Source of the DNA: Candidatus Woesearchaeota archaeon
Lineage (GTDB): Archaea > Nanobdellota > Nanobdellia > SCGC-AAA011-G17 > UBA489
DNA length: 59,735 nt
NCBI GenBank assembly: GCA_964390715.1
Contig: CAYMIM010000016.1
Span: 1-59,735, forward strand
Direction: 5' to 3'
The translations under genes were made by a program, and so were the position numbers. The notes beneath the pieces were generated by a model, which had not been told where the DNA came from, did no database searches, and was given only the letters and a program-made list of their open reading frames with translations. Positions 1 to 59,735 of this stretch are shown piece by piece. The first letter of the stretch is position 1. Each line of letters starts with the position of its first letter.

Positions 1-210
1 GCGGCAAAGGGAAAGGTTCGCATCCATGGACGACTGCATATTCGTTGCAGACGCTGTGGTCAACCTTCTTTCCACAAGATCAAGAGAATCTGCAGCCATT
101 GTGGTTTTGGCAAGACTCCAACGCTTCGCACTTACAAGTGGCTGAAGAAGAAAGTCAGCAAGTGGTATCCTGGACGCAAAAGAATTCACAAGTTCCCTGG
201 AAGCCAATAG
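1..210 (+). CDS. rpl37e: 50S ribosomal protein L37e (eL37), 5' end cut by window edge
   Basis: Frame 1 is open from base 1 to TAG at 208-210. It reads AAKGKVRIHGRLHIRCRRCGQPSFHKIKRICSHCGFGKTPTLRTYKWLKKK..., a CxxC...CxxC zinc ribbon in a very basic small protein typical of eL37. The track ORF 45..242 is an out-of-frame shadow. Confidence 0.8.
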   Translation, partial: AAKGKVRIHGRLHIRCRRCGQPSFHKIKRICSHCGFGKTPTLRTYKWLKKKVSKWYPGRKRIHKFPGSQ

Positions 211-226
211 TTAATTTTTCCTATAT

Positions 227-268
227 ATTGTATATCCCATAGTCTTTATTGTATATCCCATAGTCTTA
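227..268. repeat. Tandem direct repeat, 2 x 21 bp (attgtatatcccatagtctt + 1 nt)
   Basis: attgtatatcccatagtctt occurs at 227-246 and again at 248-267, head to tail, in the rpl37e/DUF1399 intergenic spacer. The second copy runs into a TATA-like cttataag about 25 nt before ATG 294. Confidence 0.85.
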
Positions 269-293
269 TAAGAATAACCTATAAATCACTTCT

Positions 294-719
294 ATGCAAA
301 CTTTACCTTTGGAAATTTCAGTAGATCTAATTCAAGCTGCACAAAAATCTGAAGAAAATAGAAAATTATTCCAAGGAATAAATGTTGATCAGGCTTATGA
401 GCGTTATATTCAATATTTAGGATTGATTCAAAATCACCCAGGAGCTAATATTGCACCTACACGCGACATTGATTTAATGTGGCATGTTCATATGTTACAT
501 CCACGACAATATTACGAAGATTGCCAACGCCTCTTTGGAGACATTCTTGACCATGATGGTGGATTTGGTGAAGCTCCAGAAGAAAAACCAGAATTAGAAC
601 GAGTATTTGCTGAAACTGCCAAACTTTGGGAACAAACTTATAGCACTCCTTATTCTTCCGCTACAAACTGTAGAAGAAATTGTTCTAGTCGTTGTACTAA
701 ATGTAGAAGACGTGTTTAA
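294..719 (+). CDS. GRDP-like / DUF1399 domain protein with Cys/Arg-rich C-terminal tail
   Basis: ATG start. The motif DIDLMWHVHMLHPRQYYEDC matches the conserved D-L-x-W-H-x-H-x-L-x-P-x-x-Y-x-x-D-C core of the glycine-rich-domain-protein-like family. The tail is NCRRNCSSRCTKCRRRV. Confidence 0.6.
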   Translation: MQTLPLEISVDLIQAAQKSEENRKLFQGINVDQAYERYIQYLGLIQNHPGANIAPTRDIDLMWHVHMLHPRQYYEDCQRLFGDILDHDGGFGEAPEEKPELERVFAETAKLWEQTYSTPYSSATNCRRNCSSRCTKCRRRV

Positions 720-1297
720 ATTTTATTTATAATCTTTTCAAATCCTTCTTTTTTTGCAATTTCCCAGGCATGCTTATATTCTGGAGATTTACTGTCAAAT
801 TCTATGATATTATTTAGACGATTTTTTCCAAACATTTGCATGTAGAGAATAGCTAAAATTGCATTGACTGGGATATGATTGATGGTAAATCGTGTATTTT
901 TTTTGTATTTTTTTTCGAAATATTTAAAACAAGAATTAGCAGTATTATCTACAGCAATCAAATTATGGATTAGTTCGTGAATTAAAGTATCAATAAAATC
1001 ATTTTTATTTTTGTAAGGTCTTATAGTTAATGGACTAGAAAATGGTCTACAAAATCCAACAACATAACATGGAATCTTTTTTCTTTTCCATTTAAGCCCT
1101 GTAATCTCTGTAAGCGTTTGTAGAACTTCTTTTTCTCTTTTTTTCCATACTGGTGCAATATTTTTTATATATTGAATGGTTTTCTTTGGAGATGGGTAAC
1201 TTCTTTGCAGATGTCTACGAAGAGCGCTCTTTTCTGTGACTGATCTCCAATGTCCATCATATACTGAAGAATATTCAAAGATAACTTCTGGCATCAT
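716..1297 (-). CDS. Hypothetical protein with HExxH motif (possible metallopeptidase-like)
   Basis: The ORF is 716..1390, but its first start is GTG, abutting the tRNA 5' end at 1391. ATG-ATG at 1292-1297 (MMPEVIF...) sits about 25 nt downstream of a TTTTTATAG box (1318-1326). It contains HELIH. Confidence 0.5.
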   Translation of the reverse strand: MMPEVIFEYSSVYDGHWRSVTEKSALRRHLQRSYPSPKKTIQYIKNIAPVWKKREKEVLQTLTEITGLKWKRKKIPCYVVGFCRPFSSPLTIRPYKNKNDFIDTLIHELIHNLIAVDNTANSCFKYFEKKYKKNTRFTINHIPVNAILAILYMQMFGKNRLNNIIEFDSKSPEYKHAWEIAKKEGFEKIINKI

Positions 1298-1421
1298 AAG
1301 AGAAATGAGATTTAATTCTATAAAAACTATTCTTTTTCCGAAATCTCTAAAAGCAATCTTTTTATAGGCTATTTTGCACTTATTTCGCACGCAGGGGTGG
1401 CGGAGCGGTCAAACGCGCCAG

Positions 1422-1455
1422 ATCTTGACTACAAGTTAAAAAGTCGAGAGGCGAA
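1422..1455 (+). other. tRNA-Leu intron 1 (34 nt, non-canonical position 30/31)
   Basis: The central helix is cgcc(1416-1419):ggcg(1450-1453). The 3-nt bulges are aga (1420-1422) and aag (1454-1456). An 8-bp inner helix pairs 1423-1430 with 1442-1449, closing an 11-nt loop. Confidence 0.75.
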
Positions 1456-1462
1456 GCTTAGG

Positions 1463-1476
1463 AGTTTGACTAAGTC
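1463..1476 (+). other. tRNA-Leu intron 2 (14 nt, canonical position 37/38)
   Basis: The central helix is ctta(1457-1460):taag(1471-1474). The bulges are gga (1461-1463) and tca (1475-1477). A 2-bp inner helix closes a 3-nt loop. The junction could shift by one A (1463 versus 1477) without changing the product. Confidence 0.7.
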
Positions 1477-1546
1477 ACCTGGAGGCTTAGTGCCTACCTA
1501 GGTTCGAATCCTAGCCCCTGCATTTTATTTTCTTATTTCTCAGAAA

Positions 1547-1840
1547 TCAAACAACTTCCTCTTGCATTACATATTGCTTTATCTCGCTTACCTTTCTTGA
1601 ATTTAAAGCAACATGATGATCAGATCCTTTTCCTGTTTTCTTTGCTACGACAATAATCCATTCATCATTTACAAGCTCTTTCACGACCTTTTCAACGATT
1701 TTTCTTCCTTTGTGTGTGTTCTGATAATGGTCTGGTATTCCTTTTTTGACAAAATCAAGAGGCGTGTGCTTACCTCCCAAAATATTGGCACGTACCAACT
1801 TCCGCAAGATATGCTTTTTTATGATGTTTTCTTCTTCCAT
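1547..1840 (-). CDS. Hypothetical small basic protein (possible winged-helix)
   Basis: 97-aa ORF with an ATG start, divergent from the 1912..2247 regulator. I recognise no family. Confidence 0.4.
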   Translation of the reverse strand: MEEENIIKKHILRKLVRANILGGKHTPLDFVKKGIPDHYQNTHKGRKIVEKVVKELVNDEWIIVVAKKTGKGSDHHVALNSRKVSEIKQYVMQEEVV

Positions 1841-1911
1841 TCTTTCAATGCAATTGTATATCGATGTATATTAATGAAAGATTTAAATATGAAGAAAATA
1901 TAGCTATTCCT

Positions 1912-2247
1912 ATGACTAAAGAACTATTTCTCTTCTTGGACTATGTAGGCGATACTCCGCGCATGCGAGTCCTACAATATTTCATAGAAGGGCGTGAATT
2001 TGACTATATCCTCACTGATTTGCTTAATGCTGGTGTCAGCTGGGGGACTTTGAATAGTTTAGTTCCTCTTTTAGCTAAGAAAGGGATTATCATTAAGACT
2101 CGTAAAATCGGAAGAGCGACGCTTTACAAGATTAATCAAGAGAGTTTTGTCGCGCAACAACTGATAAAACTGTATGATTATTTAATTCTTGAGGAGTTAA
2201 CACGTCGAGAGCACTCTACGAAAGAAGTTGTTAAACAAATTGCTTAA
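1912..2247 (+). CDS. Winged helix-turn-helix transcriptional regulator
   Basis: The ORF is 1864..2247 and the likely start is ATG 1912 (MTKELFLFLDYVGDTPRMRVLQYF...). The pattern R-x-R-V-L-x-Y-F...G-x-S-W-G-T-L...L-x-K-K-G-I-I is typical of small archaeal wHTH regulators. Confidence 0.55.
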   Translation: MTKELFLFLDYVGDTPRMRVLQYFIEGREFDYILTDLLNAGVSWGTLNSLVPLLAKKGIIIKTRKIGRATLYKINQESFVAQQLIKLYDYLILEELTRREHSTKEVVKQIA

Positions 2248-2401
2248 ATGGCTAGCTAAGAAAAAATATACATAACAAGATTTAGGATTTTAATAGCTTT
2301 TTCTTTCTCTAACTGTGTTATCCGAAAAATTTACGGAAATGTCGGAAAACTTCTAAATATACATCAGAAAGATAGTTGACTTCTCAAAGTGCCTCATAGA
2401 G

Positions 2402-2409
2402 TTTATAAA
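2402..2409 (+). promoter_or_regulatory. TATA box (TTTATAAA), leaderless spacing to ATG 2431
   Basis: The 8-mer centre lies about 26 nt upstream of the start codon. Confidence 0.5.
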
Positions 2410-2430
2410 GTTCTAAATTAGTTTCTTTTT

Positions 2431-3303
2431 ATGGACAAAGAGAAAGCCTTGGTTGTTTTTCAAGATAAGAAGATTAGACGTATTTGGCATAAAAATGAGT
2501 GGTTTTATTCGGTTGTTGATATTATTGAAGTGCTTACTGATAGTCCTACGCCTCGACAGTATTGGGGTAAAATTAAGGATAGGGAGTTTATCAAGCTTGA
2601 ACTGTCCCCAATTTGGGTACTGTTGAAATTAATTGCAGAAGATGGAAAATTAAGAGAAACTGATTGTATAAACACTAAAAACGCCTTTAGACTTATTCAA
2701 TCTATTCCTTCTCCTAAAGCAGAACCTTTCAAACAATGGCTTGCACAAGTAGGACATGAACGCATACAAGAAATAGAAAATCCAGAATTAGCTCAGGACA
2801 GAGTGAAACAGTATTATGAACTTAAAGGTTATCCTAAGGACTGGATTGACAAACGGTTACGAGGCATAGTTATAAGACAAGAATTAACTGATGAATGGAA
2901 AAATAGAAATATAACTGAAGAAAAAGACTTCGCGATTCTCACGAATGAAATAAGTAAAGCAACTTTTGATAAAACTGTTCAAGAATATAAAGAATTTAAA
3001 GGACTCGAAAGAAAAAATAAAAATTTACGTGACCACATGACCAACTGGGAACTTATTCTTACTATGATAGGGGAAAAGGCAACAACAGATATTACTGTTA
3101 CCAGAGATTCTCAAGGCTTGGACGAACGCAAAGACTCGGCGCTTGAAGGCGGAACCATAGCCCAGCATACGAGAAAAGAACTTGAACAAAAAATAGGCAG
3201 ACCTCTTGTTTCACCAGATAATTTTCTCCACTTAGATACATCTAAGAAAAAACAAATTGAGAGTCCTAAAAAATGTTCATTGACTGATACTTCTAAAGCT
3301 TAG
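2431..3303 (+). CDS. Bro-N domain protein (DinD / phage antirepressor-like)
   Basis: The N terminus VFQDKKIRRIWHKNEWFYSVVDIIEVLTDSPTPRQYW fits the Bro-N fold signature. The C-terminal half is DinD-like. A TTTATAAA box lies at 2402-2409. Confidence 0.65.
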   Translation: MDKEKALVVFQDKKIRRIWHKNEWFYSVVDIIEVLTDSPTPRQYWGKIKDREFIKLELSPIWVLLKLIAEDGKLRETDCINTKNAFRLIQSIPSPKAEPFKQWLAQVGHERIQEIENPELAQDRVKQYYELKGYPKDWIDKRLRGIVIRQELTDEWKNRNITEEKDFAILTNEISKATFDKTVQEYKEFKGLERKNKNLRDHMTNWELILTMIGEKATTDITVTRDSQGLDERKDSALEGGTIAQHTRKELEQKIGRPLVSPDNFLHLDTSKKKQIESPKKCSLTDTSKA

Positions 3304-3332
3304 AATATCTAACAAACAATACCGGCTAAAAT

Positions 3333-4130
3333 TTATTTTCTAGCAACTTCATCGACTTTTATCTGGAAAACTATTTTCGTCCAAATGAGCAAGACTATAC
3401 CTACGATCAAATAGAGTGTTAAGGGAGTTAAAGGCAAGAGAAAATCAATTCCTTTTGTGTAAGTGACGAAGAGTGAAGAGAGCAAATATAATACTAAACA
3501 TAACACGACTAAGTAGATAATAAAAGGAAGAATAATTCTGTGTGGTCTTTTTAGCATTTTTCCCGTGTGCTTGAGCGTTGTCAGGAAGGATTCATTGCCT
3601 AGACGCGTGAGCGCCGCATGCGTTACAAAGAAAAGCACGAAGAGCAATACTCCTTTTAAAATAAGCGTGTCTATTTCGTCGAAGATACTAAATGTTATTG
3701 GGATCATTAAGATGAGCAAGATAAACACTAAAGCTATAGCACTTATCACACAAAACTTCCAGAAAAACGATTTGAAAGACTTTATTGTCTTCTCTTTGAC
3801 GGTTTTCCAGACGATGCTTTGCGTCGCGCACCAGATGATGAACAACACTAGAGGGATGATGACATAGATGAAGAACATCGCTTCGTTGGTAAGACTTTGA
3901 AACTGATCTAAGAATTGCGCTACTTGCGCTTGACTCGCTCCTTGCGGTATTCCCGCCGCGTTATTAGCGAATCCTTGCAGTTGTGCTATGTAAGCTGCCA
4001 GCTTATTTCTTGCGAAGACTGTGAAGAAGAACGTCAAGAAAAAGAACGCCAACTCCGCTAATAAAAGCACGTAGATTTTCTCTTTCAAGAGTCTGAGGGA
4101 TTTTTTGAGGAACATGTTTAACGTAAACAT
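3333..4130 (-). CDS. Polytopic membrane protein (about 6 TM), last gene of the giant-protein operon
   Basis: Repeated 20-25 residue hydrophobic stretches. The start overlaps the stop of the giant gene by 13 nt; an alternative ATG is at 4113-4115. Confidence 0.55.
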   Translation of the reverse strand: MFTLNMFLKKSLRLLKEKIYVLLLAELAFFFLTFFFTVFARNKLAAYIAQLQGFANNAAGIPQGASQAQVAQFLDQFQSLTNEAMFFIYVIIPLVLFIIWCATQSIVWKTVKEKTIKSFKSFFWKFCVISAIALVFILLILMIPITFSIFDEIDTLILKGVLLFVLFFVTHAALTRLGNESFLTTLKHTGKMLKRPHRIILPFIIYLVVLCLVLYLLSSLFVTYTKGIDFLLPLTPLTLYLIVGIVLLIWTKIVFQIKVDEVARK

Positions 4131-7100
4131 CCTTGATTATAATTCTCAATCATTTTTGCTATGGTTTCATCGCCACATTGGGCGGTACGATATAACTCTT
4201 GAACATCCCATGAATCCGCATTCCATGTAAATGCTCTATCTATGAATCCCTCATTTAAAGCGCTTAGTAGCTGTGCATAATAAGCTCTTCTCAAGTCGAT
4301 CATTGATTGTGTTTTCCAAGGACTGCTTTGATCATTACAGTTGCTCACACCCTTCCAAGGATTTCTTATTGCGTCAACCATGTCACCACTTCCTCCACCT
4401 ATACCGATCTCAGAAAACTGTAGCGATATTTTTACAGGAATTTTAATATCGTTATTTTTAAATGTTTTGAGATAATACTCTTTCATCGCTTTAAAATCTC
4501 TTTGTTGAGGATAATAACTAACTGAATAATATGCACTCAATCCTAATATATCTACTACGTCGATTAATTTTTGGAATTCTATTTTTTCCTCATCAGAACT
4601 AAACAAATTAGCATCATCTCTTTTTCCGTTCAGATTATTAAAATTGGTGTTTATTCCTATTCTAACATTTTTTGGCATTTTTGCTCGGTATTCTTTAACT
4701 AAAGATAACCAATTAGATGTATACTCGAACAACGTTCTTCCCATCTCTCCTTGCATAGTGAAATCTACAATATTTGTACTTCTGGTTTGCGCTAATGCAT
4801 CATGAAGAGCTATCGCAATCGGTTCTAGAAGAACATCTTTATAAGAATAACCAGCTAAGTTTTCCACTGGGTTAAAAATATATCCATTCCGCCACGTTGT
4901 TCCTTCACCATCGCCTCCATAATCTAAATGAGGTCTTATAGACAAATCCATATCATTATCTAAAACTGCTGAAAAGCATGCCGTTAGCTTCTCTTTTATA
5001 TATTCAATGTTCTCATTGTCCACTATTTTATTTTCTGCATTTGGATAAGTCTTTGGCCACATATATCTTTTTACGCGGTCGTTTTTATCTATATATCCTT
5101 TTAGCGTTGGAATGATGTTTACTGCGGTTGCTCCTTTTTCTTTTGCTTTGAGCACAGTATTAGCACATTCTGCGTAATCTCTATCGATAAATAGACTAAT
5201 TGTCATTCCTAGTGGATGTTCTGCATTATTACCATTAGGATTACAACTAAGCAATTCAGTTTGTATCTCTTCTGAAGTGTCTTTGAGTTGTGTGTTTGTC
5301 GTGAAGATGCTATTTTCTTGCTGACTGGGATTCTTGTTTAATATTTTATTAAAATCACTACCACTGGTTGTTCCTGTAGAAGTTATAGTACTAGGATTTG
5401 TCGACTGGAAATTATTATCTGGTAAACTTTTTTCAGTAGATGTTTGTTTTTTCCTTGTTGGCATTGAAATAACATTCTTATTTGGTATTGCTCTCTTGAC
5501 TTTTATTGTTTCTGATGTTTTCTCTTGACCGTTTCTTGATAACGCAATAAAATAATATTCTTCATCCTCTTCGTCGTTTGTCAATAGAGCTTTCCAAGTT
5601 TGTTTATTAGGCTCGTTGAAAGGGATGCCAAGCGTAGTTATGATCTCATCTCTAGCAAGCCAATCCATTCTTAGTGTCTTTCTTACTTTCATCACTGTTG
5701 CCATTACTAATTCATCTTTACAATCTCCCCTCCACTCTAGCGAAAGATAAACATTTCTTCCCTGTAGAACTTCTACAATTACGTTTTTACCATCGCTCCA
5801 ATAGGTCTCTATAATACTGCAGACTTCTTTTGTAGTTTCTATTGTTTGTGTACTTGTTCCAGATTTTATAGTGAGCGTTAAAGCACTACTTTTTTGTCCA
5901 TTTACATTTATTACCTTTAAGTTATAAACATTTGGAGCAGCACCAGATGCTATTGTCAACTCAATTTCATTTTCATTAAGACGCTTCATAGGAAAATCCT
6001 TAGGATCGAGAATAGTACCGCTTGCTTCAATACCAAATATCTCATCAAATTTGCTTCCCTTGAGAATAATTTTTGTTTCTTTATCATTATTTATTTCTGT
6101 TTGACTTAAACTTGTTAATGCTGGTACTCTAACTGTTGTAGTTGTTACAGATGTTTGTTTTTTGAGACTTATTCGCGCTTCAAGTTCATAGGATTCAGCT
6201 AACTTAAACTGCATTCTTGCTCCATCAGGATCATCTAGGAGAGCACTACCTATCACTTGTTGATAGATCGCACGACCACTTTCAAAAGCATTTGGCGTAT
6301 TTGCGTTTTTGATAATGGCATCTGCTTCTTTTTCCTTGAGAGCAATATCCTCTTTCTTCAAAATATAATATCCTGGAATCGTTTCTCCTTGTTTTTCTGC
6401 TTCATTTACTACTTCTTGCGCAGTTTTCGCTAATGATGTATTTAGGTCAAGACGTGCGCTTACTTCCTTGATTGCATTCTTTGCTGCAGGCACATATAAC
6501 CAACACGTTCCTAAATCTCTTTCTCGATCATCTTCACCACATGTACCAACAGGAGACCATTTTACTTCATCACCACCAACACCAGGATTATATTTGGAAC
6601 ATTTTCTAATGATGCCAGATTGAATGAAACCACTTGAAACCGTACCTGCTGTGCCTTCTACCGCTCCTAGTTCTGTAATAGTTGGAGGACTTGTAGGAAC
6701 ACATTGTGCTGAAGTACTAATCTGTTTTTTTGCTTCATTCTGCGCAAATTGATCTGATATATAATCGATTGCAAAGCTCGTCGATACTTTTCCAAATCCA
6801 CATTCTACCTTTCGACCATAAATCTTGCTGTTAATTTCTACACAAATTTCTTTCATGCCTGATGGCAAGATAACATCTGGACTTTCATCTGCGAACGAAC
6901 CTCTGGGTAAACGTCTATTTTGCGTGATACCTTTACTGTCTTTCAAGACGTGTGGTTGAATAATAAATTGACCTGTGTAAGGATCAAGAGCTTGCATGTA
7001 GACTGAGTAAATTATATCTTCATTATCTCCTGCATAGATATGATATGTCACTTTGTACTGGCTTAAAGGCTGGTTACCTAAGTCTGAATAAGGAGCTTCA

Positions 7101-10100
7101 TCAAAGAACGCTGTGAACTGCGGAGGACTTTCTGGTTTTGAGATCTGATCAAACATATTGCCTAATCCCGGAGCTTTACCAAATATAGCTGCTTTACAAA
7201 TTTCTGTACCTAATTCTGGCAATGCTCCTCCATTATACATAGCGAACGTGTTCTTAGCATACGATTGTGTGAAATATTGCAGACTACCTACTGAGCTATC
7301 GACTGCTTTTTCAAATGATGAATATTCTCCACCACCACTTCCTGATTTACCTAAGAAGAAATTGACAATATTTCTGAAAATACCTTTCTTTGCACTGAAG
7401 AGAGCTAATCCTTCTTTCCATAAAATTTCACAAATACCATAAGAGCGTAGACGATCACAGATACCTACAGATCTTCCTGAAACTTTTGATGTGATTAAAC
7501 ATTGTCTATAGCCTTCGATGACTGAACGAATATTTTGCAGACCCGCATAGATACCTGATAAGCAAATCGGCATGACTACTCCACCTGGTTTACCGATACC
7601 GAGAGGTTCAATACCAAAGTTTGGCAAACATAAGAGTGCACTTCCAATGATTCCTGTCTGAATAACATTATCGACTTGCCATTCTCCACCTAAGTTACAA
7701 CGTGATGGGGGACAAATAACTGGATCACATGCGTTGAATAATAATTTACAATCTCCTGGACTCATGAATTCTGTGCAACTTGCACCAATACTAGCTGCTG
7801 CTGTGTCTATAGTATATGCACCTAATCCTCCACAATCTACGGATTGCAAAGGAATGACTTCACCACGGGAATATTTTCCACCTGCATTTTTCTTGTTGAT
7901 GACACCTACACAATCTTGTCCTTTTTTGATGTTGTCATAGATACCTTTATCGGGATTGTCTTTCTCGCTTTTTATTTTCTGATAGCGATCCATTAACTGT
8001 CCGTCAACGACGCCTAAATAGACATCACTAGGACTGCCCATACGACCATTCGGTTGGGATCGTTTATAGAGATCATATTTGGTTGGACGACCAGCAGTGT
8101 TGTACGAAACTTGCAGATAGTTGAAAGCGTCGATACTGATAAATTCTGTGTATCCTTTTTGACGACCTTGATCTAAAACTGCAACATTGGGATTGTGCTT
8201 GAATTCCCCTAATTGTGTTGTTGTGATTACACCATAAGACTCTTTGAGTTTTCCTATATAGTCATTATCCTTTTCTGTTGGAGCTCCCAGGCTTGTTCCT
8301 TTTTTTTGCACATCTTCTAGATGTGTCTTCATGTTAGTATTTATATCTGTTTCCCGTTGTAAAGGTAAAAAGCGAGTGCTATAGGTTCTCCATAAAAATG
8401 CATTATCTTCTTGTTTATCTTTAGGAGGATTAAATTTCTCCACAATATCTTTCTTGTATGTTCCTACAATTTTATCTGCATCAACTCCAGATGCTTTTAC
8501 CTCATCATAAGTTTTTATTCTTCCTTCTGTAAAGAATTTGTCAGTGAATTTCTTTTCTTCACTAGCTCTTGTCAATCTCGCATCTAGTTCATAATATTTG
8601 TCACGATATTGTTGATTACTTGGATCTTGGCTGACTAGATTTCCATAGTATCCTAGATTTTTCTTAGAATCATCATATTCTTTTCCTAAATCCTTGAATG
8701 CTTCCTGATTGTAATCTCCTTTGTTCGCTGCGTTTATTGCAGTTTGTGACTGAGAGATCATATGATCATATTCTGCCTGATTCTTGAAGACACACTCATC
8801 ATAACTAAGAGCTCTACAGTTTTTCGGATCTTCTGTGCCGAGATTTCTATACTCATCGTATTTCTTCTCGAAAGCTTCATTCGTTCTTTCTCTAGCAACT
8901 GCCCCTGAGCCTCCAAAGACACCTGAAAAGAAGTTTTTTACCCAGACAACTGCAAATGTGACGAAACAGAACTTCTTCCAATATTCTGTTATTTTTCCTA
9001 CATTGTCAATAATCTTATCCAATTTCGCCAACAAATCTTCAGTCTTAGCGATTTCATCTTCGTATGAGTCGGAGAACAAAGGAAGATCGAGAGCACGTTT
9101 CTCTATGGGAATGTGCAATGAGAATATTGCTTCTGAAAATGCAGCTTCGGTATTTGGACTTATCGTGATGGAGACTTCTTTTTTCATGTCAGCTTTTGTA
9201 AGTTTTATATTTCTTTTTGTATTTGTTCCTGTGTTGATTGATTTAGCTTGATTTTTTGTCAGTGATTCTTGCTGTTTTGTTTTATCTTCTATCAAAATAA
9301 TTTCACTGTCACGAATTTCCTTCACGAACCATTTTAGTTGGTCTTTATCATCTTGTAAGAGTTGTTCACCTTCACGATATTCTTTTGCTGGATATCCTTC
9401 CACTTCAATAGTCGCTTTTGATTTCTGACTATCAGGAACACTAGACCCTCCAATTAATGTTACATAGAAAATATCATTGGTACTTGGATCTTTGACTTCA
9501 GCGATTGCACTTTGGAAGTCTGATTGTAAACTGTTCAATAAGTCTAATAATTTCTGAATTGTTTCTTTTGTTGCGATAGATTGGTATTCTTCTGGTTTGT
9601 AGTTACGGAGCATAATTTCTAAGTGATTGATAGCACCTGCACGATCATTGATTCCAGGTAATAAGGCAAGATTAGCTATTTTCCAGTGCGCTGCTACAAC
9701 TTTATCCTTCACTACAGGATAAGCGTTAATGAGATGTTCATATTCAGCTATAGCAAGTCTGTAGAGCGTTACAGGACTGTCGGTTGCGACTATATTTGAA
9801 GGTTCTTGGGAAATGTTTTCTTGTTGTTTGAGTATATTTTCTAGAGGAGTTAAACGATTACTGACATCGTCTCTTGCTTTTATCAATAGACTTTTCTGAG
9901 CATTGTTTGTTTCTAGATTGATTGCTGCTTCCAATTCTACTCTTTTTTGCGCATAATAATTGCGAATGAGCTTGAGAAGGTTAAATGCCTGATTCTTCGT
10001 TGTTATTGTTACGCCATCTGTATTATCTATAAAATTTGTTTTTATTTTTTCTACAATATTGGAAAAATCTTTTGTTTCTTCTGTTTTTTCTTTCTTATCT

Positions 10101-11290
10101 GCAAGCGCATAATACTCCGTAATACTAGCTTTCAAAAGATCTTGTTTTTCTTTTTCCTTGGGGTTTTGTGTTACCTGCGTTGTAGAAGAAGACTGTATTT
10201 GATCTGGTCTTGGCACATCTGCTTTTGTTGCTTTGAGTGTTTTTGCTTCTCTGGTTACTTTGTTTTTGAGTGTAACTTCTAAAGAAGTTCCTTTGACGTC
10301 GCTAGCAATACTTTCGACATACCATGAAGACCCTTTATAGAGATCATCTCCTTCTGAAAGATATGCTGCTTGTGCATTGCCATTTCTATTCACTAAGAGA
10401 CGTACTTTATCGCTGATACTCTTAACACTATTGAGACGCAGGGTGTATCTGTCAAATAATCTTCCGTAGGTAATATATCCACCACGATTAGCGCTTAATG
10501 AACGGGAAGTTTGACCTACAGCCAGTGTAATAGGGGTTTGTGTCAATGCATTGAGTTGATTATCATAAACCATGAAAGAGGCTTGATTTCCTTTAACTTC
10601 TGTGGCTTGGAGATATCCTGCATAGAAACTGTGATCTTCTTTTGTTAGCTTCCATTCTTCTAAATTTTGTGCTGTTAAAATATCTTGGACAGGACCAAAG
10701 AATAATCCTTCTGATACATCGAAGAATATACGTGCGTCAATATCGAGAATAATTTCATCAGGCACTTTTCCTTCCTGTGGAATCTGACGAATAGGAATAA
10801 CTAATGTACCTAGATTATCATAAGTCAATTCGCGATTTTGAGGAACAATATGAGTGATACGACCAACAGATACTGGCAATCCTTGCGGAACCGTTGTGAC
10901 TTTTTGACTTCGAATAACAATGTTCCGAATTTTTGGCACGGTGATAGTAGGGTTAGTTGGTGTGCCGCTGATTAAAGCATGCACAAAAATACCAGAATCT
11001 TCCAATAAAGAACTACGAATAATACGTGGTTGATAATCGTCTACCTGGACAATAATATCTTCACCAATCAGATCTTCTGGACTATCTATAATGCCCTGTA
11101 AATCATCCAGTGTTTCATCGCGTATAGCTTCTCCTTGTCGTGTGAAATCATTTGGAATATCTTTAGAACGATCAATGGTTTGTTGTCCCGCTGAAGATGT
11201 TGGGTTGGCTGCATAAGCCTGCTCTAAGGGTAGCATCATGACTAGCAAAAGCAAGAAATACGTCGTCCACCTTTTTTTTTCTAAAAACAT
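4118..11290 (-). CDS. Giant secreted multi-domain surface protein (about 2390 aa)
   Basis: Uninterrupted ORF. The track start is TTG 11299; ATG 11290 gives MFLEKKRWTTYFLLLLVMMLPLEQAYA, a signal peptide. Also present are coiled-coil and Lys/Glu-rich segments, a hydrophobic segment (FCFVTFAVVWVKNFF), a Cys-rich core (about 6500-7910), an IPT/TIG-like domain (about 5860-6075) and a C-terminal TIM-barrel-like module (about 4118-5250). Confidence 0.85.
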   Translation of the reverse strand: MFLEKKRWTTYFLLLLVMMLPLEQAYAANPTSSAGQQTIDRSKDIPNDFTRQGEAIRDETLDDLQGIIDSPEDLIGEDIIVQVDDYQPRIIRSSLLEDSGIFVHALISGTPTNPTITVPKIRNIVIRSQKVTTVPQGLPVSVGRITHIVPQNRELTYDNLGTLVIPIRQIPQEGKVPDEIILDIDARIFFDVSEGLFFGPVQDILTAQNLEEWKLTKEDHSFYAGYLQATEVKGNQASFMVYDNQLNALTQTPITLAVGQTSRSLSANRGGYITYGRLFDRYTLRLNSVKSISDKVRLLVNRNGNAQAAYLSEGDDLYKGSSWYVESIASDVKGTSLEVTLKNKVTREAKTLKATKADVPRPDQIQSSSTTQVTQNPKEKEKQDLLKASITEYYALADKKEKTEETKDFSNIVEKIKTNFIDNTDGVTITTKNQAFNLLKLIRNYYAQKRVELEAAINLETNNAQKSLLIKARDDVSNRLTPLENILKQQENISQEPSNIVATDSPVTLYRLAIAEYEHLINAYPVVKDKVVAAHWKIANLALLPGINDRAGAINHLEIMLRNYKPEEYQSIATKETIQKLLDLLNSLQSDFQSAIAEVKDPSTNDIFYVTLIGGSSVPDSQKSKATIEVEGYPAKEYREGEQLLQDDKDQLKWFVKEIRDSEIILIEDKTKQQESLTKNQAKSINTGTNTKRNIKLTKADMKKEVSITISPNTEAAFSEAIFSLHIPIEKRALDLPLFSDSYEDEIAKTEDLLAKLDKIIDNVGKITEYWKKFCFVTFAVVWVKNFFSGVFGGSGAVARERTNEAFEKKYDEYRNLGTEDPKNCRALSYDECVFKNQAEYDHMISQSQTAINAANKGDYNQEAFKDLGKEYDDSKKNLGYYGNLVSQDPSNQQYRDKYYELDARLTRASEEKKFTDKFFTEGRIKTYDEVKASGVDADKIVGTYKKDIVEKFNPPKDKQEDNAFLWRTYSTRFLPLQRETDINTNMKTHLEDVQKKGTSLGAPTEKDNDYIGKLKESYGVITTTQLGEFKHNPNVAVLDQGRQKGYTEFISIDAFNYLQVSYNTAGRPTKYDLYKRSQPNGRMGSPSDVYLGVVDGQLMDRYQKIKSEKDNPDKGIYDNIKKGQDCVGVINKKNAGGKYSRGEVIPLQSVDCGGLGAYTIDTAAASIGASCTEFMSPGDCKLLFNACDPVICPPSRCNLGGEWQVDNVIQTGIIGSALLCLPNFGIEPLGIGKPGGVVMPICLSGIYAGLQNIRSVIEGYRQCLITSKVSGRSVGICDRLRSYGICEILWKEGLALFSAKKGIFRNIVNFFLGKSGSGGGEYSSFEKAVDSSVGSLQYFTQSYAKNTFAMYNGGALPELGTEICKAAIFGKAPGLGNMFDQISKPESPPQFTAFFDEAPYSDLGNQPLSQYKVTYHIYAGDNEDIIYSVYMQALDPYTGQFIIQPHVLKDSKGITQNRRLPRGSFADESPDVILPSGMKEICVEINSKIYGRKVECGFGKVSTSFAIDYISDQFAQNEAKKQISTSAQCVPTSPPTITELGAVEGTAGTVSSGFIQSGIIRKCSKYNPGVGGDEVKWSPVGTCGEDDRERDLGTCWLYVPAAKNAIKEVSARLDLNTSLAKTAQEVVNEAEKQGETIPGYYILKKEDIALKEKEADAIIKNANTPNAFESGRAIYQQVIGSALLDDPDGARMQFKLAESYELEARISLKKQTSVTTTTVRVPALTSLSQTEINNDKETKIILKGSKFDEIFGIEASGTILDPKDFPMKRLNENEIELTIASGAAPNVYNLKVINVNGQKSSALTLTIKSGTSTQTIETTKEVCSIIETYWSDGKNVIVEVLQGRNVYLSLEWRGDCKDELVMATVMKVRKTLRMDWLARDEIITTLGIPFNEPNKQTWKALLTNDEEDEEYYFIALSRNGQEKTSETIKVKRAIPNKNVISMPTRKKQTSTEKSLPDNNFQSTNPSTITSTGTTSGSDFNKILNKNPSQQENSIFTTNTQLKDTSEEIQTELLSCNPNGNNAEHPLGMTISLFIDRDYAECANTVLKAKEKGATAVNIIPTLKGYIDKNDRVKRYMWPKTYPNAENKIVDNENIEYIKEKLTACFSAVLDNDMDLSIRPHLDYGGDGEGTTWRNGYIFNPVENLAGYSYKDVLLEPIAIALHDALAQTRSTNIVDFTMQGEMGRTLFEYTSNWLSLVKEYRAKMPKNVRIGINTNFNNLNGKRDDANLFSSDEEKIEFQKLIDVVDILGLSAYYSVSYYPQQRDFKAMKEYYLKTFKNNDIKIPVKISLQFSEIGIGGGSGDMVDAIRNPWKGVSNCNDQSSPWKTQSMIDLRRAYYAQLLSALNEGFIDRAFTWNADSWDVQELYRTAQCGDETIAKMIENYNQGCLR

Positions 11291-11291
11291 T

Positions 11292-13268
11292 TTACTCAAG
11301 CGCTGGCTTCTTCACCTCATTATTTTGTTTTTGCACAGCTTCATAAACCTTACTTACCTCTTCGATAGACTTGGGTGTTGGACCACGGAGCGAATAAAAG
11401 GTTACCTTTCGCGCATTAGCAACTGCCGCTCTTGATATGGTCCAGCTTGTTGAGGAACCACCGCCAATGATCTGCTCTAATTTTGTAGCTTCGAATTTTT
11501 GCTTAGCACATTGTCGCGTTGTTAGCCCCGCAATACCTAAAACACCTTTCTGTGGAACATCATTACAAATCTCTATTTCTTTTTCTGGGAAATTAAATCC
11601 ACCAGCATTCTCGACAATAATTCGTGTGGTAACTAGCGTATCTCCTGGAATCAGCTTGATGGTTTTTTGATCTGGATAGAGGATTGTTGTAGCATATTTT
11701 TTCTCTTGATTGTCTAAAGTAATCATGATTTTTTCTGTCTGATAAGGAGAACGCTCTTGCTGATTATCGATTACTTTTATATCGAGAGTCACTTCTTTAA
11801 TAGGTTCGAGATAGACTACTACTTCTCCTGACGCAGTATTTGTTGAGACTGGCAATTCACCCCGATGGTATCCTTCTTTCTCCGCGATCATCACCCCATC
11901 AGAGCATTGTGGAAACATAGTTGTGAGCGCCGCTCCACGAGCATCCGCAAGGGTTACTCCACGATCACAGACTTGATCTAGACACTTATATGAGATTCTC
12001 GCGTTTGGCAACTCTTGGAGACTATCATCAGCACGATACGCCGCCGCGACTATAGTTAATTCTTTACCTGGATACTGGCAAATCTCCGCTTGAGCATCAA
12101 AACTTACAGGGGTGACCCGATTTTCCCGGGGTTGGTTATGGTCGATGACAACGAGTGTCGCGAACTGAAACATCGAGTCACCATCCTGCAAAGAAATGAG
12201 CATGGGAAACTTAAGATTGTAGACAAAATGGTTGTCATTCATACAGAACAGTGGCAGGAGGAAACGACTGGCGGCATTTTCAGCAGTGAATGGTTTTCCA
12301 CGGAGGATTTCTTCATTTTCTCCTACCACGTCCATGAGGAGCGGCCATTGCTCTTGATAACTAAAGAGAATACTCGCGTCTGTCTTTTTTGACAACGCGT
12401 CAATAACAAAGGATTTAGCGTCTTTCGCGTTTTCCCCATATCGCGATCCTTCAATGCGAAGCGTTGGGAAATTCAGAGCAAATATTTTCTTGAGCTCCTT
12501 TTGAACGTTTGTTTTTAGCCAAGCGCGCGGAGCGCATTGCGTGTCAATACCAGAGAAGGGAATAGTATCATAGACTGTCATCATGTCTATCGCTCGGTTC
12601 TCTAAGTAATAGTCTGTGCTTTCTGCTTGCATCAGTTCAACAGCAGTTTGGTAAAGTTTTCCCATCCTGGACTTGATGGTCTTCTTGAAAGTGGTAAATG
12701 TAAAGGAAAAATCATCTTTGGTCAAAGTCAAAGGATACTTTGTTTCTATTATCATCGTTTCTTCATTGATGATGATTTTGGAGCGTGGCTGCTCTTCACT
12801 GAATCCATACCCCTGATCTTTTAATGGCTTGAGATCATTGAGACATTGCTTTATGTTTTCATCGATATACGCCGCGAGTCCGGTTTCCATCTGCGCTTTG
12901 GTAGGAACTTGATTTTTCCGCAAACTATTTTCCGTCTCCGTCAACCAATAGGCTACCTGACCTGATCCTGTATTAAAAATATCAAGCGCATCTCCAAAAG
13001 GACTAATGAGTGATGGTACTTGTTCTTGCGGCAATTCCATATATCCTCCTTGTGCGCTCATGATCGCGATGCCTTGCGTCGCTAAAGTTTCCAAGCACGT
13101 GTCTACGTAGATTTTCGCGCGCTCCGCCTGTGGCGGGACTGTAAGAGATTTTTGCAGTTCTTGTCCTGTAAACGCTGAGAAAATTTCCTGACGGAAAGTA
13201 AAGACTGTCACACCTAACGCGAGGATTACAATACCCAGAATAATGAACGCCGTGACTTGTCCTTTCAT
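11292..13268 (-). CDS. N-terminally anchored extracellular protein (658 aa), uncharacterised
   Basis: ATG start. The N terminus MKGQVTAFIILGIVILALGV is a KGQ-plus-hydrophobic stretch resembling an archaeal class III (pilin-like) signal or anchor. Its stop is 1 nt before the giant-gene ATG, and its start overlaps the upstream stop (TAATG). Confidence 0.7.
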   Translation of the reverse strand: MKGQVTAFIILGIVILALGVTVFTFRQEIFSAFTGQELQKSLTVPPQAERAKIYVDTCLETLATQGIAIMSAQGGYMELPQEQVPSLISPFGDALDIFNTGSGQVAYWLTETENSLRKNQVPTKAQMETGLAAYIDENIKQCLNDLKPLKDQGYGFSEEQPRSKIIINEETMIIETKYPLTLTKDDFSFTFTTFKKTIKSRMGKLYQTAVELMQAESTDYYLENRAIDMMTVYDTIPFSGIDTQCAPRAWLKTNVQKELKKIFALNFPTLRIEGSRYGENAKDAKSFVIDALSKKTDASILFSYQEQWPLLMDVVGENEEILRGKPFTAENAASRFLLPLFCMNDNHFVYNLKFPMLISLQDGDSMFQFATLVVIDHNQPRENRVTPVSFDAQAEICQYPGKELTIVAAAYRADDSLQELPNARISYKCLDQVCDRGVTLADARGAALTTMFPQCSDGVMIAEKEGYHRGELPVSTNTASGEVVVYLEPIKEVTLDIKVIDNQQERSPYQTEKIMITLDNQEKKYATTILYPDQKTIKLIPGDTLVTTRIIVENAGGFNFPEKEIEICNDVPQKGVLGIAGLTTRQCAKQKFEATKLEQIIGGGSSTSWTISRAAVANARKVTFYSLRGPTPKSIEEVSKVYEAVQKQNNEVKKPALE

Positions 13269-13462
13269 TAATCTGACCTCCGGAGCATGACCACTTTTGA
13301 GCCGCCGAATTTGCGCACTTCGACTAGTTTTTTCTTTTCCAATGGCTTAAGGATGTCTGGGACAGTCGCGTTTTTAATGTCGAATCGCTTCGCTATAGCG
13401 CTTAGATTCACTAGATCATGCTTTTTCAAGAAGTCCACCAGCTCTTTTTCCGTTGGTATCAT
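13268..13462 (-). CDS. Small winged-helix DNA-binding protein, first gene of the giant-protein operon
   Basis: 64 aa. The sequence LVDFLKKHDLVNLSAIAKRFDIKNATVPDILKPLEKKKLVEV has an HTH-plus-wing pattern. Its stop overlaps the next ATG. Confidence 0.55.
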   Translation of the reverse strand: MIPTEKELVDFLKKHDLVNLSAIAKRFDIKNATVPDILKPLEKKKLVEVRKFGGSKVVMLRRSD

Positions 13463-13594
13463 TAAAGAAAACCCTTAAAAGCCTCTTTTTTTCTTTTCAA
13501 GCCTTTTTCAACCTCTTTTTTTCCATATAAACTCTTTAAAGAGCTTAGTAGCTAGAACTCTAAGAACTATATAAAGATTACTGTTTTTTCAGAA

Positions 13595-14818
13595 TTAGCG
13601 TCTCTGTGGTCTGCGATCGTTAAATCTGCGCTTCGCGCCAAAACTATTCCCTTTAAATCTTGGAGCGAAGCTTCTCTGCATGAAAGGCTGGAACTGGACA
13701 ATCTCATATTTCGGCAAGGGCAATTTCTCTATTTTCAAAGAACGATCATCCAAAACACGTCTAAAATTGTCATAATCTTTTTCAGAAACAAGCGTAACCG
13801 CAATACCTTCTTCACCAGCGCGAGCAGTGCGACCAATACGATGCACATATTCTTTTGGAGTTTTTGGCACGTCAAAGTTATAGACATGTGTCAACATCTT
13901 GATATCCAGACCACGAGCAGCAATGTCGCTGGCAACTAAGATTTCTGTATTCTTGCCTTGGAATGACTCCATCACTTGTTTTCTTCTGGATTGTGTTAGA
14001 CCACCATGGATAGCTTTCGCCTGCAAGCCATTTTTGTTGAGATTGTATTCCACTAAATCTACCGCTCTTCTTGTGCCGCAAAAGACAATAGCATAAGGAG
14101 CTTTTTCATTCTTTAGCAGATGAACTAGAAGGTGGAAACGATCACGAATAGGAACGTCATAGTAATACTGCTTGAGCAGACCTTTGTCCACTTGCTCTTT
14201 GGTTCTTATTATCTGCGGATCACGCATATGCTTTTGTATGATGTGCATAACTTCTTTGGGCATGGTAGCGCTGAACATTAACGTTTGTCGTTTGGTTGGC
14301 GTAGTTTTAATGATAAACTCGACGTCTTCGATGAATCCCATATCCAACATCTTATCCGCCTCATCCAAGACCAAAAATTTTATGGCATCCAAGCGGAGCA
14401 CTCTTCGCTGCAAGACATCTTTCATACGACCGGGCGTGCCTACAATAATATTCGCGTCGGGAATTTTTCTGATTTGTCCATCAATAGAAACACCACCATA
14501 GACTTTCAGGACGTTAATGGATTTGTACCGAGTTAATTTGCTACATTCCTCAGCGACCTGCTCACAGAGTTCTCTAGTTGGAACAAGCACTACCGCCTGT
14601 AATCCTTCTGAGGTTTTTATCTTCTCAATGATAGGAATAGCGAAAGCGAAAGTCTTTCCAGAGCCAGTGCTCGATTGACCAACGACGTCATGTCCTGCCT
14701 GTACCAGCGGGATAGCGCGTTCCTGGATGGGTGTAGGTTCTAGAATACCTATTTCTTTCAAAGATTTCCTGATGAATGGATCTGAGACTAACTTCTCGAA
14801 TGTCATACGTTCTTCCAT
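13595..14818 (-). CDS. DEAD-box ATP-dependent RNA helicase
   Basis: Motifs present: PTPIQ, GSGKT (Walker A), DEAD, SAT, HRIGRTAR, and a basic C-terminal tail. ATG 14818 lies 23 nt downstream of TTTATAAA (14841-14848). The longer track ORF start (14872) is less likely. Confidence 0.9.
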   Translation of the reverse strand: MEERMTFEKLVSDPFIRKSLKEIGILEPTPIQERAIPLVQAGHDVVGQSSTGSGKTFAFAIPIIEKIKTSEGLQAVVLVPTRELCEQVAEECSKLTRYKSINVLKVYGGVSIDGQIRKIPDANIIVGTPGRMKDVLQRRVLRLDAIKFLVLDEADKMLDMGFIEDVEFIIKTTPTKRQTLMFSATMPKEVMHIIQKHMRDPQIIRTKEQVDKGLLKQYYYDVPIRDRFHLLVHLLKNEKAPYAIVFCGTRRAVDLVEYNLNKNGLQAKAIHGGLTQSRRKQVMESFQGKNTEILVASDIAARGLDIKMLTHVYNFDVPKTPKEYVHRIGRTARAGEEGIAVTLVSEKDYDNFRRVLDDRSLKIEKLPLPKYEIVQFQPFMQRSFAPRFKGNSFGAKRRFNDRRPQRR

Positions 14819-14840
14819 GACAAAAAGGAGTTTTAAGGGG

Positions 14841-14848
14841 TTTATAAA
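14841..14848 (-). promoter_or_regulatory. TATA box (TTTATAAA) for DEAD-box helicase
   Basis: The centre lies about 26 nt upstream of ATG 14818. Confidence 0.5.
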
Positions 14849-14892
14849 GGGTTTGCTTGAAAAAAATATCAATGGTATGTAGTTGGAACTTG

Positions 14893-15771
14893 TTAGAAAC
14901 TCAACTGACCACCAAAAGTGACTGTGAATGAATTACCAGCAAAATCAATATCCGCCTCTCTACCAAGAGGATGATCTTTTTTATTGAGAATATTCTGCGT
15001 GCCGAGTTCAAGAAATAGGTATCCCTTACCACTAGGGCGATATTTCAACGATCCTACTACTGAGCCAACAGTCATATCCACAAGATTGAACTCCTTTTCT
15101 CTACTAAGGTCACCATACGCAGAACCTGTTAAATATCCTCTTTCCGCAACCAGATCTTCTCTCCAAAGTTTATAACCCGCACCAAGCGTGAATGTGTCAG
15201 AAATCTTTGTTTCTAATCCTGTAAATACTTTTGGAATCAGAAATGAATTCCAATTAGGTCCAGCTTTTGTGTATAAAGAATAATAACTTGGATCGACAGT
15301 AGTGAAACCGCTGTCAGGATTGTCGGCAGCAGGCATACCACTAAGCTCCATTTCAACACCTGCCCTCAAAAATAGACTGTCCTTCACCAATCTCAGTTTC
15401 TCTCCATATCTCATAAACATACCAGTTCTTGGTCCCACTGTAACTTCATCATCCGTGATACGTGACGTTCCCAAGGAAAAATGATGTGGTAAGGTTCTTA
15501 TTTCTAAAGGTACATTTCTTACTTCACTTACTAACGAATGTCTATATACTGGGCCTATCTCCCAAAAACCTTCTACACTCTTGTTGGGATCTTCTTTATG
15601 TCCATCAGTTTGTGATAACGCTAAACCTACACCGCCTATCATAGGTCCTACTACTGAAAATGCTCGATGAGCCTCCGTTGATGAAGCGCATCCGCTCAGA
15701 AGAAGTGTAAGGGTAGCTGCTGTTGTCTTTTTACCTAAAGAATTTGATTTCATATTAGGAGCATACTTCAT
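14893..15771 (-). CDS. Putative lipoprotein with beta-strand-rich, OMP-like body ending in Phe
   Basis: Signal plus lipobox LLLSGC. Alternating hydrophobic and polar strands include FTLGAGYKLW, VVGSLKYR, YLFLELGT and FTVTFGGQLSF-COOH. Confidence 0.6.
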   Translation of the reverse strand: MKYAPNMKSNSLGKKTTAATLTLLLSGCASSTEAHRAFSVVGPMIGGVGLALSQTDGHKEDPNKSVEGFWEIGPVYRHSLVSEVRNVPLEIRTLPHHFSLGTSRITDDEVTVGPRTGMFMRYGEKLRLVKDSLFLRAGVEMELSGMPAADNPDSGFTTVDPSYYSLYTKAGPNWNSFLIPKVFTGLETKISDTFTLGAGYKLWREDLVAERGYLTGSAYGDLSREKEFNLVDMTVGSVVGSLKYRPSGKGYLFLELGTQNILNKKDHPLGREADIDFAGNSFTVTFGGQLSF

Positions 15772-15815
15772 AGGTAATAAGAATCTATCTCATTGCTAGT
15801 TAGTAGTAATTATAG

Positions 15816-15888
15816 TGGGCCCGACAGGATTTGAACCTGTGACCTCCTCCATGTCATGGAGACGTCATAACCGCTAGACTACGGGCCC
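15816..15888 (-). tRNA. tRNA-Val(GAC)
   Basis: The reverse complement is GGGCCCG-TA-GTCT-AGCGGTTA-TGAC-G-TCTCC-ATGACAT-GGAGG-AGGTC-ACAGG-TTCAAAT-CCTGT-CGGGCCC-A. It forms a 73-nt cloverleaf with no intron. Confidence 0.85.
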
Positions 15889-15937
15889 TTGGAGTAAAAT
15901 CATTGAGAGTGTGTTTTTAAAGTTACCTTTTGGTTCA

Positions 15938-16510
15938 TTAATTGATACCTGGCTTCTTCTTTTCTGCTACTCGTTGCACAACCATAGCAATTCTCTTTTG
16001 TCTTGTTTCTGGTCTTTTTGCTCGTTCGATCCAACGCACATAATATCTTTTGTAGGATGGGGCAAGTGTGTTGAAATACTCTAAGGCTTTTCCCTGCTTC
16101 TTTAAAGCTTCTAGCAAGTCTTGTTGTGGTTCTGGATTCTTTTCTATACCATGATCTATAGGTTTTTGTTTTAATCCCAGTCGATATGCTTTGATTCCTG
16201 CTGGAGCCATCTTTTTTTGCTTGAGCAATTGTTTAGCATAACTTAACGTCGCAGTACTCCATTTTCCTTTTTCTGTTCTTCTTCTAAAACATCTTGCATA
16301 TTTATTCTCGTCAATGCTTTTGATAGTAGTATCGATCCATCCGAAACAGATTGCTTCTTCTAATGATTCTCGATGAGAAATAAATGGGTTACCTGTATGT
16401 CTTTTATGATGTATCAGCCAGATGAACTTCTCTTTTTGATGATTCTTCTTGAGCCAATTTCTCCAATCTTCTCGACTGGTTGGACAAATTGATTTTGTTA
16501 TGGGAGGCAT
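15938..16510 (-). CDS. YdeI/OmpD-associated (OmdA) family protein
   Basis: WRNWLKKNH...EAICFGWIDT...YYVRWIERAKRPETRQKRI is characteristic of the family. The first track start (16528) would overlap the tRNA-Thr 3' end, so ATG 16510 (MPPITK) is preferred. Confidence 0.65.
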   Translation of the reverse strand: MPPITKSICPTSREDWRNWLKKNHQKEKFIWLIHHKRHTGNPFISHRESLEEAICFGWIDTTIKSIDENKYARCFRRRTEKGKWSTATLSYAKQLLKQKKMAPAGIKAYRLGLKQKPIDHGIEKNPEPQQDLLEALKKQGKALEYFNTLAPSYKRYYVRWIERAKRPETRQKRIAMVVQRVAEKKKPGIN

Positions 16511-16522
16511 GTGAAAATAAAA

Positions 16523-16608
16523 AGCCACCGGAGGGATTTGAACCCACGGCCCCCTGTTCTCTTGACGAGATACAAGACAGGAGCTCTACCAGGCTGAGCT
16601 ACAGTGGC
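16523..16608 (-). tRNA. tRNA-Thr(UGU) with 12-nt canonical intron
   Basis: The reverse complement is GCCACTG-TA-GCTC-AGCCTGGTA-GAGC-T-CCTGT-CTTGTA[TCTCGTCAAGAG]A-ACAGG-GGGCC-GTGGG-TTCAAAT-CCCTC-CGGTGGC-T. CTTG pairs with intron CAAG as the BHB central helix. There is one U-U mismatch in the T stem. Confidence 0.75.
16559..16570 (-). other. tRNA-Thr intron (12 nt, position 37/38)
   Basis: The 4-bp helix is C32-U33-U34-G35 paired with intron C7-A8-A9-G10. The 3-nt bulges are UA|U and AG|A. Confidence 0.65.
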
Positions 16609-16649
16609 ATTAGCTACACAGCGATTTATGACGTTTAAAAACCTTATGA

Positions 16650-17738
16650 CTAATCTAAGAAGTCCTGATTCTTAATTTTCTCGGGGAGATACTTGTTTGA
16701 GATAAAACTAATACCTTGAGCAGACAGCGCTTGAATTTCCGCTTTGGCATTGAGCTTCTTGAATGCTTCGAATTCTTTCTGCCATTCTTTGTTGTCTTTG
16801 AACCAATCGTATTCCATAATCTGCTTGAGACGTTTGGTATCATTCTCGTTCAACTGGATCAAATTCTTTCGCAAGCCATACTTGTCAATGTCACCAACAC
16901 GGATACCTAAATATCTAACGCCCGGAATAGCCATGCGCTCTGAGATGTGAGCTAAATTAATAGAGCCGTACTTGATAACGGAATAAATATAGTGACCCCA
17001 CGGATCTAAATCTGTCAAGACATAAATTGGTAATTTGTGTTCTTCATACAATCGCTGCAATAATCTACGAATACCACGAGTAGTCTGCCCTTGTGAACTC
17101 ATGATGATACAATTTTGCTTTTCCCAGAACTTGTCTTCATGCAAACGTTCCCATACAGCAGCTTTCTCCATATAAAGAATGTATTTTACATCTACTTTCT
17201 TGAATTTTAATTCTTCAGTGTTCGAAGGAATACTCCAACCACCAGAACCCATTTTGGACCAATTAATAGTATCTCCACGATCTTCGATAATTACATTACC
17301 AGCAACTGAGCCATTTTTGTTTGCGTTGACATGTAAATTTTCTCTCGATAATGTTGTGATAACCTCTAAATCTTCAATAACGTCATCAGATTCTGTTTGT
17401 TCATCGACTAAGTTAATTTTTGTATTGGGGATAGTTCTTTTAGCCATGTAGAAGACATCTCTTAGAGAAGCATGCTTGCCCTCTTTTGCGAGCTCTATAA
17501 TCTTGGAAGCTACCTCCACAGTTTGCAGGAATTTCTTCGCGTGGGCAACATTAAAGAAAGTACGTTTTGCCATCTTCTTACCTAATACCAGCGTCTTTGA
17601 TTTCTTATCAAACTCAACATTGGATAAACCACGCACTAATAGATTAATTTCTGGATTTTTTCCCGCTTTGATATCACGAACTAATTTTTCACCAAATTCT
17701 TTCAATACTTCTGCTGCAGGTCTTTTCTTTTCGCTCAT
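16650..17738 (-). CDS. top6A: DNA topoisomerase VI subunit A (Spo11-like)
   Basis: It has the expected length, a winged-helix region with catalytic Tyr, and a Toprim motif (YVLTDLDPWGHYIY). ATGA overlap with top6B. Confidence 0.9.
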   Translation of the reverse strand: MSEKKRPAAEVLKEFGEKLVRDIKAGKNPEINLLVRGLSNVEFDKKSKTLVLGKKMAKRTFFNVAHAKKFLQTVEVASKIIELAKEGKHASLRDVFYMAKRTIPNTKINLVDEQTESDDVIEDLEVITTLSRENLHVNANKNGSVAGNVIIEDRGDTINWSKMGSGGWSIPSNTEELKFKKVDVKYILYMEKAAVWERLHEDKFWEKQNCIIMSSQGQTTRGIRRLLQRLYEEHKLPIYVLTDLDPWGHYIYSVIKYGSINLAHISERMAIPGVRYLGIRVGDIDKYGLRKNLIQLNENDTKRLKQIMEYDWFKDNKEWQKEFEAFKKLNAKAEIQALSAQGISFISNKYLPEKIKNQDFLD

Positions 17739-19327
17739 TGCTGTTGCTCCAAAATCAATGGAAGGTCTTTCTTCAAACGTTCTTTAAGCTTTTCTTCTAA
17801 CTCTGTTTTTTTAGCACCTGTGATAGCAGATAACGAAGATGCCAATTCAGGGATATAATTATCGAATAAGGACGCACGCTCTTTTTGCTCTCGCATACGA
17901 ACGGTCTTTCTGACAAAGGCGTAGAGCTTTCTTCCTACTTCTTGGACTGCTAATTTTATTTCTTTAATAATCTCTGGATAATGTGCGATAGCTTCTTTAG
18001 ACTCTGAGGTAAATGGCACCCAGACAGAGACAATATGCACTACAATGACCGCGGGACCAGAAGGGATTCCACCCTTACTTTGATCAAGACCATAATTTCT
18101 CCATACTGTATTAATAATGGAACGAGTCATCGCGCAGGCTGATTGCTGATACTGCAAGGGAACTTTATTAGCGAAACGAACTAGCCTAACTAACTCTTCT
18201 TTAGGTAGAGAACCTCCATAAGCTATCGCAGCTTCTATTTGAAATGGGATACCACGATAGACTGATGGAGAGCGAGTCGTTGAAGCGTAAAATTCCGCTG
18301 GAAATTCTTTCTTTAGTGACGCTGTTAAAATTTCTTCTCCAATTGGACTGAGACAATCTGTAGGAGGAGCCATAATTTTTGTTTCTTGAATAGATTTGAA
18401 TAACTTCTCCGCTTGTTCATGTGTAATATCATCAGGTTTTATTTCTTGAGGCACTTGCGCTTTGTTCAAGATCTCATGCGCGACGTTTGAGGAAACACGA
18501 GAGAATTCATTCGTGAAGAATTGCAAGATAGTTTTCGCTTTTGTTCCCTTCATCATCTGCATTAAGGCACCGAGCTCTACACCATGAGGATGCGGCTGGA
18601 TTTTCTTCGCCTGCGCGGGCATTTGATTTGTCGCGCGCTTGTATCCTATTTTTTCTTTGAGAGGGTTGATGTACATAAATTCCGCGTGTGGATTAGAAAT
18701 AGCGCTTTGTTTCATATATTCGTCGACACTTAATTTTCCTTTCTGGTATTTTCCTTCCAAGTCAATTTCAACACGCGTACCGTGCTGCTTGTTGAGCCAC
18801 TCGATTTCCTTTTCCACAAGCACATCTGGCTCGTTTTTCGCAGTGTCGATACGCAATTGCAAGAAGTTTGCTGGGTGCTTTGCGTCTATACGGGAAGTGA
18901 TATGAGCTGGCTTTCCTGTGGTTAATTGACCATAGAGGATGGATGCTGAAACTCCTATGCCTTGCTGTCCGCGACCTTGCTTCATGGCATGGAACTTGCT
19001 TCCATAAAGCAAACGGGCAAAGACGTTGGGGAGCTGCTCTTTGGTGATTCCTGGACCATTATCCTCGACAATGATCAAGAATTTATTTTCCGCGGTCTGA
19101 CGAATTTCTACTAGAATTTCTGGCAAGACACGCATTTCCTCGCAGGCATCAAGAGCATTGTCCACTAATTCCTTGACTGTCGTTGATAAAGCCTTGAGTG
19201 GATTATCAAAGCCAAGCAAATGTCTGTTCTTGAGAAAAAATTCCGAGACGCTGACTTGCTTTTGCTCTTTTGCTAACTCTTGCGCCTTAATTTTAGTTGT
19301 TTCTCTTTTTTCTTTTGCTTGAGCCAC
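17735..19327 (-). CDS. top6B: DNA topoisomerase VI subunit B (GHKL ATPase)
   Basis: Bergerat-fold motifs ELVDNALDA, DNGPGI and GxxGxG (GQQGIG). GTG start, 23 nt downstream of TTTATAAA (19350-19357). Confidence 0.9.
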   Translation of the reverse strand: MAQAKEKRETTKIKAQELAKEQKQVSVSEFFLKNRHLLGFDNPLKALSTTVKELVDNALDACEEMRVLPEILVEIRQTAENKFLIIVEDNGPGITKEQLPNVFARLLYGSKFHAMKQGRGQQGIGVSASILYGQLTTGKPAHITSRIDAKHPANFLQLRIDTAKNEPDVLVEKEIEWLNKQHGTRVEIDLEGKYQKGKLSVDEYMKQSAISNPHAEFMYINPLKEKIGYKRATNQMPAQAKKIQPHPHGVELGALMQMMKGTKAKTILQFFTNEFSRVSSNVAHEILNKAQVPQEIKPDDITHEQAEKLFKSIQETKIMAPPTDCLSPIGEEILTASLKKEFPAEFYASTTRSPSVYRGIPFQIEAAIAYGGSLPKEELVRLVRFANKVPLQYQQSACAMTRSIINTVWRNYGLDQSKGGIPSGPAVIVVHIVSVWVPFTSESKEAIAHYPEIIKEIKLAVQEVGRKLYAFVRKTVRMREQKERASLFDNYIPELASSLSAITGAKKTELEEKLKERLKKDLPLILEQQQ

Positions 19328-19349
19328 GAATGGGTTCTCTTTTCATGGC

Positions 19350-19357
19350 TTTATAAA
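19350..19357 (-). promoter_or_regulatory. TATA box (TTTATAAA) for top6BA operon
   Basis: The centre lies about 26 nt upstream of GTG 19327. Confidence 0.5.
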
Positions 19358-19370
19358 TTTTACCTGAGAA

Positions 19371-19889
19371 TTAATTTTTCAAATTTCTCATTTGCGATTC
19401 AATAAAATGATAAACATTACCATGCGGCGAGCCATTTAATAACTTTTCAACAGCTTGTCGCGCGATATGCACTTCCTCTACTGTGCCAATTACCGCCGCG
19501 GTTCTTCCAAGCACCGCGATATAAGTGTTAGTCAATTTTTCCAACATCATTCTCGCTTTCCCTCCTGTACCTATGACTCTTGCGCGAATGCGCTGCATTC
19601 TCGCTTTGGAATCTTTGGAGAAATCACGCAAGTCTATAATCTCCAAATGGAAATTATCTTTCGCCAATAACATAGCGATTTCAGGATTGAAGCCCCGAGC
19701 TATCGCCCGAACAATGGGTGTCGCGATAAAAGTATTAAAGCTATCTTCCGCAGTTATGTATACTTCCCCTTCTTTAGTGACCCGTATCTTTGTCTTTGTT
19801 TTCTGCTGAATCGCACGCTTAGTCTCTCCCTTTTTCCCAATTAAGACAGCCATACGCTCTTTTGGTATCTTTATTTCTTCTTCGAACAT
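19371..19889 (-). CDS. KH-domain RNA-binding protein (aDim2/Pno1-like)
   Basis: Two KH modules with GxxG loops (IGKKGETKR, IGTGGKARM), of typical archaeal Dim2p size. Confidence 0.75.
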   Translation of the reverse strand: MFEEEIKIPKERMAVLIGKKGETKRAIQQKTKTKIRVTKEGEVYITAEDSFNTFIATPIVRAIARGFNPEIAMLLAKDNFHLEIIDLRDFSKDSKARMQRIRARVIGTGGKARMMLEKLTNTYIAVLGRTAAVIGTVEEVHIARQAVEKLLNGSPHGNVYHFIESQMRNLKN

Positions 19890-19890
19890 G

Positions 19891-20235
19891 TTAGAATTCT
19901 TGGAACTCTTCCAATTGCTTTAGATATCCATTTCTCTGCAACCAACCGACTTGTGTTTGCTTATATTTGAATATAATGTCACCTTTTTCATCGCCACCTA
20001 ATTCCCAAGGCTCTACCAGCAGCGTGTCTCCTTCCTGCACCCATATTTTTCTCTTTAAGCGACCAGGAATTCTACAGATTCTTGTTTTTCCATCCAAGCA
20101 ACGAACCCGCATGCGAGAAGCACCTAGACGCTGATCGAGAATGCCCAAAGTTTCTTTATCCCTTGGCAGACGAACACGCCTGATTTCTTCAGCAATTTGC
20201 TGTTGCCTTTCTAATTCTTCTTTCTTTCGTGACAT
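19891..20235 (-). CDS. eif1a: Translation initiation factor aIF-1A
   Basis: The S1/OB core reads [50 protein letters not shown] box lies at 20262-20269. Confidence 0.9.
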
Positions 20236-20261
20236 AGATATTTTAAGAACGAGATAGGCAA

Positions 20262-20269
20262 TTTATAAA
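20262..20269 (-). promoter_or_regulatory. TATA box (TTTATAAA) for aIF-1A/KH genes
   Basis: The 14-mer tttataaaggtatt is identical to the one upstream of tbp (28681-28694). It lies about 30 nt upstream of ATG 20235. Confidence 0.5.
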
Positions 20270-20284
20270 GGTATTGCTCTTTCG

Positions 20285-22609
20285 CTATTTCAAGAGCGTA
20301 AATACGTAATAGAGGATAATCAGCATCAAGAGAACTAACCCTATGTTTATTGCTAAAAGTCCCGCTGTCATTGTTCTTCCACATTTTCCTTCCTCGCATC
20401 TGCCTACTTTACATTCATAAGCATCCGCGCATGTTTCCCCATTTTTTTTCAAGGGAACTAGAAGCCCTGATTTACCACAATATAATGTACCTACGAGTGT
20501 GCCAAAGGTAAGACAATTTTTCTTTCCTTTTTCCAAAGTTTGCCAGCACCCATTACAAGACTCTTCCTGCTTTTCTTGAGGAGCACAAATCTTTGGGCAA
20601 GGACCTCCACAATCAGCGCCTTCTTCTCCTTGATTTTTTATACCGTCGTTACAAGTTGGACACGCACCACATGAACCACCACAATCAATGCCTGTCTCAT
20701 CGCTGTCTTGTTTTCCGTTTGTACATTGCGTTTCTTTTGACTCTTCTACTTTCGTTTGGATTTTTACTCCTGTGCCCACATCAAGAACTACTTTCCCAAA
20801 AAGCTGAGACTGTGGATAATCTATAGTTAATGTATCTGCCTTGTCTGCGCTTGAAAGCAAATCAACACGAACTCCATAATTTGACAACCCTAGTATATGA
20901 CTAGCTCCGGACTTTACTGTAGTCAAACTTCCGACAGTTTCCGAAAGACCTACAAGCGTTGTTTGTGATGTCTGTATGGTGAACGTGAGCGTCTCAGAAG
21001 TTGTCGATTCATCGAATTGACTGCCATCAGTTGTTAATGTAAGATCATATGGCGCCACTGGACTGTTTGTCGCTCCTGGATCAAGAATGCCTCCTCCTTT
21101 AGTGATAATATCCATAGCATCTGTGTTTGAGACATCGCCATCACCGTTGAGATCGATCGCTAAGCGGTTTGGTGATGCCTCTTCAATATAAAATTTTGTG
21201 GTTATAGATCCTATAGATAGTGTTCCTTCTCCCAAAGTACCGGCATTTGATGAATTACTGTAACTAAATGTTTTTTGAGAACCACCGACTTCAGTAAAGA
21301 TGATAGTATTTGTCTCGTTATTTACTGAATCGTAGGTTAGGACATAGGTTTTTCCATTTTTAGCGTTTGCTGTGGTTAAGACGAAGTAATCATTTCTCTC
21401 TATGCCGAAATCTGTTGCGCTTGCTCCTTCAACGATGAAAAGATCTCTAGTACTCTCTCCTAACTTAAAAGTAGAACCTTTATTTGAAATAAAAGGAATG
21501 CTAATCTGTTTATCTTCACTTGAAGTAAATTCTAACCTATACTCGTCATCTGCATTTGCAGGGACAAGCTTTATTTTGCTTACAGATGTTGATTCAAGAC
21601 CTGTAAAACGAATATCCCAATCCGCAATCATCCCTTGTGATTCCTTCAAAGATTTTTTTACTCCTTCTCCAGCTTTTACATATACTGCGATTGGATTAGT
21701 CAAGCGATATTTTATTGAGGCTATCTTAAACACATCTCCGACCAGTGATGCCGCGACTTTAACAAACCCATTCTCAATCTTCACCTTGTTGAGACTAACA
21801 TCTCTTGTAAATGTATCATCTTCATAATTTTCATCTGTTATTTCTAGGACGCTGGCACCGATAAAGAACTTGACACCACTTCCCTTAGGATCATTACTGT
21901 TAGGGATTACGTCACTAACTCCTATAAAGATTCCTGCGTCCATATTCGCTATTTCTCCTTTCTTCAATTGCTGTATCTCCTTACCATCTACTTTAAACTT
22001 GACACTTTTTGTCGCTAGCTCTATGCTTGTGATCTCGATTTCATAGGCTTTTTCCCCGAGTGTATACACTTTCTTTTCTTGCTGACGCAACAAGTCATTA
22101 ATCGCCCCTTTTGCGAGCACTAGATGAATTTCACGATTTTCCACCAAAGAATCAATGATAGTATACTCATCATTCAGGAAAGATATCTTAACATCATCCA
22201 ATCCATCGAGACGTGTTGCTGTTATTTTACTCTTTAAGCCTTCATCAAAAGTAATATGCCATTCAAAGAACGCATCAGTTACTGCAGTTCCTGGATTGAA
22301 CACTAAAAATTCCCCTACTTCATCCGTATCTGTTGATCTGGTAAATCTTATAGATGATGTATTTAATGCTGTAGTTACATCTCTAAATCGCAAGAATTGC
22401 GCGTATTTTGTTACTCCTTCCTTTGTGCTGACTGATCCTGCTTTTATATCGCCGAGCTGCGCTGTTGTTACGGCTTCAAGAACATCTCCCATCGCTTCAC
22501 CAACACCCATCTTATCTGTTGCTCCTTTGAAGTCGAATGAGCCCGCGGCAACAAGAGCAATACCTAAGAGCAAAAACATTACTGGAGTCAGAATTACTTT
22601 TTTCATCAT
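20285..22609 (-). CDS. Secreted surface (S-layer-like) protein with Cys-rich stalk and C-terminal TM anchor
   Basis: ATG-ATG at 22604-22609 follows AGAGGT. It has a signal peptide MMKKVILTPVMFLLLGIALVAAG and a beta-rich Thr/Ser-rich body. The C terminus has two DCGGxC motifs, further Cys pairs and the TM segment LLAINIGLVLLMLIILYYVF. Confidence 0.7.
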   Translation of the reverse strand: MMKKVILTPVMFLLLGIALVAAGSFDFKGATDKMGVGEAMGDVLEAVTTAQLGDIKAGSVSTKEGVTKYAQFLRFRDVTTALNTSSIRFTRSTDTDEVGEFLVFNPGTAVTDAFFEWHITFDEGLKSKITATRLDGLDDVKISFLNDEYTIIDSLVENREIHLVLAKGAINDLLRQQEKKVYTLGEKAYEIEITSIELATKSVKFKVDGKEIQQLKKGEIANMDAGIFIGVSDVIPNSNDPKGSGVKFFIGASVLEITDENYEDDTFTRDVSLNKVKIENGFVKVAASLVGDVFKIASIKYRLTNPIAVYVKAGEGVKKSLKESQGMIADWDIRFTGLESTSVSKIKLVPANADDEYRLEFTSSEDKQISIPFISNKGSTFKLGESTRDLFIVEGASATDFGIERNDYFVLTTANAKNGKTYVLTYDSVNNETNTIIFTEVGGSQKTFSYSNSSNAGTLGEGTLSIGSITTKFYIEEASPNRLAIDLNGDGDVSNTDAMDIITKGGGILDPGATNSPVAPYDLTLTTDGSQFDESTTSETLTFTIQTSQTTLVGLSETVGSLTTVKSGASHILGLSNYGVRVDLLSSADKADTLTIDYPQSQLFGKVVLDVGTGVKIQTKVEESKETQCTNGKQDSDETGIDCGGSCGACPTCNDGIKNQGEEGADCGGPCPKICAPQEKQEESCNGCWQTLEKGKKNCLTFGTLVGTLYCGKSGLLVPLKKNGETCADAYECKVGRCEEGKCGRTMTAGLLAINIGLVLLMLIILYYVFTLLK

Positions 22610-22651
22610 ACCTCTTTTCTCATTTCTCAAAGTTTCAATTCTTTATATAAT

Positions 22652-22960
22652 TTACTGTTTTAAGCGGAAAAGGACTGTCGCGCGATACAGAACAACGCCC
22701 GTCTGCCTATCTAGCTTATTTATTTTTTTTGAGATAGTAAGCTTTCCGTCAAATCTATCATTCAGTTTCTTACCCAAGGCTCTCGCGAAACGCTGCGATG
22801 AGAGAAAAAAATCCACTCCTGTTTTCAACTCCTCTGTTCTAGTGAGGAATACATCTTTTCTTTTTCCTACTTCAGCCACTATGAATTGCAATACTTCCTG
22901 CTTGAAGGGGCGCAACTGAATAATCGCCTCGTAATAGTTATTATGTGTAGGCTTGCGCAT
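22652..22960 (-). CDS. Short NMD3-family-like protein
   Basis: YYEAIIQLRP...FLSSQRFARALGKKL resembles the NMD3 N-terminal domain core without the Cys4 clusters. ATG 22960; the track start 22969 is GTG. It overlaps the upstream stop by 20 nt. Confidence 0.45.
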   Translation of the reverse strand: MRKPTHNNYYEAIIQLRPFKQEVLQFIVAEVGKRKDVFLTRTEELKTGVDFFLSSQRFARALGKKLNDRFDGKLTISKKINKLDRQTGVVLYRATVLFRLKQ

Positions 22961-23228
22961 GTGGCACACCCGCTATCAGTTTAATATTCTCTTTGGTAAT
23001 AATACCCAATTTAATTCCCAAATTGACTGCCTCTCCCCCCATCATATTCACATTTGTTGCCTGTTTCAGCAGTGGTTTTATTTTTGTACTATTCATTTTT
23101 TCTCCCTTATAGAAATGCTCTGAGATTTTTACTTGATATTTTTCATCTTTCAATGTTTTTCCAAGAAGATTTTCATCACAGATCGCAAGAACATCACCAT
23201 TTTGTGATTTGTGCAGCTTGACGTACAT
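22941..23228 (-). CDS. DUF424 family protein
   Basis: VLAICDENLLGK...FYKGE...NMMGGEAV...IAGVPHAQ matches the conserved archaeal DUF424 pattern. Confidence 0.6.
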   Translation of the reverse strand: MYVKLHKSQNGDVLAICDENLLGKTLKDEKYQVKISEHFYKGEKMNSTKIKPLLKQATNVNMMGGEAVNLGIKLGIITKENIKLIAGVPHAQAYT

Positions 23229-23229
23229 G

Positions 23230-23640
23230 TTATCTTCCTTTTACTGGTTGTTTTGCTCCACACGCCGTACATTTCATGAATGTTACGCGGTCCTCTTTTA
23301 GCAGCTGAGTATCTGGCTTACCACATTCCCTACAAAGCACAAGATCCTTGCAGAACTGTGTTATCTTCGCGTTGATCAATTGTGAAGCTAACTTTCTCCC
23401 TAATACGAGGCGTGGACCATCGAGGACAGCTGGTGTCGCTAGTTCGCGCTGGATATATTTTAAAAGCTCGCTCGGATCACGACGAATGACTGAACAAATT
23501 TGACTAAAATTAGTTATGACTGTTTTCACACCTTGGATATGCCCTGTCACCTTAGGTATTTCAAAACGTTCCGCGCTTGTTTTTACTTCTGGCAGGTGTT
23601 CTTTCGCTTTTTTAAGTAGTTCTATGTAGTTGAATTCCAT
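23230..23640 (-). CDS. eif2b: Translation initiation factor aIF-2 beta subunit
   Basis: The C-terminal zinc ribbon CRECGKPDT...CTACGA and its size (136 aa) are typical. Confidence 0.85.
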   Translation of the reverse strand: MEFNYIELLKKAKEHLPEVKTSAERFEIPKVTGHIQGVKTVITNFSQICSVIRRDPSELLKYIQRELATPAVLDGPRLVLGRKLASQLINAKITQFCKDLVLCRECGKPDTQLLKEDRVTFMKCTACGAKQPVKGR

Positions 23641-23681
23641 AGAGGAAACCGCGGATTAGACCTATTTAAACCTTCTCTTGC

Positions 23682-24368
23682 TTAAATGATTTTGAGCACT
23701 CCTGGACGTGACATATAGATTTCACCTTCTTTAATGAGCTCCTCGATTATTTTCTCAGCCGCTTCCTCTTCTGTTTCTGAAGTTTGAATAAGCATATCAA
23801 TATCCATGCCCAGCTCTCCTTGACTTTCCAGTACATTAAGTATTTTTTGTCTCGCGATCTCATTTCCTGACAATGGAGCATGTGTCGCGATAAGCTCTTC
23901 ACGCGTCTCACGATTATTTGGCTCTACTATTATTTGAGGAATTTGTTTTTTTGGCAAGACATTTCCCCTCATCTGCACCAGCTCCGCTTTCCTGACTTTC
24001 ATCCACGCAGCATTCCCTAATTTTTTTACAATTTCCGGCACAAGGTAAATTTCATTTTGATATTGTTTTGGTCTGCCAATAACTAAAATGGAATCTCCTA
24101 TATTTAATCCAGCTACTACTTTGACATCTTCCTTGAACGCGCGAATCGCGATCTGCGCACTACCATCTTCAATAGTTATTGTCGCGTAATCAACTGTCGC
24201 GTTGGTAAATACTTCGGTAATTGTTCCAAGAATATTGACGCGAGCTACCTTCACTCCCTTTACATCCAAGTAATTAGGCTCCCATTCACCCTCTTCACGA
24301 ATATAGTCAGCGTCAACTATTTCCGCTATCCAGAGTTTGTAGGCAGTCTGACGGCCTTGCATGGTCAT
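23682..24368 (-). CDS. OB-fold nucleic-acid-binding protein with C-terminal winged helix (RPA32/Stn1-like)
   Basis: The OB core reads VARVNILGTITEVF...ITIEDGSAQIAIRAF...GDSILVIGRP. The acidic wH-like tail is EEAAEKIIEELIKEGEIY. ATGA overlap with the mcm stop. Confidence 0.55.
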   Translation of the reverse strand: MTMQGRQTAYKLWIAEIVDADYIREEGEWEPNYLDVKGVKVARVNILGTITEVFTNATVDYATITIEDGSAQIAIRAFKEDVKVVAGLNIGDSILVIGRPKQYQNEIYLVPEIVKKLGNAAWMKVRKAELVQMRGNVLPKKQIPQIIVEPNNRETREELIATHAPLSGNEIARQKILNVLESQGELGMDIDMLIQTSETEEEAAEKIIEELIKEGEIYMSRPGVLKII

Positions 24369-27300
24369 AACTTCGAGATCCAGCCACGTTTTGGTTCATA
24401 AATCTCACCTTCTTTTTTTAGCTTCTCTAGGATCTCTTCAACCTGTGGTTCTGTTAAATTTTTTTCTCCTGCTTCTGCAAAAATATCTTCAATAGGGATT
24501 GTTTTCTTGCCACGAGCTTCCAATTCATGGATAATCTCTTTGATGACTAATATTTTGTTTCTTGTGGACGCTGGGACTCCTGTCGCTATTCTATCCATAT
24601 CAAACTGGCCAGTCTCGTAGTCGAAGCCGACCTGCATCATGCAGAATTTAAGAATCTTGATAGCATTACGCGCATCTTTTTTTGTGACTTGGTTGGACAA
24701 GCGAACACGAGCAGATCCTTCCGCTAAACGAACTAAAGCTTCCAATTGACGAGCAGAGATAGGGATTGGTTTTATTCCTCCCTGATCGCTAGAGTTAGCT
24801 GAGTTACGAAGACCTACATAAAACTCCTTGATTTCTTCTATAGCTCCTGGAGATAATTTTGGAAAAACATGTTGATGCACATATGCTATATACTTTCTTA
24901 ATATGTCTGTAGAAATTTCTTGCTCCTTAATTCCTGTGGCGTGCCCTTCTAAAATATGTGAAGCTATTTTCGCATCTGTCTCTTTATTAGGAATATCACG
25001 TACTGGAAAGATCAAGTCGAAACGGTTGATTAACGCTGGCGGTAAATTGATTTGCGCCGCGATTGGTTGGAAAGGATCAAAGCGACCTAACTTTGGGTTT
25101 GCCGCGGCCAAGACTGTAGTTTGCGCGCTTAGAGTCGCTTGAATATTCGCTTTACTAATAGTAACTTGCTGTTGCGCCATAGCTTCATGTAACGCTGATG
25201 TGTCTTCCATCGACATCTTGTCCATCTCATCAAGACAATTATGTACTATGACCCCATTGGCGACAAAATTATGTGTTTCTGGCACATAAATATCATAAAC
25301 ATATCCTTCATGAACTTGTTCTTCTATGTTTACAATTTCATCTATAAAATAATCTCTTGCTATGATTGTAGCTATTTGTCGCTTCATCTCTGAAGAGAGT
25401 ATGAGTTTTTGCATAATTTTTATCATCTGATCTCTTGAAGGCTCAATCAATCTGCGCTTATATCGATACAGAGTACTCCAAATTCCCTCCTTTACTAAAT
25501 GCGAGGTATTACTTTCATCAATTATCTTTTTTGCGATGGCCGCGATTGGAACGCCTGGAATTTTTTGACTGATACTTGAAATGTTTTTTCTTGTTGCTAA
25601 AATATCTTTGTTTTTTGCTTTTACCGAGTATTTTTCAATCTCTTTTTTGAGTGCCGCTACATCTGTTCTTCCTGTTAGTTCTACTAAGAAATAATTATTT
25701 TGTCTTATCAGTTTTCCGTAACAATCAAGTCTACGTAGAGCAAGAATAAAATTCATATTAGCCTCTTTATTTACTGTATCAAACATGAAGTCAATGTGCT
25801 GGACTTGATATTTCTTTTTTGTTTTCTCACTTGTTTTCGTGCTTATGCAACCGTCAGAGTCCATAACACCAGCAATAAAGGCCTTAAGTGTTTCATCGTC
25901 AAGGAGGAGAAGATTCGCTAGATTGTTTCCTGTAACGAAGGTATAAATATTTCCCAATAAATTACTTCCATGGTAGAAAATTTTACACTGCGAGTTTACT
26001 TCTTTTCCTCTGATAATTGATTTGGACAAATATTTAATATAAGAGATATCCTTGCCAAATACCTTTTTCCAGTGATAAGTAAACTGATTACTGTATGATT
26101 GGTGAATCAACGATTGTATCATTCTTATTTGTGTTCTTCTTTGTGAAATTTGTACGGTGCCGTCACCATACAGAAATCCTAAAATATATCCCAGACTTGG
26201 AGTGATGGTCGTTATTTCTAATCGTTCACCCCTATGTTTTCTCGAATAATTCAGCGTTTTATGCTTCCATTCCTGCTGTTTGTCTAAAAAAGAAAGTATT
26301 GTTTTCAGTTGTTTTAAAGTGAATTGTCGATTACCAGACAGATAAGAACGATCAAGATTAAAATATTTATTACATGACGCGAGTGTTGTAAATTTTTCCC
26401 TTAAACTTTTTTTTATATCATCTTTTTCTTCTTTATTAAGACTTACCTTCCACAGATCCGGCAAAATGTCAAATAAAACTATCTGCTCTTTTTTTTCTGG
26501 TAGTTTTAATGGCGCAATTACTTTATCCCCTATTCTAAATTCTTGCGCTGGCTTCCAAATTACATCACTTCCATTTAGTAGTTTATGCTCTGGCGTTAAT
26601 GTTAATGAGAATCCTGATCGAAAATGCAAAGTCATTATCTTATTTTTATATTTTTTTCTTCTAATTTTTGTCGCTCTTCCATTTTTCATTTGGAAAGCCT
26701 TTGTGTCAAATGTTGGGACCTTAATATTTAAATTGTGATATTCTATTTCCTCGCCAGCCTGCATTCCTAGCTGTTTTTTCTCTTCGTCAAAGAGTTCTTT
26801 TATCTTGACAATTTTATTATCCCCAACTATCTCTGTATCGGGGTGAAGACATAAAATTCCTTTATTAGCCAGTACAATAGCACCAGCCTCTAGAGCCCAA
26901 CCCCTCATAAATTCATCTTTGACCACGGAAGCAGTAATACCCGCAGCGCTCGCGCCACGACCCGCAACATATCTGGCACGAGGAGCCATCTTTGAGATAA
27001 AGGTTAGTAATGTAGATTTAGCCGCGCCAGGATCTCCTACGAGAAGGATGTGCATATCACCACGGACTGATGTACCATCAGAACGCTCTTTGCGAACTCC
27101 CCCCATCAATTGCAATACCAAGGCGCCTTTAATTTCCTCATGACCATAGACAGAAGGAGCAATGGAATTAATTAGCTTTTGATACACATTAGCGTCATTA
27201 GCCAATTCTTTTATTTTCTGCTCATCTTCCTGTGTAATATCAATATCATCATAGGTTTGCTGGACTGACTCAATAGAATTTGTTTCCAAAGCAAGATCAT

Positions 27301-27997
27301 ACCTTGTCAATTGACCACCAGACTTCGCTGTTAACGGCACTTCCTTGAGAATACCAATGACTTTTACCTTAGAGCCAGGAGTAGTTTTTTTCTCCATTTT
27401 TGGCTCGACCATGTCCTCACGAACAAACACAGACAATCTTTTTGGCTGCTCTCCGCCTTGCAAAGCATCTGTTGACTCTTCGATAACAAGACGCTGGGCA
27501 TCCACTAGTATTTTTTCTGAAACACGGAAACGACCACGAGCGCCGCAAGAACATCGTTGTGGTTCTCTGAACTTACTTTCTATTTGTGGAACAGTAATAA
27601 GATTTCCACAGGAACGACATTCAAATTTCGCTGAGATCACTTGTGGACGGACATCAGACGCCTGACGCACGATGCCTTCAATCATGATGAGATTATCCAG
27701 ATGCGTGCTACGGATGTCACGTATTTTTACTTTTTGTGAGTTTGGGAGATTGAGAAAGCGAATACGAAACTCTTCTTTGGGCAAATCAAACTGCTGCAAC
27801 GCAACTTCTGACGCTTTAATAGTCTCTTCCGGTTCCATCAAAAGCTGCTCCGCTAACTCAGGATCCTGCTGCGCTAGCTCTGGAAACTCAATATAGAGAG
27901 AACGCTTACCACTACTGACTAGCTCATGGATTTTTTTTAGATAACTGGCTTCTAAGAACTCTTGAAACCTTTGAATTTGATCTCTAGCATCGACCAA
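24365..27997 (-). CDS. mcm: MCM replicative helicase, intein-containing (672-aa extein + 538-aa intein)
   Basis: It has an N-terminal Zn motif (CRSCG...CSCG), Walker A GDPGAAKS, Walker B CLDEMDKM after the intein, an arginine finger region and a C-terminal wH. TTG start preceded by GAGGGGG. Confidence 0.9.
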   Translation of the reverse strand: MVDARDQIQRFQEFLEASYLKKIHELVSSGKRSLYIEFPELAQQDPELAEQLLMEPEETIKASEVALQQFDLPKEEFRIRFLNLPNSQKVKIRDIRSTHLDNLIMIEGIVRQASDVRPQVISAKFECRSCGNLITVPQIESKFREPQRCSCGARGRFRVSEKILVDAQRLVIEESTDALQGGEQPKRLSVFVREDMVEPKMEKKTTPGSKVKVIGILKEVPLTAKSGGQLTRYDLALETNSIESVQQTYDDIDITQEDEQKIKELANDANVYQKLINSIAPSVYGHEEIKGALVLQLMGGVRKERSDGTSVRGDMHILLVGDPGAAKSTLLTFISKMAPRARYVAGRGASAAGITASVVKDEFMRGWALEAGAIVLANKGILCLHPDTEIVGDNKIVKIKELFDEEKKQLGMQAGEEIEYHNLNIKVPTFDTKAFQMKNGRATKIRRKKYKNKIMTLHFRSGFSLTLTPEHKLLNGSDVIWKPAQEFRIGDKVIAPLKLPEKKEQIVLFDILPDLWKVSLNKEEKDDIKKSLREKFTTLASCNKYFNLDRSYLSGNRQFTLKQLKTILSFLDKQQEWKHKTLNYSRKHRGERLEITTITPSLGYILGFLYGDGTVQISQRRTQIRMIQSLIHQSYSNQFTYHWKKVFGKDISYIKYLSKSIIRGKEVNSQCKIFYHGSNLLGNIYTFVTGNNLANLLLLDDETLKAFIAGVMDSDGCISTKTSEKTKKKYQVQHIDFMFDTVNKEANMNFILALRRLDCYGKLIRQNNYFLVELTGRTDVAALKKEIEKYSVKAKNKDILATRKNISSISQKIPGVPIAAIAKKIIDESNTSHLVKEGIWSTLYRYKRRLIEPSRDQMIKIMQKLILSSEMKRQIATIIARDYFIDEIVNIEEQVHEGYVYDIYVPETHNFVANGVIVHNCLDEMDKMSMEDTSALHEAMAQQQVTISKANIQATLSAQTTVLAAANPKLGRFDPFQPIAAQINLPPALINRFDLIFPVRDIPNKETDAKIASHILEGHATGIKEQEISTDILRKYIAYVHQHVFPKLSPGAIEEIKEFYVGLRNSANSSDQGGIKPIPISARQLEALVRLAEGSARVRLSNQVTKKDARNAIKILKFCMMQVGFDYETGQFDMDRIATGVPASTRNKILVIKEIIHELEARGKKTIPIEDIFAEAGEKNLTEPQVEEILEKLKKEGEIYEPKRGWISKL
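25238..26851 (-). mobile_element. MCM intein with LAGLIDADG homing-endonuclease domain
   Basis: Residues 383-920 start CLHPDTEIV (block A), contain TLTPEHKLL (block B) and end NGVIVHN followed by +1 Cys. Two LAGLIDADG motifs are present (LGYILGFLYGDGTV, LKAFIAGVMDSDGCI). Removal restores ANKGIL-CLDEMDKM. Confidence 0.85.
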
Positions 27998-28073
27998 TTT
28001 TTCAACCCCCTCAGCGTGAAAATAGGAGGAAGTATAAAAAGGTTCCTAGGGAACTTGAGAAATTAAGACTTTT

Positions 28074-28628
28074 TTACTTCTTTTTGACATTCAATAACTT
28101 AGTAATTAACATGTCAACGGCTTGACGCAGTTTTCCTTCTGAACGAGTGCCTGTGCAGACAATTTTCCCATTACTGAACAGCAAGAAAGTCGCGCGAGTA
28201 TCAGGCAACTTGTAGACAAGACCAGGAAACTGTTCTGGCTCATATTCTGTATTTTCCAATTCCATGGCGAGCATGTTTAAATTCAAATCCATGCCAACGG
28301 AGCCGGAGGCGACCATATTCTGCACCTTGATTTTTGGATCAACTGTGATCTTGATCTTGATCTTCTCGATGTTTTGGATGATTTTTTTGACTGATTCCTT
28401 CACTTTAGCCATTGATTTCGCGCCAGTACAGACAATTTTTCCTGAACTGAAGATTAAAGCTGATGTCTTTGGCTCTTTGATACGCATGACTAATCCTGGA
28501 AACTGCTCTGGATTGTATTCTGTGTTGGGTAAAGCCTCCGCTAACTTGATTAATGGAATGTCTTTTTCTAAAGAAGCAGACGCGACAATATTCTGTATCT
28601 TGATTTCTTTCTTAGGTCTTCTTGGCAT
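28074..28628 (-). CDS. tbp: TATA-box binding protein
   Basis: Two direct repeats are present (IQNIVAS...PEQFPGLV...IFSSGKIVCTGAKS and VQNMVAS...PEQFPGLVY...LFSNGKIVCTGTRS). ATG 28628; the track start 28643 is GTG. Confidence 0.9.
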   Translation of the reverse strand: MPRRPKKEIKIQNIVASASLEKDIPLIKLAEALPNTEYNPEQFPGLVMRIKEPKTSALIFSSGKIVCTGAKSMAKVKESVKKIIQNIEKIKIKITVDPKIKVQNMVASGSVGMDLNLNMLAMELENTEYEPEQFPGLVYKLPDTRATFLLFSNGKIVCTGTRSEGKLRQAVDMLITKLLNVKKK

Positions 28629-28680
28629 ATATAATCCCCCCACTATCTCGAAATTGCCTTTTTTTGTGAAGGAGTGAGGG

Positions 28681-28688
28681 TTTATAAA
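28681..28688 (-). promoter_or_regulatory. TATA box (TTTATAAA) upstream of tbp
   Basis: It shares the 14-mer found at 20262. It lies about 55 nt upstream of ATG 28628, so a short leader with a GGGGGG stretch is implied. Confidence 0.4.
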
Positions 28689-28779
28689 GGTATTTAAAGG
28701 GAAAGTTCAAACTATGAAAAGAAGAGAATGAGCTAAAATACACAAAATAAGCTTAAAAAACGCTTCTAAATGGCGAGAT

Positions 28780-28866
28780 TCATAAACTTAAAAGGATAAG
28801 TAGTGTAATAAGCGTCATTATGCCATAGAGCAAGAGAACTCCTTTTTTCTGTTGTTTTGTTTCCAT
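28780..28866 (-). CDS. Possible 28-aa single-pass membrane micro-protein
   Basis: The minus-strand ORF reads METKQQKKGVLLLYGIMTLITLLILLSL. An AAATTATATTC TATA-like box lies about 30 nt upstream (28893-28903). It falls below the ORF-track cutoff and I recognise no homology. Confidence 0.25.
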   Translation of the reverse strand: METKQQKKGVLLLYGIMTLITLLILLSL

Positions 28867-29074
28867 TGTGTATTCCTCTTGTTGCCTTAGCGAATATAAT
28901 TTGGAGAGGAGCATGCGTTAAGCACACCCCTACTCCATGGGTTTAGGTTGAGTTATTCTTTCTGTGCGCGGTCCTTTATTTATATCTTGAGAGGTCTTTT
29001 CTTCGTATCAAAAGCTAATTTTAAGTCCTTTTTGTTAAATCTTTCCGCCGTACAGCCCGATTTGTAAATAATTC

Positions 29075-30091
29075 TTAATTTTCCTTGCCCAAGAACCAAT
29101 CTGTTAATTTTATCTTCTTTAATTTGCCTATAGTTTCAATAGAAATCACTTTTTTGTTTTGCAAACTCATGAAAATACGGACTAGTGTAGTCTTAGGAAT
29201 GGCTGTTTCATAGCGAATTTTCGCCTGTGTGCTCTGATGATCACTCTTCAGAAGGAACGCAACGACTTTATTTTCTTTTTCATTCAAAGTATTAACAATG
29301 TCTTGCGCGCGTTTGCTTACTATCGCTATCTCTGGTTGCCGCTGTACTTCTTCTTTTTCTTCTGGCTTGTGGTGTGGCTTTACTTGTTTGGTTTTTTTCC
29401 AGTAGTTCCATCCATACCATCCTACCGCTCCCAATATTACTACTCCTATTCCTATAAAAAAGAGCATCCATCCATTTCCTTCTTCTGAAATAACCGCGCG
29501 ATCCAATCGAATTTCTATGTTTTGTGACGCGCCTTTATCGACTGTTATTTTTCCTCTTCCCGCCGCGTTGCGCGCTGTAGCAGTGATTGTACATTCGCCG
29601 ATCGGCGCATAATCCATAGAGAATGAACCTACTTTGTCTGTTTCTTCTGGCGCTTTTTCACCATACGCTTTACTGCATTCGATGTTTAACTTTGCTTTAC
29701 TTACTAGATTATTCAAATTATCATAAACTACTCCCTTCAATGAACCTACAGGGAAAACTATAACTTCTTGTTCTACTTGTTTTTCCAAGAGTATTTCCTG
29801 CTCGCCATAGAAGTCCTTTCCAGGAGTCTGGAGATTATCAATCTTGAATGCCAGCAAGTATTCTCCTTTAGGTAATCGCAAAGTAATAGGATTGTTACGA
29901 ATAAATGAGGAGATAGTACGTTCGGCTCCTGATGGTTTTTCTACAATAACAATGCTGACTAAAACATCTTTGACTTCCTTATTGCCTTCCGCTTGTTTTA
30001 ATGTGATTTTGATGGTTTGTTCTTCTTGCGCATACACGAGAAAAGCGCTAACTAGGAGCATGACTGCTATAAGCACCATTTTTTGTTTCAT
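29075..30091 (-). CDS. Membrane-spanning protein: extracellular CarboxypepD_reg-like beta domains, one TM, cytoplasmic wHTH
   Basis: It has a signal peptide, beta-sandwich-like repeats, the TM segment WMLFFIGIGVVILGAVGWYGWNYW, a Lys/Glu linker, and NEKENKVVAFLLKSDHQSTQAKIRYETAIPKTTLVRIFMSLQNKKVI (wHTH). Its ATG directly follows the ileS stop (TAGATG). Confidence 0.65.
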   Translation of the reverse strand: MKQKMVLIAVMLLVSAFLVYAQEEQTIKITLKQAEGNKEVKDVLVSIVIVEKPSGAERTISSFIRNNPITLRLPKGEYLLAFKIDNLQTPGKDFYGEQEILLEKQVEQEVIVFPVGSLKGVVYDNLNNLVSKAKLNIECSKAYGEKAPEETDKVGSFSMDYAPIGECTITATARNAAGRGKITVDKGASQNIEIRLDRAVISEEGNGWMLFFIGIGVVILGAVGWYGWNYWKKTKQVKPHHKPEEKEEVQRQPEIAIVSKRAQDIVNTLNEKENKVVAFLLKSDHQSTQAKIRYETAIPKTTLVRIFMSLQNKKVISIETIGKLKKIKLTDWFLGKEN

Positions 30092-32935
30092 CTATACCTG
30101 CTTGAACGCGATTTGCACTTCGCATTCCTTCACTCGCTCTTTTTTAATGGTATCGTATCCTTCTAGTGATTCATCTTTCTTTTTCCAAGTTAAAGTTTTC
30201 GCGCCTACTTTTTGCTTGATCTCTTCCTCGAATAGCTTGAGGTCTTCACTTATCATGATCGCTAAAGTAATCCTGTCTTCAATCTTCAATCCTTTGGTTT
30301 TTCGATAGCCGTTGACTATTCTGATTAATTCTCTAGCCATCCCTTCCTTAAAGAGAGCGCGCGTAATCTTTGTGTCTAAGCTTACCCTTAGAGTCTTTCC
30401 TTTTTTCATCATTACTTCCTTCACGTTTACTTCTTCACTGATCAAAGAAAGATACTTCTTATCGAGCATCGCTCCTTCGATTTCGAGCTTACTTAAAACT
30501 TGACGCAGTGGAATTTTCGCGATTTCCCTCGCCTCCAGACCTTTGCTAACAATCTCACGAACGAGTCGCATTTCTTCATTGAGCTTTTTGTTGATTACTC
30601 TTATATCAACGGATGGCCAAGCTTCCAAATGAACTGATTCCGCGATTTTTTTGTTTGCTGATCTCAATGCTTGATGGACTTCCTCGGCAATAAAAGGCGT
30701 TATTGGCGCTAGGAGTTTTGCTAAGGTATGGAGAGTATATGCTAAAGTTCTGATTGCTTTTTTCTGTTCCTTTGCATCGTCGAATTTAAATCGATCTCTA
30801 CTTCCGCGGACATACCATGTGGAGAGCTCATCAATGAACTGCAACAAGGAACCGCATGTTGTGACTGTATCATATGCTTCCATGCTAGCGGTTACTTCTT
30901 TAATAAGAGTGTGTAATCTGCTTAAAATCCATTGATCCAATATGTGCTCTGATGAAGTGTCATCAAAGATCGTGTTTTCTTTTCCGTAAAGACTATAAAA
31001 CTGCTGGATATTTTCTGTGATGATAATCACTTTTCTGCATGTTTCTTTAACGCCTTCTTCGCTAAAATTAAGATCTTCCGCTTTCATCAAAGATGATCCC
31101 ATTAAGTAGAAACGCAACGCGTCCGCGCCATATTTCTCAAAGATGATGTGTGGATCTGGGAAGTTTCCCTTGGACTTGGCCATTTTTGAACCATCCGCCG
31201 CCAAGACTGTTCCTGTGACCGCGACGTGCTTGAATGGCGCTTTTTCAAATAATATTACTGACAAGACATGCATGTAGTAGAACCATGTACGAACTTGCGC
31301 GATATACTCTGAAACTAAGTCCGCTGGAAAATTTTCCTTAAACCATTCTTTATTCTCGAAAGGATAATGTTTCGCGGCATAAGGCATACTTCCTGACTCA
31401 AACCAACAATCCATCACCTCAGGAATTCTAGACATGCTTCCTTTACATTTTTTACATTTGAGATGGATAGTATCGACGACATGCTTATGAAGATCGAGCG
31501 TATTCGCGACTTTTTCAACAGATTTTTCTTGCAACTCCTTGACACTTCCTATGACTTCTAAAGCAATACATTTTTTACATTTCCAAACGGGAATTGCTGT
31601 GGCCCAGAAACGGTTTCTAGAGATGCACCAGTCGGGGGCAGTTTCGAGAATGTGCTTAAAACGACCTTCTTTGATATGATCTGGATGCCAATTGATTTCT
31701 TTATTCTTCTTGAGCAACTTATCTTTTATTTTTTGAATATCAACGAACCATGAATCTACCGCGTTGTAGAACAAAGGAGTTTCACATCGATAACAGAAAG
31801 GATAGGAATGTGTGTAAGGCTCTGTCTTGTAAAGGAGCGAGCGTTTTTCTAAATCTTCCAACACTTTGCCATCTGCTTTCTTGAACCATAATCCAACCCA
31901 TTCTTTTGGACCTAGATTTATTTTTCCTTGGTGACTTACATGTTGAATGACTGGTAGATTATATTTTTTGATCATGCGATAATCGAATTCACCATACAAT
32001 GCCATGTGTACAACGCCCGTTCCTTCTGTTGCTGTGACTTCATTGCCGCCATCAATAACGTAGTGACCTTTCTTATCAGAGGGAAGCGCATAGAGAGGTT
32101 CGTATTCTTTCTTGATGAGTTTTGCTCCTTTTATCTCTTCGACTATTTCGTATTTTTCTTTGATTTCCAACAAGCGATCTTTAGCAAGAATGTACTGTTC
32201 TTTGTTTTGCTTGATCTTTACATAAGTTAATACAGGATTAATGGCTAAAGCAACATTTCCAATCAGCGTCCAAGGCGTCGTTGACCAAGCTAGCAAATAA
32301 GTCTCTTTCTCATCCTTGAGCTTAAATTTCGCGACCGCTGATTTTTCTGTTACATTATGATAACTATTATCCATGGCGATCTCTGATGCAGCTAAAGGAG
32401 TCTCACAGCGCGGACAATAAAGCAAGATTTTTTTTCCTTCGTAGATATATCCATCATCGTATAATTTTTTGAAGAGATACCAAACACTTTCCATATATTC
32501 ATTGTCCATAGTCTTGTAAGCGTTATCAAAGTCAATCCATTTACCCATACGAAGAATTGTTTTTTTCCATTCCTTTGCAAAGGAGAGCACTTTAGAGCGA
32601 CAGAAGTCGTTGAACTTTGCTACACCCATCTCTTCAATCTGCTTCTTTTCCTTGATGCCGAGCTCTTTTTCCGCGATCGTTTCAATAGGCAGACCATGAC
32701 AGTCCCAACCCCAACGTCTTTCAACGCGGAATCCTTTCATTGTCCAAAATCGTGGAAATACATCTTTACTGGTGAGACCAAGAATATGCCCATAGTGAGG
32801 AAGACCTGTCGCGAAAGGAGGACCATCATAGAAAATGTACTGCTTCTTTTTTGGACGCTGCTCTACAGACTTCTCGAAAATCTTATTCTTTTCCCAAAAA
32901 GCGGTGATAATTTCTTCTCGTTCTTTATGTCCCAT
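30092..32935 (-). CDS. ileS: Isoleucyl-tRNA synthetase
   Basis: PPFATGLPHYGHIL (HIGH), KMAKSKGN (KMSKS) and WCISRNRFWA are present, together with an editing domain. ATG 32935; the track start is TTG 32956. Confidence 0.9.
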   Translation of the reverse strand: MGHKEREEIITAFWEKNKIFEKSVEQRPKKKQYIFYDGPPFATGLPHYGHILGLTSKDVFPRFWTMKGFRVERRWGWDCHGLPIETIAEKELGIKEKKQIEEMGVAKFNDFCRSKVLSFAKEWKKTILRMGKWIDFDNAYKTMDNEYMESVWYLFKKLYDDGYIYEGKKILLYCPRCETPLAASEIAMDNSYHNVTEKSAVAKFKLKDEKETYLLAWSTTPWTLIGNVALAINPVLTYVKIKQNKEQYILAKDRLLEIKEKYEIVEEIKGAKLIKKEYEPLYALPSDKKGHYVIDGGNEVTATEGTGVVHMALYGEFDYRMIKKYNLPVIQHVSHQGKINLGPKEWVGLWFKKADGKVLEDLEKRSLLYKTEPYTHSYPFCYRCETPLFYNAVDSWFVDIQKIKDKLLKKNKEINWHPDHIKEGRFKHILETAPDWCISRNRFWATAIPVWKCKKCIALEVIGSVKELQEKSVEKVANTLDLHKHVVDTIHLKCKKCKGSMSRIPEVMDCWFESGSMPYAAKHYPFENKEWFKENFPADLVSEYIAQVRTWFYYMHVLSVILFEKAPFKHVAVTGTVLAADGSKMAKSKGNFPDPHIIFEKYGADALRFYLMGSSLMKAEDLNFSEEGVKETCRKVIIITENIQQFYSLYGKENTIFDDTSSEHILDQWILSRLHTLIKEVTASMEAYDTVTTCGSLLQFIDELSTWYVRGSRDRFKFDDAKEQKKAIRTLAYTLHTLAKLLAPITPFIAEEVHQALRSANKKIAESVHLEAWPSVDIRVINKKLNEEMRLVREIVSKGLEAREIAKIPLRQVLSKLEIEGAMLDKKYLSLISEEVNVKEVMMKKGKTLRVSLDTKITRALFKEGMARELIRIVNGYRKTKGLKIEDRITLAIMISEDLKLFEEEIKQKVGAKTLTWKKKDESLEGYDTIKKERVKECEVQIAFKQV

Positions 32936-33107
32936 AGTGCACAACTCAATATTCAATCTCTCTTAGTTATTCATTTAGATTAGTTTTTATGTCTTTCCAT
33001 AAAGCTTTTATACCCTGTTCTCCGCACGTTTTTAACGCAGTCAAAGAAATACATACTATTTCTGAGATATGTGTAATTAGCAAATACCATTAAGGAGAGT
33101 ACATACC

Positions 33108-33446
33108 ATGGAAAGATACGGAGATAGAGGATACGGAAGACAACCTACAGCGCCTATTAAAGTTGGCGACGTTGTTGAAGTAACTATAGAGGCAGTTGGA
33201 GAGAAAGGCGACGGTCTAGCGAAGATCAGCGGTTTTGTTCTCTTTATTCCTGGCGTTAAACAGGGAGAAAAACATACAGTCAAGATCACACGCGTCTTAC
33301 GCAGCGTCGGTTTTGCGGAAGTTGTCACTGGTGAAGCAGCTACCAAGACATCTGCAAATGACGAGACTACAGACTCTTCTGATGGTAATTACACGGAAGA
33401 AGCACCTGAAGAAAACCAAGACGCTCAAGACTCTGAAGACTTCTAA
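33108..33446 (+). CDS. TRAM domain protein with acidic tail
   Basis: The TRAM fold reads PIKVGDVVEVTIEAVGEKGDGLAKISGFVLFIPGVKQGEKHTVKITRV. GGAG lies upstream of the ATG. Confidence 0.75.
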   Translation: MERYGDRGYGRQPTAPIKVGDVVEVTIEAVGEKGDGLAKISGFVLFIPGVKQGEKHTVKITRVLRSVGFAEVVTGEAATKTSANDETTDSSDGNYTEEAPEENQDAQDSEDF

Positions 33447-33478
33447 AGTCTTCTTTTCTTTTTTTTATTTTTTCTGAT

Positions 33479-33751
33479 TTATTTCTTTTCTGTTAAAATT
33501 GCTTTAATTTTTTCTAGTTGTGGTTCATTTTGGAAATCGTTTTGTATCTTCTCTACAATTTTTTTTCTATATTTATATGTATTTGCCTGTTTCGCATAGC
33601 CGTGCCATCCAACTAAAGAATTCTCAACGGTTTCAAAGAGCATTTTATTTTCATCATACTGCTCTTTATAGTTTTTCAACTTCTTTTCCATTTTTCTTTT
33701 TTTGTTTTTTCTCAATAATTTGTGCAGAACATGAAATTTATCTATTAGCAT
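33479..33751 (-). CDS. Hypothetical Lys-rich protein
   Basis: 90-aa ORF, divergent from the antitoxin gene. I recognise no family with confidence. Confidence 0.3.
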   Translation of the reverse strand: MLIDKFHVLHKLLRKNKKRKMEKKLKNYKEQYDENKMLFETVENSLVGWHGYAKQANTYKYRKKIVEKIQNDFQNEPQLEKIKAILTEKK

Positions 33752-33794
33752 AAAGCTTATATAGTTGTTATATAACTAATATATAGACATTCCT

Positions 33795-34025
33795 ATGACT
33801 GAACAATCAACTATACTTTTAGAGAAGAACACCATAGAAACGCTCAAGAAAGCAAAGGAATATCCTAGACAGACCTATGATGAACTCGTTAAGGAAATGA
33901 CAGTAGTTTTCCTCAAACATAAGAAACAGCGACAAGAATATGACTTTTTTCTGCATAAAATTCAACAGCCTAAAATGAAAGAGCTCTGGGATAACAAAGA
34001 AGACGAAGCGTGGGAACGTGCATAA
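33795..34025 (+). CDS. Putative antitoxin of MazF/PemK-like toxin
   Basis: This small acidic protein lies immediately upstream of the toxin gene and overlaps it by 8 nt. Confidence 0.5.
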   Translation: MTEQSTILLEKNTIETLKKAKEYPRQTYDELVKEMTVVFLKHKKQRQEYDFFLHKIQQPKMKELWDNKEDEAWERA

Positions 34026-34323
34026 ACTGGGAACAGTCATTCTGGCAGAGGTACAATTTACTGATCTACCAGAAACCAAAATAAGACCTGCAGTGGTTCT
34101 TTTTGAAGAATATGGAAATGTAGTTGTGGCAGGCATCACTAGCAACATACACATGGAAGGTATTCCCCTGACAAAAGCAGAAGGCGCTGTTCAGGAGAGC
34201 ATCATTAAACTCAATTATATTTTTACCATTTCATCAGCTCTCGTGTATAAAGTGCTTTTTTCTTTATCACCTGAAAAGAAGAAATTGGTAGTTGACACGC
34301 TAACAAAAAAACTATCTGTTTGA
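34018..34323 (+). CDS. PemK/MazF-family toxin (endoribonuclease-like)
   Basis: GTVILAEVQFTDLPETKIRPAVVL...VVAGITSN matches the MazF/PemK N-terminal signature. GTG start. A hairpin (aatctat...atagatt, about 34341-34363) follows the stop. Confidence 0.6.
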   Translation: MHKLGTVILAEVQFTDLPETKIRPAVVLFEEYGNVVVAGITSNIHMEGIPLTKAEGAVQESIIKLNYIFTISSALVYKVLFSLSPEKKKLVVDTLTKKLSV

Positions 34324-34395
34324 TATCTTTCTATGCGTTACTAAATCTATTCTAGATGATAGATTCATAAAAGCTTCTTTTTGAACCTCATAAAC

Positions 34396-34403
34396 CTTAT
34401 AAA
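34396..34403 (+). promoter_or_regulatory. TATA box (CTTATAAA) for rfcS-rfcL-gtrA
   Basis: The centre lies about 26 nt upstream of ATG 34426. Confidence 0.5.
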
Positions 34404-34425
34404 TTGAACTTCTTTTTCTTCTTTC

Positions 34426-35394
34426 ATGCCAGAACATGAAGAACAGCATCAACTTTGGATCGAGAAGTATAGACCCCAAACTTTCGCTGAAGTAAAAGGT
34501 CATAAGGAAATTGTCAAAAGACTACAAGCATTTGTCGACCAGAAAAATATCCCTCACATTCTTCTTTCTGGACCTGCAGGCGTAGGTAAAACGACTTTGT
34601 CCTTAATTATCGCCAAAACGCTTTATGGAGATACCTGGCGCAGTAATTTTTTAGAGCTCAACGCGAGTGACGACAGGGGAATAGACGTCGTTAGAAATAC
34701 CATTAAAGATTTCGCGCGCACTAAAGCACTGGGGACAGACTTACCTAAGATTATCTATTTAGATGAATGTGACTCTCTGACCAAAGAAGCGCAGCAAGCA
34801 TTGCGTAGAACTATGGAGACTCATACCAGAACTGCTCGATTTATTTTAAGCTGCAACTTCTCGAGCAAGATTATTGACCCTATTCAGTCTCGATGCACTA
34901 TTTTCCGTTTCAAACCTTTGGCAAAAGAAGATGTAAAAACTATTATTGAACATATCGCGCAACGAGAAGGACTCAAAGTAGACGCAAAGGCCATGGAAGC
35001 TATAATTACTGTAACGAGAGGAGACGCTAGACGCGCAGAAAATATACTACAAAGCTGCAGTGTCATGAGCAAGTCTATTACTGAAAAATTAATCTATGAG
35101 ATCGTGAGCGCGGCACACCCTGAAGAAATGCAAGATGTTCTTCAGTTAGCTGTTCAAGGAGCATTTGTTCAGGCACGTGACCGATTATTGGATGTAATGT
35201 TGAAACATGGCATGTCTGGAGAAGAAGTCGTTAAACAGATCCAGGAAACAGTGTGGAAGCTTTCCATTTCTGATCAAGCAAAGATGCAGTTGATTGAAAA
35301 ATGCGGTGAAGCAGAGTTTCGCATGGTTGAAGGCAGTGATGAATTCGTCCAACTAGAAAGCCTTTTAGCGAGTTTTGTTCTGGCAAAAAAATGA
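34426..35394 (+). CDS. rfcS: Replication factor C small subunit
   Basis: W-x-EKYRP, GPAGVGKT, DECD, SRC motif (QSRC). The box CTTATAAA (34396-34403) lies 23 nt upstream of the ATG. Confidence 0.9.
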   Translation: MPEHEEQHQLWIEKYRPQTFAEVKGHKEIVKRLQAFVDQKNIPHILLSGPAGVGKTTLSLIIAKTLYGDTWRSNFLELNASDDRGIDVVRNTIKDFARTKALGTDLPKIIYLDECDSLTKEAQQALRRTMETHTRTARFILSCNFSSKIIDPIQSRCTIFRFKPLAKEDVKTIIEHIAQREGLKVDAKAMEAIITVTRGDARRAENILQSCSVMSKSITEKLIYEIVSAAHPEEMQDVLQLAVQGAFVQARDRLLDVMLKHGMSGEEVVKQIQETVWKLSISDQAKMQLIEKCGEAEFRMVEGSDEFVQLESLLASFVLAKK

Positions 35395-36575
35395 ACACTA
35401 TAGCCGCACCTTGGTTAGAGAAATATAAACCTACAACTGTTCAAGATATTCATGGACAAGAGCAAGCTTTAGCACGTTTACGACAAGCAGTCACAGCAAA
35501 AAAACCTGTACTTCTCTATGGACCTGTTGGTTCTGGTAAGACTTCAAGCGTGTATGCTTTGGCACAGGAATTAAATTATGAAATTATCGAGATCAATGCT
35601 TCTGACGTCCGCAATAAAGAAGCTATCAACACTGTCATTGGATCTTCACTAAATCAGATGAGCTTGTTTGGTCGAGGAAAAATTATTTTAGTCGATGAGG
35701 TTGATGGCATCGCGGGCAATAGTGATAGAGGAGGAGTACCTGCCCTTGTAGAATTGATTGGTAACGCGAAGCAAGCTGTTGTGATGACCGCGAACGATCC
35801 TTGGGATTCCAAATTTTCAGCTTTACGAAAAGCCAGCGTGGTTGTAGAATTTATCCCCATCTCTCTTCAAGCTACTGTTCAGCTTTTACAAACCATTGTG
35901 CGACAGGAAAAACTCGAAGTATCTGAAGAAGTGTTAAAAAAAATTGCACGAAAAGTCAATGGTGATCTACGCGCAGCTATTCTTGATCTCGAATCTTTAG
36001 CACAAGGCAAGAAAAACATTAGTATTGAAGATGTTGCTGTCCTTGATGATCGCCTTCGGGAACAACCTCTTACGGATGCTTTACGCTTTATCTTTAAAAG
36101 CACGAGACCGGAAGAAACTCTTACTGCTTTTGAACGTGTGGACGATGATTTACCAGAAGCTTTGTTATGGGTGGAAGAAAATATCCCCAGAGAATATGCT
36201 GGAGAAGATTTAGCGAGAGGTTTTGACGCATTAAGCAAAGCTTCACTCTTTTACGGCAGAATTATGCGATGGCAACATTGGCGCTTTTTAGTCTATATGA
36301 ACGCTTTTTTAACCGCAGGCATTAGTCTTGCCAAAAAAGAAAAAACTCCTGGTATTGTTGATTACAAGAGAAATTCACGCATCTTACGCTACTGGATGGC
36401 AAAACAGAAACGATTGAAATTACAAGGCATTATGCAGCAACTACCTGGAGAGCTGCATGGATCTTCTCGTGACTTGATGAAAGAGGTATTCCCTTATTTA
36501 CGATTGATGTTGAGAAAGAACAAACAAATGACTTTTGGACTGGCAAAAGAAGATATATCTTATCTGACGAAGTGA
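35391..36575 (+). CDS. rfcL: Replication factor C large subunit
   Basis: WLEKYKP, GPVGSGKT and DEVD are present. ATGA overlap with rfcS. Confidence 0.85.
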   Translation: MNTIAAPWLEKYKPTTVQDIHGQEQALARLRQAVTAKKPVLLYGPVGSGKTSSVYALAQELNYEIIEINASDVRNKEAINTVIGSSLNQMSLFGRGKIILVDEVDGIAGNSDRGGVPALVELIGNAKQAVVMTANDPWDSKFSALRKASVVVEFIPISLQATVQLLQTIVRQEKLEVSEEVLKKIARKVNGDLRAAILDLESLAQGKKNISIEDVAVLDDRLREQPLTDALRFIFKSTRPEETLTAFERVDDDLPEALLWVEENIPREYAGEDLARGFDALSKASLFYGRIMRWQHWRFLVYMNAFLTAGISLAKKEKTPGIVDYKRNSRILRYWMAKQKRLKLQGIMQQLPGELHGSSRDLMKEVFPYLRLMLRKNKQMTFGLAKEDISYLTK

Positions 36576-36579
36576 CCGC

Positions 36580-36972
36580 ATGAAAATTGTTTCTGAACTT
36601 GGACGATCTATTCTTGTTGGCGTTATGGGAACTGTGTTGAATCTCGTTTTATTGTACTTTTTTAAAGAATATCTGGCAGCCTATTACCTTTTTGGTGCGA
36701 CGCTTGCAAATACGGTAACAATGTTCTCTATTTTCATTGCCGATCGTTGTTACACCTTTAAACATGGTAGTGGCAAGATCCAGATCCAATTTATGAAATA
36801 TCTTGGTGTTTATCTGCTAAGCAATGCAAGCAGTGTTGGGCTTCTAGCATTTTTTGTTGAAGTGTTTGGCTGGTATTATTTAGTTGCACAGGCGATAGCC
36901 ACTACACTTGTGAGCTTTATGACGTTTCTTGTCCTCAAATACTGGATTTTTCGCTCGTATGTGTGGCGATAA
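36580..36972 (+). CDS. GtrA-family membrane protein
   Basis: It has four TM segments, about 130 aa, and the motif ending KYWIF, typical of GtrA-like proteins. Confidence 0.6.
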   Translation: MKIVSELGRSILVGVMGTVLNLVLLYFFKEYLAAYYLFGATLANTVTMFSIFIADRCYTFKHGSGKIQIQFMKYLGVYLLSNASSVGLLAFFVEVFGWYYLVAQAIATTLVSFMTFLVLKYWIFRSYVWR

Positions 36973-37033
36973 AAGATTAGAGCAACATTTATAAATCATT
37001 ATTTGTGGGAAGTAGCATCAGGGGGAACATCAA

Positions 37034-37321
37034 ATGCAAATTAGCGAGCTTAAAGCAAGACAAGGTAAAGTTGAACTAGAGGCAGAAATCACACAGAAAG
37101 GAGAAGTCCGCACGTTTGACAAATTTGGCAAGCAGGGACGCGTGTGCAATGCTACTATCAAAGACGCTTCTGGTGAAATGAAACTTACTTTATGGAACGA
37201 TGAAATAGATATGGTCAATGTCGGCGACAAGATAAAAATCAGCAATGGCTATGTCAATGAATTTCAGGGAGAAAAACAACTCACCGCAGGACGCTTTGGC
37301 AAACTAGAGATACTCAAATAA
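37034..37321 (+). CDS. Single OB-fold ssDNA-binding protein (short RPA/SSB-like)
   Basis: GKVELEAEI...RVCNATIKDASGEMKLTLWNDEID...GDKIKISNGYVNEFQGEKQL has the OB-fold pattern of archaeal short RPAs. Confidence 0.6.
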   Translation: MQISELKARQGKVELEAEITQKGEVRTFDKFGKQGRVCNATIKDASGEMKLTLWNDEIDMVNVGDKIKISNGYVNEFQGEKQLTAGRFGKLEILK

Positions 37322-38347
37322 TTATTCTTCTTTTTCTTCTGTTGTCGCTTTCGTAAAGCGCTCTATTTTTGCTGTAGCCATAAGCTCTTTCAAGTATTTG
37401 TTCGCGCTTTCCTTGTTCTTTTCATCCTGCAAGAACTTACGAATATCCTCTTTAGCCTCAGTTAAAGACAACTTTCCCGCCTTTTTCTTCTCATGCACAA
37501 CGATGACATGGTAACCGAACTGCGATTTGACCGGTTCAGAAAATTCACCGACTTCTAACGTGAAAGCCGCCTTTTCAAATTCAGGAACCATAGCTCCTTT
37601 ACCAAATAATCCTAAGTTTCCGCCGTTCGTCTTCGCTGAAGGGTCAATTGATTTTTCTTTCGCTAGCTTAGCGAAGTCTTCACCGTCGTTTAGACGCTTG
37701 AGAACGTCTTTTGCCTCCGCTTCGGTAGCTACTAAAATATGTGAAGCATTAACCTGCTCTTCTGTTACCAATGACGCCTCATTCTCTTCATAGAAGGTCT
37801 GAATTTGCTCATCAGTGATAACTGTTTTCACTTGGTTTTTAGCAAGTAGGTTTGTAATTATAAGTTGTTCTTTTATCTGCTCTCTGAATTCTTTTTCTGT
37901 AATCTGCATTTTTTCCAAGAGAGGATCGATAGACTGCCCGATTAATTGCTCCAAATCAGCAATATATTTGTCAACCGCCGCGTCATCAACACTCATTTTT
38001 TGTTTTTTCGCTTCCTGTAACAGCAACTTCTTTGTGATTAGCTGTTCAAGCACTTGATCTTCTGTGAGTGGGAATCCCTGTTGTTGGGCTTGGGCGTTGA
38101 GCTTCGCTACGTCGCTGGCATATACTGGCTCGCCGTTGACTTTTGCCTTGATTGTTTGATCCATAGTGTTTTCTCCTTTGCCGACCAAAAGCCATAACAA
38201 TCCTGCTGCAAGAATAACTATGATTGCAACAACAATAATTGTTTTTTTCTTTGAAGATTTTCTTATGTGTGTAGTATCATGATGTAATAGCTGCTTTTCT
38301 ACAGTTTTACCAGCATGCACTGATTTTGTCTTTGCACCTTTTTTCAT
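37322..38347 (-). CDS. Membrane-anchored parvulin-type peptidyl-prolyl isomerase (PrsA/SurA-like)
   Basis: It has an N-terminal TM and a PpiC domain ASHILV...GGNLGLFGKGAMVPEFEKAAF...SQFGYHVI. ATG 38347; the track start is TTG. Confidence 0.8.
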   Translation of the reverse strand: MKKGAKTKSVHAGKTVEKQLLHHDTTHIRKSSKKKTIIVVAIIVILAAGLLWLLVGKGENTMDQTIKAKVNGEPVYASDVAKLNAQAQQQGFPLTEDQVLEQLITKKLLLQEAKKQKMSVDDAAVDKYIADLEQLIGQSIDPLLEKMQITEKEFREQIKEQLIITNLLAKNQVKTVITDEQIQTFYEENEASLVTEEQVNASHILVATEAEAKDVLKRLNDGEDFAKLAKEKSIDPSAKTNGGNLGLFGKGAMVPEFEKAAFTLEVGEFSEPVKSQFGYHVIVVHEKKKAGKLSLTEAKEDIRKFLQDEKNKESANKYLKELMATAKIERFTKATTEEKEE

Positions 38348-38362
38348 TCCTTGAGGCAAACC

Positions 38363-38370
38363 TTTATATC
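38363..38370 (+). promoter_or_regulatory. TATA box (TTTATATC) for HerA-like ATPase
   Basis: The centre lies about 26 nt upstream of ATG 38393. Confidence 0.45.
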
Positions 38371-38392
38371 TTTAAAAAGGTTTCCATTCTCC

Positions 38393-39709
38393 ATGGGGAA
38401 CAAGATTATCATCGGCAGAAATGAAGCAGATAAAAAAGAGTTTGGCGAAGCAGGCACTGTTTATCTGGGAAAATTATTTGTCAATATGGGGCAGACGACT
38501 GCTTTGAGCAACGAGATTTATTTGGATGTTGTGCGGACACATGTCATGTTAATTAGCGGCAAACGTGGCGGAGGAAAAAGTTATTCAGCTTCTGTGATCG
38601 CAGAAGAAATGTCTCGACTGCCTGATGATATTAAGAAAAATATTACTGTTTTATTTTTTGATACTATGGGTGTGTTCTGGACGATGAAATATCCCAATAC
38701 TCGACAAGAAGACTTATTGATACAGTGGGGATTGACTGCTGAAGGGATAAATATTATACTCTATACACCTAAAGGTTATTTTCAACAACAAAAAGAAAAA
38801 GGTATTCCAGTAGATTTTTCATTCGCTCTTAAAACTAGCGAATTAAATGCTGGCGACTGGTGTAATGTCTTCGATATTAAATTAACTGATCCTTTAGGCA
38901 TTCTTATAGAAAGAACTTTAGATATTGCGCAAAAACAAAAAAAGGAATATGATATTCAAGATATTATTAATGTTATTTCCAATGACACCAAAAGCAAAAA
39001 AGAAGATCGAAATGGCGCAGAAATACGTTTTTTAGCAGCAAATAAATGGGGACTTTTTGCTCGCGATGGAACAACAATAGAACAATTACTTCAACCAGGT
39101 AGTGTGAATGTCATCGATATCAGTGTTTATACAAATACTGCTGGTAACTGGGGCATTAAAAATTTAGTTATAGGTTTAGTTTCAAGAAAAATATTTGAAG
39201 AACGCATGAAGGCGCGTAAAATAGAAGAAATTGTAGACATTCAAAAACATAAAAGTTATTTCTCCGAAGACGAAGCACAAGGAACTCCAATGGTATGGAT
39301 TATGATTGATGAAGCCCATGAAGCATTGCCCAGAGTTGGCAAGACACCCGCGACTGATGCTCTCGTGCAATTATTACGTGAAGGACGACAGCCAGGCATC
39401 TCTCTCTGTTTAGTCACGCAGCAACCTGGAGAAATCCATCATGATGTCATGACGCAGGCAGATATTGTCTTAAGCCATAGACTGACTGCCAAGCGAGACA
39501 TTGAAGCGTTGAACAGCATGATGCAAAGCTATTTAGTAACTGATTTACAAGAATACTTGAACACGCTACCGAGAGACAAAGGAGCCGCTATTTTATTAGA
39601 TGATAATTCTGAAAGAATTTACCCTATGCGCGTGCATCCCAAAAGAAGCTGGCATGGTGGAGACGCTCCTGCCGCGATTAAAACGAAGAAAAAGATTCTA
39701 GAATTTTAA
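38393..39709 (+). CDS. HerA/DUF87-like P-loop ATPase
   Basis: Walker A is SGKRGGGKS and Walker B is VWIMIDEAHE. There is a FtsK/HerA-type C-terminal arginine region. ATG 38393 is 23 nt downstream of TTTATATC (38363-38370); the track start is TTG 38351. Confidence 0.7.
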   Translation: MGNKIIIGRNEADKKEFGEAGTVYLGKLFVNMGQTTALSNEIYLDVVRTHVMLISGKRGGGKSYSASVIAEEMSRLPDDIKKNITVLFFDTMGVFWTMKYPNTRQEDLLIQWGLTAEGINIILYTPKGYFQQQKEKGIPVDFSFALKTSELNAGDWCNVFDIKLTDPLGILIERTLDIAQKQKKEYDIQDIINVISNDTKSKKEDRNGAEIRFLAANKWGLFARDGTTIEQLLQPGSVNVIDISVYTNTAGNWGIKNLVIGLVSRKIFEERMKARKIEEIVDIQKHKSYFSEDEAQGTPMVWIMIDEAHEALPRVGKTPATDALVQLLREGRQPGISLCLVTQQPGEIHHDVMTQADIVLSHRLTAKRDIEALNSMMQSYLVTDLQEYLNTLPRDKGAAILLDDNSERIYPMRVHPKRSWHGGDAPAAIKTKKKILEF

Positions 39710-39878
39710 TACTCTTGATCTTCCGCTTCTTTTTTCGCAATATTTAAGCAATTTTTCAGAAATTATGCGACTGAACTCTCCTTATTTTCGAGATTTTACC
39801 AGTAAAGTAGTTAAAAGTTGCAACATCTACTCTGCTATGGAAAAGTTTATAACTAGTACATGCTTCATGCAGAATGCA

Positions 39879-40112
39879 ATGATTGTCGAATTAAGCAAAG
39901 GTCGGCAGATTACTATCCCTGCTGAGATTCGGGAGCAATTAAACCTGAAAATAGGATCAAAATTAGAGATAACTAGAAGAAAAGATGAGATTATTTTAAA
40001 ACCCTTGGGAGAAGGTCTAGAAAAATTATTTACTGAGGCCAAAACCTTAAAACCAAAACATAATCTTAGCCCTCAACAAATGGATGAGTTGAACGAGGGA
40101 ATGTTTCGATGA
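39879..40112 (+). CDS. vapB: AbrB/SpoVT-family antitoxin (VapB-like)
   Basis: MIVELSKGRQITIPAEIREQLNLKIGSKLEI is a swapped-hairpin barrel motif. The start is uncertain (ATG 39867 or 39879); TTTATAAC at about 39846-39853 favours 39879. Confidence 0.6.
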   Translation: MIVELSKGRQITIPAEIREQLNLKIGSKLEITRRKDEIILKPLGEGLEKLFTEAKTLKPKHNLSPQQMDELNEGMFR

Positions 40113-40480
40113 AATTTCTTGATAGCAATGTTCTCGCTTACGCTTTTTATAGTAATGAACATACGCAACGGTGTCAAGAGATTATTCGTGAAGGGGGATT
40201 AATTAATACAGCGAATTTAGTTGAAACCTATAATATTCTTCAATTTGAAACAAGTGCTGAACGCGCTACGGCCGCTATCAAAGAGCTTCTCAAATCTAAT
40301 TTAAAAGTTGTAGACTTAGATATTAATCTTGTTTTTGAAGCGCTCAAAAGAACCGCGAAACATCAACAATTAAAGTTTATGGATTTAATTCATTATGTTA
40401 CTAGTCTTCTTTATAATTGCAGCGAAATCATCAGTTTTGATAAAGATTTTGATAATTTAGAAATTCCTCGAACTACTTAA
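40109..40480 (+). CDS. vapC: PIN-domain toxin VapC
   Basis: MKFLDSNVL supplies the first acidic residue, with further D and E positions downstream. ATGA overlap with vapB. Confidence 0.7.
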   Translation: MKFLDSNVLAYAFYSNEHTQRCQEIIREGGLINTANLVETYNILQFETSAERATAAIKELLKSNLKVVDLDINLVFEALKRTAKHQQLKFMDLIHYVTSLLYNCSEIISFDKDFDNLEIPRTT

Positions 40481-41277
40481 ACAGTCAATTCCAAACAAAT
40501 TCTAGAAACACCAGGGCTATATTTTCCACATTCCACGAGCATTACTTTCTTGAAGCGTCGTTGATATGCTTTTTTCACTGCCGCGAAATCATCTTCCGCC
40601 GCGAACAGATACAAATATATTTTTCCTTTTGGTTTTAGTTTAGTCAGAGCTAAATCGAGAAAGTCTTCAGCTTTTTTTGGGAGAGGCAATACTATTTTGT
40701 CAAATTTCTCTTTCAACTTGGGAACTATTTTTTTGACATCTCCCTGCAACAGCTTAACATTGTTTAGTTTATTGATTCTCACGTTTTGTACCGCATACTT
40801 ATGTGCCTGCTTATTGACTTCTATACCATAGACTACTGAAGATTTGCTGTTTTTTGCTATAACACAAGGGAAGGGAGCGACTCCAGAAAACAGCACTAAT
40901 ACCTTATCTCCTTTCTTTACTTGTTTAGCGACACGCAGGCGCTCTGTCGCTGTTCTTGTTGAAAAATAACACGTTTCTACATTCAATCGTAGGCTAACAG
41001 CATTTTCCCGATGGAGAGTTTCTTTTGTTTTCTCTCCCGCTATAATTATAATCTTAGGTGTTCGATATTTTCCCGCGTATCTTCCTGTTTTTTTCGCGAC
41101 TGTTTTAATTTGAGGATGCAACCGCATTAAAGCTTGCGCAATTATTTTTTCTTTTTTCTTCAGCGCTTTAGGAAATTCATTGAAGATAGCTATACTGCCG
41201 ACCATATCGAATGCTCGTGGCACTACTTCTACTTCCTTTTTACTTAATTTTTTTCTCAGTGTTTCGGCGAGTTTCAT
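40477..41277 (-). CDS. trm5: Trm5/Met-10+ family SAM-dependent tRNA methyltransferase
   Basis: FDMVGSIAIF...ETCYFSTRTATER...VLVLFSGVAPFP is typical of tRNA (m1G37) methyltransferase Trm5/Taw22. ATG 41277. Confidence 0.7.
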   Translation of the reverse strand: MKLAETLRKKLSKKEVEVVPRAFDMVGSIAIFNEFPKALKKKEKIIAQALMRLHPQIKTVAKKTGRYAGKYRTPKIIIIAGEKTKETLHRENAVSLRLNVETCYFSTRTATERLRVAKQVKKGDKVLVLFSGVAPFPCVIAKNSKSSVVYGIEVNKQAHKYAVQNVRINKLNNVKLLQGDVKKIVPKLKEKFDKIVLPLPKKAEDFLDLALTKLKPKGKIYLYLFAAEDDFAAVKKAYQRRFKKVMLVECGKYSPGVSRICLELTV

Positions 41278-41278
41278 G

Positions 41279-42169
41279 TTATAAGACAATTAAATATGTG
41301 GCAATGACCATTAAAAGAGATGCAATTATTTTTTGTGGCATCTTATGCTCGTGAAATAGTTCTCCGCCTATAAAGACTACGATTAATGTAGATAAAGAAG
41401 ATAGTGTCACTACTAAAGACACTGGACCGTCTTGGAGAGCAAGATAATAAATGACGTTGGCAGCAATATTAAAGAGCGCAGTAGCCACAATGGGTAAGCA
41501 CCTGTGTTTGAGCGCATGACGCAATCCCTGAGCACTTTTTCTTTTGCAGGACAAGAGCACTATAAAATTCAGAGCCATGCCTACTCGCGTGATAAAAAAG
41601 AGCGTTGTCGGAGCTACCGGATCTATGGGCACTCTAAGAAGTTCAGGGTTTAAGGCTATTTTCTCGAAGATAACGATAACACTAGCGGCCAGAAGCGCCA
41701 TGAAAGTGTACGCTATATACTTTGTTTTGAATTTCTTGACGACTTTTCTGATATGTGTTAGTTTTACTCCCAGCTCTATAATGTAAGAACCCGCGATCAT
41801 GAAGATTATACCTATCCAATTTTTCAAAGTAACATTTTCATTAAGGACAAGCACACTCAAGAGCACGATCAAGACCAATGAGAGATTCATTAATGGAGTT
41901 ACTTCTGAAGATTCTAAATGTTTGAATGACCGCGCAATAAAAACGAAGAAGACTGTCAAGAGGAGAGAAATGAGATATAACCAGAGCCATGTTCCTGTTG
42001 AGAGGTGGAAAGAGCTATTGTTCGCCAGAGGAAAAGAAAAGACTACTGTACAGATAGCCATAATAGTCAAATATTCCCAAATGTGTTCTCTATGGATGGT
42101 TTTATGGAAGAGCAGGAAGTAAATAGCATACAGCACCGCGGAAGCTAAAGCATAGAAGACCCAAGTCAC
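41279..42169 (-). CDS. EamA/DMT-family transporter
   Basis: It has ten predicted TM segments in two EamA-like halves. GTG start overlaps the fen stop (GTGA). Confidence 0.65.
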   Translation of the reverse strand: MTWVFYALASAVLYAIYFLLFHKTIHREHIWEYLTIMAICTVVFSFPLANNSSFHLSTGTWLWLYLISLLLTVFFVFIARSFKHLESSEVTPLMNLSLVLIVLLSVLVLNENVTLKNWIGIIFMIAGSYIIELGVKLTHIRKVVKKFKTKYIAYTFMALLAASVIVIFEKIALNPELLRVPIDPVAPTTLFFITRVGMALNFIVLLSCKRKSAQGLRHALKHRCLPIVATALFNIAANVIYYLALQDGPVSLVVTLSSLSTLIVVFIGGELFHEHKMPQKIIASLLMVIATYLIVL

Positions 42170-43182
42170 TTGAAGAAGTCACCTAATCCTTTTTGCTCTT
42201 TTTTCTTTGTACTTTCATGTAATTTTTCCAAGGTCGCATCGACACGTTCTGGAGAGAATTCATGACGCTCTACTAAAATTTCCTTAATTTTTTCTGGATC
42301 TGGCTTGTTCCACTGGAGCTTGTAGTCTTTTGTTGTTGGCATTTTTTTAAATAAGTCCATAATTTCTTTCCAATCAAAATCCGCCTCTACCTCATTGAAG
42401 AGCTGGTCGAAAGACTTGTGTTGTTTCACTAGCTTTAACGCAGTTTTTGGACCTACTCGATTGACGCCTGGATGATAATCTGTTCCCACGAGGATAGCGA
42501 TAGCAATCAATTGGTCGTGCGTGATGTCCAATGCTTTCAAGACTTCTTGCAATTCTATCAATTCTGGTGTGATTTTGACGTATGTGCCATTAGGCAATTT
42601 TCTTCGTTGTGACAAGGTGAGATTTGTGATGGATCTGGGACAGCCATGCAATAACACATCAACGTCTGAAGTTGCTGCCGCATAGACTTCTTCTCTTTGG
42701 ACCATAACTGCAATTTGCGCGTCTGATTCAGAGGGAGCTTGAATAACTGGCAGACCCATCGCTTCCATGAGTTCTTTTGCTTCCGTGATCATCTCTTTAC
42801 TTAATTTAGTTGTCTGCTTCGCATATTTCGCCATGGATTGGATATCTTCATCTTGTTGCGCTTGCTTGAATTTTTCTTCAGCTAATTCTTTTCTGTGCGC
42901 GCGTTGCTCTTGTTCTTTGATCTTCAAGATAGGAGCTTTTCCATCTAGGATTATAGCTAATTGGATATTTCTCTGCATTAAATTTGTGAAACGAGTCCAG
43001 ATACCCATCAGGTGGCTGGTCGTTCTTCCCTTGCTATCCATGAGTGGAGTACCATCTGGCTGTCTAATAGAGGATAAAAATTGGTAAGCACTGTTAGAGA
43101 AGTCTATGGCTATTTTTTTTCCTTCTAACGCCTCAAACTTGATTTCCTTTCTTGGAATAATGTCTCGGAGATTAACACCCAT
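42166..43182 (-). CDS. fen: Flap endonuclease 1
   Basis: It has the XPG-N segment MGVNLRDII...IAIDFSNSAYQFL and an XPG-I region with acidic residues. An H3TH motif (GTDY) and a C-terminal PIP-like GLGDFF are also present. Confidence 0.9.
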   Translation of the reverse strand: MGVNLRDIIPRKEIKFEALEGKKIAIDFSNSAYQFLSSIRQPDGTPLMDSKGRTTSHLMGIWTRFTNLMQRNIQLAIILDGKAPILKIKEQEQRAHRKELAEEKFKQAQQDEDIQSMAKYAKQTTKLSKEMITEAKELMEAMGLPVIQAPSESDAQIAVMVQREEVYAAATSDVDVLLHGCPRSITNLTLSQRRKLPNGTYVKITPELIELQEVLKALDITHDQLIAIAILVGTDYHPGVNRVGPKTALKLVKQHKSFDQLFNEVEADFDWKEIMDLFKKMPTTKDYKLQWNKPDPEKIKEILVERHEFSPERVDATLEKLHESTKKKEQKGLGDFFK

Positions 43183-43185
43183 GTT

Positions 43186-43596
43186 TTATTTCAACCTTTC
43201 TTTGATTATTGCTTTTAACTTTGCTATTATCTCAACAACATCCTTTACCCTTCTTTCTGCATAATCTTCAGTGACAAAAAAACCGTCATACGCGATCTTA
43301 TTTCTCACAACTCTCAAGTCATCTATAATCATTATTTCTTGTTGATTACATTGTTTATAATTTGCTTGTAAATATTCAATTAGCTTCTTGTGCGCTCCTT
43401 CTCCCAAAGTTTTGTATCCGTCCATGAGCAGAATAATGCTTATCAATTCTCTAATGATATCATAGTATTCTTTTATAATGTTTGAAGGAAATTTTCTTCG
43501 GTCTATAGTTTTGACCATTTCTATACTGGTCTCCACCATTTTAAGCATTGATTTTGCCTTTTCCCTGTCTGACGTTATTTTTATTATTCCTTCCAT
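43186..43596 (-). CDS. HEPN-domain protein (toxin of MNT-HEPN pair)
   Basis: It has an R-x4-H-like motif region (RVVRNKIAYDG) and is about 135 aa. It lies 1 nt after the nucleotidyltransferase gene. Confidence 0.6.
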   Translation of the reverse strand: MEGIIKITSDREKAKSMLKMVETSIEMVKTIDRRKFPSNIIKEYYDIIRELISIILLMDGYKTLGEGAHKKLIEYLQANYKQCNQQEIMIIDDLRVVRNKIAYDGFFVTEDYAERRVKDVVEIIAKLKAIIKERLK

Positions 43597-43597
43597 T

Positions 43598-44134
43598 TCA
43601 AAATACCTTGAGATATCCTTTTAAAATTACCCCATTAATAATATTGTTTTTTAATTCTTTACTTAGCTTGTTAAACTCTTCTTCAAAAAAGATGTTTATA
43701 TGCCTTTTTAAGGTATTTTCATATTTCTTAATATCCATTTTTTTCTCTTTACTTTGCACAAATAAGTCTATGTCACTTTCTTTTATGTCTTCTCCTCTTG
43801 CCGCTGAACCAAAAAGAATTATTGTTTCCGGCATACATTCTTTATCTATATGCTCCAAAAGTCCAGAATCCTTCATAAGATACATAGTGTCTATTTTCTT
43901 AAGTAGCCTAAAAAACTCATTTTCCCTATTAGCCATATAGATGGGATAGTTATGAATTCTATGTTTTGCCTTTATAATTAGATTTTTTTTGATCAATTCT
44001 GTAAGATAATTCTTTACCGATGGTGGAGCTAGATTAATCTTTTTACTTATTTCTCTAAGCTGCAACCCGGTGCTAGGAGCTGGATCATTAAAAAAAACCC
44101 TTAGAACAGACCATCTGTTATTTTTTTGTAACAT
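43598..44134 (-). CDS. Nucleotidyltransferase (MNT) with N-terminal wHTH
   Basis: It has a Pol-beta-type NTase motif LFGSAARGEDIKESDIDL and an N-terminal wHTH (LQLREISKKINLAPPSVKNYLTEL). Confidence 0.7.
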   Translation of the reverse strand: MLQKNNRWSVLRVFFNDPAPSTGLQLREISKKINLAPPSVKNYLTELIKKNLIIKAKHRIHNYPIYMANRENEFFRLLKKIDTMYLMKDSGLLEHIDKECMPETIILFGSAARGEDIKESDIDLFVQSKEKKMDIKKYENTLKRHINIFFEEEFNKLSKELKNNIINGVILKGYLKVF

Positions 44135-44253
44135 ATGTGATAATATTATAACAACTGTTATATAAATGTTTCTATTTTCTTTATACCTCGCTGATAGACA
44201 ACCTCAATATTTATAAGGAAGCTCTGTTGAGAACTGTTTTGAGGTAAAAAAGA

Positions 44254-44907
44254 GTGATCCACGCGACAACCATGAACCATAGCGGAGGCTTTTACTGCTA
44301 TAGGGTGCACGAACCTAAACTGAATGGATTATGCGCGTCGAATGGCTTTCTCTCGCTGAAATCTTTCTTGCAACAAGTCTTTCATGAACGTCCAGACAGC
44401 TATTTTCAGAAAGGACCTAGAAGCAGCATGTTAAAATTCAAATTACCCTGTGATCCTCTGCAAGTCCAAGGCCATGAAGTCTCTACGTTAGCGCGACTAG
44501 GACTGGAATTGAACAAAGAACGCTTCAAAGACGCTCACTCTCAGGTGCAGATGTATATGCTAGAACAAGATCAGCAAACTGTCGCGATGGAAGTGCCTTT
44601 ATGGATGGAGAAAGAAGAGTTGGAAAGCTACAAGAGAATTATGGAGAGCACCCAGCCCTTGACTGGTCATATTGATGTCTTGCGTGTTGAAGGAGATAAA
44701 GTGTGGATCTGGGACTACAAGCCGAACGCTCATAAAGAAAAATTCGCCGCGACACAAGTGTATTTCTACGCTTTAATGCTGAGCAGGAGAACGCAATTGT
44801 CTTTAGATCATTTTAGATGCGGATATTTTGACGCTAAAACCGCTTTTGTTTTTCAACCGACACAGCAACTGATCACGAAGAATACTGAACTGACCGCGTT
44901 TAGTTAA
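44254..44907 (+). CDS. PD-(D/E)XK nuclease-superfamily protein (Cas4/RecB-like core)
   Basis: GHIDVL...IWDYKPN supplies the D...D-x-K element, followed by QVYFYALML (QxxxY). GTG 44254 is preceded by GAGGT; an alternative ATG is at 44272. Confidence 0.5.
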   Translation: MIHATTMNHSGGFYCYRVHEPKLNGLCASNGFLSLKSFLQQVFHERPDSYFQKGPRSSMLKFKLPCDPLQVQGHEVSTLARLGLELNKERFKDAHSQVQMYMLEQDQQTVAMEVPLWMEKEELESYKRIMESTQPLTGHIDVLRVEGDKVWIWDYKPNAHKEKFAATQVYFYALMLSRRTQLSLDHFRCGYFDAKTAFVFQPTQQLITKNTELTAFS

Positions 44908-44916
44908 TTAGATAAT

Positions 44917-45735
44917 TTATTTCTTTTTAGGCTGAGCTTTTTCTTCTTCTGACAAGAATTCATTCCAACGATGTAGCGCGAGCGTATATTTTTTGTCTAT
45001 AGGTTTTTTATTCAAATCTATAATCTGAAGACCACCATAATCTCTATCACTCTTTCCACATTTTTCTGGACGCGCATATTTTCTCCATTCTTCCAATAGT
45101 CCTGGGGAGATCGCGCTGATATCATCGCGAGTACCTACGCTTTCAACTACAAACCCATTACCAAGATAGGTTTGCACATGCACCGCTTTTCCACCCTCTA
45201 TAAAGAAAATAAGATCCGCTGGACGCGATTGCTTTATGACAACATTTACATCTTTTGTCGCTTTTATGATTGGCTTTGTTTTCTCAGCATAACCTTGGGC
45301 AGTCAAACGACCATATGAAAAACCAAGTGTTTTTTCTATTTGAAATACTAAGCCTGAACAATCTACACCTGGCACTGTAGGTTGACCCGCTCTCCAGCTT
45401 CCGCTTGGTTGTTTGGAAGTAACACTATCTTTATACAATTTATTTTGCTCTTCTAGTGATTCAAAACCGTCTCCACCCCATACATAGGGTTTAGCACCAT
45501 GTTTGTTTTGCATATCTATGACTACTTCAAGTAATTTTTCAGCGAGTTTCGCTTCCGCTTTTGTCTTATAGCTGTAGGTTGCACCAAGAGCATTGACTTT
45601 CCCACCTTCTTCTTTTACTTCAGCCTTTACTGTAGGTTGTGAGGTTGGTTTTTCTATAGGCTGAGCTACTTGACCCACGATTGGTCCTGCTAGAAGCGCT
45701 GTTAAAGTTACTTTTTGAAGGATTTTTCTGAGCAT
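44917..45735 (-). CDS. Secreted NlpC/P60 (C40) peptidase
   Basis: It has a signal peptide. The motifs are YVWGGDG, GVDCSGLV (catalytic Cys) and ADLIFF...HVQTYLGNG (His). Confidence 0.75.
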   Translation of the reverse strand: MLRKILQKVTLTALLAGPIVGQVAQPIEKPTSQPTVKAEVKEEGGKVNALGATYSYKTKAEAKLAEKLLEVVIDMQNKHGAKPYVWGGDGFESLEEQNKLYKDSVTSKQPSGSWRAGQPTVPGVDCSGLVFQIEKTLGFSYGRLTAQGYAEKTKPIIKATKDVNVVIKQSRPADLIFFIEGGKAVHVQTYLGNGFVVESVGTRDDISAISPGLLEEWRKYARPEKCGKSDRDYGGLQIIDLNKKPIDKKYTLALHRWNEFLSEEEKAQPKKK

Positions 45736-45748
45736 AGTATTAGTTTTT

Positions 45749-46492
45749 TCACTTCTTCTTTATCTTTAATTTCTCTAATTCTTGAATATATTTCTGTGCA
45801 ATAGATTCTAATGTGTCTTCTAAAGAAAAAATTCGCGCTGTGCCTTCGGCGCTTGCGTGACGTACCCCGACGAATTGGCCATAGTCGCTCAGATAGTCGC
45901 CACCGAGACCGTTGAGGCCGTAGTCGCCCAGATAGAGCAAACGCGCGAGTGGTGATTCATCAGTAAGATCATCAACATGCCAAACACCAATGGTTTTTGT
46001 GTTGTATGCTTTTGCGTGTTTTGACAAGTAACGTTCTGCGCGTTCTTGTCCGCCTAAAAATGGAATAGTTTGTGGATGCTTGATTGCATCTGTGATTTTT
46101 ATTCTGCCTGAAGCAGTTCTCTTGAGATCAGCATAATCAACAACCCAGACCTTTTGCTTGTCTTCAGCATCAACGAGTCTTTGGAATTCGTCTTGAGGAA
46201 AACGACCTGCGCCGTTTACTAAGCCTTGTTCTTTCGCTGTTCTGATGTTCGCTGGATTCGCTAGCCAATTAGGAATATGCGCGTAGACAACGACCGCGCT
46301 GCCTTGCTTTGTTCTGCCTGTTGCTCTGATGCTTGGCGTTGAATACCCTGTATTCCACAGTACTAGTCCTTGTACACGAGCTTCTGCTAATTCCGGCATA
46401 TAGATGGCTGTATGTTTTTCTTGACAATTCTCGAGAGCTTGTGCTAAATCTTCGTGATAAAATGGTTTGAATCTTGGATGTGAATCTGTCAT
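45749..46492 (-). CDS. Hypothetical protein (247 aa), no recognisable family
   Basis: Clean ORF with an ATG start. Its composition is visibly less AT-rich than its neighbours, and it is co-oriented with the NlpC/P60 gene 13 nt downstream. Confidence 0.5.
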   Translation of the reverse strand: MTDSHPRFKPFYHEDLAQALENCQEKHTAIYMPELAEARVQGLVLWNTGYSTPSIRATGRTKQGSAVVVYAHIPNWLANPANIRTAKEQGLVNGAGRFPQDEFQRLVDAEDKQKVWVVDYADLKRTASGRIKITDAIKHPQTIPFLGGQERAERYLSKHAKAYNTKTIGVWHVDDLTDESPLARLLYLGDYGLNGLGGDYLSDYGQFVGVRHASAEGTARIFSLEDTLESIAQKYIQELEKLKIKKK

Positions 46493-46572
46493 TTTACTGT
46501 TACTTTATAGTAGTTAATTATTTATAAATGTATGGGTTATCTATTTAAACCCTGGTCTGGTTTTTAAGATTT

Positions 46573-47439
46573 ATGGAACCATGGATTCACTCAGGCAAGA
46601 TTTCTGCAGAAGCTAGAGAATATGGCAAAACACTGTGTATACCTGGCGCTAAAATCGTTGATATTGCTGACAAAATTGAACAGAAGATTATTGCTCTGGG
46701 AGGAAAACCAGCATTTCCTGTTGATATTTCTATCAATACTATGGCCGCACATTATTGTCCATTTGTGGATGATCCAATTACATTACAAAAAGGAGATCTT
46801 GTTAAACTAGATTTGGGAACTCATATCGATGGTCATGTGACGGATACTGCTGTGACTATTGAAGTGGGCGGCACTGATAAATACAAAAAAATGCGAGAGG
46901 CTGCGCATGCCGCGATTGAAGCCGCGATCGCTGTTGCGCAACCTGGAGTGACTGTTGGCCAAATTGGCGCTGCTATTGAACAAGCGATCGCTTCATCTGG
47001 ATATAAGCCTATCAAAAATTTATGTGGTCATGGTGTTGGCGACTATGAAGTGCATACGAAACCTACTATTCCCAATTACGATAATAAAGATCCAACGAAA
47101 CTTGTCGCTGGGCAGAGAATCGCGATTGAACCTTTCGTGACTGATGGTGAAGGGATGATCAAGGAAGGAAAGCCTTCTGGCATTTATGCATTGGTCAATC
47201 AAAAACCTGTACGACTTGATAGCGCAAGAAAGATGATTCAACATATTTTAAAAGAATGGAAGACGTTACCTTTTACTGTGCGATGGGTGAAACACATTCC
47301 TAATTATCAATTCTTATTGAACTATTTAGAGAAAGAAGGAGTCCTTATGCAATACGGTCAATTGCCTGAACGCAGTGGCGGCATGGTCACGCAAGAAGAA
47401 CATACAATTATGGTTGGCACTGGTGTGCTGACACGATGA
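46573..47439 (+). CDS. map: Methionine aminopeptidase, type 2 (archaeal)
   Basis: It has a pita-bread fold with metal ligands (D...D...H...E...E), including CGHGVG and AIEPF. Confidence 0.9.
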   Translation: MEPWIHSGKISAEAREYGKTLCIPGAKIVDIADKIEQKIIALGGKPAFPVDISINTMAAHYCPFVDDPITLQKGDLVKLDLGTHIDGHVTDTAVTIEVGGTDKYKKMREAAHAAIEAAIAVAQPGVTVGQIGAAIEQAIASSGYKPIKNLCGHGVGDYEVHTKPTIPNYDNKDPTKLVAGQRIAIEPFVTDGEGMIKEGKPSGIYALVNQKPVRLDSARKMIQHILKEWKTLPFTVRWVKHIPNYQFLLNYLEKEGVLMQYGQLPERSGGMVTQEEHTIMVGTGVLTR

Positions 47440-47960
47440 GAAGAATTATTTTCATTGGGACTATACATTGTGGCGCTACGAATGAAAAAGAGTTAGAGTC
47501 ATTATTAAACAACTATAATCCTGATCAACTTCTTGTTGAAATAACACAAGAAGACCTCGATAAAAATAGAATAAATTCTTACCCTCCAGAAATGATTTTT
47601 GCATATAAATGGGCAAAAAAGCATAAAATAAAAGTCAATGGTTTTGACTCTCCCATAGATACTTTAAAAAAAGGCCATACCGCAGAAGATGATAAAAGAA
47701 TAACTGAAGAACAACTAGCGATAGTGAAAAAATATAACTGGAAGGACTTTAATAAAGAAAGTTATTCAAAAAAATTGATGTTTTATGATACATCTATAGA
47801 CTTAAAAAAACACAAGGCAAGAAATGAAGAGATGACTAAAAATATAGAAAGTTTAATACAACCAACTGGAACTGTTGTTATCTTAACAGGCGCTGGAAAT
47901 CTTAATTACTTTGAAAAACATGTCAAAGGCGCTGAATTTCCTCTGCGTTATCCTAAATAA
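47436..47960 (+). CDS. TraB/PrgY-like small protein (tentative)
   Basis: The N terminus IIFIGTIHCG...NPDQLLVEI resembles the TraB family GT-x-H...VELC start. ATGA overlap with map. Confidence 0.35.
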   Translation: MRRIIFIGTIHCGATNEKELESLLNNYNPDQLLVEITQEDLDKNRINSYPPEMIFAYKWAKKHKIKVNGFDSPIDTLKKGHTAEDDKRITEEQLAIVKKYNWKDFNKESYSKKLMFYDTSIDLKKHKARNEEMTKNIESLIQPTGTVVILTGAGNLNYFEKHVKGAEFPLRYPK

Positions 47961-50653
47961 CTTGGCCTTTGCGCAATGACACTGGCTATTTTTGCTTTTC
48001 TCAAGTACTTCTCTTCTACGTCTTTGTATCTTTTCAGATCTTCTTCTTTGAGCGATGGAGAAACTTTACTCAATGCTTCTTCAAAGTCTGCGCTCGTGAC
48101 TTCAGTGGCTTCATTGTCTTTTCTAAGCGCATGCATGGCTGCTTCACGAGCAATACCATAGATGTCTGCACCGCTATATCCTTCTGTTCGCTCTGCTATC
48201 TTGTCTAGGTCAATATCTTTTGCCAACGGCATTTTACCAATATGCACTTTCAAAATTGCTAGACGTGATTCCTTATTAGGCATGTGTGCTTGGATGACTC
48301 TGTCGAATCTTCCTGGACGCAAAAGACTTGGATCCATGAGATCGGGACGATTTGTTGCTGCAATAACTACAACATCCGCTAATTCTTCCAGACCATCCAT
48401 TTCAACAAGCAGTGTATTGACAATACGCTCAGTCACATTTGAACCGATGTCTGTTCCTCTTCGCGGAGCGATAGAATCAATTTCGTCGAAAAAGATAATC
48501 GTCGGAGCCGCTTGTCTTGCTTTTTCAAAAATCTTGCGAACTGCTTTTTCTGATTCACCTACATATTTATTTATCACTTCAGGTCCTTTGACGGAAATAA
48601 AATTTGCTTCAGATTCATGAGCAACAGCTTTCGCCAACATAGTTTTACCCGTACCTGGAGGACCGTAGATTAAGATGCCCCGTGGCGGTTTGATGCCGAG
48701 GCGTGAAAACATCTTTGGATTTTTGAGTGGCCATTCCACAGCTTCTTTCAATTGTTGTTTCAACTCTTGTAATCCACCAATATCTTCCCAGCGCGTTGTT
48801 GGTCTTTCAATCAAGACTTCACGAAGAGCTGATGGACGAACTATCTTGAGTGCTTCCTTAAAATCTTTTGGCTTTATTTTTAACTTCTCTAAAACTTCAG
48901 GAGGAATCTTTTCACTTTCATTTTTTAAATCTGGCAGGACACGACGAATGACATTCATAGCCGCTTCCTTACATAACGCCTGAAGATCCGCGCCAACGAA
49001 TCCGTGTGTAATCTCTGCTAATCTCTCAAGTTCTTTCTTTACACTTTTGTCTCTGACACGATCATAGAAACTTGAACTAATAATTTTAAGCTCCTTAAGA
49101 TCCCTTATAATTGGCTCTAAGTCTTCAGCAATTAATTTACTCTTCTTTTTTTCCAAAAGTATTGCTCTGGCATCACTTTCTTCTATTTTCTCTTTATGTC
49201 TTTCTATTTGATATAATTCTTCTATGACTGCGTCTAATTTATCCTTTTGTGAAAATAATTTGCTATACTGCTCTAATTTTTCTAACTTCGTATTTACTCC
49301 ATGTAGTATATTTGCAAGCTTATCTAAGAAGGACTTTTCTCCAGCTTTTTTCACTTTTAATTCATTGATCTGCTGTTCTGTTTTTTCTCTTTCTACCTTA
49401 TTATCTTTGAGATGTACTTCTATTTCATACACTAACTCTTTCCCCATAATCTCCTTATCTAGAGGGACTTCTATAGGCATATTACGAGTATGAATTTTTA
49501 AAATATTGAGACGGCCTTTTTTATTTGGAACGCCTATGGATATTTCTCTGTCAAATCTTCCAGGACGACGTAACGCTGGATCAATAGAATTTGGACGATT
49601 TGTTGCACCAATAACAACCACTTTACCACGACTCTTTAATCCGTCCATAACCGTTAACAATTGCGAAACCATTCTTCTCTCAACCTCTCCATAAGTTTCG
49701 TCACGCTTTGGAGCGAGAGCATCGATCTCGTCAATGAAAATAATAGAGGGAGCATTTTTTTCCGCCTCCTCAAACAAATCACGAATACGTTTTTCTGTTT
49801 CCCCATAGAACTTTGATGTAAGCTCCGGTCCGTTTACAAGTAAAAAGTTTGCCTCAGTTTCATATGCTACTGCTTTAGCTAACAATGTTTTACCAGTTCC
49901 TGGAGGACCATAGAGCAAGACTCCTTTTGGAGGCTCCACACCTAAACGCTCGAAGATTTCCGGGTTCTTGATAGGAAGCTCGACCATTTCTCTCAATTTA
50001 TCGATCTCTTCTTTTAATCCACCAATATCTTCATAGGTGACATCAGGGACACGCTCTTCTGTTACCTGCACCGCCTTGGAAGACACTTTAACTTCTGTAT
50101 TCTCTGTAATAATAACCGCGGTCTTAGGATTTGATTCAGCGACAATAAATTTCAAACTACCAAAACCAAAATTACCCATGAATCCCTCTTCGAACACGTT
50201 GAAGATATCATCGAAGTTTGATCCTGAAAGCGTTCTGCGACGACGTCTTGCTCCACCAAGAGAAATAATATCTCCTTTGACGACCGCTCTTCCCAGTAAT
50301 CCTTGCTTGAACAACTCATTATTCGCTTGAATCATGACACCTTGCTGCGCTGGCGCGATGGTGACTGATTTCGCTTCTTTTACTTCTACTTTTCTTACCT
50401 TGACATTTTCACCAATACCTGTTTTCGCGTTACGACGAAGGATACCATCCATACGAATAATCGTTTGACCAATATCAGAAGGATAGGAACGATCGACAAT
50501 ACCTACGGTCTTCCTGCCACCTTCAATTTCAATGATATCTCCCGCGCGAACGTCAATCTGACGCATGGTCTGCGCATCTATACGGACGATACCTTTGTAG
50601 GCTTCTTCCTGTAAAGCTTCCTGCACTTTGAGTGAGATTTCTTGCTGCGCCAT
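47948..50653 (-). CDS. cdc48: CDC48/VCP-type AAA+ ATPase with large insertion in D1
   Basis: It has an N domain and two AAA modules (GPPGTGKT twice, DEID twice, SRH regions). The length is 901 aa, with a Lys/Glu coiled-coil block between NMPI and [13 protein letters not shown]. Confidence 0.9.
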
Positions 50654-50658
50654 AGGAA

Positions 50659-51033
50659 TTACCTCGCAAAACCATCCTTCATAAATCTTTTCAATTTACC
50701 TGAGAAGAAGATGCTTATTTTTTCTGGACTGTCTAGAGACAAGCGAATCATGTCATCCATTTCACGACGCATTTCCTCTTCAAACTCAATAATTTCACGC
50801 GGGATAGAAATGGTGTATGAATTACCCACAAGACGCAATTTGACCTGAAATTGTTTGCTTCTTAATTTCTGGAAGTTCTCGTATTCCTGCATATCCAAAG
50901 GATGAGGCCATATCTTTTGGCAGCCGTTACAGCGCCAAGCGCGCATGCGAAACCCTTCCTTTTCTGTGAGAATCTTCTCTGTCTTATTGTCACATTCTTC
51001 ACAGACGATGGTCGTTTCAAAGATATCTTTCAT
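50659..51033 (-). CDS. Zinc-ribbon + AbrB/SpoVT-like small protein
   Basis: CEECDN...CNGC forms the zinc ribbon, followed by VKLRLVGNSYTISIPREI. It ends 5 nt upstream of the cdc48 ATG. Confidence 0.45.
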   Translation of the reverse strand: MKDIFETTIVCEECDNKTEKILTEKEGFRMRAWRCNGCQKIWPHPLDMQEYENFQKLRSKQFQVKLRLVGNSYTISIPREIIEFEEEMRREMDDMIRLSLDSPEKISIFFSGKLKRFMKDGFAR

Positions 51034-51118
51034 GTGTATACGGTTAAGTGTATACTATTTAAAGGTTACGATTGCATTACCTAAATCATTTTAAATTCAA
51101 ATCATCGAAAGTTTTCTT

Positions 51119-51772
51119 ATGGATTTACTGACTGATTTTATTAATAGTTTAAAGAAGGAATTGACGGTCGTCTATGGTGGTCCCGCATCTGGCAAGACTC
51201 TCCTCTGTCTGACCGCCGCCGCGCATATAGTGAAACAGGGGAAGAAAGTCATTTTCATTGATACTGAAAAAGGATTTTTTATAGAACGATTTCAACACCT
51301 GCTTCACTCCCAAGATCCAAAATATCTAGATTTAGTCATTGTTTTCAGACCAGCAAATTTCAAAGGACAGCATGAACAGATTTTGCAACTGGAAAAAATT
51401 CTTCAACAACCCAACATAGGACTGCTCATTGTAGATACTTTAGGCTATTATTACAGAAGGCTCTTGAAGAACAAAACGCTCTTGGCAAACAGAATGCTGA
51501 TTATGCAAGTGAACACGCTGCGCTCCTACGCAAAACATCTTCCAGTCATAGTCACCAATCAAATCTATATGGACATCGAGACACAGGCACAGAAAATTGT
51601 TGGAGGAGAGATTTTATTACGGTCTGGACAACGCATTATTGAACTCCAGAAAGATCCTAGAAAACTACTGCTCAAGCAACCTGAGAAAAAAGAATCACTT
51701 TTCACCATCGACGCCACTGGCTTCCACTTTTGCGTTCTTTTCTTGCTGCTTTTTTATCCACTCTTCCTTTAG
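51119..51772 (+). CDS. radB: RadB (RecA/RadA paralog)
   Basis: It has Walker A GGPASGKT and Walker B LLIVDT, and is about 217 aa. The hydrophobic last 25 codons overlap the topA 3' end on the opposite strand. Confidence 0.7.
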   Translation: MDLLTDFINSLKKELTVVYGGPASGKTLLCLTAAAHIVKQGKKVIFIDTEKGFFIERFQHLLHSQDPKYLDLVIVFRPANFKGQHEQILQLEKILQQPNIGLLIVDTLGYYYRRLLKNKTLLANRMLIMQVNTLRSYAKHLPVIVTNQIYMDIETQAQKIVGGEILLRSGQRIIELQKDPRKLLLKQPEKKESLFTIDATGFHFCVLFLLLFYPLFL

Positions 51773-53809
51773 TTTACATTGCTTGTTAATACAGTAATTA
51801 AAAGGACGCTTTCCCTGGCGGATGATCAGGACTTCCGGGAAATTACACTCTTTGCAGAAATTCTTCGTTACTTTTGGCAGACCTTGCGGCAAACCGAATG
51901 TGGCTTTACATTTTGGATATGCTGAACAACCGACAAAATTGCTCTTGAATTTTGGCGAATATCTCAATTGCAAGTCGCCTTGCTTGCAGAGGGGGCAGGG
52001 AGCAATGGTACTCATTTCCGTGCGCGTTTCTTTGGTCGCTAGTAATAATCCTTGACCGATCTCTTTCTCGTGCTTCTTGAATGTTGTCAATATTTTTGTC
52101 AATGATTCCTTGGCTTCTTTGATAATATCTTCTGGCTTCTTTTTTTCCTCGCGAATTAATTCCATATCTTCCTCAAAGTGACGAGTCAAATGCTCATCGA
52201 TAATTTCTGGACAATATTTTTCCAGTGTCTCTACAGCCGCGATGCCCAATTTTGTCGCCTCAATAGATTTTTCATGCACATATTGTCGTCGATAGAGCGT
52301 GTCAATAATGTTTGTGCGTGTCGCTTTTGTTCCAAGATTTCTTTTTTCTAATTCTTTGATGATAGACGCTGGAGTAAAACGCTTGGGCGGTTTTGTCTGG
52401 TCTTCCAAAGAGGTTACTTGTGGATTCTTGACTTCCATACCTTCTTCCATAGGCGGCAATTCTTCGTCTTTTTCTTTCGCGTAAGCCCCATAGAAGGTAT
52501 ACCAACCAGCTTCTTTCGTGACTGATCCACGAGCGATAAAGTTTTCTCCATTGACGTCAATATCTGCTTTCATCAATTCATTTTTCGCTGGGTCTGCAAA
52601 TGTGGCTAATGTTCTGCGAGCGACTAGATCATAGATTTTAGCGTCTCTTTCTGTCAGCTTCTTTGGCACTTCTCCTGTCGCGTGAATAGCTGGGTGAGCT
52701 GGATCATTTTTTGGACCTTCATTGGGCTTGAGTATTTTTTTCTTGAGCAATCGCTCCGCTAACTCCTTGAACGCGCTTTGCTTGCCTAAATCTTGGATAA
52801 TTTTTTTGTAGTCTAAAGCGATAGGCAACTTATTAGAGCTAGAACGAGGATAAGAAATATATCCATGGAGATACAGATTTTGCGTGATGGACATCGTCTC
52901 TTTAGGAGAGATACCAAAACAACGATAAGCTTCTGTCTGCAAAGTCGTTAAGTCGAACGGATAAGGTGGCTGGACCAACATCTCTTTTTTCTTGACGGAA
53001 GTAACGACAGCTTTTTTTCCTTGTGTCTTTTTCAACACTGTCTCCGCTTTCGCTTTTTCCCAGAACTTGTCTTCTTCGTGCCACGCGATGATGGGTTCTT
53101 TATCGACATTACCCTCGAGCTTTAATTCCCAATAGGTTTCTGGCTTGAATTTCGCGATCTCACGATCTTTGTCTACGATGATTTTCAACGCTGGCCCCTG
53201 GACACGACCTGTCGAGAGAATTTTGAACATACCCGCGGTTTTCAGCGCCAAAGTTAACGCGCGAGAGTTGTTGATTCCATAAATCCAATCCAATTCGTGA
53301 CGAGTAATACCCGCGTGCGCTTGGTCCCAGTCCATGTGCTTCATTTTGCGCTCATAAGAGTCTACTAAATCTTTCTTCGTTAACGTTGAGAATTTCATTC
53401 TATTGGCATCTTTTTGGCCGCAGGCGAAACGCACCGCATTCAATCCCAAGACTGTCCCTTCGTCATCGAAATCTGTGCAGACGGTGAAGACATCCGCGTT
53501 TTTCGCCAGCTTTTTGAGCGTGTCAATAAAGTCTTTGGTTTGACTGGCGAATTTTCCCTGCTCATACAACGGTTTCCATTCATAACTGAAGACTGGATAA
53601 GTCCATCCTTTTTTGTCTTTCTCCGCAAGACCATAGAGATGGCCCAGACAACTAGCAATGATAATGGGTTTTCCTTTATGGGCGAAAGTATAATACGTGA
53701 CTTTTTTGTTTTTTCCCTGAGTAACTTTGTCATCCGCCAGAGCTTCCGCTATCTTCTTCGCGCTTGTTGGCTTCTCCGCGATAAGCAACTCATACGATTC
53801 CGCTTTCAT
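51695..53809 (-). CDS. topA: DNA topoisomerase I (type IA) with C-terminal zinc ribbons
   Basis: It has a Toprim N terminus (LLIAEKPSxAKKIA, DxDxEG as TDFDDEG) and a catalytic Tyr region (GYISYPRS). C-terminal CxxC...CxxC fingers are present. Confidence 0.9.
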   Translation of the reverse strand: MKAESYELLIAEKPTSAKKIAEALADDKVTQGKNKKVTYYTFAHKGKPIIIASCLGHLYGLAEKDKKGWTYPVFSYEWKPLYEQGKFASQTKDFIDTLKKLAKNADVFTVCTDFDDEGTVLGLNAVRFACGQKDANRMKFSTLTKKDLVDSYERKMKHMDWDQAHAGITRHELDWIYGINNSRALTLALKTAGMFKILSTGRVQGPALKIIVDKDREIAKFKPETYWELKLEGNVDKEPIIAWHEEDKFWEKAKAETVLKKTQGKKAVVTSVKKKEMLVQPPYPFDLTTLQTEAYRCFGISPKETMSITQNLYLHGYISYPRSSSNKLPIALDYKKIIQDLGKQSAFKELAERLLKKKILKPNEGPKNDPAHPAIHATGEVPKKLTERDAKIYDLVARRTLATFADPAKNELMKADIDVNGENFIARGSVTKEAGWYTFYGAYAKEKDEELPPMEEGMEVKNPQVTSLEDQTKPPKRFTPASIIKELEKRNLGTKATRTNIIDTLYRRQYVHEKSIEATKLGIAAVETLEKYCPEIIDEHLTRHFEEDMELIREEKKKPEDIIKEAKESLTKILTTFKKHEKEIGQGLLLATKETRTEMSTIAPCPLCKQGDLQLRYSPKFKSNFVGCSAYPKCKATFGLPQGLPKVTKNFCKECNFPEVLIIRQGKRPFNYCINKQCKLKEEWIKKQQEKNAKVEASGVDGEK

Positions 53810-53923
53810 ACTATGAACTAGTCCATCCCGCTATTAATAAATCTTTTTAGGCCTTGTTGATTCTGTTGAGAATGTTGTCGCTTAGCGTGACAGTCAATAA
53901 TAGCATTTAGAAGTATCGAACAG

Positions 53924-54616
53924 TTATTTTAATTTATTTTTTAATAGTCTCAAGCTTCTTATTGTGCTAGAACAAAATTGTCCTACTTCGTGTTCTTTTA
54001 AATCTTTAAATCGCAGATCCACATTTCTAAAGGCGTTTTTAAACAATTTTAGAGCATCTTCGTTTACGACCGCTGTGATAAACTCTTCTATCAACTTAAT
54101 AACTTCTTGGTTATGTCTAAACGTATGAATATTAATACGAGTTGTTAAGTGCGCTATATCGTAGAGGTCTTTGAATTCTCTTCTACTGATGAACGTCACC
54201 ATCTTTGTGATAAATAGCCTTTCCGGAGAATAATACAACAATTTTCCTTTATTATGAAGATTCCCAGAGATTTTAACAAAATCAACATCTATTTTTGTGT
54301 CAAATGTTTTATATGTTTCTAATTGTAGTTTCATGTGGTATCTCTTGGTAGCCGCTAATCCGCTCTTACCTTTTGAGAATTCTTTAAGAATCTTTTTTTG
54401 TTTTAGTTTTTCCAGAATGTTGATAAAATACGCTTCTATTTCTTTATAATCTTTTAGACGAGATATGTCTACATCAAAATCTAGGTCTTCAGATTCACGA
54501 TGGTGATCGAGATACAACAAAGATAAGGCTGTACCTCCTTTAATAACAAGATTGTAAGGATTGTTTCTTTCAATTTCATTCAGAAATTTTTCTAAAATTG
54601 CAAGTATCCTTGACAT
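53924..54616 (-). CDS. AbiEii/AbiGii-family nucleotidyltransferase toxin
   Basis: LVIKGGTALSLLYLDHHRESEDLDFDV is the family GG-T-A...S-x-D-L-D motif. Confidence 0.7.
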   Translation of the reverse strand: MSRILAILEKFLNEIERNNPYNLVIKGGTALSLLYLDHHRESEDLDFDVDISRLKDYKEIEAYFINILEKLKQKKILKEFSKGKSGLAATKRYHMKLQLETYKTFDTKIDVDFVKISGNLHNKGKLLYYSPERLFITKMVTFISRREFKDLYDIAHLTTRINIHTFRHNQEVIKLIEEFITAVVNEDALKLFKNAFRNVDLRFKDLKEHEVGQFCSSTIRSLRLLKNKLK

Positions 54617-55222
54617 TCAAACTCCGTATTTCGCATAATTAATTATTTCTGGTTTTTGAATATATGACTTAAATTTGGTATAATTTTTTACAAATAGATT
54701 TCCATACCTATTTAACATTTGTTTCCATACATTTTTCGCATATGTATTTTTTATTATGTTTATATCCTTGATTATTTGCTCATTGTCGGCATATTTTAAT
54801 CCTGTCTTTTTGTCGATGGAATATTTACTTTTTTCTATTGATTTGACTCTGAAAAACTTTACTGTTTTATGCGCAATACTAAGTTTTCCTTCTATCTTTG
54901 TGTTTATGATCTCTATGATCTTAGACTCAAAATACCACCCAAATCCATTATGTTTCAACGCTTCTAATCCTGTGATATAATAAGACTCTAAGCTACCTAA
55001 GAATACATTATACTCGCTTATACCTTCAATGCTACTGTCCATACATCTCTTAAGTATGTTTAACTTACCTCTCATTTTTCCTCTTAAATACCTTTTTTCG
55101 TTATCTGTTAATTCTTTTCCTATATCGAGTTTTTTTAGTATATTAAATTGCACTGGTTTAAAGAGCGTTGGAACTATTAAATCCTCCATTTCCACTAGTT
55201 TTTGTATTATTTTTTGATGCAT
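54617..55222 (-). CDS. Putative AbiEi-like antitoxin partner
   Basis: Its stop directly abuts the AbiEii ATG (TGAATG). The assignment is by position and size only. Confidence 0.4.
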   Translation of the reverse strand: MHQKIIQKLVEMEDLIVPTLFKPVQFNILKKLDIGKELTDNEKRYLRGKMRGKLNILKRCMDSSIEGISEYNVFLGSLESYYITGLEALKHNGFGWYFESKIIEIINTKIEGKLSIAHKTVKFFRVKSIEKSKYSIDKKTGLKYADNEQIIKDINIIKNTYAKNVWKQMLNRYGNLFVKNYTKFKSYIQKPEIINYAKYGV

Positions 55223-55289
55223 AGGATATAAATGTATCCGCTACTATATAAATGCTTCTATCAAAAATAGTGGGTGTATTTGGAAATGC

Positions 55290-55366
55290 TCATCCGTAAA
55301 CGCTTCCGCTATCTTCTTCGCGCTTGTCGGCTTCTCCGCGATGAGCAACTCGTATTTTTCAGGCAT
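55290..55366 (-). pseudogene. Displaced topA 5' fragment (copy B)
   Basis: The minus strand reads ATG-MPEKYELLIAEKPTSAKKIAEAFTDE then diverges and stops. In the 52-nt core I aligned there are three third-position differences from the live topA start. Confidence 0.8.
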
Positions 55367-55444
55367 GATTATCTTTCTGTTGTTTGTATATTTTTATGAA
55401 GTGCAGCGAAAAAAGATAAACCCAGCACATGTTCTCTATTCAAA

Positions 55445-55801
55445 CTACTTCTTTTTTCTTACTGCTTTCTTGAATTTTTTGTCTAAATATTCAACTTCAT
55501 TCAGCATCATTCTTTTAAGAAGAGTCCATTCATAGAGATTGTGAGTTTTTCCCCTGTATTTGTCCCAATATTTCCTATTTAACTGGTTAGGAGCATCTTC
55601 CAGCTTCATTAGCCTGCCTTTCCAGAAAATTAAAACATAGACATTGCCATTATGAAGTTCGAGAGGAACTCTCCATCCAAAAGCATCGTGATCTTCTTTA
55701 TAAGGAGAGAGCTTATCTAAAATCTCCAGATCTTTCTTTTTCAAATTCTTTAATCTTGCTCCAAAATCATTATACCTTAAGTAAAAAGTAGTTGTCCCCA
55801 T
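55445..55801 (-). CDS. Hypothetical 118-aa protein coupled to Arch_ATPase gene
   Basis: ATG 55801 lies 1 nt after the ATPase stop (TAA-A-ATG). I recognise no family. Confidence 0.5.
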   Translation of the reverse strand: MGTTTFYLRYNDFGARLKNLKKKDLEILDKLSPYKEDHDAFGWRVPLELHNGNVYVLIFWKGRLMKLEDAPNQLNRKYWDKYRGKTHNLYEWTLLKRMMLNEVEYLDKKFKKAVRKKK

Positions 55802-55802
55802 T

Positions 55803-57170
55803 TTATCTTTTCTCAAGTATATCTTCCATGTCTTTTAAATCAAAACAATAAACTTTTTTCCCTTCAAACTCTTTAATTTTTTTGGTAAAGCTTTTCGCAA
55901 AAACAACAAAGCTCTCTTTTCTTTCATCATTATTCCATGCGATATACTTTGATTTTTCTAAAAGCATTTTTACAATTTCGAAAACATTAACCTTCTCTTG
56001 CCATTTGCACTCTCCAAACAAGATACTTTTTTCCTTATTATTCACCGCAAGAATGTCAATTTCTTTGTCCTTATACCACCATTTGCCATTATCCTCAAAA
56101 TTTTTGAAAAAGGATAAAAAATTTTCCCTGATAAGCATCTCAAACCGTTTTCCTAAATAGCTGTTTAATTCATCATTATTTATTTTATACTCTCGCTTTT
56201 CTATTGACTCTCTATTTTTATGCACAATATTAAACCAAAAATCAAAAAAATTATCCCTTATATAATAGATACCTCTTTTTCTATCTCCCAACATAGAAGT
56301 TTGTCTCGAGATAAATCCATAATTTATCAAAAGCTCTAGATAGGGATATATCTCCCTTGCCTGAATTCCAACAAAATTCGCAATTCCAGAAGGTCGTGAA
56401 CTTCCATACGCAATCGCATTTATAATAGAAAAATAAGTCTTAATCTCTTTAAACTCCTGCGCAAGCAAATAAACAGGCTCTCGAAAAAAATAACCTTCCG
56501 GCTTTAAAAATTCTTCTGAGACAAACTCTGAATATGCCTTATGTTTAGAAGCAATATTGAGGTACTCTGGGATTCCATTTATTGTCAAAAATGTTTTTAT
56601 CAAATCCTCAAAATGAAAAGAGAGAAATTCATTTACAAATCCAATAGGAATTGGCGCTAGTAGAATATCTCTTGTTCTTCTTCCATAAAGAGGAGAAGAG
56701 CTTGACAAAACTTTCTCACTCATTAATCCGAATAAAGAGCCGCTTGTGATGAAAAAAATTCTAGATTCTCTTAAGAATTCATCATTAAATTTTTGTAAGA
56801 CGCTTGTGACAGAAGAATCGTTTTTTATTACGTAGGATAACTCATCTATCCATATGTATATCCTTTTCTCTTTACTTAAAACTTTTGCAAGATAATCAAA
56901 TAAAGAACTCCAGTCAGAAATATGCTGTTTCAGCAAAAAATCATCCTTGAGATACTTCGCTATTATGTCTTTAAATTGCACGATCTGCACAGCTTTATTA
57001 ACATCCTCAGCAGTATACTTTATCCCTTCTTTATTCTTAACAAACTCATTTAACAAAGTAGTTTTGCCTATTCTCCTTCTGCCAAAAACTACGATAAATT
57101 CATTTTTCTTGCTTCTCCAGTCTTTTTCAAGAACCTTTATCTCCTCTATTCTATCAATAAACCTAATCAT
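55803..57170 (-). CDS. Archaeal ATPase (Arch_ATPase/ATPase_2) with C-terminal DUF234 module
   Basis: FIDRIEEIKVLE...VVFGRRRIGKTTLL is the Walker A region and IYIWIDELSYV is Walker B. There is a wH-like middle region and a C-terminal EIDILAV...ILFGECKW, which is DUF234, PD-(D/E)xK-like. Confidence 0.75.
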   Translation of the reverse strand: MIRFIDRIEEIKVLEKDWRSKKNEFIVVFGRRRIGKTTLLNEFVKNKEGIKYTAEDVNKAVQIVQFKDIIAKYLKDDFLLKQHISDWSSLFDYLAKVLSKEKRIYIWIDELSYVIKNDSSVTSVLQKFNDEFLRESRIFFITSGSLFGLMSEKVLSSSSPLYGRRTRDILLAPIPIGFVNEFLSFHFEDLIKTFLTINGIPEYLNIASKHKAYSEFVSEEFLKPEGYFFREPVYLLAQEFKEIKTYFSIINAIAYGSSRPSGIANFVGIQAREIYPYLELLINYGFISRQTSMLGDRKRGIYYIRDNFFDFWFNIVHKNRESIEKREYKINNDELNSYLGKRFEMLIRENFLSFFKNFEDNGKWWYKDKEIDILAVNNKEKSILFGECKWQEKVNVFEIVKMLLEKSKYIAWNNDERKESFVVFAKSFTKKIKEFEGKKVYCFDLKDMEDILEKR

Positions 57171-57230
57171 AATTAGTACTAATCTAAATTAGTATATAAA
57201 TCTTTCGCTCTTAAATCAGTGTTTGTAGAG

Positions 57231-57292
57231 TCCGCTATCTTCTTCGCGCTTGTCGGCTTCTCCGCGATGAGCAACTCGTATTTTCCAGGCAT
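57231..57292 (-). pseudogene. Displaced topA 5' fragment (copy C)
   Basis: The minus strand reads ATG-MPGKYELLIAEKPTSAKKIA then diverges. It is identical to copy B over about 60 nt except for one base. Confidence 0.8.
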
Positions 57293-57317
57293 GCAAGCAT
57301 CTACTAATTCTAAGGTG

Positions 57318-58775
57318 TTAAAAATGTTTCTTTCGCTTAGCTCTATCTTTTGAGCCAGTCATATATTTATAAACTACAAAAGCCACCATCAATGCTAATA
57401 AGAAAACTACACCCCATAAATCTTTATTCAAAAGGGCTTTTGTTATGTTTGATCTCTCTTTTTCCCGTGTTTTTTCTTTAGCTGGCTCTTCTGGAATCTT
57501 CTCAATAATTTTTTGTCTCTTTTCCTCTCTCTGCAGTTTTGTTACTGTAATGGTTATCATATTTTGATTTATATCTTCAAGCAAGATCTTAATATCCTCT
57601 TCTCCATCAAAATCAAGATCTAGAGACACACCTTGTCCTTTTCCAAGATTAACTTTTATACCTAACACCGCAAAGTCTAGTAAGACTGTATCTGCGGATG
57701 GCTTTCCCACCCTCGCACTATATTCTTCCTTACCCCATAAGATGTAAATTTTTCCTATTCTTGCTACAGTATTTGTCTGCTCAACAAATTGATTCATGTC
57801 GAATGAAGCTATTGTGGCAGTTCCCTTTTGACCTCCGCCTCCGCCACCACCTCCAAGTCCATCATCACTAGATCCTCCGCTACCCCCAGAAACGCTCTCA
57901 GAAACTTCATATTGCGAGAAGCCACTTACTATAACCGCGAGCGTTTGCTCATTCAAGGTTTGTGATGTGCAAATAGTAGCTGGACAAGCATCACCGTTAC
58001 GCAACACTTGCGGGTTTGAGAAAGTAATATTATAAAAATTGAGCGCTGCCGCTATTCCTTCCAGATTCGTGAACACAGTCTCGTTGATCCGGATAGTGTT
58101 ATTTTCTATAACAACAAAAGAGTCAAAATCTATAGGAGAGTCAGACAAATTAAAATCACTTAAATTTATATTTTGAAGGAACTGAATCTTGCCGAATGAC
58201 GTGTCTTCTAACGTTAAATTAGTTACATTTTGAAGTTCTGTTTCGTTGAATAAATTAAAGTTTGTGGTTGATCCGTCGAATATCGACGCGTTTACTTCAA
58301 ACCTTATCGATCCATTGACCGCGAAAAACTTCATTGAGACTCCCATTTCATTCCCTGTATTGTTCGCGAAGACTTTGATCGCATGATATCCAAATGGCGC
58401 GTCTATGGTAGTTTGGTTCGTTCCATTGTTATCCATTACAAGCGAAATATTTACTTCTTCATCAATGGTATAAAATACCTTATCGACTGACAAGCTAGAA
58501 CTGTTTACAACAGTAATCTTTAAAGGTATAGACTCATTATTTTCGTATGTTTTATTTTCAGGCCTATTCATGGTAATTATGGGAGGTCTCGCCTCAAGCG
58601 TTGCTGAGACTGACGTTGTTCCTGATGTCGCCGCAGCATCAAACACTGAAGCAGCGTCAATTTTGGACATTCCCTCTTTGAGAATATCTGTTGAGCCTAT
58701 AACCACCAATACAAAAAGAACGCTTAAAGGAAAAAGGAACCTGAACGAGGACAGATAGTTATTACCATCGCGCAT
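57318..58775 (-). CDS. Sequon-rich secreted protein with Gly linker and C-terminal TM anchor
   Basis: It has an N-terminal hydrophobic signal or anchor and many N-x-S/T sequons. A GGSGGSSDDGLGGGGGGGG linker and the C-terminal TM VVFLLALMVAFVVY plus a basic tail follow. Confidence 0.65.
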   Translation of the reverse strand: MRDGNNYLSSFRFLFPLSVLFVLVVIGSTDILKEGMSKIDAASVFDAAATSGTTSVSATLEARPPIITMNRPENKTYENNESIPLKITVVNSSSLSVDKVFYTIDEEVNISLVMDNNGTNQTTIDAPFGYHAIKVFANNTGNEMGVSMKFFAVNGSIRFEVNASIFDGSTTNFNLFNETELQNVTNLTLEDTSFGKIQFLQNINLSDFNLSDSPIDFDSFVVIENNTIRINETVFTNLEGIAAALNFYNITFSNPQVLRNGDACPATICTSQTLNEQTLAVIVSGFSQYEVSESVSGGSGGSSDDGLGGGGGGGGQKGTATIASFDMNQFVEQTNTVARIGKIYILWGKEEYSARVGKPSADTVLLDFAVLGIKVNLGKGQGVSLDLDFDGEEDIKILLEDINQNMITITVTKLQREEKRQKIIEKIPEEPAKEKTREKERSNITKALLNKDLWGVVFLLALMVAFVVYKYMTGSKDRAKRKKHF

Positions 58776-59403
58776 TTTGGCCGTCTACGTTTGCTTTACG
58801 TCCTTTTCTTGATCTGCGAAGAAGCAACCAGACTATTACTACTATGATTAAGACAATGAGCGCTGGTGTCGCTGGTTTTTTTAAGAGTTCTACTGGTGAT
58901 TTTTGTGGCGTCGCTATTGTAGGCGCAATTGTTTCTTTATGTTCTTGGCTTGATTCTGTACTAATAATAAGATCAAATGTCTTTGTTATTCCGACACCTA
59001 GAGCAACCTGCTGCTCTCCTTCTTTTTTGAGTGTCTTAAACGCGACAGTAACAGGCATAACTGTCCCTATCTTCGCGTCAGATGGAACTGCAATGATTAT
59101 AGTTACTGGAATGTCTTTTGTTTTTGCTGGCACTTTATACACTGGTACCTTGTCCTTAAATGTTACATAAGGATTTGGCTGTTCAAGCTCCGCCTGCAGA
59201 GTAAAGTCCTCGTCACCCACCATATTTTGCAAGAGATAAGTCACTTCTCTCGTTTGCCCTGGCTGCAGACTTAAAGGATTTTCCTTCCGGTAAAAAGAAG
59301 TTACCGCTACAGCGTCCACGTGCTGCATTATCCAAATTAAGCTAAAGAAGATAAATATTACTAAGAGTACTCTTCTTTTTATGATTTTTGTTGTTCTTCT
59401 CAT
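58762..59403 (-). CDS. Secreted beta-sandwich-like protein with C-terminal TM anchor
   Basis: It has a signal or anchor VLLVIFIFFSLIWIM, an Ig-like strand pattern, and the C-terminal TM LIVLIIVVIVWLLL followed by RRSRKGRK. It overlaps the next gene by 14 nt. Confidence 0.6.
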   Translation of the reverse strand: MRRTTKIIKRRVLLVIFIFFSLIWIMQHVDAVAVTSFYRKENPLSLQPGQTREVTYLLQNMVGDEDFTLQAELEQPNPYVTFKDKVPVYKVPAKTKDIPVTIIIAVPSDAKIGTVMPVTVAFKTLKKEGEQQVALGVGITKTFDLIISTESSQEHKETIAPTIATPQKSPVELLKKPATPALIVLIIVVIVWLLLRRSRKGRKANVDGQNARW

Positions 59404-59735
59404 TTATATCACCGACACTGTCCAGCCTGTGCCATTCACTGTCGAATAAGTTTGAGCGCTTACTGAAGGAACTAAGTTTAAACACACATATAAATCCTCG
59501 ATACCTGCGGTGCTGATCGAGCGATTACCCGCATAGAGAAGCGAGCTGTTCACGCCGATTGCTGTGTTGTTCACCAGCTGCGCTAGTTCTGTAGCATTAC
59601 ATTCCAAAGCTGGAGATCCGCCAGTTTCTGTACCGACGGTGAAATTTTCCGCGGTGAGCGCTTCTGAGACAGTAACTTCTCCGACGAGATCTAAACCAGT
59701 AACGCGAGTGTTATTCATATCGATGTTATCATTTC
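59404..59735 (-). CDS. Sequon-rich surface protein, N terminus beyond window
   Basis: The frame stays open upstream of Met 59718 to the window edge. Seven N-x-S/T sequons occur in about 100 aa. Its stop abuts the next ATG (TAAATG). Confidence 0.5.
   Translation of the reverse strand, partial: NDNIDMNNTRVTGLDLVGEVTVSEALTAENFTVGTETGGSPALECNATELAQLVNNTAIGVNSSLLYAGNRSISTAGIEDLYVCLNLVPSVSAQTYSTVNGTGWTVSVI

Follow-up and report, generated by a model that had tools for sequence, protein, structure and literature searches.

A PDC-S27-type ATPase gene and a small unnamed gene behind it in a putative accessory cassette at the topA locus of a woesearchaeotal archaeon

The window, i.e., the whole stretch of DNA that was analysed, is the 59,735-nt contig CAYMIM010000016.1 of a Candidatus Woesearchaeota archaeon. 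At 55445-57170 on its minus strand, a gene for a 455-aa ATPase of the PDC-S27 type is followed, one base downstream, by a gene for a 118-aa protein whose family is unnamed, matched no known fold and is not described in the literature searched. The locus thus joins a known candidate class to a new modular gene, here called the rider gene. In our best explanation, to which as a whole we give a probability of roughly one half, the two genes form an accessory operon, made of a PDC-S27-type ATPase-nuclease and a modular rider that is swapped between defence-type genes, and the locus would be a strain-specific accessory cassette, inserted at the topA 5' end of a small genome of the DPANN (Woesearchaeota-like) type.

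The ATPase and the small gene behind it

The ATPase gene (55803..57170, minus strand) was assigned an AAA+ ATPase module, a probable winged helix and a DUF234 PD-(D/E)xK domain on the basis of Pfam, PADLOC, a structural model and Foldseek. Pfam ATPase_2 (PF01637) matched residues 4-192 (1.5e-20; 74.4 bits, cut-off 33.2), and DUF234 (PF03008) matched residues 312-392 (9.4e-20; 71.3 bits, cut-off 22.5). The PADLOC models for PDC-S27, PDLC04984 (1.7e-46) and PDLC04985 (2.8e-27), covered residues 3-451. In an alignment of 29 sequences, G30, R32, R33, G35 and K36 of the Walker A motif GRRRIGKT (G30-T37; 57060..57083, minus strand) were invariant, as were D109 and E110 of the Walker B motif IWIDELS (residues 106-112; 56835..56855, minus strand). 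The PD-(D/E)xK core, D372 ... E387-C-K389 (56004..56057, minus strand), lies in the motifs EID and GECKW; D372 and K389 were invariant in the same alignment, and E387 was present in at least 90% of the sequences. The initial annotation had read a P-loop ATPase and a PD-(D/E)xK-like DUF234 module from these four motifs, and both assignments held.

The AF2 model of the ATPase (pLDDT 93.9) showed an AAA+ fold, which together with the conserved Walker motifs identifies a P-loop NTPase of the Orc1/Cdc6-like AAA+ type. In the same model, D372 and E387/K389 are placed on consecutive strands (369-377 and 382-389) after helix 332-349, so that the predicted catalytic D ... (D/E)xK residues occupy core strands. 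DUF234 is included in a published listing of the PD-(D/E)XK superfamily (PMC3424549), and the domain may act as a nuclease. The best Foldseek matches were 2qen, 2fna and Orc1/Cdc6; the search was made with the whole ATPase, and the match list was filled by its AAA+ part. A winged-helix region is likely at about residues 242-304 (56259..56447, minus strand). It is suggested by a weak TrmB match under the Pfam cut-off (residues 242-292, E 0.003), by helices at 243-283 and a beta hairpin at 287-304 in the model, and by the AAA+ plus winged-helix make-up of 2qen, 2fna and Cdc6. The Pfam, PADLOC, PDB-sequence and Foldseek results were concordant as to the identity of the ATPase. PDC-S27 is presented as a single-gene phage defence system of candidate status (PMC12988326; bioRxiv 10.1101/2024.01.29.577857); the pair described here may serve in defence.

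The rider gene (55445..55801, minus strand) encodes a basic protein (pI 9.8) of 118 aa when read from its ATG, or of 123 aa when read from an upstream TTG. Both open reading frames were confirmed at 55803-57170 and 55445-55801, and the small one is a genuine gene: 293 homologues, 58-88% identical, were found, and a comparison with 84 homologues gave 0.28, 0.20 and 0.53 differences per site for the first, second and third codon position, respectively. The family is compact, with only 49 representatives at 50% clustering.

For the 118-aa protein, in which no family had been recognised at first sight, no match was obtained in Pfam (E<=0.1), NCBIfam, PADLOC or PHROGs (E<=1), and the best E against PDB by sequence profile was 0.22. 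The AF2 model of the small protein was of moderate confidence (pLDDT 74, pTM 0.42), a level at which a known fold may have been missed. When this model was compared with PDB by Foldseek, no match was obtained at E<=0.001 (best E 5.5), and with VIA-align the best of 48,161 chains reached a Z of 3.6, over the C-terminal helix only. The ESM Atlas gave no usable match. Longer fused forms of the protein were sought and none was found, which counts as weak evidence. A His-Me finger (ELHNGN on a beta hairpin) was considered and dropped, since the helix that follows carries no conserved metal ligand in the family alignment and the fold was unmatched. With no recognisable fold, it is the charge of the small protein, with 10 K/R among its last 23 residues, that points to possible nucleic-acid binding. 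When the ATPase and the small protein, each with its alignment, were submitted to complex prediction, the score was 0.00 in two runs that had no controls, a result that speaks neither for nor against binding. In the literature searched on DUF234, DUF4143, PDC-S27/S01/S10 and Hma-embedded/PDC, no small partner gene is described.

A single base (55802, minus strand) lies between the stop codon (TAA) of the ATPase gene and the ATG of the small ORF, where the minus strand reads ...AAAAGATAAaATGGGG, in agreement with the spacing reported at the outset. As stop and ATG are 1 nt apart, the rider gene would be translated off the ATPase transcript by termination-reinitiation, and we infer that the two genes are co-translated.

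The cassette and its surroundings

Upstream of the pair, a TTTATATA box (57193..57200, minus strand), located 22 nt 5' of the ATPase ATG, is the likely archaeal promoter of the cassette. The same TTTATATA box also precedes, at similar spacing, the AbiEi-like gene of the neighbouring cassette, giving one TATA-like box per cassette. Downstream, an oligo-T tract (55409..55414, minus strand) about 30 nt 3' of the small-ORF stop might, judged from its sequence, be an archaeal terminator.

The cassette is flanked by two displaced copies, each of 63 nt, of the topA 5' end. One of them (57231..57293, minus strand), beginning MPGKYELLIAEKPTSAKKIA, forms the upstream boundary of the cassette, and its reading agrees with the N-terminus of native topA in a genome of the same genus. 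The other (55305..55367, minus strand), MPEKYELLIAEKPTSAKKIAE, divides it from the AbiE cassette. The third copy of this repeat is at the start of the working topA (53745-53807). Identity is 98% between the outer two, and 83% when they are compared with the working copy. The adjoining pair (53924-55222) encodes AbiEii (1.4e-21) and a weak AbiEi-like protein (PADLOC 0.0012). The topA repeats, the AbiE cassette and the defence-island context had all been recognised correctly in the initial annotation.

The cassette was missing from all four same-genus genomes examined. Public contigs from four DNA runs, when aligned to 53600-57500, broke at the topA repeats, and among them no contig bridged the region with a cassette skipped. 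Of 15 public runs listed, none that held the locus was an RNA run. One contig, from run X3, joins 55877 to 57050 and resembles an ATPase-deleted form; its short side is 34 nt, the likeness is 85% and the source is a metagenome, which is too weak to count.

Duplicated target-gene fragments on both sides are also what an integrated element would leave, and the G+C content is lower in the region (0.30-0.32 over 54001-57000, as against 0.41-0.43 over 50001-54000, with one step at 0.40). The closest folds of the ATPase, moreover, include Orc1/Cdc6 initiators and TnsC. The locus could accordingly be read as a non-defensive remnant of a mobile element, in which the Orc1/Cdc6-like ATPase would serve replication or partition, with the small basic protein as its DNA-binding accessory. 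We consider this improbable. The cassette contains neither an integrase gene nor a replication origin, nor any further element gene, and the Phage_integrase matches of the genome, two tyrosine recombinase genes, are found only on contigs C31 and C34. The conserved PD-(D/E)xK triad is foreign to initiators. In viral contigs, 19 pattern matches to the small family were obtained and none was confirmed as a relative, which lends no support to a viral origin. Finally, the neighbours of both families over 108 other loci were overwhelmingly toxin-antitoxin (TA) or defence-candidate genes.

Partners of the rider gene and its possible role

The gene upstream of the rider was identified at the 98 loci where it was callable. 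It was an ATPase_2/DUF234 gene in 10 of them (this locus and 9 of 71 metagenome loci) and an AAA_14/DUF4143 gene, the commonest partner, in 24 (19 of 71 loci from metagenomes, 5 of 28 from genomes). An ATPase-nuclease gene followed by the small gene was thus seen at 34/98 loci, usually with a gap of 0-6 nt (<=6 nt in 31 of the 34). At the other 64 loci the upstream gene was not such an ATPase; AbiEii, HEPN, Fic, YhcG, Metallophos (PDC-S10) and RNase_T were found in that place. When partners were tested with PADLOC, 12 of 12 AAA_14/DUF4143 proteins matched PDC-S01 (down to 5.8e-110), 3 of 3 DUF234 proteins matched PDC-S27, and 2 of 3 Metallophos proteins matched PDC-S10. Short gaps in tightly packed genomes are insufficient alone as proof of a functional link.

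In a tree of 87 small proteins, all 29 ATPase-linked rows fell among the 45 rows that contain this locus and all 7 named DPANN genomes. The remaining 42 rows form a starred clade, in which all 14 named bacteria are placed and ATPase-linked rows are absent. All 34 ATPase-linked loci belong to the portion of the tree in which the named DPANN archaea are all found, and in the bacterial clade the upstream gene is AbiEii, HEPN, Fic, YhcG or Metallophos (PDC-S10). The family is patchy across DPANN archaea and several bacterial phyla. A first reading, that the small gene is unrelated to ATPases, had been based on a DUF234 homologue being nearby in only 2/28 genome loci; it was abandoned when the Pfam scans and the tree linked the small gene to the wider class of ATPase-nucleases.

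Seen from the ATPase side, the association is different. The small gene was present at none of 37 loci of ATPase homologues. Among 240 genomes of the order, DUF234 occurred in 35 and the small gene in 4, and the latter accompanied only 1 of 66 DUF234 genes. A 121-aa ORF located 3' of an ATPase_2/DUF234 homologue (locus L003) was tried as a relative of the small gene and rejected: no BLASTP alignment was obtained at E<=100, and the ORF matched no Pfam family. Co-occurrence from both sides, as in a dedicated two-gene system, was therefore not found, and the pairing is neither unique nor obligate. The proposal of a two-gene defence module with conserved co-occurrence stands in part. The gene order recurs, and it is conserved when viewed from the small gene within the archaeal branch; from the ATPase side it is not, and a dedicated pair is at odds with the single-gene PDC-S27 class, with the counts just given, with the unrelated upstream genes and with the ATPase-less relative described below.

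The DNA of the locus is a mosaic. A segment comprising the last ~35 ATPase codons and the whole small gene (55431..55910, minus strand) is held in common with a metagenome relative, L079. In steps of 60 nt, identity to L079 was 88-97% in this segment, 37-65% across codons 1-360 of the ATPase, and 37% past the stop. High identity is confined to the stretch from ATPase codon ~421 to the stop of the small gene, the remainder of the ATPase being 33% identical at the protein level. At loci with other upstream genes, nucleotide similarity begins 0-5 nt before the ATG of the small gene. In another relative, L080, the ATPase gene is deleted while the promoter box and the small gene are retained.

Such modularity would also be seen if the small gene were autonomous, i.e., a single-gene defence or counter-defence gene, or a selfish gene, that relies on the gene upstream, whichever it is, for its transcription and translation, with the ATPase working alone as the PDC-S27 catalogue assumes. 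Its diverse neighbours fit this, as do the sharp boundary of the conserved unit at the ATG, the retention of promoter and small gene in L080, the rarity of the small gene among ATPase loci (0/37) and DUF234 genes (1/66), and the shallow, compact family with a patchy spread, as expected under horizontal movement. Two observations speak against autonomy. In the archaeal branch, 29 of 45 rows follow one ATPase-nuclease class, nearly always with the gene order unchanged and a gap of at most 6 nt, which is far above chance adjacency. The ATPases linked to a small gene also have more similar tails: over residues 421-450 they are 76-93% identical to the ATPase of this locus, as against 23-60% in 17 of 18 unlinked ATPases, the exception being L034 at 73%. 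We regard the autonomous small gene as rather unlikely, though a reading to be kept in view.

A third reading is that of a toxin-antitoxin-like pair, in which the ATPase-nuclease (in bacteria AbiEii, HEPN or Fic) would be toxic and the small basic protein would inhibit it until infection. The probable tight translational coupling of the two genes agrees with this, and the small gene of L080, retained after loss of the ATPase, resembles an orphan antitoxin. The small gene also lies 3' of known toxins in complete TA pairs, in the order AbiEi-AbiEii-small in L023 and MNT-HEPN-small in L015 and L026; these AbiE and MNT-HEPN pairs, however, already possess antitoxins of their own. Antitoxins co-evolve with their toxins, whereas the small protein keeps 58-92% identity beside partners of unrelated folds, and no co-variation with the upstream effector was seen. 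Moreover, most PDC-S27 genes have no small gene, from which it would follow that the ATPase is not lethal alone. A TA-like pair thus appears very doubtful.

We favour the accessory operon with a swappable rider. In it, the ATPase would be a nucleotide-driven switch that binds and cuts nucleic acid, a role suggested by the Orc1/Cdc6-like AAA+ module, the winged helix, the PD-(D/E)xK domain and the intact Walker A/B and D...ExK residues. The rider would be a modular add-on at the 3' end of defence-type genes and no dedicated subunit. Its archaeal branch sits mostly 3' of two sister ATPase-nuclease architectures, PDC-S27 and PDC-S01, and its bacterial branch accompanies AbiE, MNT-HEPN, Fic, YhcG and the PDC-S10 phosphoesterase. 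Being frequent behind ATPases in related archaea and behind other defence-type genes in bacteria, the rider looks swappable, and recombination may move it between such genes along with a little of the 3' end of the gene upstream. The near-constant sequence despite changing partners suggests that the rider most likely has a universal target, for example nucleic acid bound via the basic C-terminal helix, and does not act on a partner-specific surface. The rider probably supplements or modulates what the preceding effector does.

A bolder version, which we offer as speculation with a modest chance of being right, makes the 118-aa family a universal plug-in of compact immune genes. It would work with at least three supposed single-gene candidates, PDC-S27, PDC-S01 and PDC-S10, and with AbiE, MNT-HEPN and Fic modules in archaea and bacteria alike, and would be grafted onto 3' ends by recombination together with a piece of the upstream tail. 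Its task might be to sense a trigger for all of them, or to join in as a co-effector that binds nucleic acid and detects some universal mark of invading nucleic acid. If this were true, some single-gene candidates would be two-part systems in organisms with small genomes.

PDC-S27 and PDC-S01 are reported to be among the commonest archaeal defence candidates and are treated as single genes (PMC12988326). A sizeable subset of such candidates in DPANN-type genomes carries a conserved, apparently coupled, unnamed small gene. The mosaic with L079 and the ATPase-deleted L080 are clear examples of defence operons rebuilt by gene-end recombination in very small genomes. If the small protein should be inert or autonomous, the locus would be another PDC-S27 copy in an accessory cassette.

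Comparison with known systems

Like integron cassettes, the units at topA are short, mostly carry one or two accessory genes, often of the TA or defence type, and lie in tandem in the same orientation between repeats. Unlike them, the repeats here are direct 63-nt copies of the topA 5' end without attC hairpins, and there is no integrase beside the array; the attC-type repeat with an adjacent IntI gene that marks an integron was not found.

Third genes are also added to TA or Abi operons, the chaperone-type third genes of tripartite TA systems being an example. The rider resembles these in being a small gene appended 3' of a complete effector module and, probably, co-translated with it. It differs in showing, in the profile and fold searches made, no likeness to them in sequence or fold, and in being tied to no single toxin family.

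The archaeal AAA+ ATPases PABY2304 (2qen) and SSO1545 (2fna), which matched best in both sequence and fold, share the AAA+ module and winged helix over residues ~4-285 of the ATPase (hmmsearch 1.6e-25 and 1e-22; Foldseek 3.9e-13 and 1.8e-11, respectively), but the solved proteins, at ~350 aa, have no DUF234 domain at the C-terminus. Orc1/Cdc6 proteins differ in being replication initiators without a nuclease domain.

PDC-S01 (AAA_14 + DUF4143) has a similar plan, with a P-loop ATPase, a helical/winged-helix part and a PD-(D/E)xK domain. Both domains nevertheless belong to different Pfam families, and the ATPase of this locus, which matches PDC-S01 weakly (1.1e-07, PADLOC), is not a member.

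The closest system is PDC-S27. The whole ATPase matches two PDC-S27 models, and the class is described as an ATPase fused to a PD-(D/E)XK member (PMC12988326). PDC-S27 is catalogued as a single gene, whereas this locus and 9 metagenome loci carry behind it a conserved downstream gene that is probably translationally coupled to it.

The ATPase and its junction with the small gene

The ATPase ORF (455 aa) occupies 55803-57170 on the minus strand and is followed on the same strand by the small ORF (118 aa), with its ATG at 55801 and its stop at 55445. When the junction was read, a single base was found to separate stop and start (TAA-a-ATG), so that both ORFs and their 1-nt spacing stand as first noticed. 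The packing is of a kind suited to coupled translation.

The initial annotation described the larger protein as a P-loop NTPase with a C-terminal DUF234 module resembling PD-(D/E)xK nucleases. Against Pfam, it matched ATPase_2 at 74.4 bits (cut-off 33.2) and DUF234 at 71.3 bits (cut-off 22.5), with a weaker match to AAA_14. Against PADLOC, it matched PDC-S27, the ATPase_2/DUF234 class of phage defence candidates (PDCs), at 1.7e-46 and 2.8e-27, and PDC-S01 (AAA_14/DUF4143) weakly. In an alignment of 29 sequences, Walker A G30, R32, R33, G35, and K36, Walker B D109 and E110, and the nuclease-type residues D372 and K389 were invariant, and E387 was present in at least 90% of the sequences. The AlphaFold model was confident (pLDDT 93.9, pTM 0.90), and its best matches were the archaeal AAA+ ATPases 2qen and 2fna, followed by Orc1/Cdc6 initiators and STAND proteins such as Apaf-1. 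In the model, D372 and E387-x-K389 lie on consecutive strands following a helix, the usual PD-(D/E)xK core. Profile scores, conserved motifs, and modelled strands agree on the described architecture; it may be noted that the PD-(D/E)xK superfamily list of Steczkiewicz et al. (2012; PMC3424549) includes both DUF234 and DUF4143.

Profile scores place the ATPase in ATPase_2/DUF234 and in PDC-S27, a candidate defence class. PDC-S01 and PDC-S27 appear in a 2026 survey as single-gene candidates from 'guilt-by-embedding', and the same survey gives DPANN archaea as enriched in AbiE, SoFic, and several PDCs (PMC12988326). The source preprint presents its 145 PDCs as candidates (10.1101/2024.01.29.577857).

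The small protein family and its neighbours

No match to the small protein was found in Pfam, NCBIfam, PADLOC, or PHROGs, bearing out its description as a protein of no recognized family, and a search of the ESM Atlas returned nothing. Of 300 candidates from a word-seeded search, 293 were relatives at E<=0.01. The best 120 of these showed identities of 58-88% and lengths of 95-153 aa; named sources of relatives were Woesearchaeota, Pacearchaeota, Nanoarchaeota, Aenigmarchaeota, Omnitrophica, and Armatimonadota. When 1.84 billion representatives were searched exhaustively with a profile, only 49 members were recovered at E<=0.001 (31 at <=1e-10), many of them fragments. Neither distant relatives nor fusions were found in this search and in a search for fused forms; on these searches, the family is compact. 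No published description of it was found in the literature on DUF234, DUF4143, and PDCs, and the supplements of the PDC papers may list neighbours.

An alignment of 40 sequences showed 17 invariant positions (G42, E48, L49, H50, N51, L57, W60, G62, L64, A70, L74, Y78, E91, W92, L95, D107, F110) and an almost invariant N-terminus, MGTTTF. Compared with 84 homologues, the gene differed by 0.28, 0.20, and 0.53 per site at codon positions 1, 2, and 3, which indicates a protein under purifying selection. The third-position bias and the 293 homologues together establish the coding signal of the small ORF. The protein is basic (pI 9.8; 10 K/R among the last 23 residues). Its predicted structure was moderate (pLDDT 74, pTM 0.42), with a beta-rich N-terminal part and then a long terminal helix, and no convincing likeness was found among the solved structures searched.

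Neighbours of the small gene were called at 28 loci from genomes and 80 from metagenomes by a simple longest-ORF rule followed by a Pfam scan. An upstream ORF was callable at 98 loci (26 genome loci, 71 metagenome loci, and the window). At the 71 metagenome loci, it was AAA_14/DUF4143 in 19, ATPase_2/DUF234 in nine, Metallophos in six, HEPN in five, AbiEii in five, HATPase_c_4/Fic-like_C in four, and YhcG in three; Fic, RNase_T, HTH_24, an IS91 transposase, and DUF167 occurred once each, as did a Rad51-like and a VapB ORF on the opposite strand, and 13 ORFs had no family. Five genome loci (L003, L004, L006, L025, L027) had AAA_14/DUF4143 directly upstream, the remainder having RNase_T, Metallophos, HEPN, Fic, AbiEii, YhcG, and others. 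Counting the window, an ATPase-nuclease gene lay directly upstream on the same strand at 34 of the 98 loci, with a gap of at most 6 nt in 31 of them. When partners were compared with PADLOC, 12 of 12 AAA_14/DUF4143 proteins tested matched PDC-S01 (down to 5.8e-110), 3 of 3 full-length DUF234 proteins matched PDC-S27, and 2 of 3 Metallophos neighbours matched PDC-S10, the Metallophos phosphoesterase class.

On the 3' side of the small gene, Metallophos was found at 9 of 69 metagenome loci, in most cases 6-9 nt away. In the bacterial clade this order recurs, usually with the same gap (L097, L098, L101, L109, L121, L126, L143, L150, L093; L009, L015, L016, L027); the phosphoesterases are 146-207 aa as called, and those of L097 and L015 match PDC-S10 at ~1e-68. 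It may be a second conserved pairing of the family. Conserved DNA precedes the small gene in bacteria at L008, L011, L020, and L024 (~60 nt before the ATG), and at L007, L016, and L028. In several Omnitrophota, it is a hairpin-like stretch, then GAGGAAATAATAAATT, then the ATG; the other version is a Metallophos 3' end, kept even in L016 without a called Metallophos ORF. The bacterial small gene seems to travel with its own leader.

Seen from the ATPase, the pairing is not conserved. Among 37 loci of species-representative genomes, with ATPase homologues at 31-48% best-segment identity, none had a small-family ORF within 3 kb (phmmer and family HMM, E<=10). Of 240 genomes from the order of the window, 35 had DUF234 (66 matches in all, 1-13 per genome) and four had the small gene; the only DUF234 gene adjoining a small-family gene was the window's own. 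Conserved co-occurrence therefore holds from the side of the small gene, within the archaeal branch of its family, and fails from that of the ATPase. Since it is one-sided, the pair does not behave as a dedicated two-gene system; the observation behind the defence-module reading stands, and its interpretation in part.

Modularity of the small gene

A tree was built from 87 different small proteins, each 100 aa or longer, leaving out duplicates, shorter ORFs, and six loci lacking a found MGT start, except L155, which was included. The alignment has few columns and the tree many unresolved forks, and reliance was placed only on one split (98/93). The clade so defined (42 rows) holds all 14 rows from named bacterial genomes (Omnitrophota, Planctomycetota, Elusimicrobiota, Pseudomonadota, Bacillota) and all Metallophos-, AbiEii-, HEPN-, HATPase_c_4-, and YhcG-linked rows, and none that is ATPase-linked, i.e., with ATPase_2/DUF234 or AAA_14/DUF4143 directly upstream. 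Among the other 45 are the window, every row of a named DPANN genome (seven), and the whole set of 29 ATPase-linked rows (10 of DUF234 and 19 of DUF4143 type). Upstream sequence is shorter than 400 nt in five of the 16 remaining rows among the 45; ATPase linkage thus applies to ~29 of the 40 rows that are informative. The ATPase-then-small-gene order recurs in the archaeal branch of the family. The two types are interleaved on the tree (8 label changes needed for DUF234, 12 for DUF4143), indicating that the small gene switched repeatedly between them.

When the window was aligned with loci having a different upstream gene, nucleotide similarity started 0-5 nt before the small-gene ATG; with DUF234-linked loci, it reached 233-290 nt upstream, into the ATPase. 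The closest relative, the metagenome locus L079, encodes a small protein 92% identical to the window's, and an ATPase with 33% identity at residues 1-360 and 75% at 361-455. In 60-nt steps, nucleotide identity was 37-65% in the first 360 ATPase codons and 63-70% in codons 361-420, jumped to 88-97% from 55910 to 55431 of the window, and was 37% past the small-gene stop. The simplest reading is that ATPase tail and small gene were recently exchanged between two deeply diverged PDC-S27 genes. Over residues 421-450, identity to the window ATPase was 76-93% in L079, L131, L155, and also L003, compared with 23-60% in 17 of 18 unlinked ATPases (the exception, L034, had 73%); since the L003 ATPase precedes a different small ORF, this signal is suggestive only.

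L003 (2-1772) has an ATPase_2/DUF234 homologue of Pacearchaeota and, 1 nt behind it, a 121-aa ORF that belongs to no Pfam family and does not resemble the small protein of the window; the locus also carries an AAA_14/DUF4143 gene and then a true small-family member. The same position behind ATPases may be occupied by other small riders.

At another metagenome locus, L080 (507-965), the small gene is ~85% nucleotide-identical to the window's. Window-like 57200-57149 (promoter region and first ATPase codons, 92%) is joined there to 55867-55452 (ATPase tail and small gene, 85%), with a 9-nt overlap at the join. Judged by its sequence, L080 is an ATPase-deleted form in which the TATA-like box and the rider survive; its upstream neighbour, on the opposite strand, is a Rad51/RadB-like gene. 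As read from these alignments, the small gene and the tail of the gene before it are exchanged together, as one unit.

We give a probability of about one half to the small protein being a modular co-expressed add-on to defence-type effectors. The ATPase would be an NTP-driven switch with a winged helix, licensing a PD-(D/E)xK nuclease. The small basic protein, made together with it, would have a universal target, for instance nucleic acid, since it stays almost constant in sequence across changing partners. An autonomous island gene that only borrows expression from whatever precedes it is a second, less probable reading. An antitoxin-like inhibitor is improbable: the tight junction would suit it, but the co-variation expected of a toxin-antitoxin pair was not found.

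The cassette array at topA

A 63-nt direct repeat of the topA 5' end marks the working topA start (53745-53807) and recurs as displaced copies at 55305-55367 and 57231-57293, which are 98% identical to each other and 83% to the working copy; the topA gene itself is a genuine Topoisom_bac member. The repeats enclose an AbiEii/AbiEi-like pair and the ATPase/small-ORF pair, confirming the arrangement first described, with a TTTATATA box at similar distance before the first ATG of each cassette. G+C is 0.30-0.32 over 54001-57000 against 0.41-0.43 over 50001-54000 (0.40 in one step).

Three consecutive surface-protein-like ORFs (485, 213, and 104 aa) occupy 57318-59718 (minus strand), rich in N-x-S/T sequons and carrying a Gly-rich stretch and hydrophobic anchors at the C-terminus. 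In Pfam, the 485-aa ORF gave no more than a below-cut-off match and the other two gave none; they are kept at ~50% identity in a same-genus genome. At 47948-50653 (minus strand) lies a Cdc48-like double AAA protein (901 aa) with a ~140-residue charged, coiled-coil-like insert between its two ATPase modules; its homologue in the same-genus genome G001 aligns in two blocks, skipping window residues 400-540.

At the DNA level, the ATPase/small region is absent from four same-genus genomes (70-87% complete), in one of which the genes preceding topA are unrelated to the window's cassette genes. In another of the four, G001, the place between topA and the surface-protein homologue, where the window has its defence cassettes, is taken by a 413-aa TnpB-like ORF (Cas12f1-like TNB, 4.8e-21; OrfB_IS605; L077 on contig C34, 5115-6356 on the minus strand of the locus); the site upstream of topA therefore takes different mobile DNA in different strains. 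That the cassette is mobile-element housekeeping and not defence is unlikely. The G001 topA begins MPEKYELLIAEKPTSAKKIAEAL, which is the reading of the two displaced repeats; these read MP(E/G)KYELLIAEKPTSAKKIA, the native G001 N-terminus, and the working topA of the window begins MKAESYELL. Because of this shared reading, the displaced copies look ancestral for the topA 5' end, and the working one was apparently brought in with inserted DNA. The layout fits a single-crossover insertion of circular DNA bearing a short topA 5' fragment. No integrase was found near the cassettes, the genome's two Phage_integrase matches (tyrosine recombinases) being on contigs C31 and C34.

Integron cassettes have an attC-like site and an integrase; the window's cassette, having neither, is not of the integron kind. 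The Pfam, PADLOC, and structural matches, taken with the published PDC-S27 candidates, make the ATPase a new member of a known candidate class. What is new here is the small family itself and its recurrent, close placement after PDC-S27 and PDC-S01 genes in genomes of DPANN type, and also its adjoining PDC-S10, AbiE, MNT-HEPN, and Fic genes in bacteria.
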